Source: Octopus vulgaris | Taxonomy: Eukaryota | DNA length: 64,000 nucleotides | Reading direction: 5' to 3' | Assembly: GCA_951406725.2 (NCBI GenBank) | Contig: OX597838.1 | Span: 1,116,001-1,180,000 of the forward strand | Shown here: in pieces, positions 1 through 64,000 of the stretch | How the letters are laid out: every line of letters begins with the position of its first letter | Numbering within the stretch: position 1 is the first letter of the stretch | The notes under the pieces: generated by a model | What the model was told of the DNA's origin: nothing | Database searches by the model: none | The model's input: the letters and a program-made list of their open reading frames with translations, nothing else | Program-made: the position numbers and the translations under genes

Positions 1-249
1 TCCTCTCTACTGACTTGGTGATCATCATTATCATTGTTTTAACATCCACTTTTCCATGCTTGCGTGAGTTGGACAGTTCATTGAGGTAGATTTTCTATGG
101 TTGAATGCTTTTCCTCTTGCTGACCTTCACCTGTTCCCGAGCAAGTTAATACTTCCTCATGGCCAGACATCTTTTCATTTATAACTATCATGTGATGTCA
201 AGACAATGAGATAAAAACATGTGCATGTATGCATAGCACAGTATAAATG

Positions 250-431
<182 letters not shown>

Positions 432-3224
432 CTGAGTTTGTTTCAGTTTGCATCTACCAAACCCACTCACAAGGCTTTGGTTGGCCCAGGGCAATGTAGT
501 GGTAGACATTTGCCCAAGGTACTATGGTTGGGAAGCAAACTTCTTAACCACAATTCCATGCCTGTGTTATCATTGAACTAAACTGTTACTGGTATTTAGT
601 ATTTTCTCCCCAATTGGAAGACTAATAAAGAATATCAGCCTTAGCCTGGCACTGCACTGTTATTGAGTGCTTCCACCACTGCAACTACCTGATATAATCA
701 TTATGCTGTTTTGTAAAACAATGGAAATATTTCTTTGTTGTGTGGTTCCGCCTACACTGACTGGTGTCGACAAGGTAAGAAGCCAGTGGAGCACAGGTTC
801 AAGGTAAAGGCAAAGAACAGATGTTGATATTTGAAAAGGTCAAAACAGTTGACAAGTTCATTATTTAAAACTGATCTTGTTTGATTCCACAACTTGGGAA
901 AAACTCATTTGTTTAAATTGACATTGATCACACACTGGAATGTTGTAGTTATGTGTGTGTGTGTGTGTGTGTTTTATTTTATTTTTTTTGTAGTTTTATG
1001 TCTATTTATGTCTCTTTGAGCATTAGTGTATATATGTATATGTATGAATCGTGTGTGTGAGTGTATCTGTATGTGTGTACTCAGATCTGCATATATGCCA
1101 TTTCAATATGCACCTGTAGACAATTATTTAAAATATTACAATCTTAATATATATTTCAGCCTTCAAAACCAAACCATGTTTTGAATTTATATTTATTACT
1201 TTCATTACTTTGTTTATTCAACATGTGCGTGTTTTCACGTGAAGTCTCTCTCTCTGACCATAAGTATTTATATAGGAAATGAGATCCATCAGCCCCCTCC
1301 TTTGATGTTGTCTTCCCATCTTTATGTTTCAAGACGGAATAAACCACCTTTATTTTTACCTTTTCAAAGTCCGTTTTGTAATTTATTTTTGCACATGGCT
1401 GTAACTATATCTCTCCTCCTCACACGCTACAACCTTCCACCACTTTCTTACTTTCTTCCTCTATACTCTTCTTACATTTACCAATTAATCTTCTAGATTT
1501 TTCTTACTTGGCTTTTTTTTTTAGTTGTTGTATTGTTGTATATACATGTGTGTATTTTCTCAATTTACTGTTTGTATTTAGACATTTAATGTTATCGGTT
1601 TCCCAGCATTCTCTCAGGTCTGCTTACATCTTCCTACATTTCATGTTTATAAATACGCATACACGCACACACGCACACACACATGTTAATGTATATATTT
1701 ACATACACACATATAGTATATAGGAATGTGTGTGAATATATTTAAATCCATCTCATGGCTATATAGAATGTATATATACATCCATACACACACACTCACT
1801 TGCATACATTTATAGATTAATTATTATTCATATATACACACCTGCGCTCTCAGACAATGTACTGTCCATCTTCAACAGTAGTAGTGGTGGTGGCGGTGGT
1901 GGTAGTAGTAGTGGTGGTGGTGGTGGTGGTAGTAGTAGTAGTAGTAATATTAGTGGTAGTAGTGGTAAAAAAATTGTATTTACTTTGTGTTGAAGAAGAA
2001 AAATAGAAGGCCTCAGTTTTAGAATTAAATCACATGGAAACCAATGTGACAGGCAATTTTAGGGTATTGAATTTAAGAGGTGGTCTATATAACACCTGAT
2101 TATTCCCAGCCTTTACTAAATATTGTAATAGTTAGTCTGATCATGGAGCTGAATATATTAAAACTCAACTTGTATATTTGTGTGGAACCGTGGCACTGTG
2201 TCTTTGTCTCATCTCTCTCTCCCTATATATATATATACACACATACATACATATACACATACGTGTGTGTGTAATATATTTATGTACATGTATTTGACTA
2301 TCTAGCATTGTATATGTATGTGTAAACTAAGCGATATACACCTGAAGTAAATACACTGACAAAGATACTCATGTGTGCACATACACTGTTAACAAACATA
2401 TGTAAACACTTACGCAAGCATATATAGACCTATAATCACGTACATAGCCATACATAGAGAAGTGAGAAAAGGCTGAGAAGCAGATATCTGTGAAGCTTCA
2501 ATAATAAAGCTGAAATTATTCGCAGTCATTTAGTTATGTAGAAGAATCAAGTGGTAAAGATAAGTTTTGCGATAGAAAGCTGGCTACTTAGTGTGCTGTT
2601 GGTACTAACCCTTCAGTGATAAAGTGTTGCTTCTTGGCCCAAGGTCAACTATATTACAAAAACATTAGTAGACTGATTAGCAATAGTGGTGCAGTAATGA
2701 TGTTGGGGTTGGTACATTGAGATATGTATCTTTGGTAGATTGGTGCCCTATCTGGGAGGAGGGAGGAGAAGGGGAGGTTCTCTCTCACCTGCATAAAGCT
2801 TCAAAAGTGAGTGTTAAGTCCTGGCCCAATGTATCTCAACCCCTAGTATTCATGAAAAGTTGACCACTACCGGCTTCAACTGTCACCAAAGTGACCATGT
2901 CCTTAACGTGCCTACTACACTTACTGACCCTTTGTATTGAGGAAACGAATGTAATTATTGTCAGGTACACTTTAGTCCAATCGTTTGTAAAAGTCTTGCA
3001 CAGTCTGGTTCAAGTCTGGTAAGGGCTGGCATGGTGTTTCATCTCTGTAGGCTCTACCAGTAATACCAGAGGGTCATGAGTAACTTATAACAGATCATTT
3101 AGGAAATGCAATCAAACATACAGCATGCACGCAACCTTTCCATGTGCAGACTGATACACAGAGATGACACGTGCAAATGCAACCTCCTCCATTCCAAATA
3201 CCTTTCTTGGACATATTTCTAGTG

Positions 3225-3660
3225 TGCACACACATACACACACACCCACACACACACCTCTTCATAAACATAATTACTCCCCACACACATACACACCTTA
3301 TGCACCACATAAACCTATATGTATCTACCCCTCATAAACATACCTCCTCCTCCTTCTTCCCACACATACATGGCTCCTCCCCTACATAAACATGCCTCTT
3401 CTTCCACATAAACATGGCTCCTCCTCCTCCTCCTACACATAAACACACCCACCCATCTACATAAACATATCTTACATTTACAAACATATCTTCTCCCACA
3501 TAAATACTCCCCCTCCACTTCACATACTTCCCTGCACCTTTCAAACTTATCTCCTCCTTCCACATATACATATCTCCTACTTCTGCAAATGTATCTTCTC
3601 CTCCTCCTTCCTCCCCACAAAACACACCCTTTCTCCAGAAACAAATTTCCCCTCCTCTTT
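3225..3660. repeat. Degenerate C/T/A-rich tandem repeat (CTCCTCCTCC...CACACATA units)
   Basis: Almost G-free strand with recurring CTCCTCC and CACATAAAC motifs. Confidence 0.65.
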
Positions 3661-4054
3661 GGATAACTTAACTTTTTCATTTGATTTTATCTGCTAAGTT
3701 TATTAACTATAACTGATGATGATGATGTTAATAACCATCTTTCTTTGTAAAGATGCAAGAATGGATGTTGCCACAACAGTTAAAGTGCAGCCAGTGTTAG
3801 CATTTTTAATATGGTATATTAGATATGCCCATGGCTAATAGATGGCTAGTTGTCAAATAAAATAGTTAAATGATAAATTAGATAACTACATAATAAAAAG
3901 ACACTTCCATATTTAATTAATCTGGATTCTACTTCTTGAAATATTAATTTTCATTAATACTGCACCAATGTTCAAAATCTCTTTTACAATCCAGATGTTG
4001 TATTGTAGTGTGTCTTTCTATGTGGCTGTTTGTGAATGAAATGATAATTACTGA

Positions 4055-4116
<62 letters not shown>

Positions 4117-4292
4117 TCTGATGTTGCTTTGCAGTTTATTTTTCACAAAGAATAAATAAAAATCAGGTAATTGTAAGAGTGTAGGCTTTCTTTCAAAGTC
4201 AGCTTTTGAACATTGTGTGGCAGCTTTAATGTCCAAAAGGAATGAAACTGGAGATTCTCTTAGATGACCAGATATACCACTGACCACTCTTT

Positions 4293-4327
<35 letters not shown>

Positions 4328-4339
4328 CTACTTTCTCAT

Positions 4340-5545
4340 GAGTCAAAATGTCAAATACAAAGATATAAAACAATGGATTGATTGAGACTGGCACCTAAAG
4401 CAGTGTACACGAGGGTAGTTGTGGACTCTTGGAGCCTTGGCCAGCAACCCACCTAGTGATGGTGTCACGGTAAAAATACTGGTGATTGCACAACCTTACA
4501 ATTACTACCTCTAGATGAGTGATGTCAAAATTGAATAATAACCACAACTGCGCTAACAGGACTGGAACTGTTAACAGTGAAGGTGTTGCGCACGGCAGGC
4601 AGGGAGTAACTAATCAAGTTCTGGTAGGTTGTCATCAAGCTATTGATCAGAACCAAAATTGCAGTCCAAAGAGCAAATGGGGAAAAAATGAAATGGGTAA
4701 AAGAAATAAACAAAACAGTAATAGAAAGCTGGCTGAGAAGTGAGCCAAATAAAAGAGGGTTCATGAATGGAATGAAGAGAATATGGGATGAAAAAGGAGG
4801 TTTTGAAGCATCCGTTGAGTGATTGATAGACCAAGCAAGAGCAATCTTTGGGAATTACTGGATTACGGGAGTAGAGATTGAAGAAATTCCAAGAAACATA
4901 AAAGCAAATGAAAAAGAACCAAACTGGAGGAAGAGAATACGAATGAAGCCGGAAAAGACACGGAAAGAAGTGGGATAATTGAATTGGATAATGATAGGAG
5001 AACCCAAGAATAAGATAGTAATCAGAAAATTGAGTAGACAGTGCAAGTTAGAAGAAAGAGGAAAGCAAAAAGTACATGAAAAATTGGTACACAAGGTGAC
5101 AGCACTAAAAGAATAGACTGTTCCAAACAAATAGAAGGCATCTATTTGAGGAAATAGAGGGAAGCCAACACCAGGAACTGATTCTAGATGTGGAAGAAAG
5201 TAAAGAATTTTGGGGAAGGCTGTGGAACAGGCTGGCAAAACATAAAGAAAGAGTGGAGTGGTTAACAAATGTGGAAAGACAACTTGCAACTGTACCAAGA
5301 CAAAAGGACATCAAAATTAATCTATATACAGTGAGACAGAACTTAAAAAAAGATAGCAAATTGGAAAGGACCAGGCCCAGAGGGAGTACAAGGCTATTGG
5401 CTGAAGAATTTTGCACAATTGCATGAAAAGACTGCTTCACAACTGGATGACTGCCTGCAGCAAGGTCAGGTCCCTGCCTGGATGACAAGTGAACAAATGC
5501 TGCTATGCCTCGAGGATCCCTTGAAAGGGAATTTGGCATCATTGA
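4340..5545 (+). mobile_element. Decayed R4/Dong-clade non-LTR retrotransposon, region N-terminal to the RT domain
   Basis: Frame-shifted peptides EESKEFWGRLW, NWKGPGPEGVQGYWLKNF, CLQQGQVPAWMT and EDPLKG resemble the R4/Dong pre-RT region. Confidence 0.7.
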
Positions 5546-7096
5546 ATTAACACTGAATGCAGCTAAACCCCTTTATTTATGTGCACTTTAGGTTTTCTGG
5601 AAGCTAAATCTGATTGAACACCACCACATTACAACTAGTTTTCTAGACATCTTTCCATTATAGGAAGCTACATCTCATTATTTACATCACACTACAAACC
5701 AGTAGTTCTATCTATAGTTTACAACTAGCAATAATTAACAGTCATTAGTCCTAGAGTATTATGTTTTTATGTAGATTAGTGATTATCTACCGACGTTTTT
5801 CTAGTGGCATCTCTTTTATATTCTTGACCCAAAACAATAAGACAGCAATAATAAACTCTGGAAGAAAATACAACGGTCTCTCCGCATGGTTGTCTGATTT
5901 TTCTGCCAGTGTGTGCTTGAGTTTGCACACACACACACATACATGCACAGACATGCACAAACACGCGCACACACACACAGACACACACACATACACACAC
6001 ACACAATTCTTCCCCCAAACAAAGTCTATCAGTAATTTACCAGACAGTTACCGCTAAACACTTATTCTTTATTTCGCTGTTATCTTTAATTGTTTCTCAT
6101 TAAGAAAATGCTATTTTTATTTCAATTTCTTATTTGCAAACTTAACGTTTTAATGTATTGATTCCATTTTAGAATTTTCAGGTTTTTTTCCTTTTTTTTC
6201 CTAAGATCTTTTAATTAAAACATTTTCAATGACCTGTTTAATGGCTTAAATGTTTTAAGTGGTAACTGTTTGAAATTGTCTACTTTTAATCTTACAATCA
6301 AAACACTTAAGGTTTTAATAGACTGTGTTTTATCTGTAGAATGTTGAGCTCTTGATATAGTTTATTTAGATATCTGTTAATGTTATTTTAATGTCAACTG
6401 TCCAGTATATGCCATATTGCTGCAGATTGACCACAATGTTATATTCATTGAACTGCAATTCTAACCATGTACAAAGTTGTAGCAGGCATTCATAACCAAA
6501 TCTCTGAATACATGGTCAGATATCACAAGCAAACCCCAATTTCCACAAGATATGTCTATTAAGCAAACAATCAGCATCAAGCCACCACGTGATTCAATTT
6601 TCTAGAATCTTCTTTTGGTTCCCTATAAAAGAATCCTTTTTGGTGCCAACTCTTTGCAGGGTGTTGAGACCATCCGACTCATTTACACGTCTCACAGGTA
6701 GAGCATTGAAGGTGGCTGAGTGAAATACGCTTCCAGCTCTTGCCAGGGACATTCATGCTGACATCTTGGACAGACTCAACTAAACATTCACACAATGTCT
6801 CACACGTATCATCTCTCGATGTGGTGCTATTCTTCCATCTCTCCCACAGTGTAATTATTGTTGTTAGTATTTGTAAAAGACTAACACAGAGACCACCATA
6901 TGGTAATTGTTTGTGAGTGTTGTCAGTTACTTCTTCACTCTGCCAAGAAATACATTTTCATTTGCCAACACAACAGCAACTACCACCACCACAACAACTA
7001 CCAAGCAACAAATTGATTCCACTCTGTTGAGTTTCACATTCACAGTCATCTCCTGCAAACTGTAGAATATATATATATTTGGAGAGAAGACAAGCA

Positions 7097-7323
7097 TTAT
7101 AGCAGCATTCACCAACTTAAAGGCGACCATCCAGAAGAGTTGGAGGAAATTCCAAAGTCGTTTGGAGGTTATGGTTGAAGCCAGTGGTGATTTTATTGAA
7201 TAAATTTACTCTTTAGTATTTCAGGATATTTTTATGTAATTTTGGTAAATATATCTGTTAAAATGAGATGTCAGTGTTATTTTCATTTTCATTTTGTAAT
7301 TTAGATGACAATATATTCATCAC

Positions 7324-7329
<6 letters not shown>
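7097..7329 (+). mobile_element. 3' end and right TIR of the same maT element
   Basis: Aligns by eye with 26783-27013 and ends in CACACCCT followed by (TA)n. Confidence 0.85.
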
Positions 7330-7377
<48 letters not shown>

Positions 7378-7879
7378 GTCATAGAATAGAATTATCATCA
7401 GTTGTGTCACTGCTAGTCTTAAATTGGAATAGATTCTAGAGGGTTCAGCACCTGGTCCAAAATTTGAAGTAAGTCATACAAGAGAATAATTCTCATTCGC
7501 TCAAATAGTTCACAATAAATTCCAGTCATTCAGTGTTGTTCTTTGGTAACTGGCAGAGAGATATCTCCATACAGATCACTTCAATTAATTACATCAGCTG
7601 AGAAGTTAAGTGGCTGGACATCTGACCACCACCTGAACATATGTTCAGGTCTTATGTTAACCATCATATTTAAGTTCTTCCTTGTGATATTCAAGCTGGT
7701 CATTAGCAAGTGTTTCAGTCAGTTCCAGGGATTTGGAAACCTGTGTTTACACTTATAAGTGCATGTGTAAATATACCTGCATTCATGTAATGGATGTGCA
7801 TACCCCTTTAAAATATATCTGATTACTGTGTGCATGCACGTGTGCATGTGTGCCATATGCACATGTGATTGTTGGCATA

Positions 7880-8205
7880 TATTCATTGCTGGAAATTCCA
7901 ACAGAAAGTTTTACAAACCTTTACTCCTAATACTTTATATTTGGACGATACAAATCAGTTTTCTTTCTTCTTTCTTTGAAAATTCCAGCATTTCCAGGCT
8001 TTTATGCAAATCTGTTATATAATCCAGTACACCTTTGATAAAATGTCCAAATGAAAACCTCTGGCCTTGGTACAATAGCTGTAAGTTCCTCATTAATGCA
8101 TTATAGAAATTCTAATTTTTTTGATAACTCATATCTGTTGGGCATGGGACCTCTACAATGGTGCATGATTTTTGTTCCCTGTCCTATAGTGCAATATCAG
8201 GTCAT
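7880..8205 (-). mobile_element. REL-endonuclease fragment of an R2/R4-type LINE
   Basis: Minus strand reads PDIAL.DREQKSCTIVEVPCPTD...LMRNLQLLY, a PD-(D/E)xK-like motif. Confidence 0.6.
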
Positions 8206-8940
8206 TGATTTTGGGTGACAATATTTTCCTCCTCTATGGAAGCCTTGACAGTTCCTCAGCAGGGCTGACAACAGGTTCACTGCCACAATGAAAAGCATTA
8301 CAGACAATCAGTCTCTCTGAAATATTCTTGTCAATAACCTAATTCTGTTTCTGATTAGAGTTATAACTTCAGCTGTATGGACCATATTATTGTCTAAGCA
8401 GATGGGACTTTGGTAAGGCATAGTGACTCTAGTGTCTATGTGTAAGGAACAGACTCAAACACCTCCTGATAGTGTAACTTGGTTAACTTGAACAACACTA
8501 CACCCCACTGTTGATGGGGAGCTGCTTGGTACAACCCCAGATTCCTTTGCCCCTTCCTGTTTGCCCATCTGTCACCATGTAGTTTGTTTCAATGCACGTA
8601 TGTATATGCAGGCATATATGTACGTACATACATACATTTCTTTGTGTGCATGTGCTTGTGTGTGTGTGTGTGTCTAGACAGCTACCAATACAGATTCTCC
8701 AGAAATATTTATACGATTCAGTTATATTTATAAATCTGATACAATGATTTCTTCAGTGAAAACAGGATGAAATAAAGATGTTTATAAATACTTAGAGTAT
8801 TTCCATAGCAACAGTAATTGCTGAAGCTGTACAGGTTTAACAAAAGAAATATTTATGAAAGGTTCTGTATTTATTTAACAATTAATAGATTAAAATTAGA
8901 TAATGCTTTTTTAAAAAAATACTCTGTATGTATATATATT

Positions 8941-9024
<84 letters not shown>

Positions 9025-11829
9025 CACATCAGCACATGTATTAGAAAGAGATCTAAGCTAGAGCTAGACAGTTTTTTCTTAACTACTGTGCTAGTGTAAA
9101 AATCTATCTACCTATCTATCTACCTATCTATCTACCTATCTATCTACCTATCTACCTGCCAGATTCACACACACACGATGCAGGCATTGTTGTGTGGTTA
9201 AGAAATGTACTTTGCAGTCATGTTATTCTCAGTTCACTCCTACCATATGATGCTCTAAGCTTGTGTTTCCTTCAATAGCCTTGGGGGCCCAGGATTGACC
9301 AATACCTTATAAATAGAATTTTGTTGCTTGAAGCATGTAGAAGCTGGCCATAATTCACAAATAACCCTTGCTGGGTTTTCAATGTTCAATATTGAGATAT
9401 ACGCCAAAGCAATAAAGTTTTGTGGCTTGCATACATAATCTATAAAAATGTCTATACTTATAATATAAAAATGTATTTAAAAATAATTATACATAAATAC
9501 AAAACTAATAATAGCAGTTGAGAGTAAATTTGACTATAATGATGATGAAGAGGAAGATGTAAAAGTTATAACTAATGAAAACAAAATAGACTGACATAGA
9601 ATTTGATTTATAATTAGTCTTGTTGAATAACTTATTTGTTACAATGGGTTTGTTTGAATTTATTCTGCTCATTCATTGAATGCATCCCGTAGAAATAATG
9701 TGTTTTATATACAATTGACAGCAACAAAACTGGTGTATGTATTGAAGGAAAAAAAAAAAAACCAGTGTTGGAAACGGTGTATTAGAACAAATACTACTCT
9801 AAACTAGATTCAGCTGGCATCAGTAGAATCTATTACTAAGCCAGCTGTACCACCTGATGTCTTAACATAATGGCTTTAAAGTCTTGTGATTGCTGCTAAT
9901 ATTCTTTCGTGTGTTTAGACAAGTAGAGATTGCTCTTGTAATGTGTTGTGGTATATTGTGATGACTATCTTGGTTCCAAGTTCAGTTCCAGCAGGGTCTA
10001 ATTCTGTCTTTCAATCCTCTGTTAACTTTAAAATAAATTTCAATCATCACCATCATCATCATCATTGTTTAACGTTTGTTTTCCATGATGGCATGGGCTG
10101 AGGTCTGGAGAACTAGCAACTGCACCAGGCTCTAATCTGATCTGGCAATGTTTCTACAGCTGGTTGCCCTTCCTAAAGCCAACCACTCTGAGAGTGTAGT
10201 GAGTGCTTTTTAATAAAATTGTTGTATAATTCTTAAAAGGATTGTCTGGTCACGACTGGCAGCTTGATCTTCATAGAATGTATTTAAGAGCAGCTCAGCT
10301 TTTAAAGGACCTTTAGATTATTCACTCTGTGACTGAACTTTACAAATACAAGGAAGTGGTGTAACATAACTGGGAATCAAAGCCTAAGTGCACATTTAGC
10401 TTACCCCAAGTTGACCAATATTCTGTGACACTCAGATCAACGACACATTCAGATCAGTTGAATGAAATAAGTCATTTTGACACTTCATCAAGCTCTCTTC
10501 AGCTGAGAGGATAATGTCTTAATTCAAGACTGTCAAACTTGTTTGGTTTTGCAGAATTGAAGCATAAAGTGGACCTTGTGGGCTGAATTGAACAAATGGG
10601 CCAAATAGGGACAATTGTTCTTAAAAGTCTGTTTATAACGTAGGCCATAGTAAATTGATAAAAGGGTCAATGTATATTATAACTTTATGAACAATAAAAA
10701 AAGGCAAGAATTTAGAGATGTCAGTAAAGTTTGTGTGCAGAGATGTATAGGAGAAACTCATCAGCATAGCATACACACAGTCCTATAAAGCCAAAGTCTT
10801 TAGAGTGAAAACAGATGGAAATTGTCCAAAGAAATGTATATGGTTCTTGAGAAAACTGATGCTTGTTAGAGAAAGCTTGCACTGTTTCAGCTGCAAAACC
10901 TTTCATACTTAGAGAATCCATTTGGACAAACATCATCATCATCACCACTTAACGTCCACTTTCGATGCTGGCATGGGTTGGATGGGTTAACAAGATTTGC
11001 CAAGCTGCAGGACTGCATCCATCTGTAAAAATCCTGCCAGAACAGTTCCAGAAGTCTGGTGCAGGTTTCTGCCTGGCCAGCTCTTGTCAGACTGTCTCAT
11101 CCATGGAATGCAGACATGAAACGATCATGATGAGGCTGTGCTGGTAACACATAAAAACCACCATGGGAGGATAGGAGAGAATGGATGCTTTCAAACTAAG
11201 GTGGTGGAGTAGTAGGTGGTGAAAGATGGAGGTGACAGTGAATGTAGAGAGTAATGAACAAGAGGGGTGTAGTGTGTGGGTGAGGGAAATATCTGCATGA
11301 AGAGGTGGAAGGTGAGAGATATATAGGAGTGGTTCAAGGAGGAGAATAGATCAGAAAGTAGCAAAGAGTAGGGGCAGAGGTGAGGGAGATACGGAGGGAT
11401 ATAAGGGGCTGTTACAGTAAGTGAAGCATGATGAATGGAGGAGTATAGCAGTGGAGAGGGGTCAGGGTCTGAAGGTACAGAAGGAGGTGATTGGTAGAAA
11501 TAGTGTGAGAAAGGGAGGGTAACGAGAAATCAAAGTGGTTCCAAGAAGTAGGGGAGGAGCAATGGAGGTAACCAGAAGGAAGGGAATGTTATATGTGCCA
11601 ATTTGGCTCTCAGGTGATTGCATCAGCTGAGTAGTACCATAAATAGGGGAGTGATAGGTGTAAGGGGGTGAGAATTGGGGAGAATGAAACTTGTGTTCAC
11701 TCATCGTGTATAGTCAAAGTGAAAAGGAAATAAGTCTTTTTGTATATGGATAAATCACAATGTTCACCAGATGATCAGGTGCTGTTATTCACCACTAGTC
11801 ACAATGTGCTTCCAATTTTGTTTTGATTG

Positions 11830-12155
11830 TGCGGTTCTTTATCATCTCAAGTTGCTTAACTAAATTGTCTTCATGGAGGCCTTTTCTGATCTCTTGGATA
11901 CCACTCAGCAGCTGCACCATTCCACCTGTTGTCTGTAAACCTTGTGCCATGTCTGGCCCAGTGGAACTTGTGCTTTTGCTACTCTCACATTATTCACCCC
12001 ACTTTGTTCTCAAATTATCTCATTTTGAATGTGCTCTTGTAATGATATTCTCAGTATGGATCTTTCCATGGCACTGCATCATGCCCAGATGATGTTCTAT
12101 CATCTTTGTAATAGCTCACATCTCACTTGTGTATAAGAGCACAGGTAAGGCAAGT
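11830..12155 (-). mobile_element. RTE-clade LINE C-terminal fragment
   Basis: Minus strand reads LPVLLYTSE..AITK followed by a frame-shifted WAGH/DNRW/WYPR-like segment. Confidence 0.5.
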
Positions 12156-12811
12156 TTCTTTTTTTTTTTTATTGATTGAGGTAACAAAAGATTCTCTAAG
12201 CTGCACTGATCTGTTTCTCTGGAATCGGTGTTAATCTTGTTTGTCTCCTATTCTGAATGCATGCTAGCAATATACATTCTAAAGAATATTTTATTTCTTA
12301 TTGAACTGGTGGTGGTGGTGGTGGTGGAAGACAAAACATTGCTTTGGGCTGAATGTTTGACATCCTCTGTCATAATTCATTCAGCTACTTTGGTACTTCA
12401 CTCTGTCTTACTGATATTGTCTTTGAGTAAGGAATTATATTTGGCTTATTCTCTCCACCAAGCTACAAAGTAGTTAATAGTTTATTACATAATGTCTTAA
12501 GCTGGAGAATATTTCTATGTCGTTCTGAAGAACAAATGTTATAAAGAATTCTTCTTTAAAAGTATATTTCATTCTTTAGAGAGTTTTTCTCTAAAAATAT
12601 ATTTGGTTGCCAAGAATAAAGGTCTTCTAAAAATATTTCACTACTTTCATGTTTTTTCTTTTTATTTAAGTGCTAAAATAGTTGATAGCTTTTAAGAAAA
12701 GTGATTTTATGTTTGGTGCAGTAGGCTGTCTATTGGCGTCTCATTAGTGTCCACACCATAGACTTAAAGAGTCAACACCTTTAATACAAAGTAGAATAAT
12801 AAAGGCTTGTG

Positions 12812-13074
12812 TGCTGGTTCCCAACAAGTTTATACCTATGGACCCCTTTCATTTCTGTTTTACTTGGATGGACCTTCTTAGACATTTTGATGTTCAAGAA
12901 AATCCGATTATACTTTTATAATTAAATAGTTTTAGGAATTGTATAAAAACAGTTGTTAAAATATTTTGTATTGTAAAAGTATAACCAGTTTATTGCAGAT
13001 AAATTTTAACAGCAAAATCTTAAGTGGATCCCTAACGGTCCATTGTGACCGTTAGGACTGGTTGAGAACCATTG
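12812..13074. mobile_element. hAT-type MITE, same family as 43459-43700
   Basis: TGGTTCCCAAC...GGTTGAGAACCATTG termini and a shared internal CCTATGGACCCCTTTC. Confidence 0.65.
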
Positions 13075-14887
13075 GGTTAGTGACTGATTGAGTTAGAGCA
13101 GTGTGTATTGTTGGATTTAATAAACTAATTTCAGTGGGTTTTAGTAAAGGGTTGAAAGTAATGAACAGTTTTGATGGGAAAGGTTTAAATGTTGGTTATT
13201 ATTTTTGAAAGCATTTTGCGAATTTCTTAATTTTTGTTTCATTACAAATGTTTTCTGCTGACCTTGGAGAGGTGCTTATGTCATTTCCCTGAGGCTGCTT
13301 GTCTATTTAAGAAACTTATTTAAATTCAGTTGGTTTCCCATGAATAATGCATTCATATGAACAGAATAGAAGTATTTGATCTGCATCTTTATTATTTGAT
13401 TAATATAATCGTGGATGTGATTTTAACTGAGTATGATATCATTTTTATCATAATTTGGTTAAAAATATAGCTATGGTAGTGTTTAAGGGCTTGTTGGCAG
13501 TGTCATTCCAGTACATTGTAACTTTGTTAGTTATATTACTGCTGTCCCTTGCCCTGCCATACCCCTAAAAAGTAAAATGCTCTCAAAAGGATATTGTTAA
13601 TATATTTGGCATAAAAAAAAAATCAAAATTTCAGGAAAATTTATAAAATGAGTAAAAATTGGAGAAAAGCTTATCAAATACCAATCAATTTTGGAATCTG
13701 ATAATTAAGCAAATGTCTTGAATTTTCAAAATCAAATAGCCTCTGGATGTTACCTTTTTGAGGCAATGGCTTACTGTTGAATGCCCTTCCAGTTACCTCT
13801 TTCGACACACAGGCATATAATGTATCTTTTCTAAAAACCAGGACACACTCATTTTTGGGCAGCCAACAATTGTATATCTGTCAATAATGTGGCATGAGAT
13901 ATTTATCAGTGTGATTAATGTTTGTTTAGGCTGGTCACCTGCTTTGTAGCATGTTGTAAATGAAATAGAATAATTGAACAGTGACTTGTGCTTTTCAATG
14001 TCCCTTCCGTGTTCAGATAACCTTTAAATATTAAGGTTTTTCAGATTTTTTTTGTGTCTCAACAGGTATGGTGATTATCTAGTGTGTATCAATTATTAAG
14101 GTGCATTCTTTCCTCAAACACCTCAGTTTAGCAATCCTTTGGTCTAGACAAGTTAGTGTGTGTGTGTGTGTCTGCATGCCTGCCTGCCTGTTGCTCCAGT
14201 GGGGATTGGGGTAAATCTGTTAGTATACATTCAGTACACGAGTTGTTAACTCCTCTTCATAAAGGATCCTAGTTTAGTTTTCTTTTTTATTTAATTAATG
14301 TGAAGTGAGTAACTGACTTCTATGATTTTATTTTGGGATCCCATATTTACCTAATTAGCTAAATATTATTTATGGTGAGAGAAAAAAATATATCAGTCAG
14401 TGACTAATGTTTTCAGTTTTGCAGCAAAACCAGAAACAACTCTGAGCATGTTTCAGTCTTATTCCAAACATCAGTGAATCATTGTTTTCCCTGCTCTTGG
14501 TGCTGCCTTTAGTCTAATATTCCCCCAGCACTTTTGGTCAGATAATTCCGTCTTTCATTCTGCATGAACCTGTTTTTTTTTCAAATGTATTTTAATTCCA
14601 CATCTGAGTTTATCTCAAAGTTTATCTGTTTTAAACATTTTGCTTCCCAGATCTTTGTTGGGTGTATTTTACCTGCTTAAAATACATCCACTGCAATTTA
14701 TTAATAAGGTAAACATTTATAAGTAGGTTGTGCTTGCAAACACAATGCTTCTGGGTTCAATCAGAAAAATATTGATAGAAAATTGATGTGATCAGTTCTG
14801 AACAAACAATATCAGTAGCGACAGTTTATTGACATTGGCTTGTCTTCTGTTATTCTTGGAATCTAATCAACTTATCAAGTAGAAACC

Positions 14888-14927
14888 ATGCCAACACGAC
14901 GACAGCAATTGGTCGGTGTGTCGGCAG
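14888..14927 (+). CDS. SPATA22: Candidate first coding exon of SPATA22 (MPTRRQQLVGVSA, phase 1)
   Basis: aaaccATG context, CAG|GTTGGT donor at 14928, possible acceptor AG at 14881-14882. Phase 1 joins in frame to the 23-nt exon at 18150. No recognisable homology in this segment. Confidence 0.45.
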
Positions 14928-15232
14928 GTTGGTTGCTTTTTCATGTTTTCTCCTTTACTTATCATTTTCTTTGCAACATTAAAAAAAAAATAGTTCATTT
15001 TAATAATAATAATAATAACAATGCCATCGTACAAAGCTACAATAATATACTGTGACAACTCATTGTATTTACTTTATGTTCATTTACATTTATTATTATT
15101 TTTTAAAATTTTCTTTTATTTGAAATTGTCATAGTCTGCATTCTCTGAATTTCTCAGGCAAAAATAATGCTCAATTGTTTTTGCTTTATTTTTTAACTTT
15201 TTCATCTCTGTCTCATATACATATATATATTA

Positions 15233-15295
<63 letters not shown>

Positions 15296-16062
15296 CTATT
15301 ATTATTATTATATCATTTTGGCTCTCTCTCTTTTCAATTACTGCAACTTAGACAAGGCAGAAACAATCCTTAATACACTTGTTATTGAGAAAGATATTTT
15401 CTTTGTTGCTTTCAACCTTCCTTGGATGTGGATTATTGTTTATTCCAGTCTAATCATTGATATTCTCAACATAAGACTTTCTCTTCTTCTATTAATATAT
15501 CTGATCTATCATAAAATGTCATTTTACTTTACTGTGATTTATGCATTTCCTGAATTATCTTTGGTGTTAACATTTATCTGTCTGTCTGTCTGTCTATGTA
15601 GATAGGTAGACAGACAGACAGACAGATAGATAGATGCATTTCATTTGAGTACATTATTGTGGGGATTTCTGAAAAAAGAGTGTGTGTGTGTCATATATGC
15701 ATATGTGTGTGCACACACTCACATATATGTGCACACACATAGGCATATCTGTCTGTCTGTCTGTCTATTTATTTATGAATTTGTTTTGCACGGTTCCTGA
15801 TGTGAAATCACGTGTTGAAACAGGTATTGTTATGTTTTGGGGGGGGCCATTTTTTCTCTTGCCAAATAAACACACAAAGCACTGAATACTCATTCTTCAC
15901 TCATTTATTATTGTTCTTATTTTTTAAAACTTGTTTATTTAATCTTATAGACATCAGATGAAATATGAACAATAATACATGAGTGAAGCACAAATATATA
16001 GTCTGTGTGTTTATTTGGCAAGAAAAAATAATGACCATCTCTGAAATATAACAGTATAACTA

Positions 16063-16099
<37 letters not shown>

Positions 16100-16362
16100 A
16101 ATTATGGCCATCTCTCCCAATCAAAGATGACTTGGTAGCATCCATTGTGCTTTTGTTAATAGTTTTAAGTGGCTATGGAATTTCAAGTAGACATAGATAC
16201 CCTTTTGACCTTCCTGTCCTCAACCCAGTGGAACCTTCAAGATGTGACAGCAGCAGGCTGGTAATATGGGTTTTGAGCAAAGAGAGCTAGAACAATTATC
16301 TCAGTACATTCTACCTCACCCTCTAACAACTCTGTTAATCTTCTATGTTGCAGACACACACA

Positions 16363-16399
<37 letters not shown>

Positions 16400-18149
16400 A
16401 CGCTATATGTGTGCATGTTTATTCTAGTATTTAAAAATTGAAGTTGATTAAAATATTCACCATGATAAAGTTATTATAATAGAAGATATACTGTTTTGAG
16501 AATTGTTAATTAAATAATGTGGAGATGTTAAAAAAATGTGTGTTGAGCATTGTCTATCGGAGACAAGGTTTCAACTCTCATGGGAAGCTAGTTTACTTCA
16601 CTGAAACCATGAATATTCTTTGGAAAGGCACTTGTCACCTTCAGCATTTTCATTTCATAAAATATACATCCTCCTTGCATGGCTTGTTCTTTTATGTGTT
16701 TCAGCCCAAAGGCTGTGGCCATGCTGGGGCTTCATTGCAGTGTGTGGGTAGAGCAAATCGTCAACATTGGTAACATGAAGTGACAGCATCTTAATAGACA
16801 TGGATGTCAGGTAATGGGGGTGTTGAAATACTTGGGAAAGAAGCTCCTGGAATACTACTGAGGGATCCCCCCTCTGCAACAGACTCTGAGGAGGAATAAT
16901 AGAATAAACACAACAAATATGCATTACGATAGGGTCTTTTAATTCTTTAATTTGTTTTTGCCATGAGGGCGAAAGCCAAACTGGGGCTCTGCCTTTGGTG
17001 TGTAAATATTTCTTATCTGATTTGAACAAAATAACTTGCATTTATTTACTCCAACCAGTTATTTTTGATAAACAAAATAATTATACATGAAGACTCATTT
17101 GTGATATGTTTATAATTTGTGATAGTGTTATTGTGTTATCTCTTATCAGTTTGGTCTTTAAGCCAAACTATATTCCTGGTCATTTCTTATTAAAAGTCCA
17201 CTGGGTGATGGTGGAAGAAGAATTGGTAATGTTCTTCTGATGACTAAAAGTAACAGATAGGAACAATGTTTCCTGATATTAATTTACCATGAACTGTTCC
17301 GGCAAGTGGTGAGCATTTGTAAATGTTAACTGATTTGGTTGATGCTTCTTATTTGTAATTCTTGCATAAAAAAATAAATAAGCTTTGTTTTAATTTTTTG
17401 AGGTCAAACTGCTTTTTAGTGAAAATGTAGAAAGATTTAATTTGCAAAACTTACTGTCATTATTAAATGATAGTAATAATAATAATAATAATGGTTTCAA
17501 ATTTTGTCATAAGGGCATCCGTTTTGGGGGAAGGGGATAAGTCAATTACATTGACTCCAGTGTTTCACTGATTTATTTTATTGATCCTGAAAGGATGAAT
17601 GGCAAAGTTGACCATGACAGAATTTGGAGGCTCAATGTAAAAAGCAATTTGGAAAAAAAAAAGATTAACTAATGAGAAAAAAAACAACATACATTTGGAA
17701 CCTTGAAGTGGATGTAAGTAATATTGTGTATATAATTAAATTTAGATTCATCAGTCACCCAAATGTTAGAATCTTCAGTATTTGCAGACAAAATACCCAC
17801 TCAATATATAGATTAAATTATATCTAATGGATATGGATTTGTAATTTACTTTACAAATAGATCAAACACAAAAAGTGTTTATAAATTAAATAAAAAATAT
17901 TATTGATAATCTGTATTCCAAATTAACCTCAAGTATCAATATCAATGAGACTGAGTTCAAACTATTTATTCGTTTTGTATTATTAGAAATGAAATGGTGA
18001 AGTTTGTTATATAGACTATTACTGATCAATTATAGAGTGAAAAAGAAGTATGAAAGAAATATTAGAAAGCTTTTTTTTAAATATAATTGTTGTAAAAAGC
18101 TAAAATATGTTTGTTACTCAAAGGTATCTTTTTTTTCCCTTCTCAACAG

Positions 18150-18172
18150 TTATTGGATCTACCACCATGAAG
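18150..18172 (+). CDS. SPATA22: SPATA22 23-nt micro-exon (VIGSTTMK), containing a possible start ATG at 18167
   Basis: Long pyrimidine tract plus CAG acceptor (18148-18149), accaccATG context, AAG|GTATGT donor. Ends in phase 0, matching the next exon. Confidence 0.7.
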
Positions 18173-19707
18173 GTATGTTTGTTTTCTTATTATATTGCTA
18201 ACATGGTTGTTTGTTTTGGTTGGGTTTTGTAGATTTATAGATTGAAATGAAAGATTTTATGTGTTCAGAATTTTCTGTTGATTTGTGTGGTAAAAGTCTG
18301 TGTAGTCTCATAAGAAGTTTGTATATACTGGACACTTTCAAGAGGAACCTGTCATTATTGACAGGAGCTAAATGAAAAGAAAAAGTTGGTTGGATTTACA
18401 GCTTAGCAACTGAAGTAGTAGTTTCTACAATCAGAGGGGAAAAAATCTGCTTAAAGTATTTTCGATTCTAGCTAAACTGTCAGCCAAAAGTTTACTCAGC
18501 AGAAGAAGCTTCTCGTTTTGTTGTTCCTCTTCAGATTCAGGGTGGTCTGTCTGGAATATTTAGTTGTTTGATGCAGGTCAGAGTTGACTTTGTAGAGGTC
18601 TCAATAAAATATACTCTGGTCATTTTGTAAAGTGCATGGCAACTGAAAGAGTGGCCAGCCACATTAGAAATGGAGGAAATACTAACTCTTCAAGCTGCAG
18701 TGAAGGCAACCCAAATACACCAGGTAGCACAATAAAAAAAAAAACGTAACGGATGTGTAATATTATTAAACCAGAATATCCACATCATTTATAGCAACAA
18801 ACATTGTTAGTTTTCTCTTTTTTTGTCATGAGGTTGTGCTGGAACTAGCATGTCTTTGAAAACAGGGGTATAAAACAATGACAGCGACGATGACGACAAC
18901 AGTAGTTTCTTATATTGAGAAATATATCTGAGCAATTTGGAACACATTTATGCTGAATATTGTGGACAGAACAAATCTTGTAAAGACATATCAGCTGCCA
19001 TTAGCATCTACTTTCAGGAGATTCAGAAATTTGATGTTTTTAAACTGGTCAGGATAACACTGAAATAGAGGCACCTGGGCAGATCTCCGAACTGGAGAAT
19101 TAGGTTGTTCTTTCTTTTAAAAGTCATTTTTGGAAACTATTCAAAGCTGGATCAAATGTCAGGTGACTTTTCTAAGGATAGTACTATGTAGGGACCATAT
19201 TGATATCAAGCAAACTTTACAAATAAGAGGATTTAACTGGCTGAAAAACCTGATAATATATCAGAGGTGAAATGGTTGAGTAAAGAATGTTTTGAAGTAT
19301 CTGCTTGTTGGGCATGGGTTGTAATCTGTTGCAAATCTGATATAATTTTAACCCTTCACCAAAGAAATATTGTACATAAATGTGTTGTTGTTGGGGATAG
19401 AAAAGTCAGTGTTTGCAGCATTTAGACTCAGAATGTAAAGAAGTGGAAGAAATGTTGCTGAGCATATTGCCTGGCATTCTGATGATTCTGCTAGCCTGCT
19501 GCCTTTTAATGGTTTCAAATTCTGGCACGGGGCTAGCAATTTTAATGGCAGGGGATTTGTTGATTGAATTGACCATAGTACTTGAGACTGACAAGATGAA
19601 TGGCAAGATTGACCTTGGTCGAATTTGAACTCACAACATAGAGAGCCAGAAGAAATGCTGCTAAGTATTTTGACCGATGCTCTAATGATTCTCCCAGCTT
19701 GCCACCC

Positions 19708-19739
<32 letters not shown>

Positions 19740-20329
19740 TTTTCTAATATAAAAACATTTCTGGAGAAGGGATAGAATCAACAAACAACTTCAGTACATG
19801 ACTGGTGCTTATTTTATTCACTCCAGAAGACTGAAAAGTACAATCAACCTTAGTTGGACTTCTATGGATGTTACTAACTACCACAAGGTAGTTGTCTACC
19901 AAAGTATTTCACTGGAACTTGGAAAGTTGAAAGATAAAGTTCACCTCACCAGAACTTGAACTTACAATATCAATCTGGAGAGAGGAAAGTAGATACTGTC
20001 AGTGTTTGTCTTTTGTAAGATTGGTGTAGGAAATGACACTTTTAGCAACAAGAAATAACTGCTTTCTTCATGTGGCCTTACTCTGTAGAGTCTTGCCTTT
20101 GGGAAGCTATTTTGTCATTGGTGTTTTAAGTGTGAGCACATTCCCATCAATTTTGGTCATTGAACCTCAATTGAATAAATTGATCTGGTGTGGTAAGTAG
20201 TGACTTCATCGACGTCATCTTCCCTGTGTCAGTTCCAGGCATTCCTCTTATTGAAGACATCAATGATGGAAAAAAAAAGAAGCTTTCCTGGTAAAGAGAA
20301 TTTTAACACATTTTTGAAAGATGTCTCAA

Positions 20330-21000
20330 AGCTGAACTAGGCAACATTTTTAGCATGTGCTTTTGCTGTAAGAAAGTCCACTATTTCTGATCACAGTTAT
20401 AAAACCTCAATCCAAAACCTTGCTGGGAGACAACCATTTCACCCCAGAATGTAAAAACAATGTTCAGAATCCAGTTGTTTTCTTGCACTTCCTTCTAATA
20501 ACTGCTATATGCTTGAACCTATAATAAAATTGACTCCTTGTATACCATAAACCATCACACCCTTGAACAGCTCAAGAGTTTCAGCTGTGCTAGCTTGATG
20601 GTAACAACCAGATTTTACTCAGAGCACTGCTAGTGACTCATCCATGCAAATGGCTTGTACTTTTCTCCTCCTTACTGCATTCCATACTCTGCAAGACTGT
20701 TGAAACCTCATCAATAATGATTTGTGCTGTGGTTGTTGTTTCAAGCAGACAATTAATAAATCTTCATCTTTCAGCTAATTATCAATAATGTAAATAAACA
20801 AAGCATTATTAGAAACATCGGTTGACTCATCTAGCTAAATGGTAAACTTGTGTGTCAGTGTTTTGATTTCTGCAACAGCCTTCATTACAACATTTTCCGC
20901 CTGAATCAAATGGTGGTGTTGTTGGAGATAGAAACTGTGGGTAGCTTCTTTGTTTTACTTGTACCACACACTTTACACAACAATTTCAGCCTCAAATGTG
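20330..21000 (-). mobile_element. Decayed hAT (Charlie/Buster-type) transposase
   Basis: Minus-strand translation gives VSISNNT..., KFTI*LDESTDVSNNAL..., AICMDE..., which resemble ZBED5/Buster-type motifs. Many stops; boundaries approximate. Confidence 0.7.
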
Positions 21001-24000
21001 ATAAACACCCCCGAGATACTGGACTGCACAACCTGTTCACACTGCATTGTCTTGCAGGATAGCAAAATGTCCCATAGAATCCCACCACATGAGTTTGAAG
21101 ATTGTGTTACAGTCTCTGAAATTATGCTCATTATTGTATCTTGGTGTGAATGGGGAATGTCACGTAGTTTGGTTGGGTTTATGTCCTCATTTGACAAGCG
21201 CACACATCACACATCCTGTGATTTCACACACCCTTCCCTGCTGTTGGAGTTAGTGAAGCCCCACTGCAGACATATTCCCGCTTAGTCTCAGTCATATAGT
21301 GTCTTCTCAATTGTCTTACATGTCATTTTATTGTTAGGGTTGGGCTGTTTGATCATAACCAACTAGACATACTTATCTGAAAAGTCAACATGCAAACAAA
21401 AATTATCTACTTGTCATCTGAAAACAAACATTGTTAACAAACCTTATCAATTCAGTTTAAATTAGCTCATAACTCCTTCTTTTCACCAATGTAATACCAG
21501 TTATTATGAAAATTATAATAAACAAGCCTTTCTTACCTCCAATCACAGTCACTGCACATCATACATTTAATCACTGCTACTTTAAAAGTAATACCAACTG
21601 ACTTAGTTTAAATAAATCTGTCACTAGAAGCAACTTGAAGTGAAAGCTGTATGTGTTTCTTTCCAAACTTGGTAAACTCGAAGTGCCTAAATAGGAGCCA
21701 TTCACATGAATGGTAGATGATCACTGTTTGGTGTATAATCTAGTTTTGTTGCATTGACGAAGAAGAAATCTCCTTTAGTTGCTAGCTGGCATTGCACCAT
21801 TCACTGCCAAGCTATAATATGAAAGAATTGTAAAATGAATTTTCTGCTGTCATATTACTACTACCTGCTAGCAGAAGTATCCATGGTAATTCTATGGTTA
21901 TTTTGAAAACTGTAAAATGGTTGGAAGTTTATTGAGAACTGTGAAATAATTTCTTTTGAAATTGTATTTTGTTAGCACCATTTTATTATTCCGATGGTGT
22001 AACAGTCCACCTAGGTAGTATTGAATATGTAGTGTTAGGAGCTATATTCCTTGTTATAATACACTCACCACTGCTTCTACCTTGGTAGTTGTTATCTATT
22101 GTTTTTCACTTTACTTGTAGAAATAAACTGTCTTAAACAATGAAAACACATCAAAGACATAATCTATTTTCCTACTGAACAACTATGTCGGTACATCTTT
22201 GGCAAATCTTCATTATGATAGCTTCCATCCTTATTTTCACTTTAGTGCCTTTGGTTAGACTTGAACCCAGTCTTATTGAATGAAGTAAAGAATTTAAGAA
22301 TCCACTGAACTGTGGATTCTTAAAAAAAAAAGAGAAGAAACATACTTGTAATATAGACACAAGCATGGCTGTATGATTTAAAAGTTTGCTTTGAACCCAT
22401 GTGATTCTTGGTTCAATCCCACTGTGTAGCAACTTGAGCAAAAAGTTTTCTACTAGAGACTCAAATTGATAATTGTTGTGACTGAAATTTGATACAGTAT
22501 AGGAAAAAATTGTGTGTGTATTTATGTTGCTAAAAACCTGTGATATTGTACTGTGACATCGTAATTTCACAAATACACATTGATAAAATAAGGATCTAAC
22601 AAAATTAATTACTGAGGTCAATGTGCTTGGCTAAATCCTTGAAGGAAGTCCTCCAGCATGGTCACAATCTAAAAACTGGTAAAAGACTAAACGAATAGAA
22701 ATACCACGCTTTATTTAATTTATTCATATTATTATCATCACAACAATTGCCATAGACTGTTTACGAATATACTTGACATGAGTGTGTTGTTAAACAGCCC
22801 TCCCTGACTCCTGTTTAGCCTTGATATAAGTATTTGTATTTATACACACACAATACATTTATACATTCATACATACTGACACATGAATATATACATATAT
22901 TAACAGAAGACATTAGCATTTTTTGGTTCTTGTAGTGAAATAATTATTTTATTTGCTTAGGTACAATTCAAAAACTTTTCAAATAAACACAGTGAGAGAG
23001 AGAGAGAGAGAGAGGTGGTGGGAAAAGAAATTGAGATAACTAAAGACATAATGACGTAACAAACTTTGTTATATCCACTTCGTTTTAGTCTTAAGTGAAA
23101 AGGTAGATAGGTAAGACCCATATTGTATTAATATATAGATTGGTTAATGTGATAAAACAGAGAGAGAGAGAGAGAGAGAGATGTCATTAACTCTCAAGCT
23201 ATTCAATTAACAACTGCACCAATCTCATTTCTGCATTGTGATATTTGTTCAGGAGTTTGTGTTTTGTTGTAAAATTCACTATGATTTATCTATATGTCAT
23301 GACAGACCAATGTGGTTTGGAAGAAAGTGCACTACAATGTTATTTCAATTGCATAATAATGGCAAAAAGAAGTTTAAGTCGATCATATAACTTTGACAAA
23401 ATAGAAATTGTGGCATCATCATCATCATCATCATCATCATATTGTTTCTGTCATGATTATAAATAGTTACAAGTCACAACATACAAACATGAGTTGATTT
23501 GAAAATTTGTTTTTATTTGTATCTAATCATTTTCATGCATTGACCAACCATGTGATGCTGTGCCTCTCACCCAAATAATCTCAAGTATTAAACAAAGGGG
23601 TGGAAAGTTTGGTTTCATATTTCTGTTTCTTAACGCCACATCTTCATCTATTGGCTTCTGCTTCTCACAGCTGGTTGGCCTTCTACCTCCACCTTAGGCC
23701 CCTCTGATCTGCTCATCTCCCCACCTCTTAGCATATCCAATTCCCTTTTTCTCCACATTATGCCCAATCCTTCATTCCCTTCTGAATTTTCCTCCTTGAT
23801 CATGTCGTTCCTGAAATAATTTAAATGGAACATTGACAGCATCAGTCTCACCAGTCCTAGAGGGTCTCCTTCATACTCTGCACTTTAAAAAGAAAAATGG
23901 ATCTGGAAGACCTTTGAGGGTTGCGTTGAGTGAGAATTGTCCTCATTTTCAATACCCTGGCAGCATAGATTGACTGTCATAGATTGAAAATATCTGTCTT

Positions 24001-25902
24001 AAACCAGGCACAAGACAAATTGTTGAATGAAAGATTTGTAAAAAGACTTTACTAATATCAGGAGAATAATTTAAGGCACTTGCTCTATCACTCAACTTTT
24101 GTTACCACAAACCAATAAAGGAGCCTCTTTGTAGCTGTCTGATCTGTTTGGATTCTCCTTCATACCCTACTATTTAAAAGGACGTATTAGATAATGTGAT
24201 ACAGTATATCAGTATATTCATATATATCCACACACACACATTAGATGCACTATATCTGAATAAAAGATGTGATGGTTGATCATGTGTTTGTTAGATGTCA
24301 GTCAGCCTGGGGACAAACAATAACTGGAAGGCATACATTAGATAAAGTAGTTCTAATAAACATTTAGTATAACTTTGATCATAGATCTGCTAGATTAGGA
24401 TTGACCTGGGGTTAAACAACCACCCTGGTGGAACAGATTATGGCACAAGAGTAACCAAACATGATGACCTACAGAGCAGTTGTAGCTGCAGCTGCTACCA
24501 CCACCACCACCACCACCAACTTCTCCTCCTGAAACCTTATAATTGAGGTGGTTACAACTATCGATAATGTTGTAGGGCAGGAGTAGCTAAAGAAGTGGAG
24601 GACTTTGTATTTTAATTATGTGGACTACTTAACTAACTTTCTGTCTTCCAAATGGTAAAGGGTCGTTAAGGAGGACCAGTTATTAGTTCTGGTTTCATAG
24701 CATTAAGCAGGAAGATGACCACAGAGGATCTACTGTGGCAGCAACATTGGTTGAAATGTTCTGGACAGAGAAATGATAGCTAAACACCACCCTGTCCACC
24801 CCTGTCCACTTAGCCTTCCTACTTCTACATCGATATCACACCTTACTTTATGTATTTATCTTTTCTATATTTGTTGTTCTGTTTCCATGGAGACATCAGA
24901 TAACTAGTCCTACTAATTCTAAGGACATGTATAGATCATTGAGAGAGACATATTTTACAACTGTGTCCCTTTTTATTAACAAGTAGACAAAGAGTTGGGA
25001 TGTTTGTGTTTCAGGTTATGTGATTAGATTGAATATCTCCAATGGTTGGGTTTGAACTCACATCCTTTGCTGTTCTACTTCAACTCCTATCTTACTGTCA
25101 TTCTATTTTATTTGACCAATTTTCTTCATGAGAAAAATCATAGAATTAAAATGTAATTTAAAACGATATTTCAGAAATCTGGCATGGTTGTGTGGATAGG
25201 AAGTTAACTTCCCAACCACAAGGTTTAAGGGTCAGTCCTGCTGTGTGACACTTTGGGCAAGTGCCTTCTACTATAGCCTCAGGCCAACCAAAATCCTTGT
25301 GAGTGGATTTGGGAAATGGTAGCTTAAAGAAGTCCATGTGTGTGTCTCTTGATATTGTGTGATAGTTGTAAACAAGCATTATGTCATACAAACGGCATCA
25401 TTTGTTGTCAGTCTTCCGTGAAAACATGTCTGGCCATGGGAAAATCTTACCTTGCTTGGAAATAAATGAGAGTTGGTGACAGGAAGGGCTTCTGGCTGTA
25501 GAAGATCTGATCAGTGTAGTGTCTGCCTGGCCCATGCAAGCATAGAAAAGTGGATGTTAAAAAAAGAAAAGCTTCTTGTTAAAATATTTTCTAAAGTAAA
25601 TCCACCTTCATATGGCAGATGTATGATCAAAGATGTTCCAATTATGACCATCCTGTCTTTTACTCTTAGTGTATGTCAGACAACATTAGCCTATGTATCC
25701 TTCTCTTTTTTTTTAAAAACAGAAGGTGTGATTTGAGGGAAATTTGTTTGCTATTTCTAGCAGGTCAAGTAACACTATAGAAGCTCCTTATTAGTTGTTT
25801 TTCTCTTTTTATAATTTTATTTCTTTTATGTTTGATTGTTTGTAGGAAATTTTAAAAAACTCTCTTTTGTTAATTGAAACTTTATGTTCTGTTATTTCTC
25901 AG

Positions 25903-25996
25903 AGTGCTAAAGTACCCCCTGCACCGTTTTTCAACTCCCGCAAAAGACTTCGGCAAGCAGTAGTAGCTGATCCCAATGAAAATTTTCAAGATGAAG
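25903..25996 (+). CDS. SPATA22: SPATA22 exon: SAKVPPAPFFNSRKRLRQAVVADPNENFQDE
   Basis: TTCTCAG acceptor, G|GTACAT donor. Resembles the conserved SPATA22 N-terminal motif (human LPVPLFNQKKRNRQPLTSNP, from memory). Confidence 0.88.
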
Positions 25997-26126
25997 GTAC
26001 ATGTCTTGTATATGCATGTATGAGAGTGATGTATATATATATATGTGTGTGGTGTGTGTCTGTATGTGTATGGCATGTATATGGGTGTGTGTGTATATAT
26101 ATATATATATACAACACATACGCATA

Positions 26127-27013
26127 CAGGGTGTGATGGGTAAATTGTTACCATTTTATATTTTTAATTTTGCTCGTGTCCATTGTTTGTTGTTGATTTT
26201 GGCAACTACATAGTATAGTAGGGTCAGTTGGACAAAGCCTGTGAGAAAAATAGCAGCATGACATATTCCACTCTGCCAGAAATTTGGAAATCACATGTTG
26301 TACTGCTTGCCATTCATGCTGGAAGCTCCAATATGAACAGGTGGTGAACACACAGAACATCCGTTGGCTTGCGGCGTCCCCAAAACATGTACTGAGAGTG
26401 ATAAAAATCAAACCTTCAGTGAACATCATGGTGTTTGGAGTGATCACTAGTGATGGTGACATTATGCCTCCATTCACCTTCCCACACTGCCTCAGACTCA
26501 ACATGGATGCCTACATCAAGTGCCTAGGGGTGGAAGTGCTGCACTGGGTCAAGAGGGTAGCTGCTGGAAGATCCTGTATCTGGCAACAGGACTCTGCACC
26601 ATGCCACACAAGCAAGAGAACCTAGTCATTGCTGTCAGACAATTTCTGCAACTACATCATCCCAAATTTCTGGCCACCTAACTCCCCAGACTGCAACTCC
26701 CTTGATTATTATGTGTGGGGCACAGTTGAATGAGAGACCAACAAAACTCCTTGTAACACCAAAGATGAACTGAAGGCAAAGATTATAGCAGCATTCACCA
26801 ACTTAAACAAGGAGACTGTCCGGAAGAGTTGCAGGAGATTCTGAAGTCGTCTGTAGGTCATGGTTGGAGCCAATGGTAATTTTATTGAATATTTACTCAT
26901 TAGTATTTCAAAATGTTTATATGTAATTTTGGTAAATATATCTGTTAAAATGAGATGTCAGTGTTATTTTCATTTTTACGTAATTTAGACGACAGTTTAT
27001 TCACCACACCCTG
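26127..27013 (+). mobile_element. Internally deleted Tc1/mariner element of the DD37D (maT) family
   Basis: TA then TIR CAGGGTGTGATGGGTAAATTGT; matching right TIR ends at 27013. Transposase relic WQQDSAPCHT...WPPNSPDCNSLDYYVWG has 37 residues between the second and third Asp and several in-frame stops. Confidence 0.9.
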
Positions 27014-27512
27014 AATATATGTATGTGTGTGTGTGTGTAAGAGAGACTAAATTAATTGGAATACAAAAGACTGTTTTTTATTGCCTGGTCACAAGTGTGA
27101 AGAACTTTGTCTCTGACATTTTGCAGAGCCAGTAGGTGGGGGTGTGGGCACTTCTGAGTTGTCTCTCCCCAGTGTACCATAGCCCCATCAAGGATTATTG
27201 ACATTTTGTATTTACAAGATTTCTGGACTAAATGAGTGTCTGCTGGTAAGTGTTGCCTCACAGCTAATAACCTGTCATCTGCCACTTACCAGCAGACACT
27301 CATTTTCAGCAGATTGAACTGGAGGAATGAGATATGAAGTGCCTTGTTCCTCTGGAACAATACAGAGTCCAGTCCAAGAATTGAACCTATGACTTTATGA
27401 TTTCTATGAACCCAACAGCTTAAATACTAGGTCATCCCCCTTTCCTAACCCCAAAGCAGGCTCTGCTAAAAACAAAGTCAAGGTAATGGTACTACACCAG
27501 ATGATGAATTAG

Positions 27513-27738
27513 CTCTTTAGTATTTAAACAAGCCATATCAGGGCCAAATACATTCTGTCTTATATTCAACCTAGCCAGATCCAGCCTCTCACACTTGTCC
27601 TACAATGTTATTCTTGAAAAAAAAAAAAAGAATCTCATCATTGAAATCTCAAAAGTTAGAAGATAATGCAAGATTAATTCAAAAGAACAAGAATAAATAA
27701 GCATTATATTTGAGAGAGATAATCTGAATGCTAAAGGG
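27513..27738. mobile_element. MITE with C(C/T)CTTTAGCATT termini and TTAA-like flanks (piggyBac-like)
   Basis: TTAG|CTCTTTAGTATT...AATGCTAAAGGG|TTAA; a second copy lies at 46463-46677. Confidence 0.7.
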
Positions 27739-27962
27739 TTAAATGTACCACCTGACAACATATAGGGGTCATCCAGAGGACATCTGTCCACTTTTAGTTA
27801 CAAGGTTGTGGTAGAAGACACTTGCTGCTCAAAGTGCCATGCAGTGGGATTGAAACTGGAACCTTATGATTGCTAGGTAAACCTCTTAACAATGTAGTCA
27901 CACTGAGTTAAAATTGGATTAAAATATAAATACACGAGTGACACATGCTGTAAGTGTTCAGA

Positions 27963-27998
<36 letters not shown>

Positions 27999-28507
27999 CT
28001 AGGTGCAAACATAGCTGTGTGGTTAAGAAGTTTGCTACCCAGCCCCATGGTTTGGTGTTCAGCCCTACTGTATTGCACCTTGAGCACATATCTTGTACTT
28101 ATTGACCCAGACCTAACCAAAGCCTTATGAGTGAATATGGTGGATGGACACTGAAAGAAGCCCAAATGTGTGTGTGTGTGTGTCCTTGTCTTGACATTGC
28201 ACAGGAGTTGTAAACGAGTGTCACCATTACTAAATAGATCATTAAAACTGGTCAATATGTGGCAGTTGTAGAGAAGTTGCATTGAAACTGCCATGATCTT
28301 AATTTGCTATGAGGAATTCTTCAAAAGCATTGGTTAAAATCTCTTAAAGGGGCTTCACACAATATGAACAGTAAAATTACATCTGAGATTTTATGCTGCT
28401 TTGATAAGATATATAAAGACAAGCTATTGATATTTTTATGAGCTTGTCTATCTCGCTCTATTTTATATATGCACACACATACACACACATATATATATGA
28501 TGGTATG

Positions 28508-28561
<54 letters not shown>

Positions 28562-28954
28562 TAGATGTGAGAGATAGTGTGTGTTTGTGCATTTTATACA
28601 CATATATCTATGAGAAAGTGAGAGAGGTAATGTGTGTATGCATGTCTGCCTCACCCTGCCTCTCTATTTGTTCCATCTCTGATTTATTTATGATAAACAT
28701 CAGCTTATAATAATCACTGTTTTAGTCTACATTTATAATAATAGTTCACTAAAGTAGATAATTCTCATTCACTCTGCATACTAATAGGATGTGTGTGTGT
28801 GTGTGTGTGTAAGTGCCAGTATGCATACATTATATATTTCTACATGAGTGATTTATATGTATGTGTTTGTAAAGTGTTACATGTATGTATATGTGTGTGC
28901 ATATTTACATTATCCACTTGTAAATACCAATTTGAAAATAAAAATTAACAACCT

Positions 28955-29076
28955 CATGGCTCTGGGTTCAGTCCCACTGCGTAGAACCTTGGGCAAGTGT
29001 CTTCTACTAAAGCCTCGGGCCAACCAAAGCCTTCTGAGTGGATTTGGTAGACGGAAACTGAAAGAAGCCCATCGTA

Positions 29077-29144
<68 letters not shown>

Positions 29145-29330
29145 TCCCCCCCAACATTGCTTGACAACCAATGCTGGTGTGTTTACGTCCCTGTAACTTA
29201 GCAGTTCAGCAAAAAAGACCAATAGAATAAGTACTAGACTTACAAAGAATAAGTCCTGGGGTTGATTTGCTCGACTAAAGGTGGTGCTCCAGCATGGCCG
29301 CAGTCAAATGACTGAAACAAGTAAAAGAGT
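28955..29330 (+). mobile_element. SINE family A, 5'-truncated
   Basis: High similarity to 32760-33113, including the (TA)n(TG)n middle and GCTCCAGCATGGCCGCAGTCAAATGACTGAAAC tail. Confidence 0.85.
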
Positions 29331-31100
29331 ATGTGCCCCCGCCCACCCACACACACCACCTGCTCCCACTGGTTCTCCACCTGGTTTTGAACCATATATC
29401 TGTCTGTTGGTGTTTAAATGTCATAATTAGAACTTAGGAAGGTTGGTGTTGTTTATATTCATAACTGCAGTTATTTATTCCTGTTGCTGGGGTTTAATAT
29501 TTATCAATGCATCCAATCAAGATGTGATCCATTGTGACATCGGTGGCAGAAGAGACTGACACCAGATGCAGCCAACCTCTCTGATGTCTTGAGGGAAGCA
29601 AGTGAGATGTTGTGGAAATTAACAGGTCAGTAAAAAAAAACCCTGAGAGATATATCAGTATTTTATGCATGTTTCCCCAGCTGGCATGGGTTGAGCAGAA
29701 GACCATGTGATGCTCAAATATCTCTATTTCCAGTGTAGGTTCTGTGGCTGGACACCCTTCTTAAGCATTGTCCAGAAGATGAAGGAAGTGACAACATCTC
29801 AGCCACCCTCATTACTTGTTTTATCTCTGCAGTGGAATGCGTGAACAAGTTGTTAGTCTATTTTAGTCAAAAAGCTGGATGTCCATAGCCCATCACCGGT
29901 AAATATTATTGTAAATAATGTCTTCCTCAGGTACTTAACTGAAGAAATGAACCCAGTCTACAGGTAAATAGGGGCTGATTTGTAATGAATCCAGTTTCTG
30001 CATATAGTAGCCTTGATTAATGTTTCACACTACAAGAGAATGTAACATATCGCTAATATGGTGCTTCTATTGCTTATAACATCATCATCATCATTTACCA
30101 TCCATTTTCCATGCTGGTATGGGTTGGATGACTTGACAGGAGCTGGCAAACCAGAGGACTGCACCAAGCCCCACTGTCTGTTTTGGCATGGCTTGTGCAG
30201 CTGGGCGTCCTTCCTAATGCCAACCACTTTACAAAGTGGACAGGGTGCTTTTTACATGGCACCAGTACTGCCAAGGTGATTTGGCATGGTTTTTAATTGC
30301 TGGGTGCCCTTCCTAATGCCAACCACTTTACACAATGGACTGGATGCTTTTTATGTGACTAGTGAAATCGGGGTTGAGGTGGGAGCAACAGGACAGCCAT
30401 GATACAGTGGGCAAAGCTGTGAGGACAGGATTGGGTGGCAGGAGTGGGAAGGGAGAGATAAGCAGAGTGCAGGAAAAAAGAGGAAATCTGAGGAGAAGAA
30501 GAAGAGATGTAGTTTGGTTTATTGGGATAAGGTGTGTGAAAAAGTTTTCAGTGTTACATGTGTGTGGAACTCACAGCCTTTCTAGAACTCAGTTTCACTT
30601 GAGGTGGGTGAGTCTTCCCAAGAAGCTCATGCTGCCAGACATCTTGGCCCATTTGTCATCTCCTCCATGAGGCCCAACATCCTGTGTTTATTTCCTCCAA
30701 ACAATTTAGAGCCACTTAATTCTCAGATCCAGTGCTGGAGTAGAGACTGTGGACTTTCTCTTCATTGACTCTGTGACTTGGCTTGAAGTAGAATCTGTGA
30801 CATTCATGCCTTTTTTATGTGTATGGTGTTACTGGCTTTTAAAGATGACATTACAGTTTATAATCCAACAGATGTATTGTGTGTGTGTGTGTATGTGTGT
30901 GATAGTGTTATTAAAGAGATAAACAGCTTAGAATCCACACATATCATGCTATGATAGTAGAACTATTTTTAATGTGAGTTAATCAATTTATTAATTTCAA
31001 ACACATTTCCTATTTTGCTAACAGCATCCAAGAAGAAATATATTTGAACTAACATTCATTTCTTAATCCTCTCCGTTTCTTTCTATCTCTTTTGTTGTAG

Positions 31101-31298
31101 ATGACAGCTGGTTGGAGACATTTGCTGGTGGCAGGAGTGATTTGATGAATAATAATGAAAGAGACAGATTTTCTGACCAATGCAAGACATTCCCTCAGAG
31201 CATATCTTATAATGGCAACAGAAATCTCTACCAAACAGGCCAGCAACCCTCTAGTTTTCAGTCCATCGATAAAACAGCAACATCCTACTCAAAGCCAA
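31101..31298 (+). CDS. SPATA22: SPATA22 exon (DDSWLETFAGG...TSYSKP), low-complexity region
   Basis: Strong pyrimidine tract plus TAG acceptor; open frame, phase 1 in and phase 1 out. The donor A|GTATAT is weak, so the 3' boundary is less certain. Confidence 0.72.
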
Positions 31299-32081
31299 GT
31301 ATATCGTTAAACATGCCTCATCTGCATTTTGCTTCTTTCCAGACAAACACTTTTGTTTTCAATGGCTTTATTTATTTTTTTCAATATTTGACATAACAAA
31401 TACATATATGAATAGGCTTCCCTTCAAAGAGATTCTGCTTTTTATCAATATTCAATGATAAACCTAGACAGTTTTATCTTGCTGCTTTTATTTAATAGCA
31501 TACTTTTCTATTGGTTCTATAAGTTTTAACTGTAATTCCTCATTATTATTTTTACATCTGTCGGCCTGGGTTAGATGGGTGTCTCTGTGTTGCATCACTG
31601 TACCTCACTGTCTGTCACACAGCATACAACAGCAGAGAAAAACTGGCCAGTTCTGCTGCTGCACATGTTACGGTGGTATTTCTGGTTGTTTGTGTCTTCT
31701 AACAACAACTACTACTTTATACTGTGAATTGAGGTCATTTTATCATGCAACTGGGACCGCAGTTGTCTACAACACGACCAAACGGCCCTCTCTACTCAAC
31801 CTTGCTGCTTCTTTATAATTAATTTAACTCTTAAGATTTTCAAAGGTATATGTCTTACACCATGACATAATGCTTAACTGCTCAGTAAACCCAGTGTGCA
31901 ATCTGATGAAGTTGTTTCATTCATGTTTCTTGGGTATCACAGTTTCTTCTTCGTTTCACTCTAAACCTTTAGTGTCCAGTTTTATGGTTTGGCTGGTAGT
32001 TTCAGGTGACATTATGCTACACTGAAGACGGAAACTTAATGGCAACATAATTGGCAGGAAAAGCTTAACAAAAATTGTTTT

Positions 32082-32270
32082 CATCATCATCATCATTTAA
32101 TGTCCATTTCCCATGCTGGCATGGGTTGGACAGTTTGACCGGAGCTGGCCAGCCAGAGAGTTGCACCAGGCTCCAGTTATCTGTTTTAGTAAGATTTCTA
32201 TGGCTGGATGCCTTTCCTGATGCCAACCACTTTACAGAGTGGCACTGGGTGATTTTTATGTGGCACCAGT
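32082..32270 (-). mobile_element. SINE family C with a (GAT)n tail
   Basis: CATCATC...TTTAATGTCCATTTCCCATGCTGGCATGGGTTGGAC motif. Also near 20-170, 10045-10212, 10930-11160, 30080-30360, 41240-41415, 56003-56130, 60200-60370 and 61610-61676. Confidence 0.75.
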
Positions 32271-32630
32271 TGAAAATTTATATAAATCTACTTTTACCCT
32301 GTTTTAATAATTATAATTATGCTTAACAAAATTGTTATGTTCAATATTTAGTACAAGATCCTAAAAACCTTATATTCCATGATGCAGCTCATTATTCCCT
32401 GCAGAGAAACCGTGTGAGAACTGCTGTGTTTAGAAAGAGTACCTAGCTATAAAGTACAGTACCCAGAGACTCCTGTAAATGTTTGAATGTTGTGAAACGT
32501 GTGACTTGTAGTGTTTGCTTGAGAAACTACAATTGAAGAGAAGCCAACAAGATTACTAGAAATAGCAACCAAATTTCCCTCAAATCATACTCTACTGTAT
32601 AAATATATTTTGTCTTGGATGCTGTTAGCA

Positions 32631-33113
32631 GAGTAGGAGTTGCCATGTGGTAAGTAACTTGATTACCAACCACATGGTTCTGGGTTCAGTCCCACTGCGT
32701 GGCACCTTGGGCAAGTGTTTATAGGCACAGGAGTGGCTGTGTGGTAAGTAGCTTGCTTGCCAACCACATGGTTCTGGGTTCAGTCCCACTGCATGGCATC
32801 TTGGGCAAGAGTCTTCTACTATAGCCTTGGGCCAACCAAAGCTTTGTGAGTAGATTTGGTAAATGGAAACTGAAAGAAGCCCGTCCTATATATATATATG
32901 TATGTATATGTTTGTGTGTCTGTGTTTGTCCCCCCAACATCGCTTGACAACTGATGCTGGTGTGTTTACATCCCTGTAACCTAGCAGTTTGGTGAGAGAG
33001 ACCAATATAATAAGTACAAGGCTTACAAAGAATAAGTCCTGGGGGTCAATTTGCTCAACTGAAGGCAGTGCTCCAGCATGGCTGCAGTCAAATGGCTGAA
33101 ACAAAAAAAAAGA
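32631..33113 (+). mobile_element. SINE family A preceded by a duplicated 5' head
   Basis: Head copy at 32631-32718 is directly followed by a full copy at 32724-33113. Confidence 0.85.
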
Positions 33114-33923
33114 ATACTGTCTTATAAATGGAAGGACACCTTGAATAATGTGTTGTTAGAAGCACTATATGGATGAATACAAAACAGGATGGTCATGGTT
33201 GGAAGACTCTTAATCAAAGGTCTGCTCAATCAGGGTTTAACTTGCGATGAAACAAAGAGTAATATATCTAAACTTCAATTACTGGATACTGTTGTTTGAT
33301 TGGGTCAGCCTTGATTGGGAAGAACTCTGATCAAAGGTGTCCTAGCCACCATGACCATCCAAAACTTCATTATCCAATACGTTCTTCTTTTGGTTCCGAT
33401 GTGAAAGTTGGTTGTTATTTCTAGCAGTTTGACTAACCTAATAGAGGATCAGTAATTAGCCAATCAAACAGATGTACAAAGAAATAGGAGTGTTGTGCAA
33501 GAGTATTGCATTATGTGGGAGTGTTGGAGAATCCATTTGACAATTTTTTAATTACAATTTCTGTTTTTCTAAACTAACAAACTGTCCAAACCCACCTTTC
33601 CCCCCCCCCCTCTTGTTCCTGCTACATCTTACATATTCTATCCAACTCCTTCCTTAACATGAGTGGCATATATGGATTTTTATCCCCCATCAAGACACCA
33701 ATGTGGGGCATGTGGAACCTTGGTATTACAACTACTAAAATGGTATGACTGTATGGGTTGCAGTTAAGCATTTAGGAAGTAGTGGTTGAGGTTGTAGTAA
33801 TGAATAGCTCATCTAATCCCTACATGACTCCTGTACAACATAAAATATAGATAATTCATTGTCAGTAGTAGTAGCAGTAGTATAGCTAGCTCACTAAGTT
33901 TATACTGGTGGTAGTAGTAGTTG

Positions 33924-33973
<50 letters not shown>

Positions 33974-34368
33974 GTAACTCTCCTTGTCTGTGTCTTCAGT
34001 TGTTGATGTTTAAGGTTTAATTTTAGTTCTTAAGACTTTCTCTCGGTTGTTGTTCTCTATAAATCTGTGAAAAATAATTGTAACATTTTCTAAGGGTTTT
34101 CTTTTCTAGAGTATGAGATTAGCTGGATATGATTACTGGCTGGCATGTCACCCTTTCTAAACCATCATGATATAATCCCTTTAATCCCTACCTCAATCCT
34201 GCTTCATAATCTCCTTTGTTCATCATCTAACTCCTACCCCACCCAACAATCTCTCCTACATTTATTGATCTCTTCATCATCACCCAATAATGGCTTCAGC
34301 TGACAGTTTATTCTTTAGTTATCTCAACTAGCATTTCTCCTTTTTTTATAACAAATTACTTTCTGTCT

Positions 34369-34403
<35 letters not shown>

Positions 34404-35602
34404 CTCTCTCTCTCTCTATTTTTAATTAATTGTTCCACTTTTGCTATTTCCATTTCAGTTGAGATTTATTATCACATTTGTAATGACACACAACAAACAC
34501 ACAACATATGCACACACATACACACATTCACATATGCACACACATACATAGACACATTCACACGTGCACACACATACACTACTCAGTGTTTTGGTATAAC
34601 AATCAATTTCTTATTTCAGCAACTGTTATACAACATGTACGACCACTGCTGCTATGTAAAACTAACTGTTATTGTAGTACATATAAGACCAGTTTTGTAA
34701 GACTAACTGCTGTTGTAGCATATATACACAACACTGCCACTTGTTGCTCTATATACAGGACTGCTGTTGTAAGACTAAATGTTATTCATGTTGTTGCTAT
34801 GAATATGCTTCTAATTGAAAAACAGGACCCACCACCATGCTTAGAAAACTTCTCTTTATCCCACTTTGATTTCCTTTCAATACTTCTTATGGGCAGAACG
34901 TGAACGTCATCAAATCTCATTACCTCTTTAACGATCTAAGGTCTCATGCCTTACATGCTAGCAGCTGAGACATGTAATGTCTTGTTATATCCTGGTATAA
35001 AATGCATTCTATTTTTTCAGCAAAATGTTTTAACAATCAGTTATATGTGGCCCTGGAGGGGAATTAATAGATATTACTATGGTGTTGTAAAAGTGATGAT
35101 GATGATGATAATCATAATGTTTATAAAATGGGTACAGGGCCAACAGATTTGAAGAAGAGAGGGGTTCAGTCAGTTACAGTAATCTCCACTACTTGACTGG
35201 TTCTTTATTTTATTGGACCCAAAAGGATGAAAAGCAGAATTGACTTTGGCTAGATTTGAACTTATAATGTAAAGAACTGGGTTAAATACTAAAACTCCAA
35301 CTGATGCTCTAACAATTCTGTCAATTCACTGCTCATATAATAATTTCTAAGATAGCTTCAGTGGGTAGGAATCTGGGGTGGGAAGAATTCGTTGATTATA
35401 TTTACCCCATTACATGACTGGTACTTTATTTATTCTGGGAAGATGAAAGGCAAAGCTACCAGAGCAAATAGCACAAGGCATTGTGTCCAAAACTCCAATG
35501 ATTCTACCAGCCCACCACCTTAAACATCATTTGTTCGACGAAAAGCAGTGCTCCAGCATGGCCGCAGTCAAATGACTGAAACAAGTAAAAGAAAGAATAA
35601 AA

Positions 35603-35674
<72 letters not shown>

Positions 35675-36767
35675 ATATATGTATATATATAAGAAAGTAT
35701 ACAATAAAACATAAAAAAAATAGATGCATCTGTTAAAAAGGAGGATGATTTGATTCTCTTGATATGGGAGGACCTCTGGGAATAGTCATGGAAGCCCACC
35801 ATTCAAGATCTCCTTGAAGACAGGACGAGTTCCCTCTCCAATTCCTGTTCTCTGACTCACAGGTCATTTCTAACATTGGTGCAAGACCACAAGTTCATAG
35901 GGAGTAGAGATAACATTTTGATATACTATCCACAGACTGCTGCTTCTAGTCACTATTAAGAACAATTTCACTTCATTTGTTAATTCTGTTGGGAAATGCA
36001 TGAATATCACAAGCTCTTACTTGCCTTTTATGAACTTGTAAGGCTTTATGTTTTCTCAAGTAATTGTTATTTACAACATCAGCACTTAATGACTCCTACT
36101 GGCACCATAGATGTAGCTTCTCCTTAATTGAAATTACCCATCATCTCTCTTACATCACAGTTGACTGGCGAATTTTCAAAATGTAGAAATCATTGCTTCA
36201 GGAGTTAATTGCAGAAAGAACAAAACCATTTGCTATTTTCTCATTAGCTTTAAAACATTGAAGTAGATCGAGTTAATTATTATTATAACAATTATTAAAC
36301 ACTGGCTCAACTTGTTAGGTGACTAAAACCAACAGATTTCATCTTATTCGGTTGATCTAATTTTATGCATTGTTGTTGATGAAGAGACATGATAAGGAAA
36401 ATGGATTCTTTATAAAGATTTTGTTTCTCTTCACGTTTAATGGAATTGTCGGAATGGTTAGGGTGGTTGACTGCCTTGCATTATTTAGTCATGTCGCTTT
36501 ACTTTCTGGGTTCAAATTCTGTCCAATTCATTAGAATAAAAAAAAAAAAAAAGGGACATCATCACCACCAACATTATCATTATTGCCAGCTGCTGTTCAA
36601 GCTGACAAAATTGTTTGTGTTGGAAACAATGCTTGGCTGCATTCGTTTCAGTTCTTTGCCTTTTGTCTTTTTAGGGTTGAAGGCATTGACTGACCCCTTT
36701 CCCTCAGAGCTGTTAGCTTTGTGCCTAAAGCAGAAACCACAACCATTATTATTTTTATTATTATTAA

Positions 36768-36985
36768 GGCAGCAAGCTGACAGAATCATTAGCATGCCGG
36801 ACAAAATACTTAGTGGTATGTTGCTTACCACTACATTCTAAGTTCAAATTCTGCTGAGGTTGACTTTGCTTTTCATCCTTTTGGGGTCGATAAATTAAGT
36901 ACCATTTGCGTACTGGGGTCGATTTAATTGACTGGCTCCCTCCCCACCAAAATTTTAGGCTTTGTGCCCTATATTAGAAAGGGTT
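36768..36985 (+). mobile_element. SINE family B
   Basis: Same consensus as 45006-45238. Confidence 0.8.
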
Positions 36986-38216
36986 GTTGTTATTATTATT
37001 GAATGAGAGAGCAGTACCTGCCGTCAGAGTTACACTGGGGTAAAATATACTAAGCCCAGTATACCCATCATGACTACCCATCTGATAAGGGTGCACTAGG
37101 CACATGCATCACAATCATACATGCACGACATGGTGGCTCACGTTCACACCATTTTCTTGCCTTTTCCAATCCCAACTTGTTCCATAATTCTTAATGAACC
37201 ATTCTGGTGACATTGTCACGTGGCTTCTCTTGTGTTTTTTTTCAAGACCAGTTTGCTGCATTTGCTTAAAATTTGTCACACTATCTCTCCAGTTTCACCA
37301 CATAGTAGTAGTAGTAGCAGTAGTAGTCGTCATATATTTGTTGTTGTTTTGCCAGTCTTCCAATTGCTAGCCATCAAGTTGTATCCAGCAACCTCAGTTG
37401 TCCTGCATCTTTCTTATAGTTCTTGCTGTGCCAAACAAACAGGCTTTCTATAGAGTCTGTCTGTCTGTCTGTTGCTGCTGCTGCTACTGCCGTTGGTGGT
37501 TTTGCTTGCCCTGAGCCACTACAAAATGTGGTTATAGTCGTGTCTTTCCAGATAACAGTTTTGAGACAAATCTTAAACTGAAAACAAACATCAATAAGAT
37601 TTCTTGTTAACCAATTTAAAAGACTTTTGTTTTAAAAATAGTTGCTGTAGGATATTAACAATTCATTGTCATCATCATCATCATCAGCCGCAGCAGCATC
37701 AACAGCATCTCCCACTTAACATCTATAGCATTGACATCACAACCGCCATTATCTTTGTCCTCATTGTCATCAAAAGCAATAATGTTGATGTGGTAGGGAT
37801 TTAGTTATGTCCTGGCTTCAAACTCTACCTCTGTCCACATCTGATGTTGCTAAATTTTCTAGTGGTCAGGGTATTGGCAGTAATGAATTAACTACAATAC
37901 CTCCTCCCGAAATGTGTGACTCTCTCTCTCTCTCTCTCTCTCGTCACTGTGCGGATGTTTCTTATTTGTGAGTACAGCAGTGTGTTAATTAGCAATTAGT
38001 GAATATAGGGAGCAACAGTGGATGAATATTGTGGTGTCCCTAGAAATGTCACTGATCTATCTTTGATTCCTGGTTGAAACTGATTCAGTTATAGAGACAC
38101 TACACTTGAGAGGTGCATGAATGTCACAACTTCTCATTTCACTCTACCTAAACACTACTACTACTACTACTACTACCTACAGTAACCACAAAAATTCTTT
38201 GGTATTCATATTGCAG

Positions 38217-38448
38217 GTATTGAAAGAAATATCCCAGGTAGTAAAATATCTGGCCCTGTAAAAAGGGGACAGTATCATATTCAACAAAACAACAACAATA
38301 ATAATGTTGGTATGATGAGCAGGAAATCAATGGAGCGTGCGGCAGCAGCAGCAGCAGCACCACCACCACCACCACCACCAGTCACACCTCCAACCTCTAA
38401 CATGAGATACTCCCCAAGACAACCAACTACAGATAGTTCTTCTGCCAG
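38217..38448 (+). CDS. SPATA22: SPATA22 exon (SIERNIPGSK...QQNNNNNN...AAAAAAAPPPPPPP...DSSSA)
   Basis: TTGCAG acceptor, AG|GTATTG donor; 232 nt open, phase 1 to phase 2, consistent with both neighbours. Confidence 0.8.
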
Positions 38449-38564
38449 GTATTGCACTTCATCTCTTTCCTTTAACAATCCCTAACTGGGGAACATCAAG
38501 TTAGATTGTGTGAAGAATATTGGTTTCCTTCTTGAGTCATTTGGTTTCCTTCATTTCTTGTTGG

Positions 38565-38599
<35 letters not shown>

Positions 38600-38866
38600 T
38601 ATTAACTATTGATTTATATAATATTTTTGTATGCTTTTGATGTTCTCATTTGTAAAATGAATAAATAATCTAACATTATAATATCCGTAAGTTGATGAAC
38701 AAACTGAATTTGTTTCTCCATTTTCTTATTTATATTATATATATATATAAAGTTAATCCAAACAAGAAAACACAGAAAAAAAGAGAAAAAAATGAGAAAA
38801 AACACAGCAACATATATATATATATATATAAATTAATCAAAATAAAAATATGATGCCAAGGATTCA

Positions 38867-38944
38867 GCGGTATATATGTTTCAGGCCTTTATTAGACGGA
38901 TTTATAACAATGCATAATGTGTGTCTATGGCCTTCTTCAGCCGC
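38867..38944 (-). ncRNA. Second hammerhead copy on the opposite strand with a G-to-A change in stem III
   Basis: Reverse complement reads GCGG CTGAAGA AGGCC...GGCCT GAAAC ATAT ATA CCGC. Identical to the + copy except ATA replaces GTA (position 38873). Confidence 0.75.
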
Positions 38945-39162
38945 GCACAACTACTACCTCAAGGACATGTATTACATCAAAAATTCTACGTTGGGGATGC
39001 AAATCCTCTCATTCGCATACGACATAATGCGGCAACAGCATGGACGAGATGGATGCTTCATTTTTATGCTGTTGCCGCATTATGTCTTACACGAATGAGA
39101 GGATTTGCATCCCCCACATAGAATTTTTGATGTAATACATGTCCTTGGGGTAGTAGTTGTGC

Positions 39163-39240
39163 GCGGCTGAAGAAGGCCATAGACACACATTATGCATTGT
39201 TATAAATCCGTCTAATAAAGGCCTGAAACATATGTACCGC
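39163..39240 (+). ncRNA. Type I hammerhead ribozyme, Penelope-like minimal stem III with palindromic loop
   Basis: GCGG (stem I) - CTGAAGA core - AGGCC...GGCCT stem II (extended by TAGAC/GTCTA) - GAAAC - ATAT - GTA (cleavage after 39236) - CCGC (stem I'). ACATATGT is self-complementary. Confidence 0.85.
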
Positions 39241-40294
39241 TGAATCCTTGGCATCATGTTTTTATTTTGATTAATTTACTCCACCACCTACACCACCAAA
39301 CGGTATATACAGGTGCTTACAATTATCAAGTACTCACCCAGAATTTCTGTACCCAACTCTCTCTCTCTCTCTATATATATATATATTAGAGATGGCTGAA
39401 TTAACTGTTGTTATTGTTGCTGTGACCATCCCATCTTTCTCCAGGACCACATTACCTAACATGCTTTTCCATTTTATAGATGTTGGTATACGATTTGAAG
39501 GCAACCTGGCTGCTATTTTTAGCAAATTGAGTGTAGTTTGAAGTGGTCTGGACAAGTGATGTGAAAACATTAAATGTATTGTGTGCTGATGATGGAAGTT
39601 GGCAGAGAAAGTCATGAATGGAAGGGGTGAAGTGTAGAGCAGAGGATTGAAACAGCCACCTGCCAACCATATTGCCCACCCATCCTGTCTATTCTACAAC
39701 ACAGACATTAAAGCATTGACGTTGACAATGTTGATGATATAAAGGATTCCCACTTGTTGATCAGCTGTCTCTTTGTCCTCCATGTTGATTCGAACAATAA
39801 CAGCAATGTCATTTCTTTGACCTCAACCAATTCCCTTTTCGGTTGTGACTGTGCAACCCAAATGCAAGTGTTTCTTTATTCACTTCTACCATTGGTGCAC
39901 AATACAAGCAACCCACATCATATTTCCACCAATCACACACAGTCTGTTTCGGTGCCATAAACCAATCAATGCCTTTCATGTATGTCTTTGTGTCATCCTC
40001 GTGTCATACATGTAAATTCATTTCTCACAGCTCACTGTTGCAGTTCTCTGGATCATGTGATCCTAGACCAATTTTTTCAAACAGCAACTTGTTTTCAATA
40101 TTTGAATTTGTAAACCTAGCTAATCCACTCTTTTATGACATGAAAATAGTATAAAATATTCCTATTGTTAGTAGGTTGTCAATTATCACTGGTCATGTAA
40201 TGTGTTCCTGTAACAATCTGTAAAGACTCTCCAAGCTCTTTGTCTCTGTGAAAGGTCAAAATTTCAGTTTGAATGTTTTCTCTTTTAATTGTAG

Positions 40295-40478
40295 GTCAAG
40301 CTATAATTGGTCATTTTCTGCTCAGTCCTGTAAATCTGTCTCATCTCCTCAAATGTTTGGTGGTGAATCATTTATTCAGGAAGCTAATGTTGCCGAAGTA
40401 GCACCTGCCTTTAACAATAGACCAAGTAATGAACCTAAACACAGTCCAAGCTATTCTCAGACCAACACATCGTCAAAG
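40295..40478 (+). CDS. SPATA22: SPATA22 exon (RSSYNWSFSAQ...QTNTSSK)
   Basis: TTGTAG acceptor, AAG|GTCAGA donor; phase 2 to phase 0, open frame. Confidence 0.82.
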
Positions 40479-40514
40479 GTCAGAGTTTCATTCTTTCTAT
40501 TTACTTTGATTGAT

Positions 40515-40735
40515 AAAACAATATTTTCTATTTTAGGCACATGGCCGAAATTTTTTGGGGAGGAGACCAGTCGATTAGATCGATTCCAGTATGCAACTGG
40601 TACTTAATTTATCGATTCCAAAAGGATGAAAGGCAAAGTCGATTTTGGCAGTATTTGAACTCAGAACATAAAGACAGACGGAATATCACTAAGCATGTCA
40701 CCCGATGTGCTAACGTTTCTGCCAGCTCGCTGCCT
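40515..40735 (-). mobile_element. SINE family B, antisense
   Basis: Reverse complement of the family B consensus; begins about 37 nt after the donor at 40479. Confidence 0.8.
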
Positions 40736-42678
40736 TATTGACAAAACAACATTATTTCATAACTGTTTGGTTTGTTTTAATGTTGTTGTTGTTGTTATGG
40801 TGGTCAGGTTGAATAGACATGTCTTTATTTTGTGTGTATGTGTTCTCTTTGTTGGATTTTAGATGGCGAAGGTTTCTAAGTATTTTTCAGAAACTGGATG
40901 TTATTTTTGCATGTTTGTGTAAAATGAACTTACCTAAGGTGTGTTAATTTTTGGGAAAAAAATTTTTATTGAATATTATGTTTTGGTTGGATTTCATTGG
41001 AAGGATATCAAGCCAACCATATAAAAGGAAAAACATTTCAGCAAGCACAGATCAGGGTAAAAAAAGGGGGGGGGGAATGAGACAGCCTGGCAGTTATTCC
41101 TATGTGTCTCCTCTACAGCAAGAAACCCATTAAAGATCTTCTTTCATACTTTAACCTCATCTCCTGGCATAGAGTGAACTCCCTCTCTTCTCTAGCACCA
41201 CTCACTTGAAATGTGTCCTAGTCTTGTGAGCTGCATGAAGACCTGATTAGAGCTGGTGCTATGAAAAAAAAAGCATCCAGTACACTTTGTGAAGTGGGTG
41301 ATGATAGGAATGGTATCCATTGGAACAGAACACAATCCTCTGATTTGTCAGGTGTTGTCAGATTGTCCAACCCATGCCACCATGGGAGATGGACTTAAGA
41401 AAGATGATGAGGATGACTGAAAATCATGATGACCACTAAAGTTTCTGTCTCCAAAACACTTGTATCTGTTGACAAGGAAATCTTATATTGGTTTCAAATT
41501 TTGGCACAACGCCAGCAGTTTTTATTTACGGGGGAGTGGGGGGGAACCTAAGTCAATTAAATCGCCCTTAGTGTTCCCTCGCCAGAAAGATGAAAGGCAC
41601 AGTTGACCTCACATGGGTCAGACAAAATTTATTAAGGCAGATTTTCCACAGTCGGGTGCTCTTCCTGTCACCAGCCTTTGACTTTTTCCAAGGTAAATAT
41701 TCCACCATGACTGGAAATGTTTCCACAGAACCTTGGAAACCACTTGCATGATGGTGGCACTCATTTACAGCAGCCGAGACAAGGAGGCAGTAACACACAC
41801 ACACACCCACATTACGTAAAGTAACTGGCACTCTGTCACTTATGGTGATGAGAAATTAATGTGCAAGTGGCTGAGTATTCCACAGACACATATACCATTA
41901 ATATAGTTTTCAGGAAGATTCACTGTGATACTGAATGTTACAAGGCTGGCCCTTTTAAATACAGGTACAACACATTTTTGTCAGCTGAGTGGACTGGAGC
42001 TCAAGGGCGCAATGCACCACCAGGAATTGAAATTATGATCTTACAATCATGTGCCAAACACCCTACCACTAAGCCACGGTCTCATAGTAGAAGACATTTG
42101 CCCAAGGTGCCATGCAATGGGACTGAACCCAAAGCCATGTGCTTGCGAAGCAAACGTCTTACAACACAGCCATGTCTGCTTCTATACATGACCTCACAGT
42201 CATGCTTCTTGCTTCAGAAATGCCATAGAATTATTGGTTCTTTTTATTTCATTCCCTGTTTCAGCCAATCCCAGCACTGTGCTATTTCCCTCATTGAATC
42301 TATTGAACCATCTTCTCTAATCAGAACCATTTACGTGTTTGATTTACATTCCAAAACAACATTACTCACACGGAAATCCTTTAACTTGTTTCCCTCAACA
42401 TAGCAACAACAACTGCAATAATTAATTTCAACCACTTTTGTTTATTTATTCATTTTTGGTTTTTAATTTCTTTCTAAAACTATTTTAAGGAAAATTTCTA
42501 TTTGACCCCTTCTTTGAATACAATCCCACCTAAAATAAAAAGAAACAAAAAAAACAAAAAAAACCCCTAGATTTTCTAAATAATTGAACTGTTGACTCTG
42601 TCACACTTTCTTCAAACTCATTTTTGTGATTTCTTTAAACACTGTTTGCAGTTGGTTCTTGTTTTGTTTGTTCTGCAG

Positions 42679-42838
42679 GTTAATGTGAGTGGCGTGGCCA
42701 CCACAGCCAATAAGAAGGAAAGACCTACAGAGAAAGCACTCAGTCCCATCAACCCCATCTTTACAACTTTTATCAAAGAACTGAAAAATAACTACTCGAA
42801 GTACAAAGAGAAATTTCATATCATCTGTGAAGTTTATG
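42679..42838 (+). CDS. SPATA22: SPATA22 exon (VNVSGVATT...FHIICEVY), start of the C-terminal OB-like domain
   Basis: CTGCAG acceptor, G|GTAAGT donor; phase 0 to phase 1. IICEVY aligns with human LLFEVL. Confidence 0.88.
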
Positions 42839-43458
42839 GTAAGTAAATATTGACTTAGTTTTTATTTGAAGGAAAATCCTGTTCGTTATCTCAGCTTTTG
42901 TTAGGAGTCAGTTTGATTTGAACTATATCTCTCCCTACCCTTACACTTTACGAGAGAGTTCTGTAAGGAATGAACACCTTCTGATCACCAATGCAATGTC
43001 CAGCCTGGTATTGAGTGGGTGGTCAGGGTGGGGTTTCAGTGTTGCAGGGGCAAGTAGAAAAAGAAGATACATCCTCACCCACACATTTACACCCTAACCA
43101 TTGAAATAGGACAAGAATAACAACTACTCGTTGTCATTTAACCCCGATCCCCTGCACTGCACCTGGTTCATCTCTGATCTAGGAGACCTATGATCAAAGA
43201 CAGTCCAGCTGTGATATTCCTGCCATTTTATTTTTCTAACATAATTTACCTAGACGACATATCCAAATAGTAGAGTGTGGTTTAACTGCTATTTCTAGCA
43301 GATTGAGTGACTTTGTAGAGATTCACTTCTGTTGGGGCACAGGACAACTATCGAATAGAATTGGTTTGTAGTGAAGAAGGGGAGATGAACTGTTATTGTT
43401 GGTTTCATTTGAAGATTTGGTGAAATTAGTGAAAAGATTCTTTTATTACAATATAAAG

Positions 43459-43700
43459 CAGTGGCTCCCAACCGGAGTCCATATGGCCCTTAGTAGGGTG
43501 GAGGTTGGTGGGGGTGGGATCCACATAAGATTTTGTTGCTAAAGTTTATCTGCAATTAATTGGTCTTATTTCTACAAAATGTTTAATTATAAAAGCATAA
43601 TGGAATTTTTAAAACATCAAGTGGTTATGGGGTTTTAGAAGAGTAAAATAGGAACGAAAGGGGTCCATAGGTGAAAAAGAAAAAGGGTTGAGAACGACTG
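43459..43700. mobile_element. hAT-type MITE
   Basis: TIRs CAGTGGCTCCCAACC and GGTTGAGAACGACTG. A copy in the opposite orientation lies at 12812-13074. Confidence 0.7.
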
Positions 43701-45005
43701 CTGTAGGGAGAGGTCTGTGGATGCCTACTGGTGCCTCAGGTTCCCACTTCTTTTTGCTGTGCCTCTTGCTTCCTATTGTTCATTGTGCCCCTGTTCACTG
43801 CTGTTCTGACAAACCAACTATGGAACCTCTATGTGGTTGCTTGGTCTGCTGAAAACAGAAGCAATGTCTCCCAAATCACATCTTAGTCATGAAACAGGAC
43901 AGACATATTGGACAACATAATCTGAGATGAACTAAGTGTAAATAGACAGGATGGTCATGGCTGTAATGCCTTTAGCCATTGGTCTGTTGGTTCAGTGCTG
44001 ACCTACGGCTAAACAACAACAACACCTATTTTATGTTACACCTTTTGTTTGTAACCATGGAGACTGGTCGTTCTCACTTATACTACTACCACCTTCCTAT
44101 CTCCATTACTTATACTAGCACATTAACATGTTCACCATTACACTACATTATGTAACACTGTTACAAGGAAAATGTTTCAATTTCTCTCAATCAGTAGAAA
44201 CAAACCCAGTCAGTAGTGGTGGTCATTTGGTGTAAGATTGGTTAAAGTTGTAATAACAGTGTAGCTATTTCAGTTCTCTTTTCCTAACAATTCACAGCTA
44301 AATTATCTCAAGTTCTTTGTAATTATCCCTGTTTTATATGGTAAATTAATATACTACCTAACACCCCACCCCTACAACAGCATAATGATGTTATTGCTGT
44401 CTCACTTAGTCTATCAATTGTGCTCTTTGTTCAACTGTTCCCCATTTTTCACCTGCATCTGTTCCTTATTCATGCCCTCCACCCATGTAATTCAGACAAT
44501 CCAGTTTATATTGAAATTCTTTAAAAATTTATCTTATCCCTCTACGGTTTTAACTAAGTAATGTCTTCAATGTTTAACTGAAATATATCCCCCCATTAGA
44601 TAAACGGAATTATATTTCAATTAATGATTCATCATTTCAGCTGCTGACCTCTCTCTCCCCCCATTTTATAACAGTTTGTTTTAGTTATTCCTAACCCCAT
44701 ATGCCATTCCTTCATCTTTTCCTCAACTCATCTTAATTTCTCTTTCAATCCTTGGAGAGACTCATTAATTTATCAAAGTGCTTTAGCACAGACTTTCTGC
44801 AAACAACCATATCTAATGTCTTGTGTTTCTCCCAGCAACTGAAGGATTTTAATTATGTAAGGCAGTGCAGCAGTAAGGTTGAATTAATGAAGGCATCTCA
44901 TTAAGTACTGTTCTTACTTGCCATGTTCCACTTTGAACTTTGCCTTCAAGTTATCTCTGTCTTAATTTTATTTCAGTATTCTCTAATTAATACACACAAC
45001 TTTAG

Positions 45006-45238
45006 GGTGGTGAGCTGGCGGAATCGTTAGCATGCCAGGCAAAATGCTTAGCAGTATTTTGTCTGCTGTTACGTTCTGAGTTCAAATTCCGCTGAGGTCG
45101 GCTTTGCTTTTCATCCTTTTGGGGGGGTCGATTAAATAAGTACCAGTTACACACTGGTGTCGATGTAATCGACTTAATCCCTTTGTCTGTCCTTGTTTGT
45201 CCCCTCTGTGTTTAGCCCCCTGTGGGCAATAAAGAAAT
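45006..45238 (+). mobile_element. tRNA-derived SINE family B
   Basis: GAGCTGGCGGAATCGTTAGC...GAGTTCAAATTCC...TTTCATCCTTT...AAGTACCAG. Other copies near 17490-17640(-), 19520-19710(-) and 35140-35500(-). Confidence 0.85.
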
Positions 45239-46462
45239 CAATATCTACAACTTTTTTAGTTTCTAGCAGGGACCTTTGCCCATTTATGCTGCATTGGCAA
45301 GCTTTCCAGCTTCTAATTCTTAAAGCTGAATCATTTCCAGCTAAACTGATACCTAAGTGCTAATTAATCTGAATTACTGAACACTTACACTAACGAGCTT
45401 GACATGAGCTGCATTTATTACTAGGGATTATCACTGAGTGGAAGATTTTTCTTAGACTTCAGACCACTAAGCCTACCTGAAACCACTTCCACACATGAAG
45501 AATATCCAGCAGCCATAAATACCTATTGTCTGTTGTTGCACTTTGAATCTTTCTGCAGCACTGGAGCATCGGTAATGGCTGATGCTTTTATGTCGTTTAG
45601 TATCTTCGTCAGTGCTGCAATTAGTGACATTTAGTAGCCTTGGCAGTGCTGTAATTTGAAGCAACAGCAGGACACCAATTCCCTGTCTTGAAGCCACTCA
45701 ACATTTTGCTATTTACAATGTATCTGTCTATATGTTTATATATATATATATATATTTAGATAGATAGATAGATATACACACACACATACAAATGTATGTA
45801 TATGTATCTGTGTTGGCTCCATTTCTTCACTATTGATACACAAAGGAAATGAAATCTGAAACGTATGATCAGCTGTATGGTCAGTCCATCAATGATAATT
45901 GACTTTCTAATCTCTTCTATTGAGGTTAATCAATTTTTGATGTTTGTTCTGTAAGTATTGTCGAAACGATCTGCTGGCTTCTCCTTTGCATTGCCAACAA
46001 ATTATGATGAAGATGTCAGTTCATTAAGTTTTACATAGATGATGATGATGATGGTGATAGTGGTGGTGATATTGGCACAACTGGTAAAGAGTCAAGTTCA
46101 ATGATTGACATGGATATAGCACAGTGTCTCAGGTTTTATCAAGTTAGTCAACTCTCCTTCAAATCGTGTTACTGTAGCCTTACAAACGGGGACTAGGTGT
46201 ACTCAACCGGGCCTAATATAGGCTAAACACAACAAAGACTACAATAACCACTACAAACCGTTTTGTTGTCATGGAGAACATGGAAATAAAAAAACAATAA
46301 AGGAAAGCAACCAAATAGTTCAGAGAGATGAGGGGTGGTTGAAGTGATTGACTTTAAGGTTTTGGGTTCAAATCCTGGTGCTGTTATTATAAAATTCATT
46401 TGACATATCTCAACCCTGCCACAGTTAAACGTAACACATCTATTGCTACATGTGTTCTTTAA

Positions 46463-46677
46463 CTCTTTAGCATTTAAACAGGCCACATCCGACCCAAATA
46501 TCCTACCGATTTCAAACTGGCCAGATCTAGCCTCTCACACCTACCCTACAATGTCATTTTTAAAATATACACCCATATCATCAAAATTTCAAAGCTATGA
46601 GAGAATGTATGATTAATTTCCAAACAATATGAATAATTATGCATTACATTTGACTGAGCGACCTGAAAGCTGAAGGG
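46463..46677. mobile_element. Second copy of the TTAA-flanked MITE
   Basis: TTAA|CTCTTTAGCATT...GCTGAAGGG|TTAG; the internal sequence matches 27513-27738. Confidence 0.7.
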
Positions 46678-46776
46678 TTAGGCTTTCTTCTATGACTAAC
46701 AGTTGGAATTGATATGGATCAAGAGATTAGCAGGAGACAAGAGTACTTTTACATTTGTGTATGTTACTATATTCAT

Positions 46777-47090
46777 TCTCCTGCTAATAATCTTAAATAC
46801 TCCTCTTTTTTACTAATCTCTTAAATACTCTTCCCCCTTATTAATCTCTTAAATACTCCCCTCTACTGCTAATCTGTTAAATACTCCTCTTTCCTGCTAA
46901 TCTCTTAAATATTCCTCTCTACTGCTAATATCAAAATACTCCTCTCTCCTGCTAATCCCTTAGATACTCTTCTCTCCTGCTAATCTCTTAAATACTCCTC
47001 TCTCTTGCTGATATCTTAAATACTCCTCTCTACTGCTAATCTCTTAAATACTCCTCCTTGCTGTTAATATCTTAATATACTCCTTTCTGT
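46777..47090 (+). repeat. Minisatellite, about 11 copies of a 28-nt unit (TCCTCTCTCCTGCTAATCTCTTAAATAC)
   Basis: Units read directly; the array ends immediately before the acceptor at 47096-47097. Confidence 0.95.
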
Positions 47091-47097
47091 ATTGTAG

Positions 47098-47198
47098 GTG
47101 TGCTGGATTCTGCCGTTCTTCCTGACCGAAACCTGTCTGGCAGACAGTTCTTACTCCGTGACAATTCGGATTCTATAGAATGTGTCTTCTACGAAATT
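47098..47198 (+). CDS. SPATA22: SPATA22 exon (GVLDSAVLPDRNLSGRQFLLRDNSDSIECVFYEI)
   Basis: TTGTAG acceptor, GTGAGT donor. Close match to human AVLDSAVTPGPYYSKTFLMRDGKNTLPCVFYEI (recalled). Confidence 0.95.
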
Positions 47199-48707
47199 GT
47201 GAGTAGTTTTTGTTGCTGGACTGTGGGGAGTGACGGGTAGGGGGGAGGTTAGCAATGGGTTCAGTGAGGAGGTGGGGTGGGGGTCAGTAATGGAAAAAGG
47301 GGCTCAATGTCCACCACTACTATTACCACCACCACCACCACCACCGTTTCCATCACTATCAGTATAAACTGATATCTCAGAAGACTGAGATATGATGAAA
47401 GATAGTTTTGTGTGTGTGTATATGCATATGTATGTGTGTTTGTGTGTAATGTGTGTGTGTATAATGTGTATGTTTTATGTGTATATACAGATGTGTGTGT
47501 ATGTACATATATGCATGCGTGTATTATGTGTATGTGTGCTTGTGTATGTTATGTGAAAAAAATAACCAGTTACAGTAGCAACTTCTGAGTCTATGATGAT
47601 CACCATGATGATGATGATGATGATGGTGTTGGTGGTGGTGTTGGTGGTGGTGTATTGTCACTACAGTAGTAGTGATAGTCGTGATTACCAGCTGAAAGGG
47701 ACACATGTCTTTGTTGATACACTGGAATTGAAACCCTGAAGCTCAGGGTTACATTGGGAACCACACACACACACAGGTGGCTTGGGAGATGTAGGGTTCA
47801 CATGTGAACAAGAAGTAAATCTTCTTTCTCTCCCTCCACCCCACCCCACCGCCACCGCCACCACCTCCAGCCTTGAAACTGAGAGTATCTGCCAAAGCAG
47901 TACTCTGTGTCAACAGGCTGATGATACTCAGTGTGTAATTATATTTATTGTGTTCGTTAACATTAAGAGCTTATATTTTTAATAAGCACATCATCTATTA
48001 TGTGACATTTCATACACATCTATGTTTGTTTGTTACCTTGACAACCATGTGATCATATCCTGGCCTCCCAATCAGACTCTCAACTGCTAAATATCATTAC
48101 ATGTTGTCATCACATCTCAACACTTCACTGAAGATGAAGATCATACTATTTATCTTTCTAGTGATGATGATGATGATGATGATGAAGCTGCTAGTGCTGT
48201 TGTTTAACCCCAGGCCTGCTGTAATTCAGCAGCATCCCAATTGTGACCAAATCCTACTTTTTCTTTATTTTCCTAAATACAATAACATATGAGCCAAAGG
48301 AAATTTGACTGCTATTTCTGGCAGGTCAAACAACCATGAAGAGGTTCCTTTGTTGACTCTTTGACAATAATGATGATGATGATTTCCTCTCCTTCCTCAT
48401 CCAGCCATGTCTCATATCAACAAACCGGGTGTTTATACTATCACACTCTCACACACACCATTATAAAACCCATCAGTGTATTTGTCTGTGAAGGGGGAGG
48501 AGACATTACAAACACATCAGCTCTCCTCTCCCCATTGTATCCACCCCCACCCAACCTGCCACTACATCTCTGTCTCCCCACCTCACTGTCAACACCCCAC
48601 CCCTATATCAATGTTGATCATCAACAGAATGGGATAAAAACTATAATTCAATGACATTATATGTGATAGAAATCAATAAGTTTGTATCAATATTATGGAG
48701 GTCAGTG

Positions 48708-48753
<46 letters not shown>

Positions 48754-49135
48754 ATTATGCCCTTATTGTTGTACATGTGTGTCCAGTGGAGTTTTAGTAT
48801 TGTTTTATGAGTGTGTGTGCATTTGTGCGACTTTTCTGCTGCTGTTTCTGTGTGTGCACATTTATGTAGGTATTTTACTGTTCCTGTGTGTGTGTGTGTG
48901 TGTGTGTGGACACATGCATTATAAAGTTTTACATTATATATTAATGATACAGACAAGGTTGTCATTTGTTATGCATCCTGGATTATATAATCTGTGTAGG
49001 TTTTAATGAGAGGGGGCAAAGCCCATGGTATTTGCTGGTCATTGGTGGGGAGGGAGCAGGAGTGTGGTTCCATTGTTAAAGACACACTAGAACCGAGAGA
49101 GGATATCAAACCAAGTCACCTATTGGAGCTACCAA

Positions 49136-49167
<32 letters not shown>

Positions 49168-50789
49168 TCAGAAGCAGTTCCATTACAGGTTGATAGAAAC
49201 CTGCTATTTGTAACCAATGCAACCTTTCATAGTCAAGTGGTCAGCAACCAAACTAGTCCTCTTCTGGCCTTTCCCTATGAGAAGGGTTGGTGAGAAAGAC
49301 CTATCAAAGATAGATAAGCCTCTTTAGATGGGGATGGGTGCCACTAGGACTACAAAACTGAAGGAAACACTTACATGAAAGTTCTACTAGCATTTAATTG
49401 CAATTAGCCTAATTAATTAACAAGAAAAATAAATATGGGTGAATGGGTCATAAAAACGCCCCTTATATAATAGTTTGATGAAAATATTTAATGAGATGGG
49501 AACGAATTCTGGTTTCTGACTGCCTTCCTGTTCTTTTGTTTAGTAGATGGTTGTGGTGGTAGTGGTGGTGGTGGTAAGGAGTTTATGTATGAAGGGGTTA
49601 ATGTTTGTGAGACAATAAGGGAGTCTATACATGGTTGTCGAGTTTTCTAGAAATAGCTGTCAAAAGCACTCACTCAGATCACCTCTGTCTTAAAATAGGA
49701 TACACTGGATATTGTAGTGCTAGTTACACTATATCTGAATAAAAACAGGTGGAGTGGTCATAGCTAGAATGTCTTTGATCATAGATCTGTTTGAACTTGG
49801 TTAGACTGACACTTGACAACAACAACAACAACATTAATGTTGAATTTGTCAGTGTTTTTTTTTTTATCCCCAGGTCAACTGTGGTCAAGCTGACCTATAT
49901 TCAAAAGTAATCCAAGCATGACTATCCTGTAATTTTCAAGACATTGTAGGATTGCATTGCCTAAAGTGTTCTCTTCTTATTTAAAGTAAAAGGGTATAAT
50001 TTGACGACTGCTATTTCTAGCAGGTTCAGCACTGTCCTTCCCTATTTTGGAAGGAATAATAACAAATGAAACAAAACAATACCAGTTCAGTTCCAATTTA
50101 TCACTTTTGAATTATTGTCACACACACACACACGCGCTCCCCCCCTGTCACCACTAGCTGTATATTATTGTTAATTACTTCTACAATGTTTGATCTTCAT
50201 CTTCTGTTTGATGTCGTTAGCTACTTCACTTCAATGATGTTCACCAACCAGGTGTATGATATAGTGAACTAGTTCACTACAATGTTTGATGTTCACTAGC
50301 ATACAGTATAGTCAAGTAGTTTATTATAATAAATCAAACAATAACTCCTAAATCTTTGTATTACTTTTTACCTCTGCTGGTTATTACTAGTTCCCTTGAA
50401 CTGGACTGTTTTACTAATTTGTTTCAGTGTTTGATGTCCACCTTGTACACAGCATAATCCCCTTTCACACTGAACACTATCTATAGGCACACACACACAC
50501 ACACAATAGACTCTCTCTACCACAAACATTGGCATGTTGTAGCTGATTGCTGAGGAAAGCAATTTTAGTCGAGTGGCTTAGGAATGATGATGGAAACAAG
50601 AAAAAGCTTATTTTAAGTTTAGAATTACTGGAAGAGTTGAGTTTCGACTGACAGTTCAATAAATCTTGGTCAGGAATAGTTGCTGAGTTTGTTTGGTGGA
50701 TTATCAATAAATCTAAAGTGGTTTATAACAGTCAGTAATTTATCGGAAAATACATCTAACATTCAATGTTGGCAACATTAGACAGCAAG

Positions 50790-50835
<46 letters not shown>

Positions 50836-50954
50836 GAGAGAGAGAGAATGATGGATGCGTTTTCTCTGTGATTTCTCTCCATTGTCTCCTAGTTTCTTGT
50901 TACAATAAATTCTTATTCTTATATTGTTTGTTTCTCTTTCTTCTAAATTTCCAG

Positions 50955-50995
50955 GATAGGATGTTACCACGACTGACTCGTGGTCATTGGCTGAG
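50955..50995 (+). CDS. SPATA22: SPATA22 41-nt exon (DRMLPRLTRGHWLR)
   Basis: TTTCCAG acceptor, AG|GTAAGT donor. Matches human DRELPRLIRGRVHR. Confidence 0.95.
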
Positions 50996-52208
50996 GTAAG
51001 TGTTTTAACTGTTGCACTATTGACCACAACCTTATTATAACCATTCAATTCTGATATTGGCAGCAGGAGATGGAATCAGAATTTGATAAACTGAGACTGA
51101 TGTCTTCTCTCAGATTTCTTCAAGAGAGAAGAAACTATGGTTCGGAATCCCTGATGACTTCTTGGCGTCATTTGTGCTTTAAGGGGCCAATCGGACTCAA
51201 CTATCATTGTACCAGACACAGTAGTAGAGTTGATTAAATTAACTCCAGGGCTTGGCTCTACAAGGAGGAGGAAAACTGAAGTGGATTTTAACAAGATTTG
51301 AACTCAGAATATAACAGTCACTAACTATCACAAATCATTTTCTTCAATTCTCCAATAAATCTATTGATCTGCTGAACTTGCTTCTAATATAATGTCCACT
51401 GTTCCATCAGTTCTCTCGCTTCCCTAACCTTTCCTACAATTATTGTGATGTGTCTGTACTTGTTTAGTTTGACCAGCAAAACAGGTTTCTTTCTATTTGC
51501 AGTCCTTCACGGGTCACTGGTCACCAGTGAGAAAGAAGAGTTGGAGACAGCACCAGCCAACTATGTCCTCATGTCAAACAGGCAAACTGGTTAACCTATC
51601 TCTGGTGATTCTAAATGGTTCCATAGTAGATTTGGTTCTCTCTAACATTGGTTAGATTGGATTTCGGTGTCTTCAATGAATGTCGTTAGAGGACATTAAG
51701 TCTTTGTAAAATCTATGGTAAACACAGTCTCATTGGTATAATAATAATAATAAAATATTCCACTCTATTTGGTATTTTTTAGATTTCTTGTAGAAACTAT
51801 TTCATGTTGGCCACATTAAGGTAAAGCATGAAGGTCACAACATTGCTCTAATGTTACAAATTTCTTTCATAAAACAATTGACTTTGAGAATTGTGATAGA
51901 TTTGTCTAAAATGGAATGAAGACAATCCCATCTGGTTGTTTCTGTTTACTCTCCAGTCAGCCATGTTTGAACTAAGAAAATATTTGCCAATTGTACAGGT
52001 TTTATTGGTAGAAAAAAACTTTATATTGTACTTTGTCATGACAACTATCATGACTATTGATGAGATAATATAAATGGTTAACTCTTCTCCAGAACCCTCC
52101 ACCATTTGTGACCACGTCTTTAAGACTATATTTCATACCATACAACCGGTCAAGTGAAACACCATTCAACGACCTCCTTACTTTTTTTTTAGTTGATTTG
52201 TAGTTGTA

Positions 52209-52620
52209 GGTGCAGGCGTGGCTGTGTGGTAAGAAGTTTGCTTCCCAACCGCATGGTTTGGTTCTGAGTTCAGTCCCACTGTGTGGCACCTTGGGCAAGT
52301 GCCTTCTACTATAGCCTCGGACCAACCAAAGCTTTGTGAGTAGATTTGGTAGACAAAAACTGAAAGAAGACGGTCGTGTGTGTGTGTGTATCTGTGTTTG
52401 TTTGTTTGTTTGTGTGTGTGTGAGTGTGTTTGTATTTGTCCCCTACCACCATTTGACAACCAGTGTTGGTGTGTTTATTTTCCCATAACTTAGTAGTTTG
52501 GCAAAAGTGACTGATAAAATAAAATAAATCCTGGGATTGATTCATTTGGCTAAAAATTCTTCAAGGCAATGCCCCAGCATGGCCACAGTCTAATGAGTGA
52601 AACAAGTAAAAGATAAAAGA
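52209..52620 (+). mobile_element. tRNA-derived SINE family A, near full length
   Basis: A box TGGCTGTGTGG, B box GTTCAGTCC, ACCTTGGGCAAGT core, internal (TG)n, AAGTAAAAGA tail. Other copies near 445-565(-), 9180-9350, 22360-22690, 25180-25560, 28000-28220, 42080-42180(-) and 59850-59975(-). Confidence 0.85.
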
Positions 52621-53149
52621 TGTTCATTGTTATTTAATTACAAGTGAGATCTTTGCAAACATCTGCCTCGTCAGTGTAGTTAAGATTAAATTGCTTTTAC
52701 TGTTGCAGCAGTGAAAAGAAGTATCAACTTTGTGTTTTGAAAGTTAACGAGATGCGTTAGTGTTGCCAGTTGTTGTGTGAAGGCGAACAATCACAGTATT
52801 GAGCCACTTCCACTGTTGTTCTGCTGTCCATAGCAAACCTGTTTGTGTTCTCTCTTCACCGAACATAATATAATGAAGATGTCTTTTACATGCTTCAACT
52901 ACTTGATACTGCTTTCTGGATGTCACTACACTTGAAACAACTGTCCACTTCAAATTTCAGGAAGCTCTATACATCTCACTTGCAGTATTTATTAATGCCA
53001 GGCCAGGCTGCTGGCTCTCGGCATAATAACTGTAGCATTATTGCGTGTGTGTGTGTGTGTGTGTGTGTCTATAGTTTCATGTTTAGTAGTTGTGTATTGT
53101 ATTTAGTTATTTTTCTTTTTTTCCACATCTGCTTGGTGTAGAGGAAGGG

Positions 53150-53530
53150 ATGATTATAATTATGCCCTTCACAGACCCTCCTAAACCAGTGAGATTGATA
53201 CTGTTAGTTTCCCTTTTGAACTTTTATAAGTTAACAGCTACAAAAGAGACATGTGCTGGGAGAGAGTTCCAGAGGAACAATGTTTTTGAGGAAGAAGGGT
53301 TGACCGTTGTGATTAGTGTAGGGCCTGACAGGGTCGAGTACAACAAGGGTGATGAGAGGAGGAGATTTGATTCAGATGGGAAGACCTGAGTGCAAGTGGC
53401 ATGGACGCAACCAATTCCAAGGAGCAGAGAGAGGAGTCAGCACACCAGAGGTTAGAGTGTGTTTGTGAAGGACTTTATGCTAATCAGTCAGGTGGTCCTT
53501 TTCTGAATGTGCATCAGAAGCCTCTTCAAC
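53150..53530 (-). mobile_element. CR1/Jockey-like LINE 3' fragment
   Basis: Minus strand reads IQKRT...LWNSLPAHV..VNL*KFKRETN, typical of CR1-group ORF2 ends. Confidence 0.5.
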
Positions 53531-56500
53531 TGTGCACCAGATGTAAGGACAATATTCCATTGTGGATCTCACTTGAGCTTTGTAGAGCATCAGTAATTGC
53601 CGAGGGGCTAAGGTCTCTTGTGACCCTAAAAAGAAGAAGAGCCAAGAGAAGTGGGGAAACTACAATATTTTTATGAATTTATTCTATCAGCCACAGACAT
53701 GTTTATTGTTGCACATGTTTCGTTCGGTCCTCTCTCATCTCATTATGTTTAATGTGATATGGCATATGACACATTCCCTGTTAGAGATTTATTGGGAATC
53801 TGGTTACACAGGGACCAAGTCCCAATTGGGGAAATTTCTTTGGTGACTTCTATGTAAATATCCATAGAATGTAAGGAATTCTAAATATGGGGAAACCATT
53901 CAGTTTTGGAGAAATCTCATGGTAATTCCACGAGGGGAAACTGTAAAAATGAAGTCTCAGACATGGCAGTTTAATACCGTATTATCCTATGATTAAATTC
54001 TTCTATAAATCAGCAGGGGTGGGGTAGAAAGAGACTGTCGTTAAGAAGATTGTTTTTGCAAGTACCTAGCTTTGAGTTTAATCCTATGTACAGTATCTTG
54101 TATAAGTGTTTTCCACATTTCTCATCGCTTTGACAACTGTGAGGAAGCCAGTTGGAAGGACCATTCTTGGTTAGCCCCAGCACTTGGTCATTAGATACCT
54201 GTAGTGTGTAGCTTAAGCCATCAGCTACCTTTGGTGGAGTCCACTCTGTTGAAAGTATTTGGGTCAGGTAACTTCCTTCATCAGCCTCAAAGAGTCATGG
54301 CTAAGGCCCTGGCCACAACAACAACAACAGCAGTAATAGTAGTTGTAGTAGTAGTAATTTTCGTTTTATTTTTATTGTAAGCAGATATGTCTGAATTTAG
54401 AGGATCAAAGAATTGAGCAGAATTATGTGCTTTTCTATGACCCTAATATAGTTATAAATATTGTGATCCCAGCAGAGTAAAAGCTAATATTTGACTCCAC
54501 TCTGGGATTTGAACTCTGACCTGTGAAAGCAATGAACCAGATTCGCCAGCTTCATTAAATTTCGTGATATTAACATTTTTAAAATTCCTTAGATATATAT
54601 TTAGCTACACTTTCCTGCCCTTCTTTCTTTCTCTCTTTCCTTTCAGAATTTCCAATGTTTTTATGCGAAAACTTCCATCTCAGTGTTGTATTATTTCGTC
54701 TTTTCTATGTTGGATTTTCTGTCTGTATGTCTGTAGTGTGAATGGTTATGTATCATCATCATCATCATCATCTATACCTGGTTGCATGTTGTGTGTATCC
54801 TGTATACCTGGTTGTTAATTTAATCAATAGCTTTTAACACTTTTGCCCATCTCTTATGTTTCTCGGTTCTGCATTTTCTCAACTTGACCAATCAATCCCG
54901 AATATTGTGGATCAACTTTCCAATCATTGCTGAGATGAGTAAAATAACTGAATCAAATCAATACAAAACAAGGCTTGGTGATACTGGGAGTATTTTTGCC
55001 TGAAAACCTGGCATCTACTCCTCCTGTATTGTGGGCATAAATACTAAGATGATGATGATGATGATGATGATACCTGTAATCTACTAATAATTGGTGGTGG
55101 TATGTAACTGCATCAGTAAACGCTTGTCTAATCCATTGCAAACCCCTGTTTAACCTATGCAAAGCCTCTTAGTTTATTTAGCAGCAGAATGAGAAAGTTA
55201 AAGGTAAGTAGTGGTGGTGTTGTGGTCAGTGTGGAAATCCTCATCACCGTTTATCAATGACATAGTATCACCTGTGTGGCCATAATGGAACACAGAGCTA
55301 CATTACTCAGCAGCTGATAGAAACTCATTAAGTCTAGTCTTGTTTATGTTAGCAGCGTTTCTCGTTAATTCTGACAGAATTTTAAAACAAATGTCAGAAG
55401 GAGTTTGCTTACAGCACAACAACAATATGTAACAATTCTTAGTCTCCTAATAAATCATTATTATTTATATCAATACGTTTATCTCCGCCTATATCTATTG
55501 ATATACGTGTGTATATATTATGTATGTATATTTATAGGTATGGATGGATGGATCTATTTATATATCACCATTATTTAATCTCCATTATTTCATGCTCTCT
55601 CTATCCATCTATCTGTCTGCCTGTCTCTTTGTCTATCTATTTCTATTTGTCTGTGTGTCTGACTACCTATCTATCTCTATCTGTCTATCTATCTATCTCT
55701 GTCTGTCTATCCATTCTCCATCTATATTCAACCATCCATTTTCATTCATCCATCTCATCTCATCACCATCAGCTTTTATTGTCCACATCTCCATGCTTGC
55801 ATGGGTCAAATGGAATTCATTGAAGCAAATATTCTTTGGCCAGAGGCCTTTCCTGTGGCCAATCCTGTTTTCAAGTTAATGCTTCCTCATGACCAGATAT
55901 CTTTTGGAAACAAACAAACATTGCATGTATGACAGAGACGCTTGTTTACAGCCATCATGGAACGTCAAAAGACGCATGCATGCACACACACACACACACA
56001 CACATCATCAATTAACGTCCATCTTCCATGCTGGCATGGGTTGGACAGTTTGACAGGAGCTGGCCAGCCACAGGACTGTACCAAACCCCTCTGTCTATTT
56101 TGGCATGGTTTTTATGGCTGGATGGCTGTCCAACAGACACATACACACAACAGGCTTCTTCCAGTTTCTGTCAACCAAATCTACTCAAAAAGGTTTGGAG
56201 AAATGTCTTCCATTAACTTGTATGATAAATTTTGGTTCAAATCTCACTGGGGTCAGCTTTATCTTTCATCCATCCAGTGTCAATCAAATACTGGGGTCAG
56301 TTATTCTCTCTCTCTCTCAGAATCCACTGTTCTGTGAGGTGGTCATGGCAGGCTGCTTGAAATTGGCTAAATATGTCTCACCCAACAACAGCTTTCTAAA
56401 TAAGGCAACGTGGATTGCACAGAATGTCTTTTTAAAACGTACTCACACACTACCACTCTCACTCCTTCTCCACTACATATCACACAGTGTCATGTAGAGT

Positions 56501-56821
56501 TTTAGTTCAGTGAAGGAGGGACAGTGCTCATGGCGTTTTTCCCTTGTCTCCAGGAAGTTATTTTCAGTCCAGACATCTGTACCAAATATTTCCATCTGAG
56601 TTGACTCTACAAAAACCAGATGGTAGTTTATAGCTCTGCCATCCAAATGGTATCCAGTGATGCTGGTGTAAACCGTGTGATGAATATTGGTCCACCATTG
56701 AACCCATGTTTTATCTCTTTGTTTCAACAGGTTTTCTTAATTAATTGCAAATCTTTTACTTATTTCAGTATTTTCTTTTCCTCTGTTTTGCCCTCCCTCT
56801 CAACCTGTTCTCTTCCCCCAG

Positions 56822-56966
56822 GTGTGTTGGAATGATTGATAACAAAACCAAAAGACTTCACTGTATCAGTATTCGACCTGCAACAGTTGAAGAGAGGAAT
56901 TTGCCACGAATCATGGCATTCCTTCAGCAAAACTATTTAAACGGTTTCGACAACAACAGTGGGTAA
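56822..56966 (+). CDS. SPATA22: SPATA22 last recognisable coding exon (CVGMIDNKTKRLHCISIRPATVEE...DNNSG*)
   Basis: CCCCCAG acceptor, phase 2. Matches human CVGNYDQKKNIFQCVSVRPASVSE. The TAA at 56964-56966 overlaps a GTAAGT donor, so the true C-terminus is ambiguous. Confidence 0.9.
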
Positions 56967-57083
56967 GTGGTGGCATTGTAATTGCCTTTTTTCTATTCAA
57001 ATGTTTCAGGTATTTAAAAGGTTTAGGCAACAACACCACCAGGTAAGTGCTGGCTTTGTAATTGACTTTTTCGTTTTCAATTT
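56934..57083 (+). repeat. Diverged tandem duplication (period about 77 nt) of the SPATA22 stop/donor region
   Basis: TATTTAAACGGTTTCGACAACAACAGTGGGTAAGTGGTGGCATTGTAATTGCCTTTT versus TATTTAAAAGGTTTAGGCAACAACACCACCAGGTAAGTGCTGGCTTTGTAATTGACTTTT. Confidence 0.9.
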
Positions 57084-57090
57084 ATTAGTA

Positions 57091-57096
57091 AATAAA
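57091..57096 (+). terminator. Candidate polyadenylation signal of SPATA22
   Basis: AATAAA about 125 nt after the stop codon, in AT-rich sequence where chance hits are common. Confidence 0.35.
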
Positions 57097-57123
57097 TAGA
57101 TACATAAATAATAATAATAATAA

Positions 57124-57330
57124 TCCTTTCTAATACAGGCACAAGGCCTGAAATTATGGGGGAGGGGACTAGTCAGTTGCATTGACCCCAGAGTTTCACT
57201 GGTACTTAATTTATTGATCCTGAAAGGATGAAAAGCAAAGTCGACCTTGATGGAATTTGAACTCAGAACGTAAAGACAGACAAAATACTGCTAAGCATGT
57301 TGCCTGGCATGCTAACGTTTCTGCCAGCTA
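57124..57330 (-). mobile_element. SINE family B, antisense
   Basis: Reverse complement of the family B consensus. Confidence 0.8.
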
Positions 57331-57819
57331 GTAATGGCTTAAAATTTTGGCAGAAGGCCAGTAATTTTAAGGGAGGAAATAATTTGGCTTACATTGACCC
57401 TCAACCCAGTACTTGACTTGTACTTTATTGATCCTGGAACAAGGAAAGGCAAAGTGGACCTTCTCAGAAATAATGATTTCTTTTATTGGCCACAAGGTCC
57501 CAAGATATGGAGGATAATATCGAAGGACAAGTTAGAGCACAAAAAATTACAAAAACATGTGGGGTTAACATCAATCAAGGGGAGATGCTACCACATTAAA
57601 GGATATATAATAGAAAGTAGAGAAATAAATAATAAATAGAAACCCCAACAGCAGGGCAGTCCACTTAAGGTAATCTGGGATAAACCCCCAACAAAAATCC
57701 TGAAACTGTTTTTACCTGGCATTTCAGCAACAGCTCCCTTTCTGGATGAGCTTGGCCACCCCTAGTCATGATCTCTTCCCAGTTCCTATCTACCTTGAGA
57801 TCTGGTCCAAATCAAATTC

Positions 57820-58660
57820 CGAGCACTTTCAGTAATTGTTGCTAGTTGACTTGCCCCTCCAAGAGCCTAGTTGCAGACCTACTGACCTGTCCTGGTTTAT
57901 GAGTGCACCGGTACATTCCTGATATTCTTTCAGTTTAGTGTCAATCTTTTCTATGTCCAAAGAGTCCGGCACCATGACAGTGATGTTGTCCGTGTATGCA
58001 GGCACAGCTATTCTGTGGAATACCTTCAAATTCTCCATCCTTCACAGCAAGGGTTCTATAGCTAAAATATATAAAAGCAGGGAGAAGGGGCATCCTGAGC
58101 ATTCAATACTGAAAAGTCCCAAGAAGTGGTTCTTCAGTTTGACAACCAAGCAGATGCCACTATATATTGTGATGATCCAATCTCTGAAGAGGGGATTGAA
58201 ACCAACAGCTTTTAGGACAGACACCAGATAACAATGGTTCACCCTGTCAAAAGCTTTGGGTTGTTCCAGATTGACCAGTGCCCTTCCAAAGCCCAATCTA
58301 TTCAGACCTGTTCTACCATGTATCAGATGAGGTGGAGACTGTTGTGCATAGATCTACTGGGGTTTGCACTAGTTTGTGCATCCCCGACAACAAGCGCCAG
58401 CCTCTTGGCTAGCACCTTAGCTAAAATCAGTGTTAAGTTAAGTTAAGGGCCTGACGTTTTCATTCACCTCCTTCTCATTCAGATCCCTTCTCAGCAGCGT
58501 CACCGCTTCCCAACCACATGGCTGGGAATGCTTTCCATCAGTTACCAGGAGCTATTGAAACTAGTTCAAATAAGTCCGACATGTGGGCATATAGTTCATA
58601 GGGCAGACCCTCCAACCCGGTGATTTGCACCCCACACAGTGCCCCAGTACATCTTCCACT
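57820..58660 (-). mobile_element. L1/Tx1-clade reverse transcriptase relic
   Basis: Peptides KAFDRVNH.YL..VLKAVGF, GCPFSLLLYILAIEPLL and AYTDNITV (YADD-like) in shifted frames. Confidence 0.8.
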
Positions 58661-59131
58661 TCCCCCATGGCAGAAATAATAACTGATTGTTTTAATCCTG
58701 GTGCAACCCATTTCCACTGGTGTGATTTGAACTCAGAGATGCTGTACTTTTCCTTGTAATAATTGCTAACTATTTAAGGTTTAGGTCTCTACCTTCTGTG
58801 CCCAGACAGGAGCAGTAGAGAGAAGGAAACTGTTGATTCAAAGGATCACACTCTATTGCTGGTACTTAATTTTTGATGATTCCCAAAGTCGACCCCTATG
58901 GAATTCTGACATAGAATCTTTACTGTGGGTACAGGGGGCTCTTTTGATTCCTATTTTCTGGCGGTTACACTTTAAACATGTATACAAATAAAGTATATAT
59001 ATATACATACACACACACATGTGTATGTATATATATATATATATGTATTTATGTATGCACACATTTATATATATATGTGTCCAACCCATGCTAGCGCGGA
59101 AAACGGACGTTAAACGATGATGATGATATAT

Positions 59132-59168
<37 letters not shown>

Positions 59169-62100
59169 CACATATAAAACAGTGCTTGTGCCATGAAAAA
59201 GCTCCCAGTACACTCTGTAAATTGTTTGGCTTTAAGGACATCCAGCTGGAAACTGTGTGAAAGGAGACATTGGACCTATTTTTGGACCCATGGAATCCTG
59301 TCATAGCCCCTATATTTAGTCCTATTGATCTTGCTACATTTCAGAATGCACATAAACTGTGTTATATATAATTGTATTGATCTGTAGTTCTATAAACACA
59401 TTCTACGTTCTATAGAGTTTGTATAGATCCATTTAGATTTGTAGATTAGACATGTATGTGTTCTCGTAACACAACCCCCTTTTAATTAATAACCTGTCTG
59501 TAAACTAATTAGTAAATCACTGCAGCAATCACAGTCACTCACTGTAATTACATTTCAGTTAATTATATTGATGTAATCAGTGATTGGTTAGGAATATTGA
59601 GAGATGTTTTTTTTTTATCTGTTAGCCGCAGGGAGATTTCTTCTCCATTGTGATCCTTATCAATGTCACGATCATCATCATGGGTCGGACAGAGTTCATT
59701 GAAGCAAGTTTTCTACAGCCAAATGCCCTTCTTACTGCCAACCCTCACCTATTTCCAAGAAAGTTAATGTTTCCCCCATAATCAGGCACTGCTCAGATGA
59801 CAGTGGCCCTCATTTATAGCTGCCAAAACAAGTAGACACATACACATGAGGGTTTTTTTTCAGTTTTTGTCTAATTCATAAGGCTTAGAAGATATTTCCC
59901 TGATATATTATGCAATGGGACTGAACCCAGAACCAGGTGGTTTGAAGCAAACCTCTTACCACACAGCCGCACCTGCATCTTTGTGTGTGTGTTGACATGG
60001 TTATAAATGAGCCTCACCATCATGCGAGTGACTCCTTTCCAGTCTTCCATGCAGAACGTGTCTGGCCATGGGGAAAATGTTACTTTGCTTGGAAACAGCT
60101 GAAAGTCAATGACTGGGAAAGAAACTGGTTGCAGAAAATCTGTCTGACCCAAGCAAGCATGGGAAAGTGAACGCTGAATCAATGAGGATTTATACATCAA
60201 CATCATTTGATGTCTACTTTCCCACACTGGGATGGGGCAGAAAGGTTTGACAGCAATTGGCAAATCAGAAGACTGCACCAAGCTCTGCACCTTTCCTGTT
60301 TCGGTTATGGTTTCTATGGCTGGATGCCCACCACTTTGCAGAGTGTACTGGGGGCTTTTTACATGGCACTCGAAGCAGCTGGGGTCACCAAGTAACTTGC
60401 TGGACAAGACTCCTCGAATGAGACATAGTCGTCTTGAGGGGCAGAGAAGGGGTCTTGCTTTAGAAGAGAAACATGGCTGCCTCAAATAGAGAAAGATGGG
60501 GCCATACACAAGTTACAGGTTTCATCTGTCTCACCCCCCACCCTTCAAGGCAGCTTCTATTGTTACTTTATCATAACATCACCAACTCCGTTGTTGTCCC
60601 ACTGGGCAAATGTTAATTTTTATCCCGTTTTGGTATCTTTGTTTAGCCCTAGGCTAATCTTGAGCACACCATCCTGTCTTTATGTAGGATTATCTCATTT
60701 CCTTATTTTAGATAATTTAATATTTGGTTGCTGTTTCTGGTATATCAGGTTATAACTAAGAGGGTCTTTCATTGGCTCCAATTGTCAGAGTTGACACACT
60801 CCACTCATCTGAGTGTGTGGGGGGTGGGGAGGAGAATGGGAATGGAAAGTAGATTGGGGACATGAAACTGAAGAGGATTTAGAATCACTTGTCTAGTCTA
60901 TGGCTCAATAGCCCCAACCTCAACATGTACCCTGCCTCTTTCAGAGACTATCATATTTCTTCCCTCCAGTTTTCAGTTCAAATCCTACTCGGGTCAGCTT
61001 GTCTTTTTCATTTCCTTTCAGAGTTAATAAAGTAACAGAAAAATGTGATTTTCAGGCTCCCTAATAACAGGTGACATTGTGCCTCAGTCAAAAGCAGTCG
61101 ATGACAGATCAATATTGGTCAGCAGTGCATCTTATTGATATTGCTGTTTTGATCACATAGCAACTCTGTCGAGTTTTCTATTTCCTGACCAACACCAACT
61201 CATTTCACTGCAATAATTCATATACTTTGATGTCACTGTTAAGAACATCTATTTGGGTCACCATTTGAGAGTCTTCCACCCAAATATCTCTTCTCTTTTT
61301 CAAGCCCCGTTTGTCCCTCCCTTTCCACCATAGCATTGCTATTCTGTTGATTCCCCACTCCACCTTCCTCTATACATCCAAGTTTCATCTGTCACTCTAC
61401 CCTCCCCACCTCTTTTGGATTCATGTCAACTCCCTGCTCAGGCACCCTTGGCAAAATATTCTACCATCCCATTTATTTTCTCATCTCTCTACCTTGAGAG
61501 TTCACTCTTGACACATCACCACTCTCTCTCTCTCTCAGAGACTAAGGTAACCATGTCGCTCTTCTTGTTTCTCTCCTCCCCTGGCACAAGACAGCCTCCT
61601 CTCTCCAGCCTTGCCAGCTCCTGTCAAACCATCCAACCCATGCCAGCATGAAAAACGGACATCAAATGATGATGAATCCCTCCCCTTGTAGAGTGGATGG
61701 CCACACTGAAAGAAGTGCTAAGATTAAATACACCTTACAATCACAAGGGGTCCTTCATTTCAGATTCCTTTAATAGAAATTCCCAATTCAGACAATGGAC
61801 TCATCATCACCATTTTGTGTCTATTTTCTAACAGGGTCTGACATGTTGGAGGCCACATCTTACTCCAATGCCTCCGTTTTGGTAAGGCTTTCTTTGCCTC
61901 TTCCTAAAAGTTTCCTGTGACATTTTGTCTTTATGGTCGCAGGATTTCAAAGGCTGTATTGCCATTGGCAAGATTAAAGAACCCTCTTCAGCTCATTAAC
62001 CATAAATGTGGTGGGCTGGAGTGGAGGTGCCTTTTGTGGAATCAGCACAGTTGGCAGTTTGCAAAGCAAAAGAGGGAAACAATGACAGGGTATTATCAGA

Positions 62101-62743
62101 ATTAGTGTGAAGGGGTACAACAAAGCAGTAACCGGGTGGGTTGAATAAGTGAGCCCAAAATTGAGGACATGGTTAAGTTTGCTTGCCTGAATGGATCATC
62201 AGGGTCCAAGTCAGTTCGTACTGAAGTTACAGATGTTTATTGAGAGGAGACTCAGGGACGGTGAGTAAACGTAGCCAAAGTGCTTTCTTCCCTCCCTCCA
62301 GCATCCATGATTCAGTAGGACAGGAAGGAGTTACAAGGATATTCAAAAGGTACACATCAAGTCTTTTCTTCTCATTTATGGGTGGCCCTTTACAGTGAGT
62401 TGAAATGATGGTGGCGAGATGTGAAACTCTCGTTATTTCACCAATTTTACGTCTTCTCTTTGTGTCATCAATTAACAGGTTATTTTCTTTTGATAATGAA
62501 TCAATGTCTTGAGATCATCTTTTCACCCCCCCCCTCTTCCACAGATACCATTGACTTTGAGGTGCTCAGCACTTCCTCATGCCACCCCCATCACAGTCTT
62601 GTATCCCTTGCACCTAGTTTCTCAGCTCATTTATTCTTAGTCGCTCATGCACACCCTACCATCTCACTTTACTGCCATCACACACACACACACACTTCGT
62701 CAACTGAAAGAAACACAAATTAAAAAGACAAATATGTTCTTTT

Positions 62744-62753
62744 TTTATTTATT
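62744..62753 (-). terminator. Polyadenylation signal of SUPT4H1
   Basis: Two overlapping AATAAA on the - strand about 90 nt after the stop, followed by a U/GU-rich downstream element (TTTGTCTTTTTAATTTGTGTTT). Confidence 0.65.
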
Positions 62754-62841
62754 TACACTGGAAGGAGTGGGGGGGGGGGCAATGATTTGAATGAGAGATG
62801 AAAATACGATGAGGTGACAAAGATGATCAGGGCTTCCTCCC

Positions 62842-62963
62842 TTAGGCTCTTGTACTGGTGTCTCGGGGTCTGTAAGAGATTCCTTTTCGTTTCAAATCTT
62901 TTACAACATTTGGAGGAAGACGACCGGTCACAGATATTGCGTAGCAACCTTTAGAAAAACGAC
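62842..62963 (-). CDS. SUPT4H1: Terminal coding exon of transcription elongation factor SPT4 (RFSKGCYAISVTGRLPPNVVKDLKRKGISYRPRDTSTRA*)
   Basis: TTTCTTTCTTTCAG acceptor on the - strand. Matches the SPT4 C-terminus (human [39 protein letters not shown], recalled). No upstream exon was found in the window, so the rest presumably lies beyond it. Confidence 0.95.
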
Positions 62964-63120
62964 CTGAAAGAAAGAAAGAATTTATATAAGAGACCAGAAA
63001 ACATGATTTGATGATGTTCATGCATTTCCCAAAATCATCTAAAGTAGAAAGGTAACAACACTGAGTGACAACAGATTTAATTGAACAAATTACCTAAATA
63101 TTCTCACATACCACTAAATC

Positions 63121-63224
63121 AAATTTTTTCATTTTTGACACTTTAGAGACATCAGATCTTGTAGAACCATCAGAACTTGTGAAATGACCTGATGTCTCTA
63201 AAGTGTCAAAAGTGAAAAAAATTT
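63121..63224. repeat. Inverted repeat / hairpin (about 38-bp stem, 27-nt loop) in the SUPT4H1 intron
   Basis: TTTTGACACTTTAGAGACATCAG pairs with CTGATGTCTCTAAAGTGTCAAAA; weaker pairing extends to about 63096-63250. Confidence 0.9.
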
Positions 63225-64000
63225 CATAGAAGGGATGTGAAGAATTTTTTTTTTAAACTCATTTTTGAATTACCCCCTTCCTCTATTAGTGTACAAAAGG
63301 TATAAAAATTCAGCGTAACCCTATGCGTGCCTCACCAAAATATTACCGTGCCCCACATTGGGAATCATGGATTTGACCATAGTATATTACTGGTATGAGA
63401 TTGTAATAAATTTATTTAAATGTCAGCAGTGAGCTAAATAGCAGTTATTAGGGGTTGAGAGCCGTAATATTTATGCCTTTTCCAGACACAGTAAACACTT
63501 GACCTAATGTCATACACCCCCAGCCCCCCCCCCCCCCCGTCATTTACGTCCTCCAAACTCTGCCCCCCCCCCCACCAATTATACTGATGTCAACAAGTGG
63601 GTCCAAGACTCAGTAAATCCTAAGCCAGTCCCAACTCTGATTCCAGCCACGACTATCCCTTCTGTTTTGTATATCAAGCATGGCCTAATGTACCCTTCTT
63701 TAAGACACTAGGGTTAAGTTTGAGGGCTGCTATTTTTTAGGAGGCCAAACACGTCCAGCCTCCTACTTTATATAACGGAGACGAGTGGCAGCTGCACCAC
63801 CACCAAAACTTCAAATCCTAATGAAACCAACTTTTCGTTTGAGGTTAGTGAACAACAACAACAACAACAATACACTGAGGTATATGGGGGGGGGGGAGTT
63901 TATTACTCCTTTATTTCGTTTTTTTTTACCCCTCTTTGTACAGAAATATTGAGGCAGTGGGGGGGGGGGGGGCTTTCTCCCATTCACTGGTTCCATATGA

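Follow-up and report, generated by a model that had tools for sequence, protein, structure and literature searches.

A hammerhead-bearing hairpin in a SPATA22-like intron of Octopus vulgaris as a probable head-to-head pair of truncated Hydra-type Penelope-like 3' ends

Introduction

Insertions of Penelope-like elements (PLEs) show a characteristic layout, in which a copy is accompanied by an inverted 5'-truncated neighbor and carries a tail on one side only (PMC8557442; PMC3846280). For a Poseidon element, both strands of the target are described as being cut and extended, and the tail as the interval between two start sites of reverse transcription (PMC11167929). Self-priming on an antisense template has been published as an alternative (PMC3846280). 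Among the PLEs, the Hydra clade is defined by the protein motifs DKT, CxCX5C, and CxxC/CxH (Craig et al. 2021, PMC8557442). Minimal hammerhead ribozymes have been described in PLEs; a single one did not cleave and dimers cleaved little (Cervera and de la Pena 2014, PMC4209133). The Poseidon ribozyme is reported to be assisted by protein and to be dispensable in vitro (PMC11167929). Splicing was still seen in introns that a hammerhead had cut, unlike in those cut by a fast HDV ribozyme (as cited in PMC2995048).

Here we analyze a hairpin from Octopus vulgaris that contains a hammerhead motif and lies in an intron of a putative meiosis gene. Its layout and its motif are already known from other systems. 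The family to which it belongs was without a published description in the literature that we searched on octopus, hammerheads, PLEs, and the Hydra clade, and the main text of an octopus repeat annotation (PMC13282606) contains neither "Hydra" nor "hammerhead".

Results

Host Gene and Hairpin

The window is the whole stretch of 64,000 nucleotides that was analyzed (assembly GCA_951406725.2, contig OX597838.1), and all coordinates refer to it. An exon query retrieved from NCBI a "spermatogenesis-associated protein 22-like" sequence with 98% identity, and the SPATA22-like protein maps onto eight coding stretches of the + strand between 25900 and 56963. A preliminary description had placed the motif in a gene required for meiosis, and these matches support a SPATA22-like host; the name rests on the NCBI label, as the host protein (P0001) matched nothing in Pfam or PDB. 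SPATA22 is described as meiosis-specific in mammals and essential together with MEIOB (PMC7523692). The element lies 380 nt from the donor of a GT-AG intron of 1846 nt (38449–40294, + strand), between coding exons 38217–38448 and 40295–40478, which are in phase. A Pfam scan of 40 candidate frames returned a single weak DUF match. Elsewhere in the window, broken frames at 4519–5572 (+), 57832–58041 (−), and 59871–60512 (−) resemble by eye LINE-type reverse transcriptase (RT) remnants; the two that were scanned had no Pfam match. The window also contains another, degenerate fold-back (63096–63249, 75%).

The inverted repeat consists of two 213-nt arms without gaps (38829–39041 and 39066–39278), 96% complementary and separated by 24 nt. 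The complete hairpin has a predicted folding energy of −375.5 kcal/mol. These arms and their eight differences are as first described, and the extent of the insertion is not. The right copy continues past its arm into a one-sided tail of 79 nt (39279–39357, +), a PLE signature, followed by (TC)n(TA)n (39358–39386). Likewise, the 24-nt "loop" (39042–39065, +) is not a separate loop: it is ordinary 3'UTR sequence of the family and belongs to the + copy. The locus is thus composed of two 5'-truncated 3' ends (pseudo-LTR, or pLTR, regions) of the same element: a short form without tail on the − strand (38829–39041) and a long, tailed form on the + strand (39042–39357). Their truncation points lie 101 and 125 nt upstream of the core of the hammerhead, and the joint between them, at 39041/39042, is blunt. 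The left arm ends in a (TA)n tract (38812–38830), the likely target, and with (TA)n on both sides of the insertion a target-site duplication is unreadable.

Directly to the left, the segment 38520–38811 is a stack of other repeat ends lying between (TA)n runs. Positions 38609–38782 are of very high copy number, and a related family appears to have left a short end on the − strand at 38750–38811. This segment is likely a hotspot for TA-targeting elements.

Element Family

The arm is a dispersed repeat with 1665 candidate matches, 40 of which were scored and are 95–98% identical to it. One 28-mer has 259 exact matches in the genome, which puts the number of close copies in the family at 259 or more, and a 24-mer common to sister subfamilies has 1862 (1828 + 34). 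Over positions 39042–39346, the right copy is 95–97% identical to other copies of the family. In L031, L055, and L060, the arm corresponds to the 3' end of an element and lies at the end of a UTR of about 2.5 kb, behind an open reading frame (ORF) ending in GIY-YIG. This ORF, linked to a 3' end of the window type, encodes an RT followed by a C-terminal GIY-YIG domain, the organization of endonuclease-positive (EN+) PLEs. Direct Pfam scans of the element ORFs gave no match. Their homologs carry PF01541, which we take to be GIY-YIG.

The same genome contains sister copies with open frames of 800–850 aa. P0122 is a complete ORF of a sister subfamily, whose pLTR is 92% identical to that of the window; L055, of the same subfamily as the window, is 95.7% identical and has the same protein motifs split over two frame pieces. 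The protein harbors YRDD, ADKT (in both L055 and P0122), a CxCX5C linker, and CxxC (CQLC) and CxH (CIH) motifs placed around conserved E and N residues. The RWK position, conserved as RWK in 86 of the 120 top homologs, reads RWA here. The protein lacks CX2-5CxxC and, as judged by eye, CCHH. Since DKT, CxCX5C, and CxxC/CxH are found together without CX2-5CxxC, these motifs point to the Hydra clade of C-terminal EN+ PLEs as the probable place of the family. An assignment to Neptune was considered and dropped, the CxCX5C linker being present instead of CX2-5CxxC. The suggestion that the hairpin is an inverted pseudo-LTR remnant of a Penelope family is upheld by the link of the 3' end to an RT/GIY-YIG ORF and by the one-sided tail.

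Pairs and 5' Ends

The first 100 of the 259 28-mer matches come from 81 loci, and we surveyed 80 of these. At least 35 are head-to-head pairs, one has another arrangement, and 44 have no partner, the last number being an upper bound as the stretch examined was mostly 1.5 kb upstream. In all head-to-head pairs (35/35), a tail of 70–79 nt is present on exactly one arm, as in the window. The element ends adjoin (TA)n in the pairs inspected and at the window. Outside this sample, L038 (G000:C20:60157500-60165500) is an exception: the hairpin is duplicated there, both arms are short, and a tail is missing. At L095 (G000:C1:113256500-113258300), the hairpin centre contains several repeated 60-nt pieces resembling repeated template jumps near the accumulation of 5' ends described below.

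Among the family loci L065 to L149, 18 of 98 5' ends fall within 6 nt, 138–143 nt upstream of the hammerhead core (1.4 expected); these positions are BLAST ends, checked by eye in part. Seven of them coincide with the A in TCATTC, a motif resembling what we take to be an initiator consensus. Genome-wide, there are 96 exact matches just downstream of this stretch versus 86 just upstream, 53 of them in common. The pile-up may reflect an RNA start, giving run-off cDNAs, or a hotspot of snap-back or microhomology. The window junction lies outside it.

Hammerhead Motif

The motif at 39163–39240 (+) is the sole strict hammerhead match within the window. A relaxed scan yielded one extra loose match at 40080, and none in two reversed controls. 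The type I core (CUGANGA, GAAA, NUH) and stems I and II are present: stem I is formed by 39163–66 and 39237–40, the core CUGAAGA occupies 39167–73, a long stem II follows, and GAAA (39225–28) precedes a 2-bp stem III with a palindromic CAUAUG. With GUA at the cleavage site, the cut is predicted after 39236. In the isolated motif, the predicted pairing probabilities are 0.87 for stem I and 1.0 for stem II. For stem III the value is about 0.1, and 0.02 when the right copy is folded by itself; a stable helix III is thus not predicted for the monomer. Rfam reported no hammerhead at the gathering score or at E ≤ 5, merely generic miRNA-hairpin noise.

The preliminary description placed an antisense copy first and a hammerhead second in transcripts of either strand. 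As a layout this applies to both strands. Stem III is intact in the sense motif on the + strand. On the − strand, there is a mirror motif (38867–38944) whose stem III is lost through a C.A mismatch (C15.2.A16.2). The motif scan found no second sense hammerhead in the window that could make a dimer.

The conserved G10.1-C11.1 pair is absent, and both arms carry U11.1 (U at 39224 in the + motif, where most copies have C). This variant is rare, with 34 versus 1828 copies among the 24-mer matches, sister subfamilies included. It occurs in both arms of 5 of the 15 U11.1-carrying pairs in which both arms are covered. A second hairpin, L112 (G000:C25:69200-70800), located on the same contig 1.08 Mb away, has three uncommon variants in common with the right arm of the window (39054T, 39148G, and 39224T), which suggests a same donor lineage or conversion. 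These doubly U11.1 pairs, together with the variants of L112, indicate that U11.1 was likely inherited from the donor element. At 39148, the left arm of the window has the majority letter, as after a back-mutation or from a second template. U11.1 allows a plain 5-bp stem II in the + motif (A10.1-U11.1), and some activity is possible. The hammerhead copies are too alike for covariation analysis.

Arm Differences

Six of the eight arm mismatches are transitions and two are pyrimidine-pyrimidine. Three give G-U pairs in the + RNA (38849/39258, 38873/39234, and 38959/39148), the number previously noted, and three others give G-U pairs in the − RNA. Because six mismatches are transitions, three wobbles on one strand are what chance would give (P = 0.66), and a meaning of the count is not supported. 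At the three + wobble sites (38849, 38873, and 38959), the left arm has T and the right arm G, none in a CpG; three sites do not suffice to establish a mutational signature.

The arms diverge by 3.8%, compared with 1.8% pooled over 22 pairs overlapping by at least 150 nt, two of which are as diverged as the window arms. The right arm differs from the family majority at eight positions and the left arm at six, three being in common. Every difference between the arms is one-sided, and none is compensated. This divergence likely corresponds to the decay of a moderately old insertion, neutrality being a reading that rests on eight sites and has low power.

Discussion

We interpret the hairpin, with a probability of about 0.88, as a head-to-head pair of 5'-truncated Hydra-type Penelope-like 3' ends, flanked by TA repeats within an intron of a SPATA22-like gene, that probably arose in one insertion event and has probably decayed under neutrality since then. 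According to the two-strand priming model, taken over from a Poseidon element, both strands at a (TA)n target would have been cleaved by the RT/GIY-YIG protein of the element. Two cDNAs would have been primed at start sites separated by 70–79 nt along the RNA of the element, so that one arm is short and the other tailed. The two cDNAs would have stopped early and then been joined bluntly. Folding of the pre-mRNA is predicted to pair the arms in a helix of about 213 bp that would bury the ribozyme as a by-product.

Could the hairpin have been kept for what it does? The preliminary description proposed that the antisense arm captures the emerging ribozyme, which would explain its tolerance in a gene required for meiosis. 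Folding predictions support the capture: 175 of 180 right-arm bases pair with the left arm once the motif has just emerged, and capture occurs at all prefix lengths tested, stem I having a probability of 1e-84 in the hairpin. A selected lock, in which an insertion whose sense hammerhead would cleave the SPATA22 pre-mRNA could persist only with an upstream antisense arm, would also fit the order of the arms on the + strand and the preservation of stem III in the + motif while the − motif has lost it. We consider such a lock very unlikely. The head-to-head arrangement of at least 35 of the 80 loci requires no special cause, up to 44 loci lack a partner in the stretch examined, the site is intronic, and monomers of such motifs are reported as uncleaved (PMC4209133). 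The relatively diverged arms, without compensatory change, give no sign of selection on pairing. Given the weak stem III, U11.1, the lack of a second sense copy for a dimer, and the poor cleavage of PLE hammerheads as monomers, the + motif alone would hardly cleave, so that the need for a lock is doubtful. A germline source of hairpin siRNAs silencing the parent family in meiosis appears equally improbable. It would be consistent with a near-perfect 213-bp intronic helix within a gene described as meiosis-specific in mammals (PMC7523692) and with rotifer Penelope copies being targets of small RNAs (PMC3846280). However, many equal hairpins exist across the genome, the rotifer RNAs are described as piRNA-like, 25–32 nt long, and mostly antisense (PMC3846280), and nuclear dsRNA formed by young repeats within introns is what ADAR usually targets (PMC9989829). 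Across animals, a study that included octopus reports dsRNA of young repeats as the main ADAR target (PMC9989829), so that the helix would most likely be edited from A to I and discarded along with the spliced-out intron. Only marginally less improbable than either is a broader co-option in the SPATA22 intron, combining a self-locking ribozyme in meiotic cells, dsRNA that Dicer or ADAR would turn against the parent family, and a head-to-head layout that would enable PLE ends with a hammerhead to persist on the sense strand of genes.

Two other explanations concern the hairpin as an object, and we regard both as extremely improbable. A nonautonomous palindromic or retrozyme-like family moving as a unit, also raised previously, would account for the many short hairpins of similar size (spacings of 200–290 nt). 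A search for the same centre argues against it: the junction 22-mer of the window occurs once in the 2.8-Gb genome, spacings and junctions all differ among the pairs inspected, the junction of the near twin L101 included, and direct tandems of two hammerhead units were found at none of the 80 loci. As for an assembly fold-back artefact, DNA contigs from four runs, three other organisms among them, contain the family and none of the short-read contigs listed spans the hairpin, as is also expected of a high-copy palindrome. Against an artefact stand the eight arm-specific differences, the different flanks, the in-phase exons on either side, and the asymmetry of loop and tail, as in the 35 other pairs. 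RNA runs are absent from the sequencing runs listed as containing the sequence, which is neutral as evidence. A contig joint at 38751–39492 was set aside as untrusted, having a 25-nt side and lying within repeats.

Under the preferred reading, a pair of Hydra-type 3' ends, the locus as it stands is one more PLE stump. It serves as a clear case of a Hydra family in octopus whose relatives include copies with intact ORFs, and it would gain greater weight only through small RNAs, editing, or an effect on splicing linked to the locus. Across the family, the one-tail rule (35/35) and the clustering of 5' ends set limits to the still open mechanism of PLE insertion.

The family shares with the Hydra clade an RT with C-terminal GIY-YIG, DKT, CxCX5C, CxxC/CxH, a 3' hammerhead, and (TA)n targets (Craig et al. 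2021, PMC8557442). It differs by RWA in place of RWK, a 3'UTR of about 2.5 kb (L031), and a tail of 70–79 nt, longer than the published 30–40 nt. Hydra-1_Obim also has the core CUGAAGA plus one base, and is set apart by eye through its N-terminus and hammerhead row (PMC8557442). Like the inverted pLTR insertions of D. virilis Penelope and Adineta Pen2/Pen2a (PMC2377424; PMC3846280), the locus combines an inverted 5'-truncated neighbor copy with a single-ended tail; unlike them, its copies are cut to 213–316 nt, with no ORF and no readable target duplication. The minimal, type I hammerheads described for PLEs similarly have a short stem I, an extra base after A9, and a small palindromic helix III, and opposite-strand pairs 100–700 bp apart are reported in Schistosoma; the motif analyzed here differs by its very long stem II insert and by U11.1 in place of the conserved G10.1-C11.1 (Cervera and de la Pena 2014, PMC4209133). 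Finally, non-LTR retrozymes also carry a type I hammerhead and derive from PLE pLTRs, but they are described as direct tandem units, whereas the window contains an inverted pair from an ORF-linked family (bioRxiv 10.64898/2026.07.22.740005).

Follow-up and report, generated by a model that had tools for sequence, protein, structure and literature searches.

A hammerhead motif in a SPATA22 intron of Octopus vulgaris: very probably the remnant of a Penelope-like element, predicted to be paired within a long hairpin

The hammerhead ribozymes (HHRs) of metazoan Penelope-like elements (PLEs) are minimal type I motifs with a short stem I and a palindrome formed by positions 15.2-16.2 and loop 3. In the available part of their study, Cervera and De la Pena (PMC4209133) found no cleavage by monomers and low cleavage by dimers of a metazoan PLE HHR, described mostly truncated copies and had already noted opposite-strand pairs lying 100-700 bp apart. 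The octopus motif described here has the same type I order, short stem I and palindrome, and occurs likewise in truncated copies and opposite-strand pairs, but it appears to lack G10.1-C11.1 (A.C in the family, A-U in the copy studied) and its stem II far exceeds the 7-8 bp of these minimal motifs.

As a diagnostic set for the Hydra clade of PLEs, the available text of Craig et al. 2021 (PMC8557442) gives the RWK/DKT, CxCX5C, CxxC and CxH motifs together with the lack of CCHH. Hydra elements are generally smaller than 3 kb there (a typical, not a strict size), enter (TA)n targets, and carry the HHR in the 3' repeat, an inverted 5' copy and a tail at one end; in the rows of File S2 that we could use, 10.1-11.1 is often mismatched (U.U, U.C), U is common at 11.1, and the stem II domain takes at most 26 nt by our own count. 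The octopus family resembles the clade, of which Hydra-1_Obim is an example, in target, repeat arrangement, one-ended tail and mismatch, in placing the reverse transcriptase (RT) before a C-terminal GIY-YIG domain and in its DKT, CxCX5C, CxxC and CxH motifs without CCHH. It differs from Hydra-1_Obim as another family with an unrelated HHR sequence, and from the clade by RWA in place of RWK, a larger unit (about 4.4 kb) whose 3' UTR is long, a tail of about 70-80 nt instead of 30-40, and a stem II domain of 51 nt. The same file provides a precedent for long arms, the Selaginella PLE-X1 elements, two of whose HHRs have a stem II domain of about 50 nt; these are, however, plant elements devoid of endonuclease (EN), with an rDNA target and an unrelated sequence.

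Two further systems are relevant, each as far as the accessible text of the source describes it. In Anolis, the protein of the Poseidon element PAc nicks and extends both strands, priming occurs internally at two sites bracketing the tail, the HHR cleaves only with the protein, and the main template is uncut RNA (Frangieh et al. 2024, PMC11167929). The octopus family shares with PAc the two 3' ends around an AC-rich tail, the AT-rich targets and the read-through of an uncut HHR, although PAc belongs to another clade and its HHR overlaps the ORF start, which in octopus lies about 200 nt downstream of the HHR (first Met). Animal non-LTR retrozymes (bioRxiv 10.64898/2026.07.22.740005) are likewise HHR-bearing, non-coding and PLE-related, and about 43% of the Xenopus copies overlap introns; unlike these tandem units of fixed length, the octopus insertion derives by truncation from an autonomous element.

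From the analysis of a 64-kb stretch of O. vulgaris DNA (hereafter, the window), we propose that the HHR is very probably that of a high-copy PLE, left as a short head-to-head stump in the (TA)n of a SPATA22 intron, where a 213-bp hairpin is predicted to hold it, so that it likely never cuts the host RNA.

The hammerhead motif, its family and its long stem II arm

All hammerhead core elements that a first-pass annotation of the window had placed in type I order were confirmed at their positions (Table 1). Compared with the consensus in the available part of PMC3088659, C3, U4, G5, A6, N7, G8, A9, G12, A13, A14, A15.1, U16.1 and H17 are all matched, and the core is surrounded by stems I, II and III of 4, 5 and 2 bp, stem I being open. 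The stem II domain, whose length had been singled out as unusual, is indeed about twice as long as the longest published Hydra example, and it comprises the AGGCC/GGCCU and UAGAC/GUCUA helices and a third, predicted one. The palindrome, ACAUAUGU, is suited to dimers as had been suggested, its self-duplex being worth -7.0 kcal/mol.

Table 1. Features of the hammerhead motif, the inverted-repeat stump and the host intron (window coordinates)
Feature	Position	Strand	Remarks
Type I HHR motif of the PLE pseudo-LTR (pLTR)	39163..39240	+	sequence; predicted cut 3' of 39236
HHR stem I	GCGG 39163-66 / CCGC 39237-40	+	
HHR core CUGAAGA	39167-73	+	
HHR core GAAAC	39225-29	+	AUAU loop; GUA triplet 39234-36
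Stem II domain, long (51 nt), predicted to form three helices	39174..39224	+	T at 39224 is the minority base
Right arm, 5'-truncated pLTR	39042..39278	+	39042-39065 is the 24-nt hairpin loop
AC-rich tail	39279..39359	+	on one arm only; leader running on into the ORF in full-length copies
(TC)n(TA)n right flank	39360..39386	.	sequence
Left arm, inverted pLTR copy, 213 nt, without tail	38829..39041	-	96% complementary to 39066-39278
Second HHR copy, antisense to SPATA22	38867..38944	-	G16.2>A at 38873
(TA)n left flank / target	38812..38828	.	sequence
SPATA22 intron hosting the insertion	38449..40294	+	GT..AG; protein mapping and spliced contig
SPATA22 exon upstream of the insertion	38217..38448	+	
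SPATA22 exon downstream of the insertion	40295..40484	+	3' end approximate

A strict type I descriptor, composed after the motif had already been seen, gave one match in the window versus a mean of 0.01 (maximum 1) in 100 dinucleotide shuffles. The Infernal-type check that had been recommended failed to recover the motif: Rfam gave no hammerhead match at the gathering threshold or at E<=10, the inverted repeat yielding weak miRNA-hairpin matches alone. A pattern search for short-arm hammerheads returned 5 matches versus 5.8 expected and missed the motif at 39163-39240. Long-arm hammerheads go undetected by Rfam.

The genome-wide check of copy number established that the motif is multi-copy, with 1,395 exact-pattern copies (reversed-pattern controls, 0 matches), and a DNA search of the same genome returned 1,677 candidates, the 40 scored ones being 95-100% identical. 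Family sequence in runs guessed to be RNA, which lacks locus specificity, was left uncounted. The base preceding GAAA is C in 1,372 copies, T in 20 and a purine in three; position 10.1-11.1 is an A.C mismatch in 1,372/1,395 copies and A-U in the window copy, and reading A39174 as an extra base after A9 allows a G-C pair only with a bulged C. The clean AGGCC/GGCCU stem of the window copy thus represents a 1.4% minority derived from a C>T change (20/1,395 copies). This T stands at a CpG and is present in both subfamily backgrounds (1.4% T versus 0.2% purine). Both arms of the window insertion carry it, and the insertion's closest relative, on the same contig, likewise has it in both; the template therefore already contained the T, or conversion spread it. 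Family members have stem II domains of 51 to 61 nt. Three loci (L110, L115 and L123) represent an older subfamily with a stem II arm 9-10 nt longer, L115 showing a compensatory GGCU/AGCC change.

Beyond the family, 4,426 sister motifs, which differ in their stems, have in common a spacer of 38-64 nt and the ACAUAUGU loop (control 0), both of which were imposed by the search pattern itself; linkage of the sister families to an ORF was seen at 1/12 loci with 1.5-kb flanks. The sister HHRs (also those of L124-L135) have a UUUC/GAAA-type stem I and a mostly intact G10.1-C11.1 pair, and cross-family dimers through the shared loop are conceivable. As to the covariation that the first-pass annotation had asked for, the family and its sisters differ on both sides of stem I at 4/4 pairs (one event, two groups), and likewise on both sides of the proximal stem II. 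In 27 distinct ends, pairs 2-5 of the proximal stem II can form in 78-100%, versus 4-22% when slid by 2. RNAalifold found no consensus stem II in the mixed alignment because the arms do not align, and so gave no sign of covariation in the distal arm; folded singly, the arms give z values of +0.3 to -4.3, with a modest -1.8 for the window copy.

No report of this octopus family was found in the open literature searched, and the term 'long stem II' occurred in none of the papers listed there. One might go further and suppose that octopus Hydra-type PLEs share a conserved long-arm HHR (stem II of 51-61 nt, ACAUAUGU loop, about 5,800 genomic motifs across several families that Rfam misses), the arm being a docking site through which the element's own protein triggers dimer cleavage, and intronic head-to-head stumps silencing themselves by pairing; we regard this extended scheme as speculative and rather unlikely.

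A probable head-to-head stump of an RT and GIY-YIG element

An inverted repeat (38829-39041 / 39066-39278; 213 nt, 96% complementary, 24 nt apart) holds the motif in its right arm, and the inverted upstream copy of the motif and its flanks had been overlooked. In the antisense HHR copy, the G16.2>A change at 38873 disrupts both stem III and the palindrome. The PLE stump, from (TA)n to (TC)n(TA)n, spans 38812-39386 and is ORF-less, and the 64-kb window contains no ORF remnant of a PLE. Segment 39042-39359 (318 nt) is 95% identical to an ORF-linked copy (L120), and the insertion, being 96-97% identical to dispersed genomic copies, is young, with no sign of locus-specific conservation. As the family has more than 1,300 dispersed copies, the intronic location of the motif is unremarkable.

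A second, unrelated high-copy repeat end terminates in the same (TA)n cluster (38602-38749, + strand; 1,348 candidates, 93-97% identical over the first 150 nt), and occurs as PLE-like inverted pairs at 2/10 loci. The SPATA22 intron 38449-40294 is an insertion hot spot.

The PLE origin and the linkage to an RT/GIY-YIG ORF, both anticipated in the first-pass annotation, are supported in that the same repeat borders 842-aa ORFs elsewhere in the genome. One arm pair encloses a 397-aa ORF fragment, with which a search scored 104 matches; the fetched loci contain intact ORFs of 835-850 aa with the same repeat downstream and upstream, in direct or inverted orientation. The 842-aa ORFs are flanked by the repeat as a direct or inverted pLTR in L050, L054 and L056. 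In L054, the repeat and its extension continue straight into the ORF, and the repeat-to-repeat distance is 4,394 nt (a unit of about 4.4 kb), above the size typical of the Hydra clade; the (TA)n targets of the family copies agree with those of the clade. The 842-aa protein is encoded by a single ORF and has RWA (a variant) at 45, DKT at 132, YRDD at 363, CxCX5C at 702, VIY/YIG at 721/736, CxxC at 799 and CxH at 829, with one Cys between VIY and YIG and no CCHH; by these motif positions the RT precedes a C-terminal GIY-YIG. The HHR is located in the pLTR of an element encoding both. Pfam and PDB searches gave no RT or GIY-YIG match for this ORF; its nearest Atlas clusters carry GIY-YIG/RVT_1/HTH_animal, a lead only, and by eye it resembles the published rows of Hydra-1_Obim. 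Because Pfam and PDB are silent, the putative Hydra-clade assignment rests on the motifs and on the by-eye match of rows. Assignment to Naiad was dropped, the EN being C-terminal.

The intronic copy and the SPATA22 transcript

That the motif lies within a SPATA22 intron and in the sense orientation, as previously stated, is borne out by exon mapping and by the 38448/40295 junction. A SPATA22-like protein maps as 8 collinear exon blocks over 25900-56963 (+ strand), the exon 47076-47237 matching the Octopus sinensis protein of that name at 94%, and one contig joins 38448 to 40295 across GT..AG; its source run is only guessed to be RNA, and the contig may come from an animal lacking the insertion. 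Pfam did not recognise the SPATA22 exons. Elsewhere in the window, a 28-nt tandem array (11 copies, 46769-47088) lies immediately 5' of the exon acceptor at 47097, a decayed reverse-transcriptase fragment occurs at 58045-58353 (- strand; weak RVT_1 match, E 0.023), and the open frame 26254-26622 (+ strand), with no Pfam match, resembles a piece of Tc1/mariner transposase in a motif seen by eye.

The isolated 78-mer forms stems I, II and III with probabilities of 0.95, 0.99 and 0.10, and the HHR fold is 1.5 kcal/mol away. For the right arm alone this distance is 4.6 kcal/mol, and flanks of 13 and 20 nt lower the probability of stem I to 0.02 and give a fold no more stable than that of shuffles (z +1.42). 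When the left arm is included, it is predicted to pair with 78/78 motif bases, which would leave the HHR fold inaccessible in the host pre-mRNA at a cost of about 120 kcal/mol (MFE); in the MFE structure of a transcript ending at 39240, pairing already takes up 170/175 bases of the right arm. Because the antisense arm is transcribed first, the right arm would be paired by the time the polymerase reaches 39240. The 8-bp trans duplex that the palindrome offers for dimerization (-7.0 kcal/mol) loses to this hairpin, and since there is no second sense copy a cis dimer cannot form. These folds are equilibrium MFE predictions, and the hairpin might come apart in vivo through editing or through proteins. 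Intronic hammerheads should be folded together with their flanks.

The stump might affect its host solely as a long dsRNA hairpin, through A-to-I editing, small RNAs or altered splicing. Its 213-bp, 96% duplex lies 380 nt from the donor site, and cephalopods edit their RNA heavily with ADAR. Such stumps are, however, common in the family, and we consider a dsRNA effect of this sort very unlikely.

Cutting of the nascent intron after 39236, which had been put forward from the motif itself, is not supported by the predicted hairpin pairing, by the lack of a sense partner, or by the accessible findings of PMC4209133 and PMC11167929. An intronic copy that cuts the SPATA22 pre-mRNA (unaided, in trans with RNA of the element, or with the help of a PLE protein) and thereby tunes a meiotic gene would matter far more, if true, and it would agree with the intact core on the sense strand, with the Watson-Crick A10.1-U11.1 pair created by the T, and with the small energy gap of the isolated 78-mer. 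The evidence points the other way. First, the antisense arm is made before the motif, which has no sense partner. Second, the insertion is young (96-97% identical to dispersed copies), and bears no sign of locus-specific conservation. Third, the T occurs at a CpG in both subfamily backgrounds and outnumbers purines (1.4% versus 0.2%), as decay predicts. We therefore hold an active intronic ribozyme to be extremely improbable; the motif is very probably part of an ordinary transposon remnant, and on the predicted folds cleavage of the host RNA is unlikely.

Copy ends and a proposed route of insertion

The 3' ends of the copies cluster near +42 and +106..118, counted from the cut site, where they pass into (TA)n. 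Among 37 head-to-head pairs, which include two tandem duplicates and were in part selected for their tail, the tail is found on one arm in 31 and on both in none (0/37), the regular expression having missed variant tails. For the tail, folding gives a weak AC-rich stem-loop (about -9 kcal/mol), with its base at the first end point. At the 5' side, 0/56 tail-bearing copies start at +1 of the cut site (one starts at -2), which agrees with uncut RNA serving as template, as the available part of PMC11167929 reports for Anolis. Likewise, none of the 30 loci with an ORF start has a 5' end at the cut site; three of them (L104/L105/L109, G000:C4:23559130-23559712) are one locus of tandem and inverted units (-4..+241) that start at -4, near, but not at, the cut, and the junction keeps the GUA triplet.

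We propose that internal priming explains the stump. By analogy with the Anolis enzyme, as described in the accessible text of PMC11167929, the PLE protein would nick both strands of (TA)n, and reverse transcription would be primed within the uncut RNA, about 42 nt beyond the cut at one site and about 110 nt at the other, giving two short outward-facing cDNA arms, one of them tailed. In the active element, the ribozyme would operate as a protein-assisted dimer via ACAUAUGU, whereas in the SPATA22 intron it would be a passenger. Our findings add an octopus Hydra-type family to the PLEs, and the anatomy of its insertions, with two 3' ends, a single tailed arm and an uncut ribozyme, fits the internal-priming model, previously demonstrated in vitro for another PLE clade.

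A non-autonomous retrozyme or MITE family, spreading itself through HHR-cut circular RNA, would also be ORF-less and short with long inverted arms, and might account for the 13/30 top matches that start at -193..-218 and for the four copies sharing a -133 start, but it is extremely unlikely in view of the collinearity of the sequence with pLTR plus leader in autonomous copies, the arm lengths that differ from copy to copy as variable truncations of an ORF-bearing element rather than a tandem non-coding unit of fixed length, the drop of the 5' cluster to 3/26 in an independent sample, and the lack of any unit seen starting at the cut site. The -193..-218 cluster was accordingly rejected as a start site (3/26 new loci, 4 duplicates dropped).

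The four copies starting at -133 (L166, L177, L178 and L179) lie on one contig with a similar TA-rich upstream flank, and may be a short sub-lineage or a segmental duplication. In L008/L034 (G000:C1:113257008-113257785), the arms are separated by tandem repeats of 60 nt taken from the 5' region of the pLTR, an arrangement that suggests repeated template jumps.
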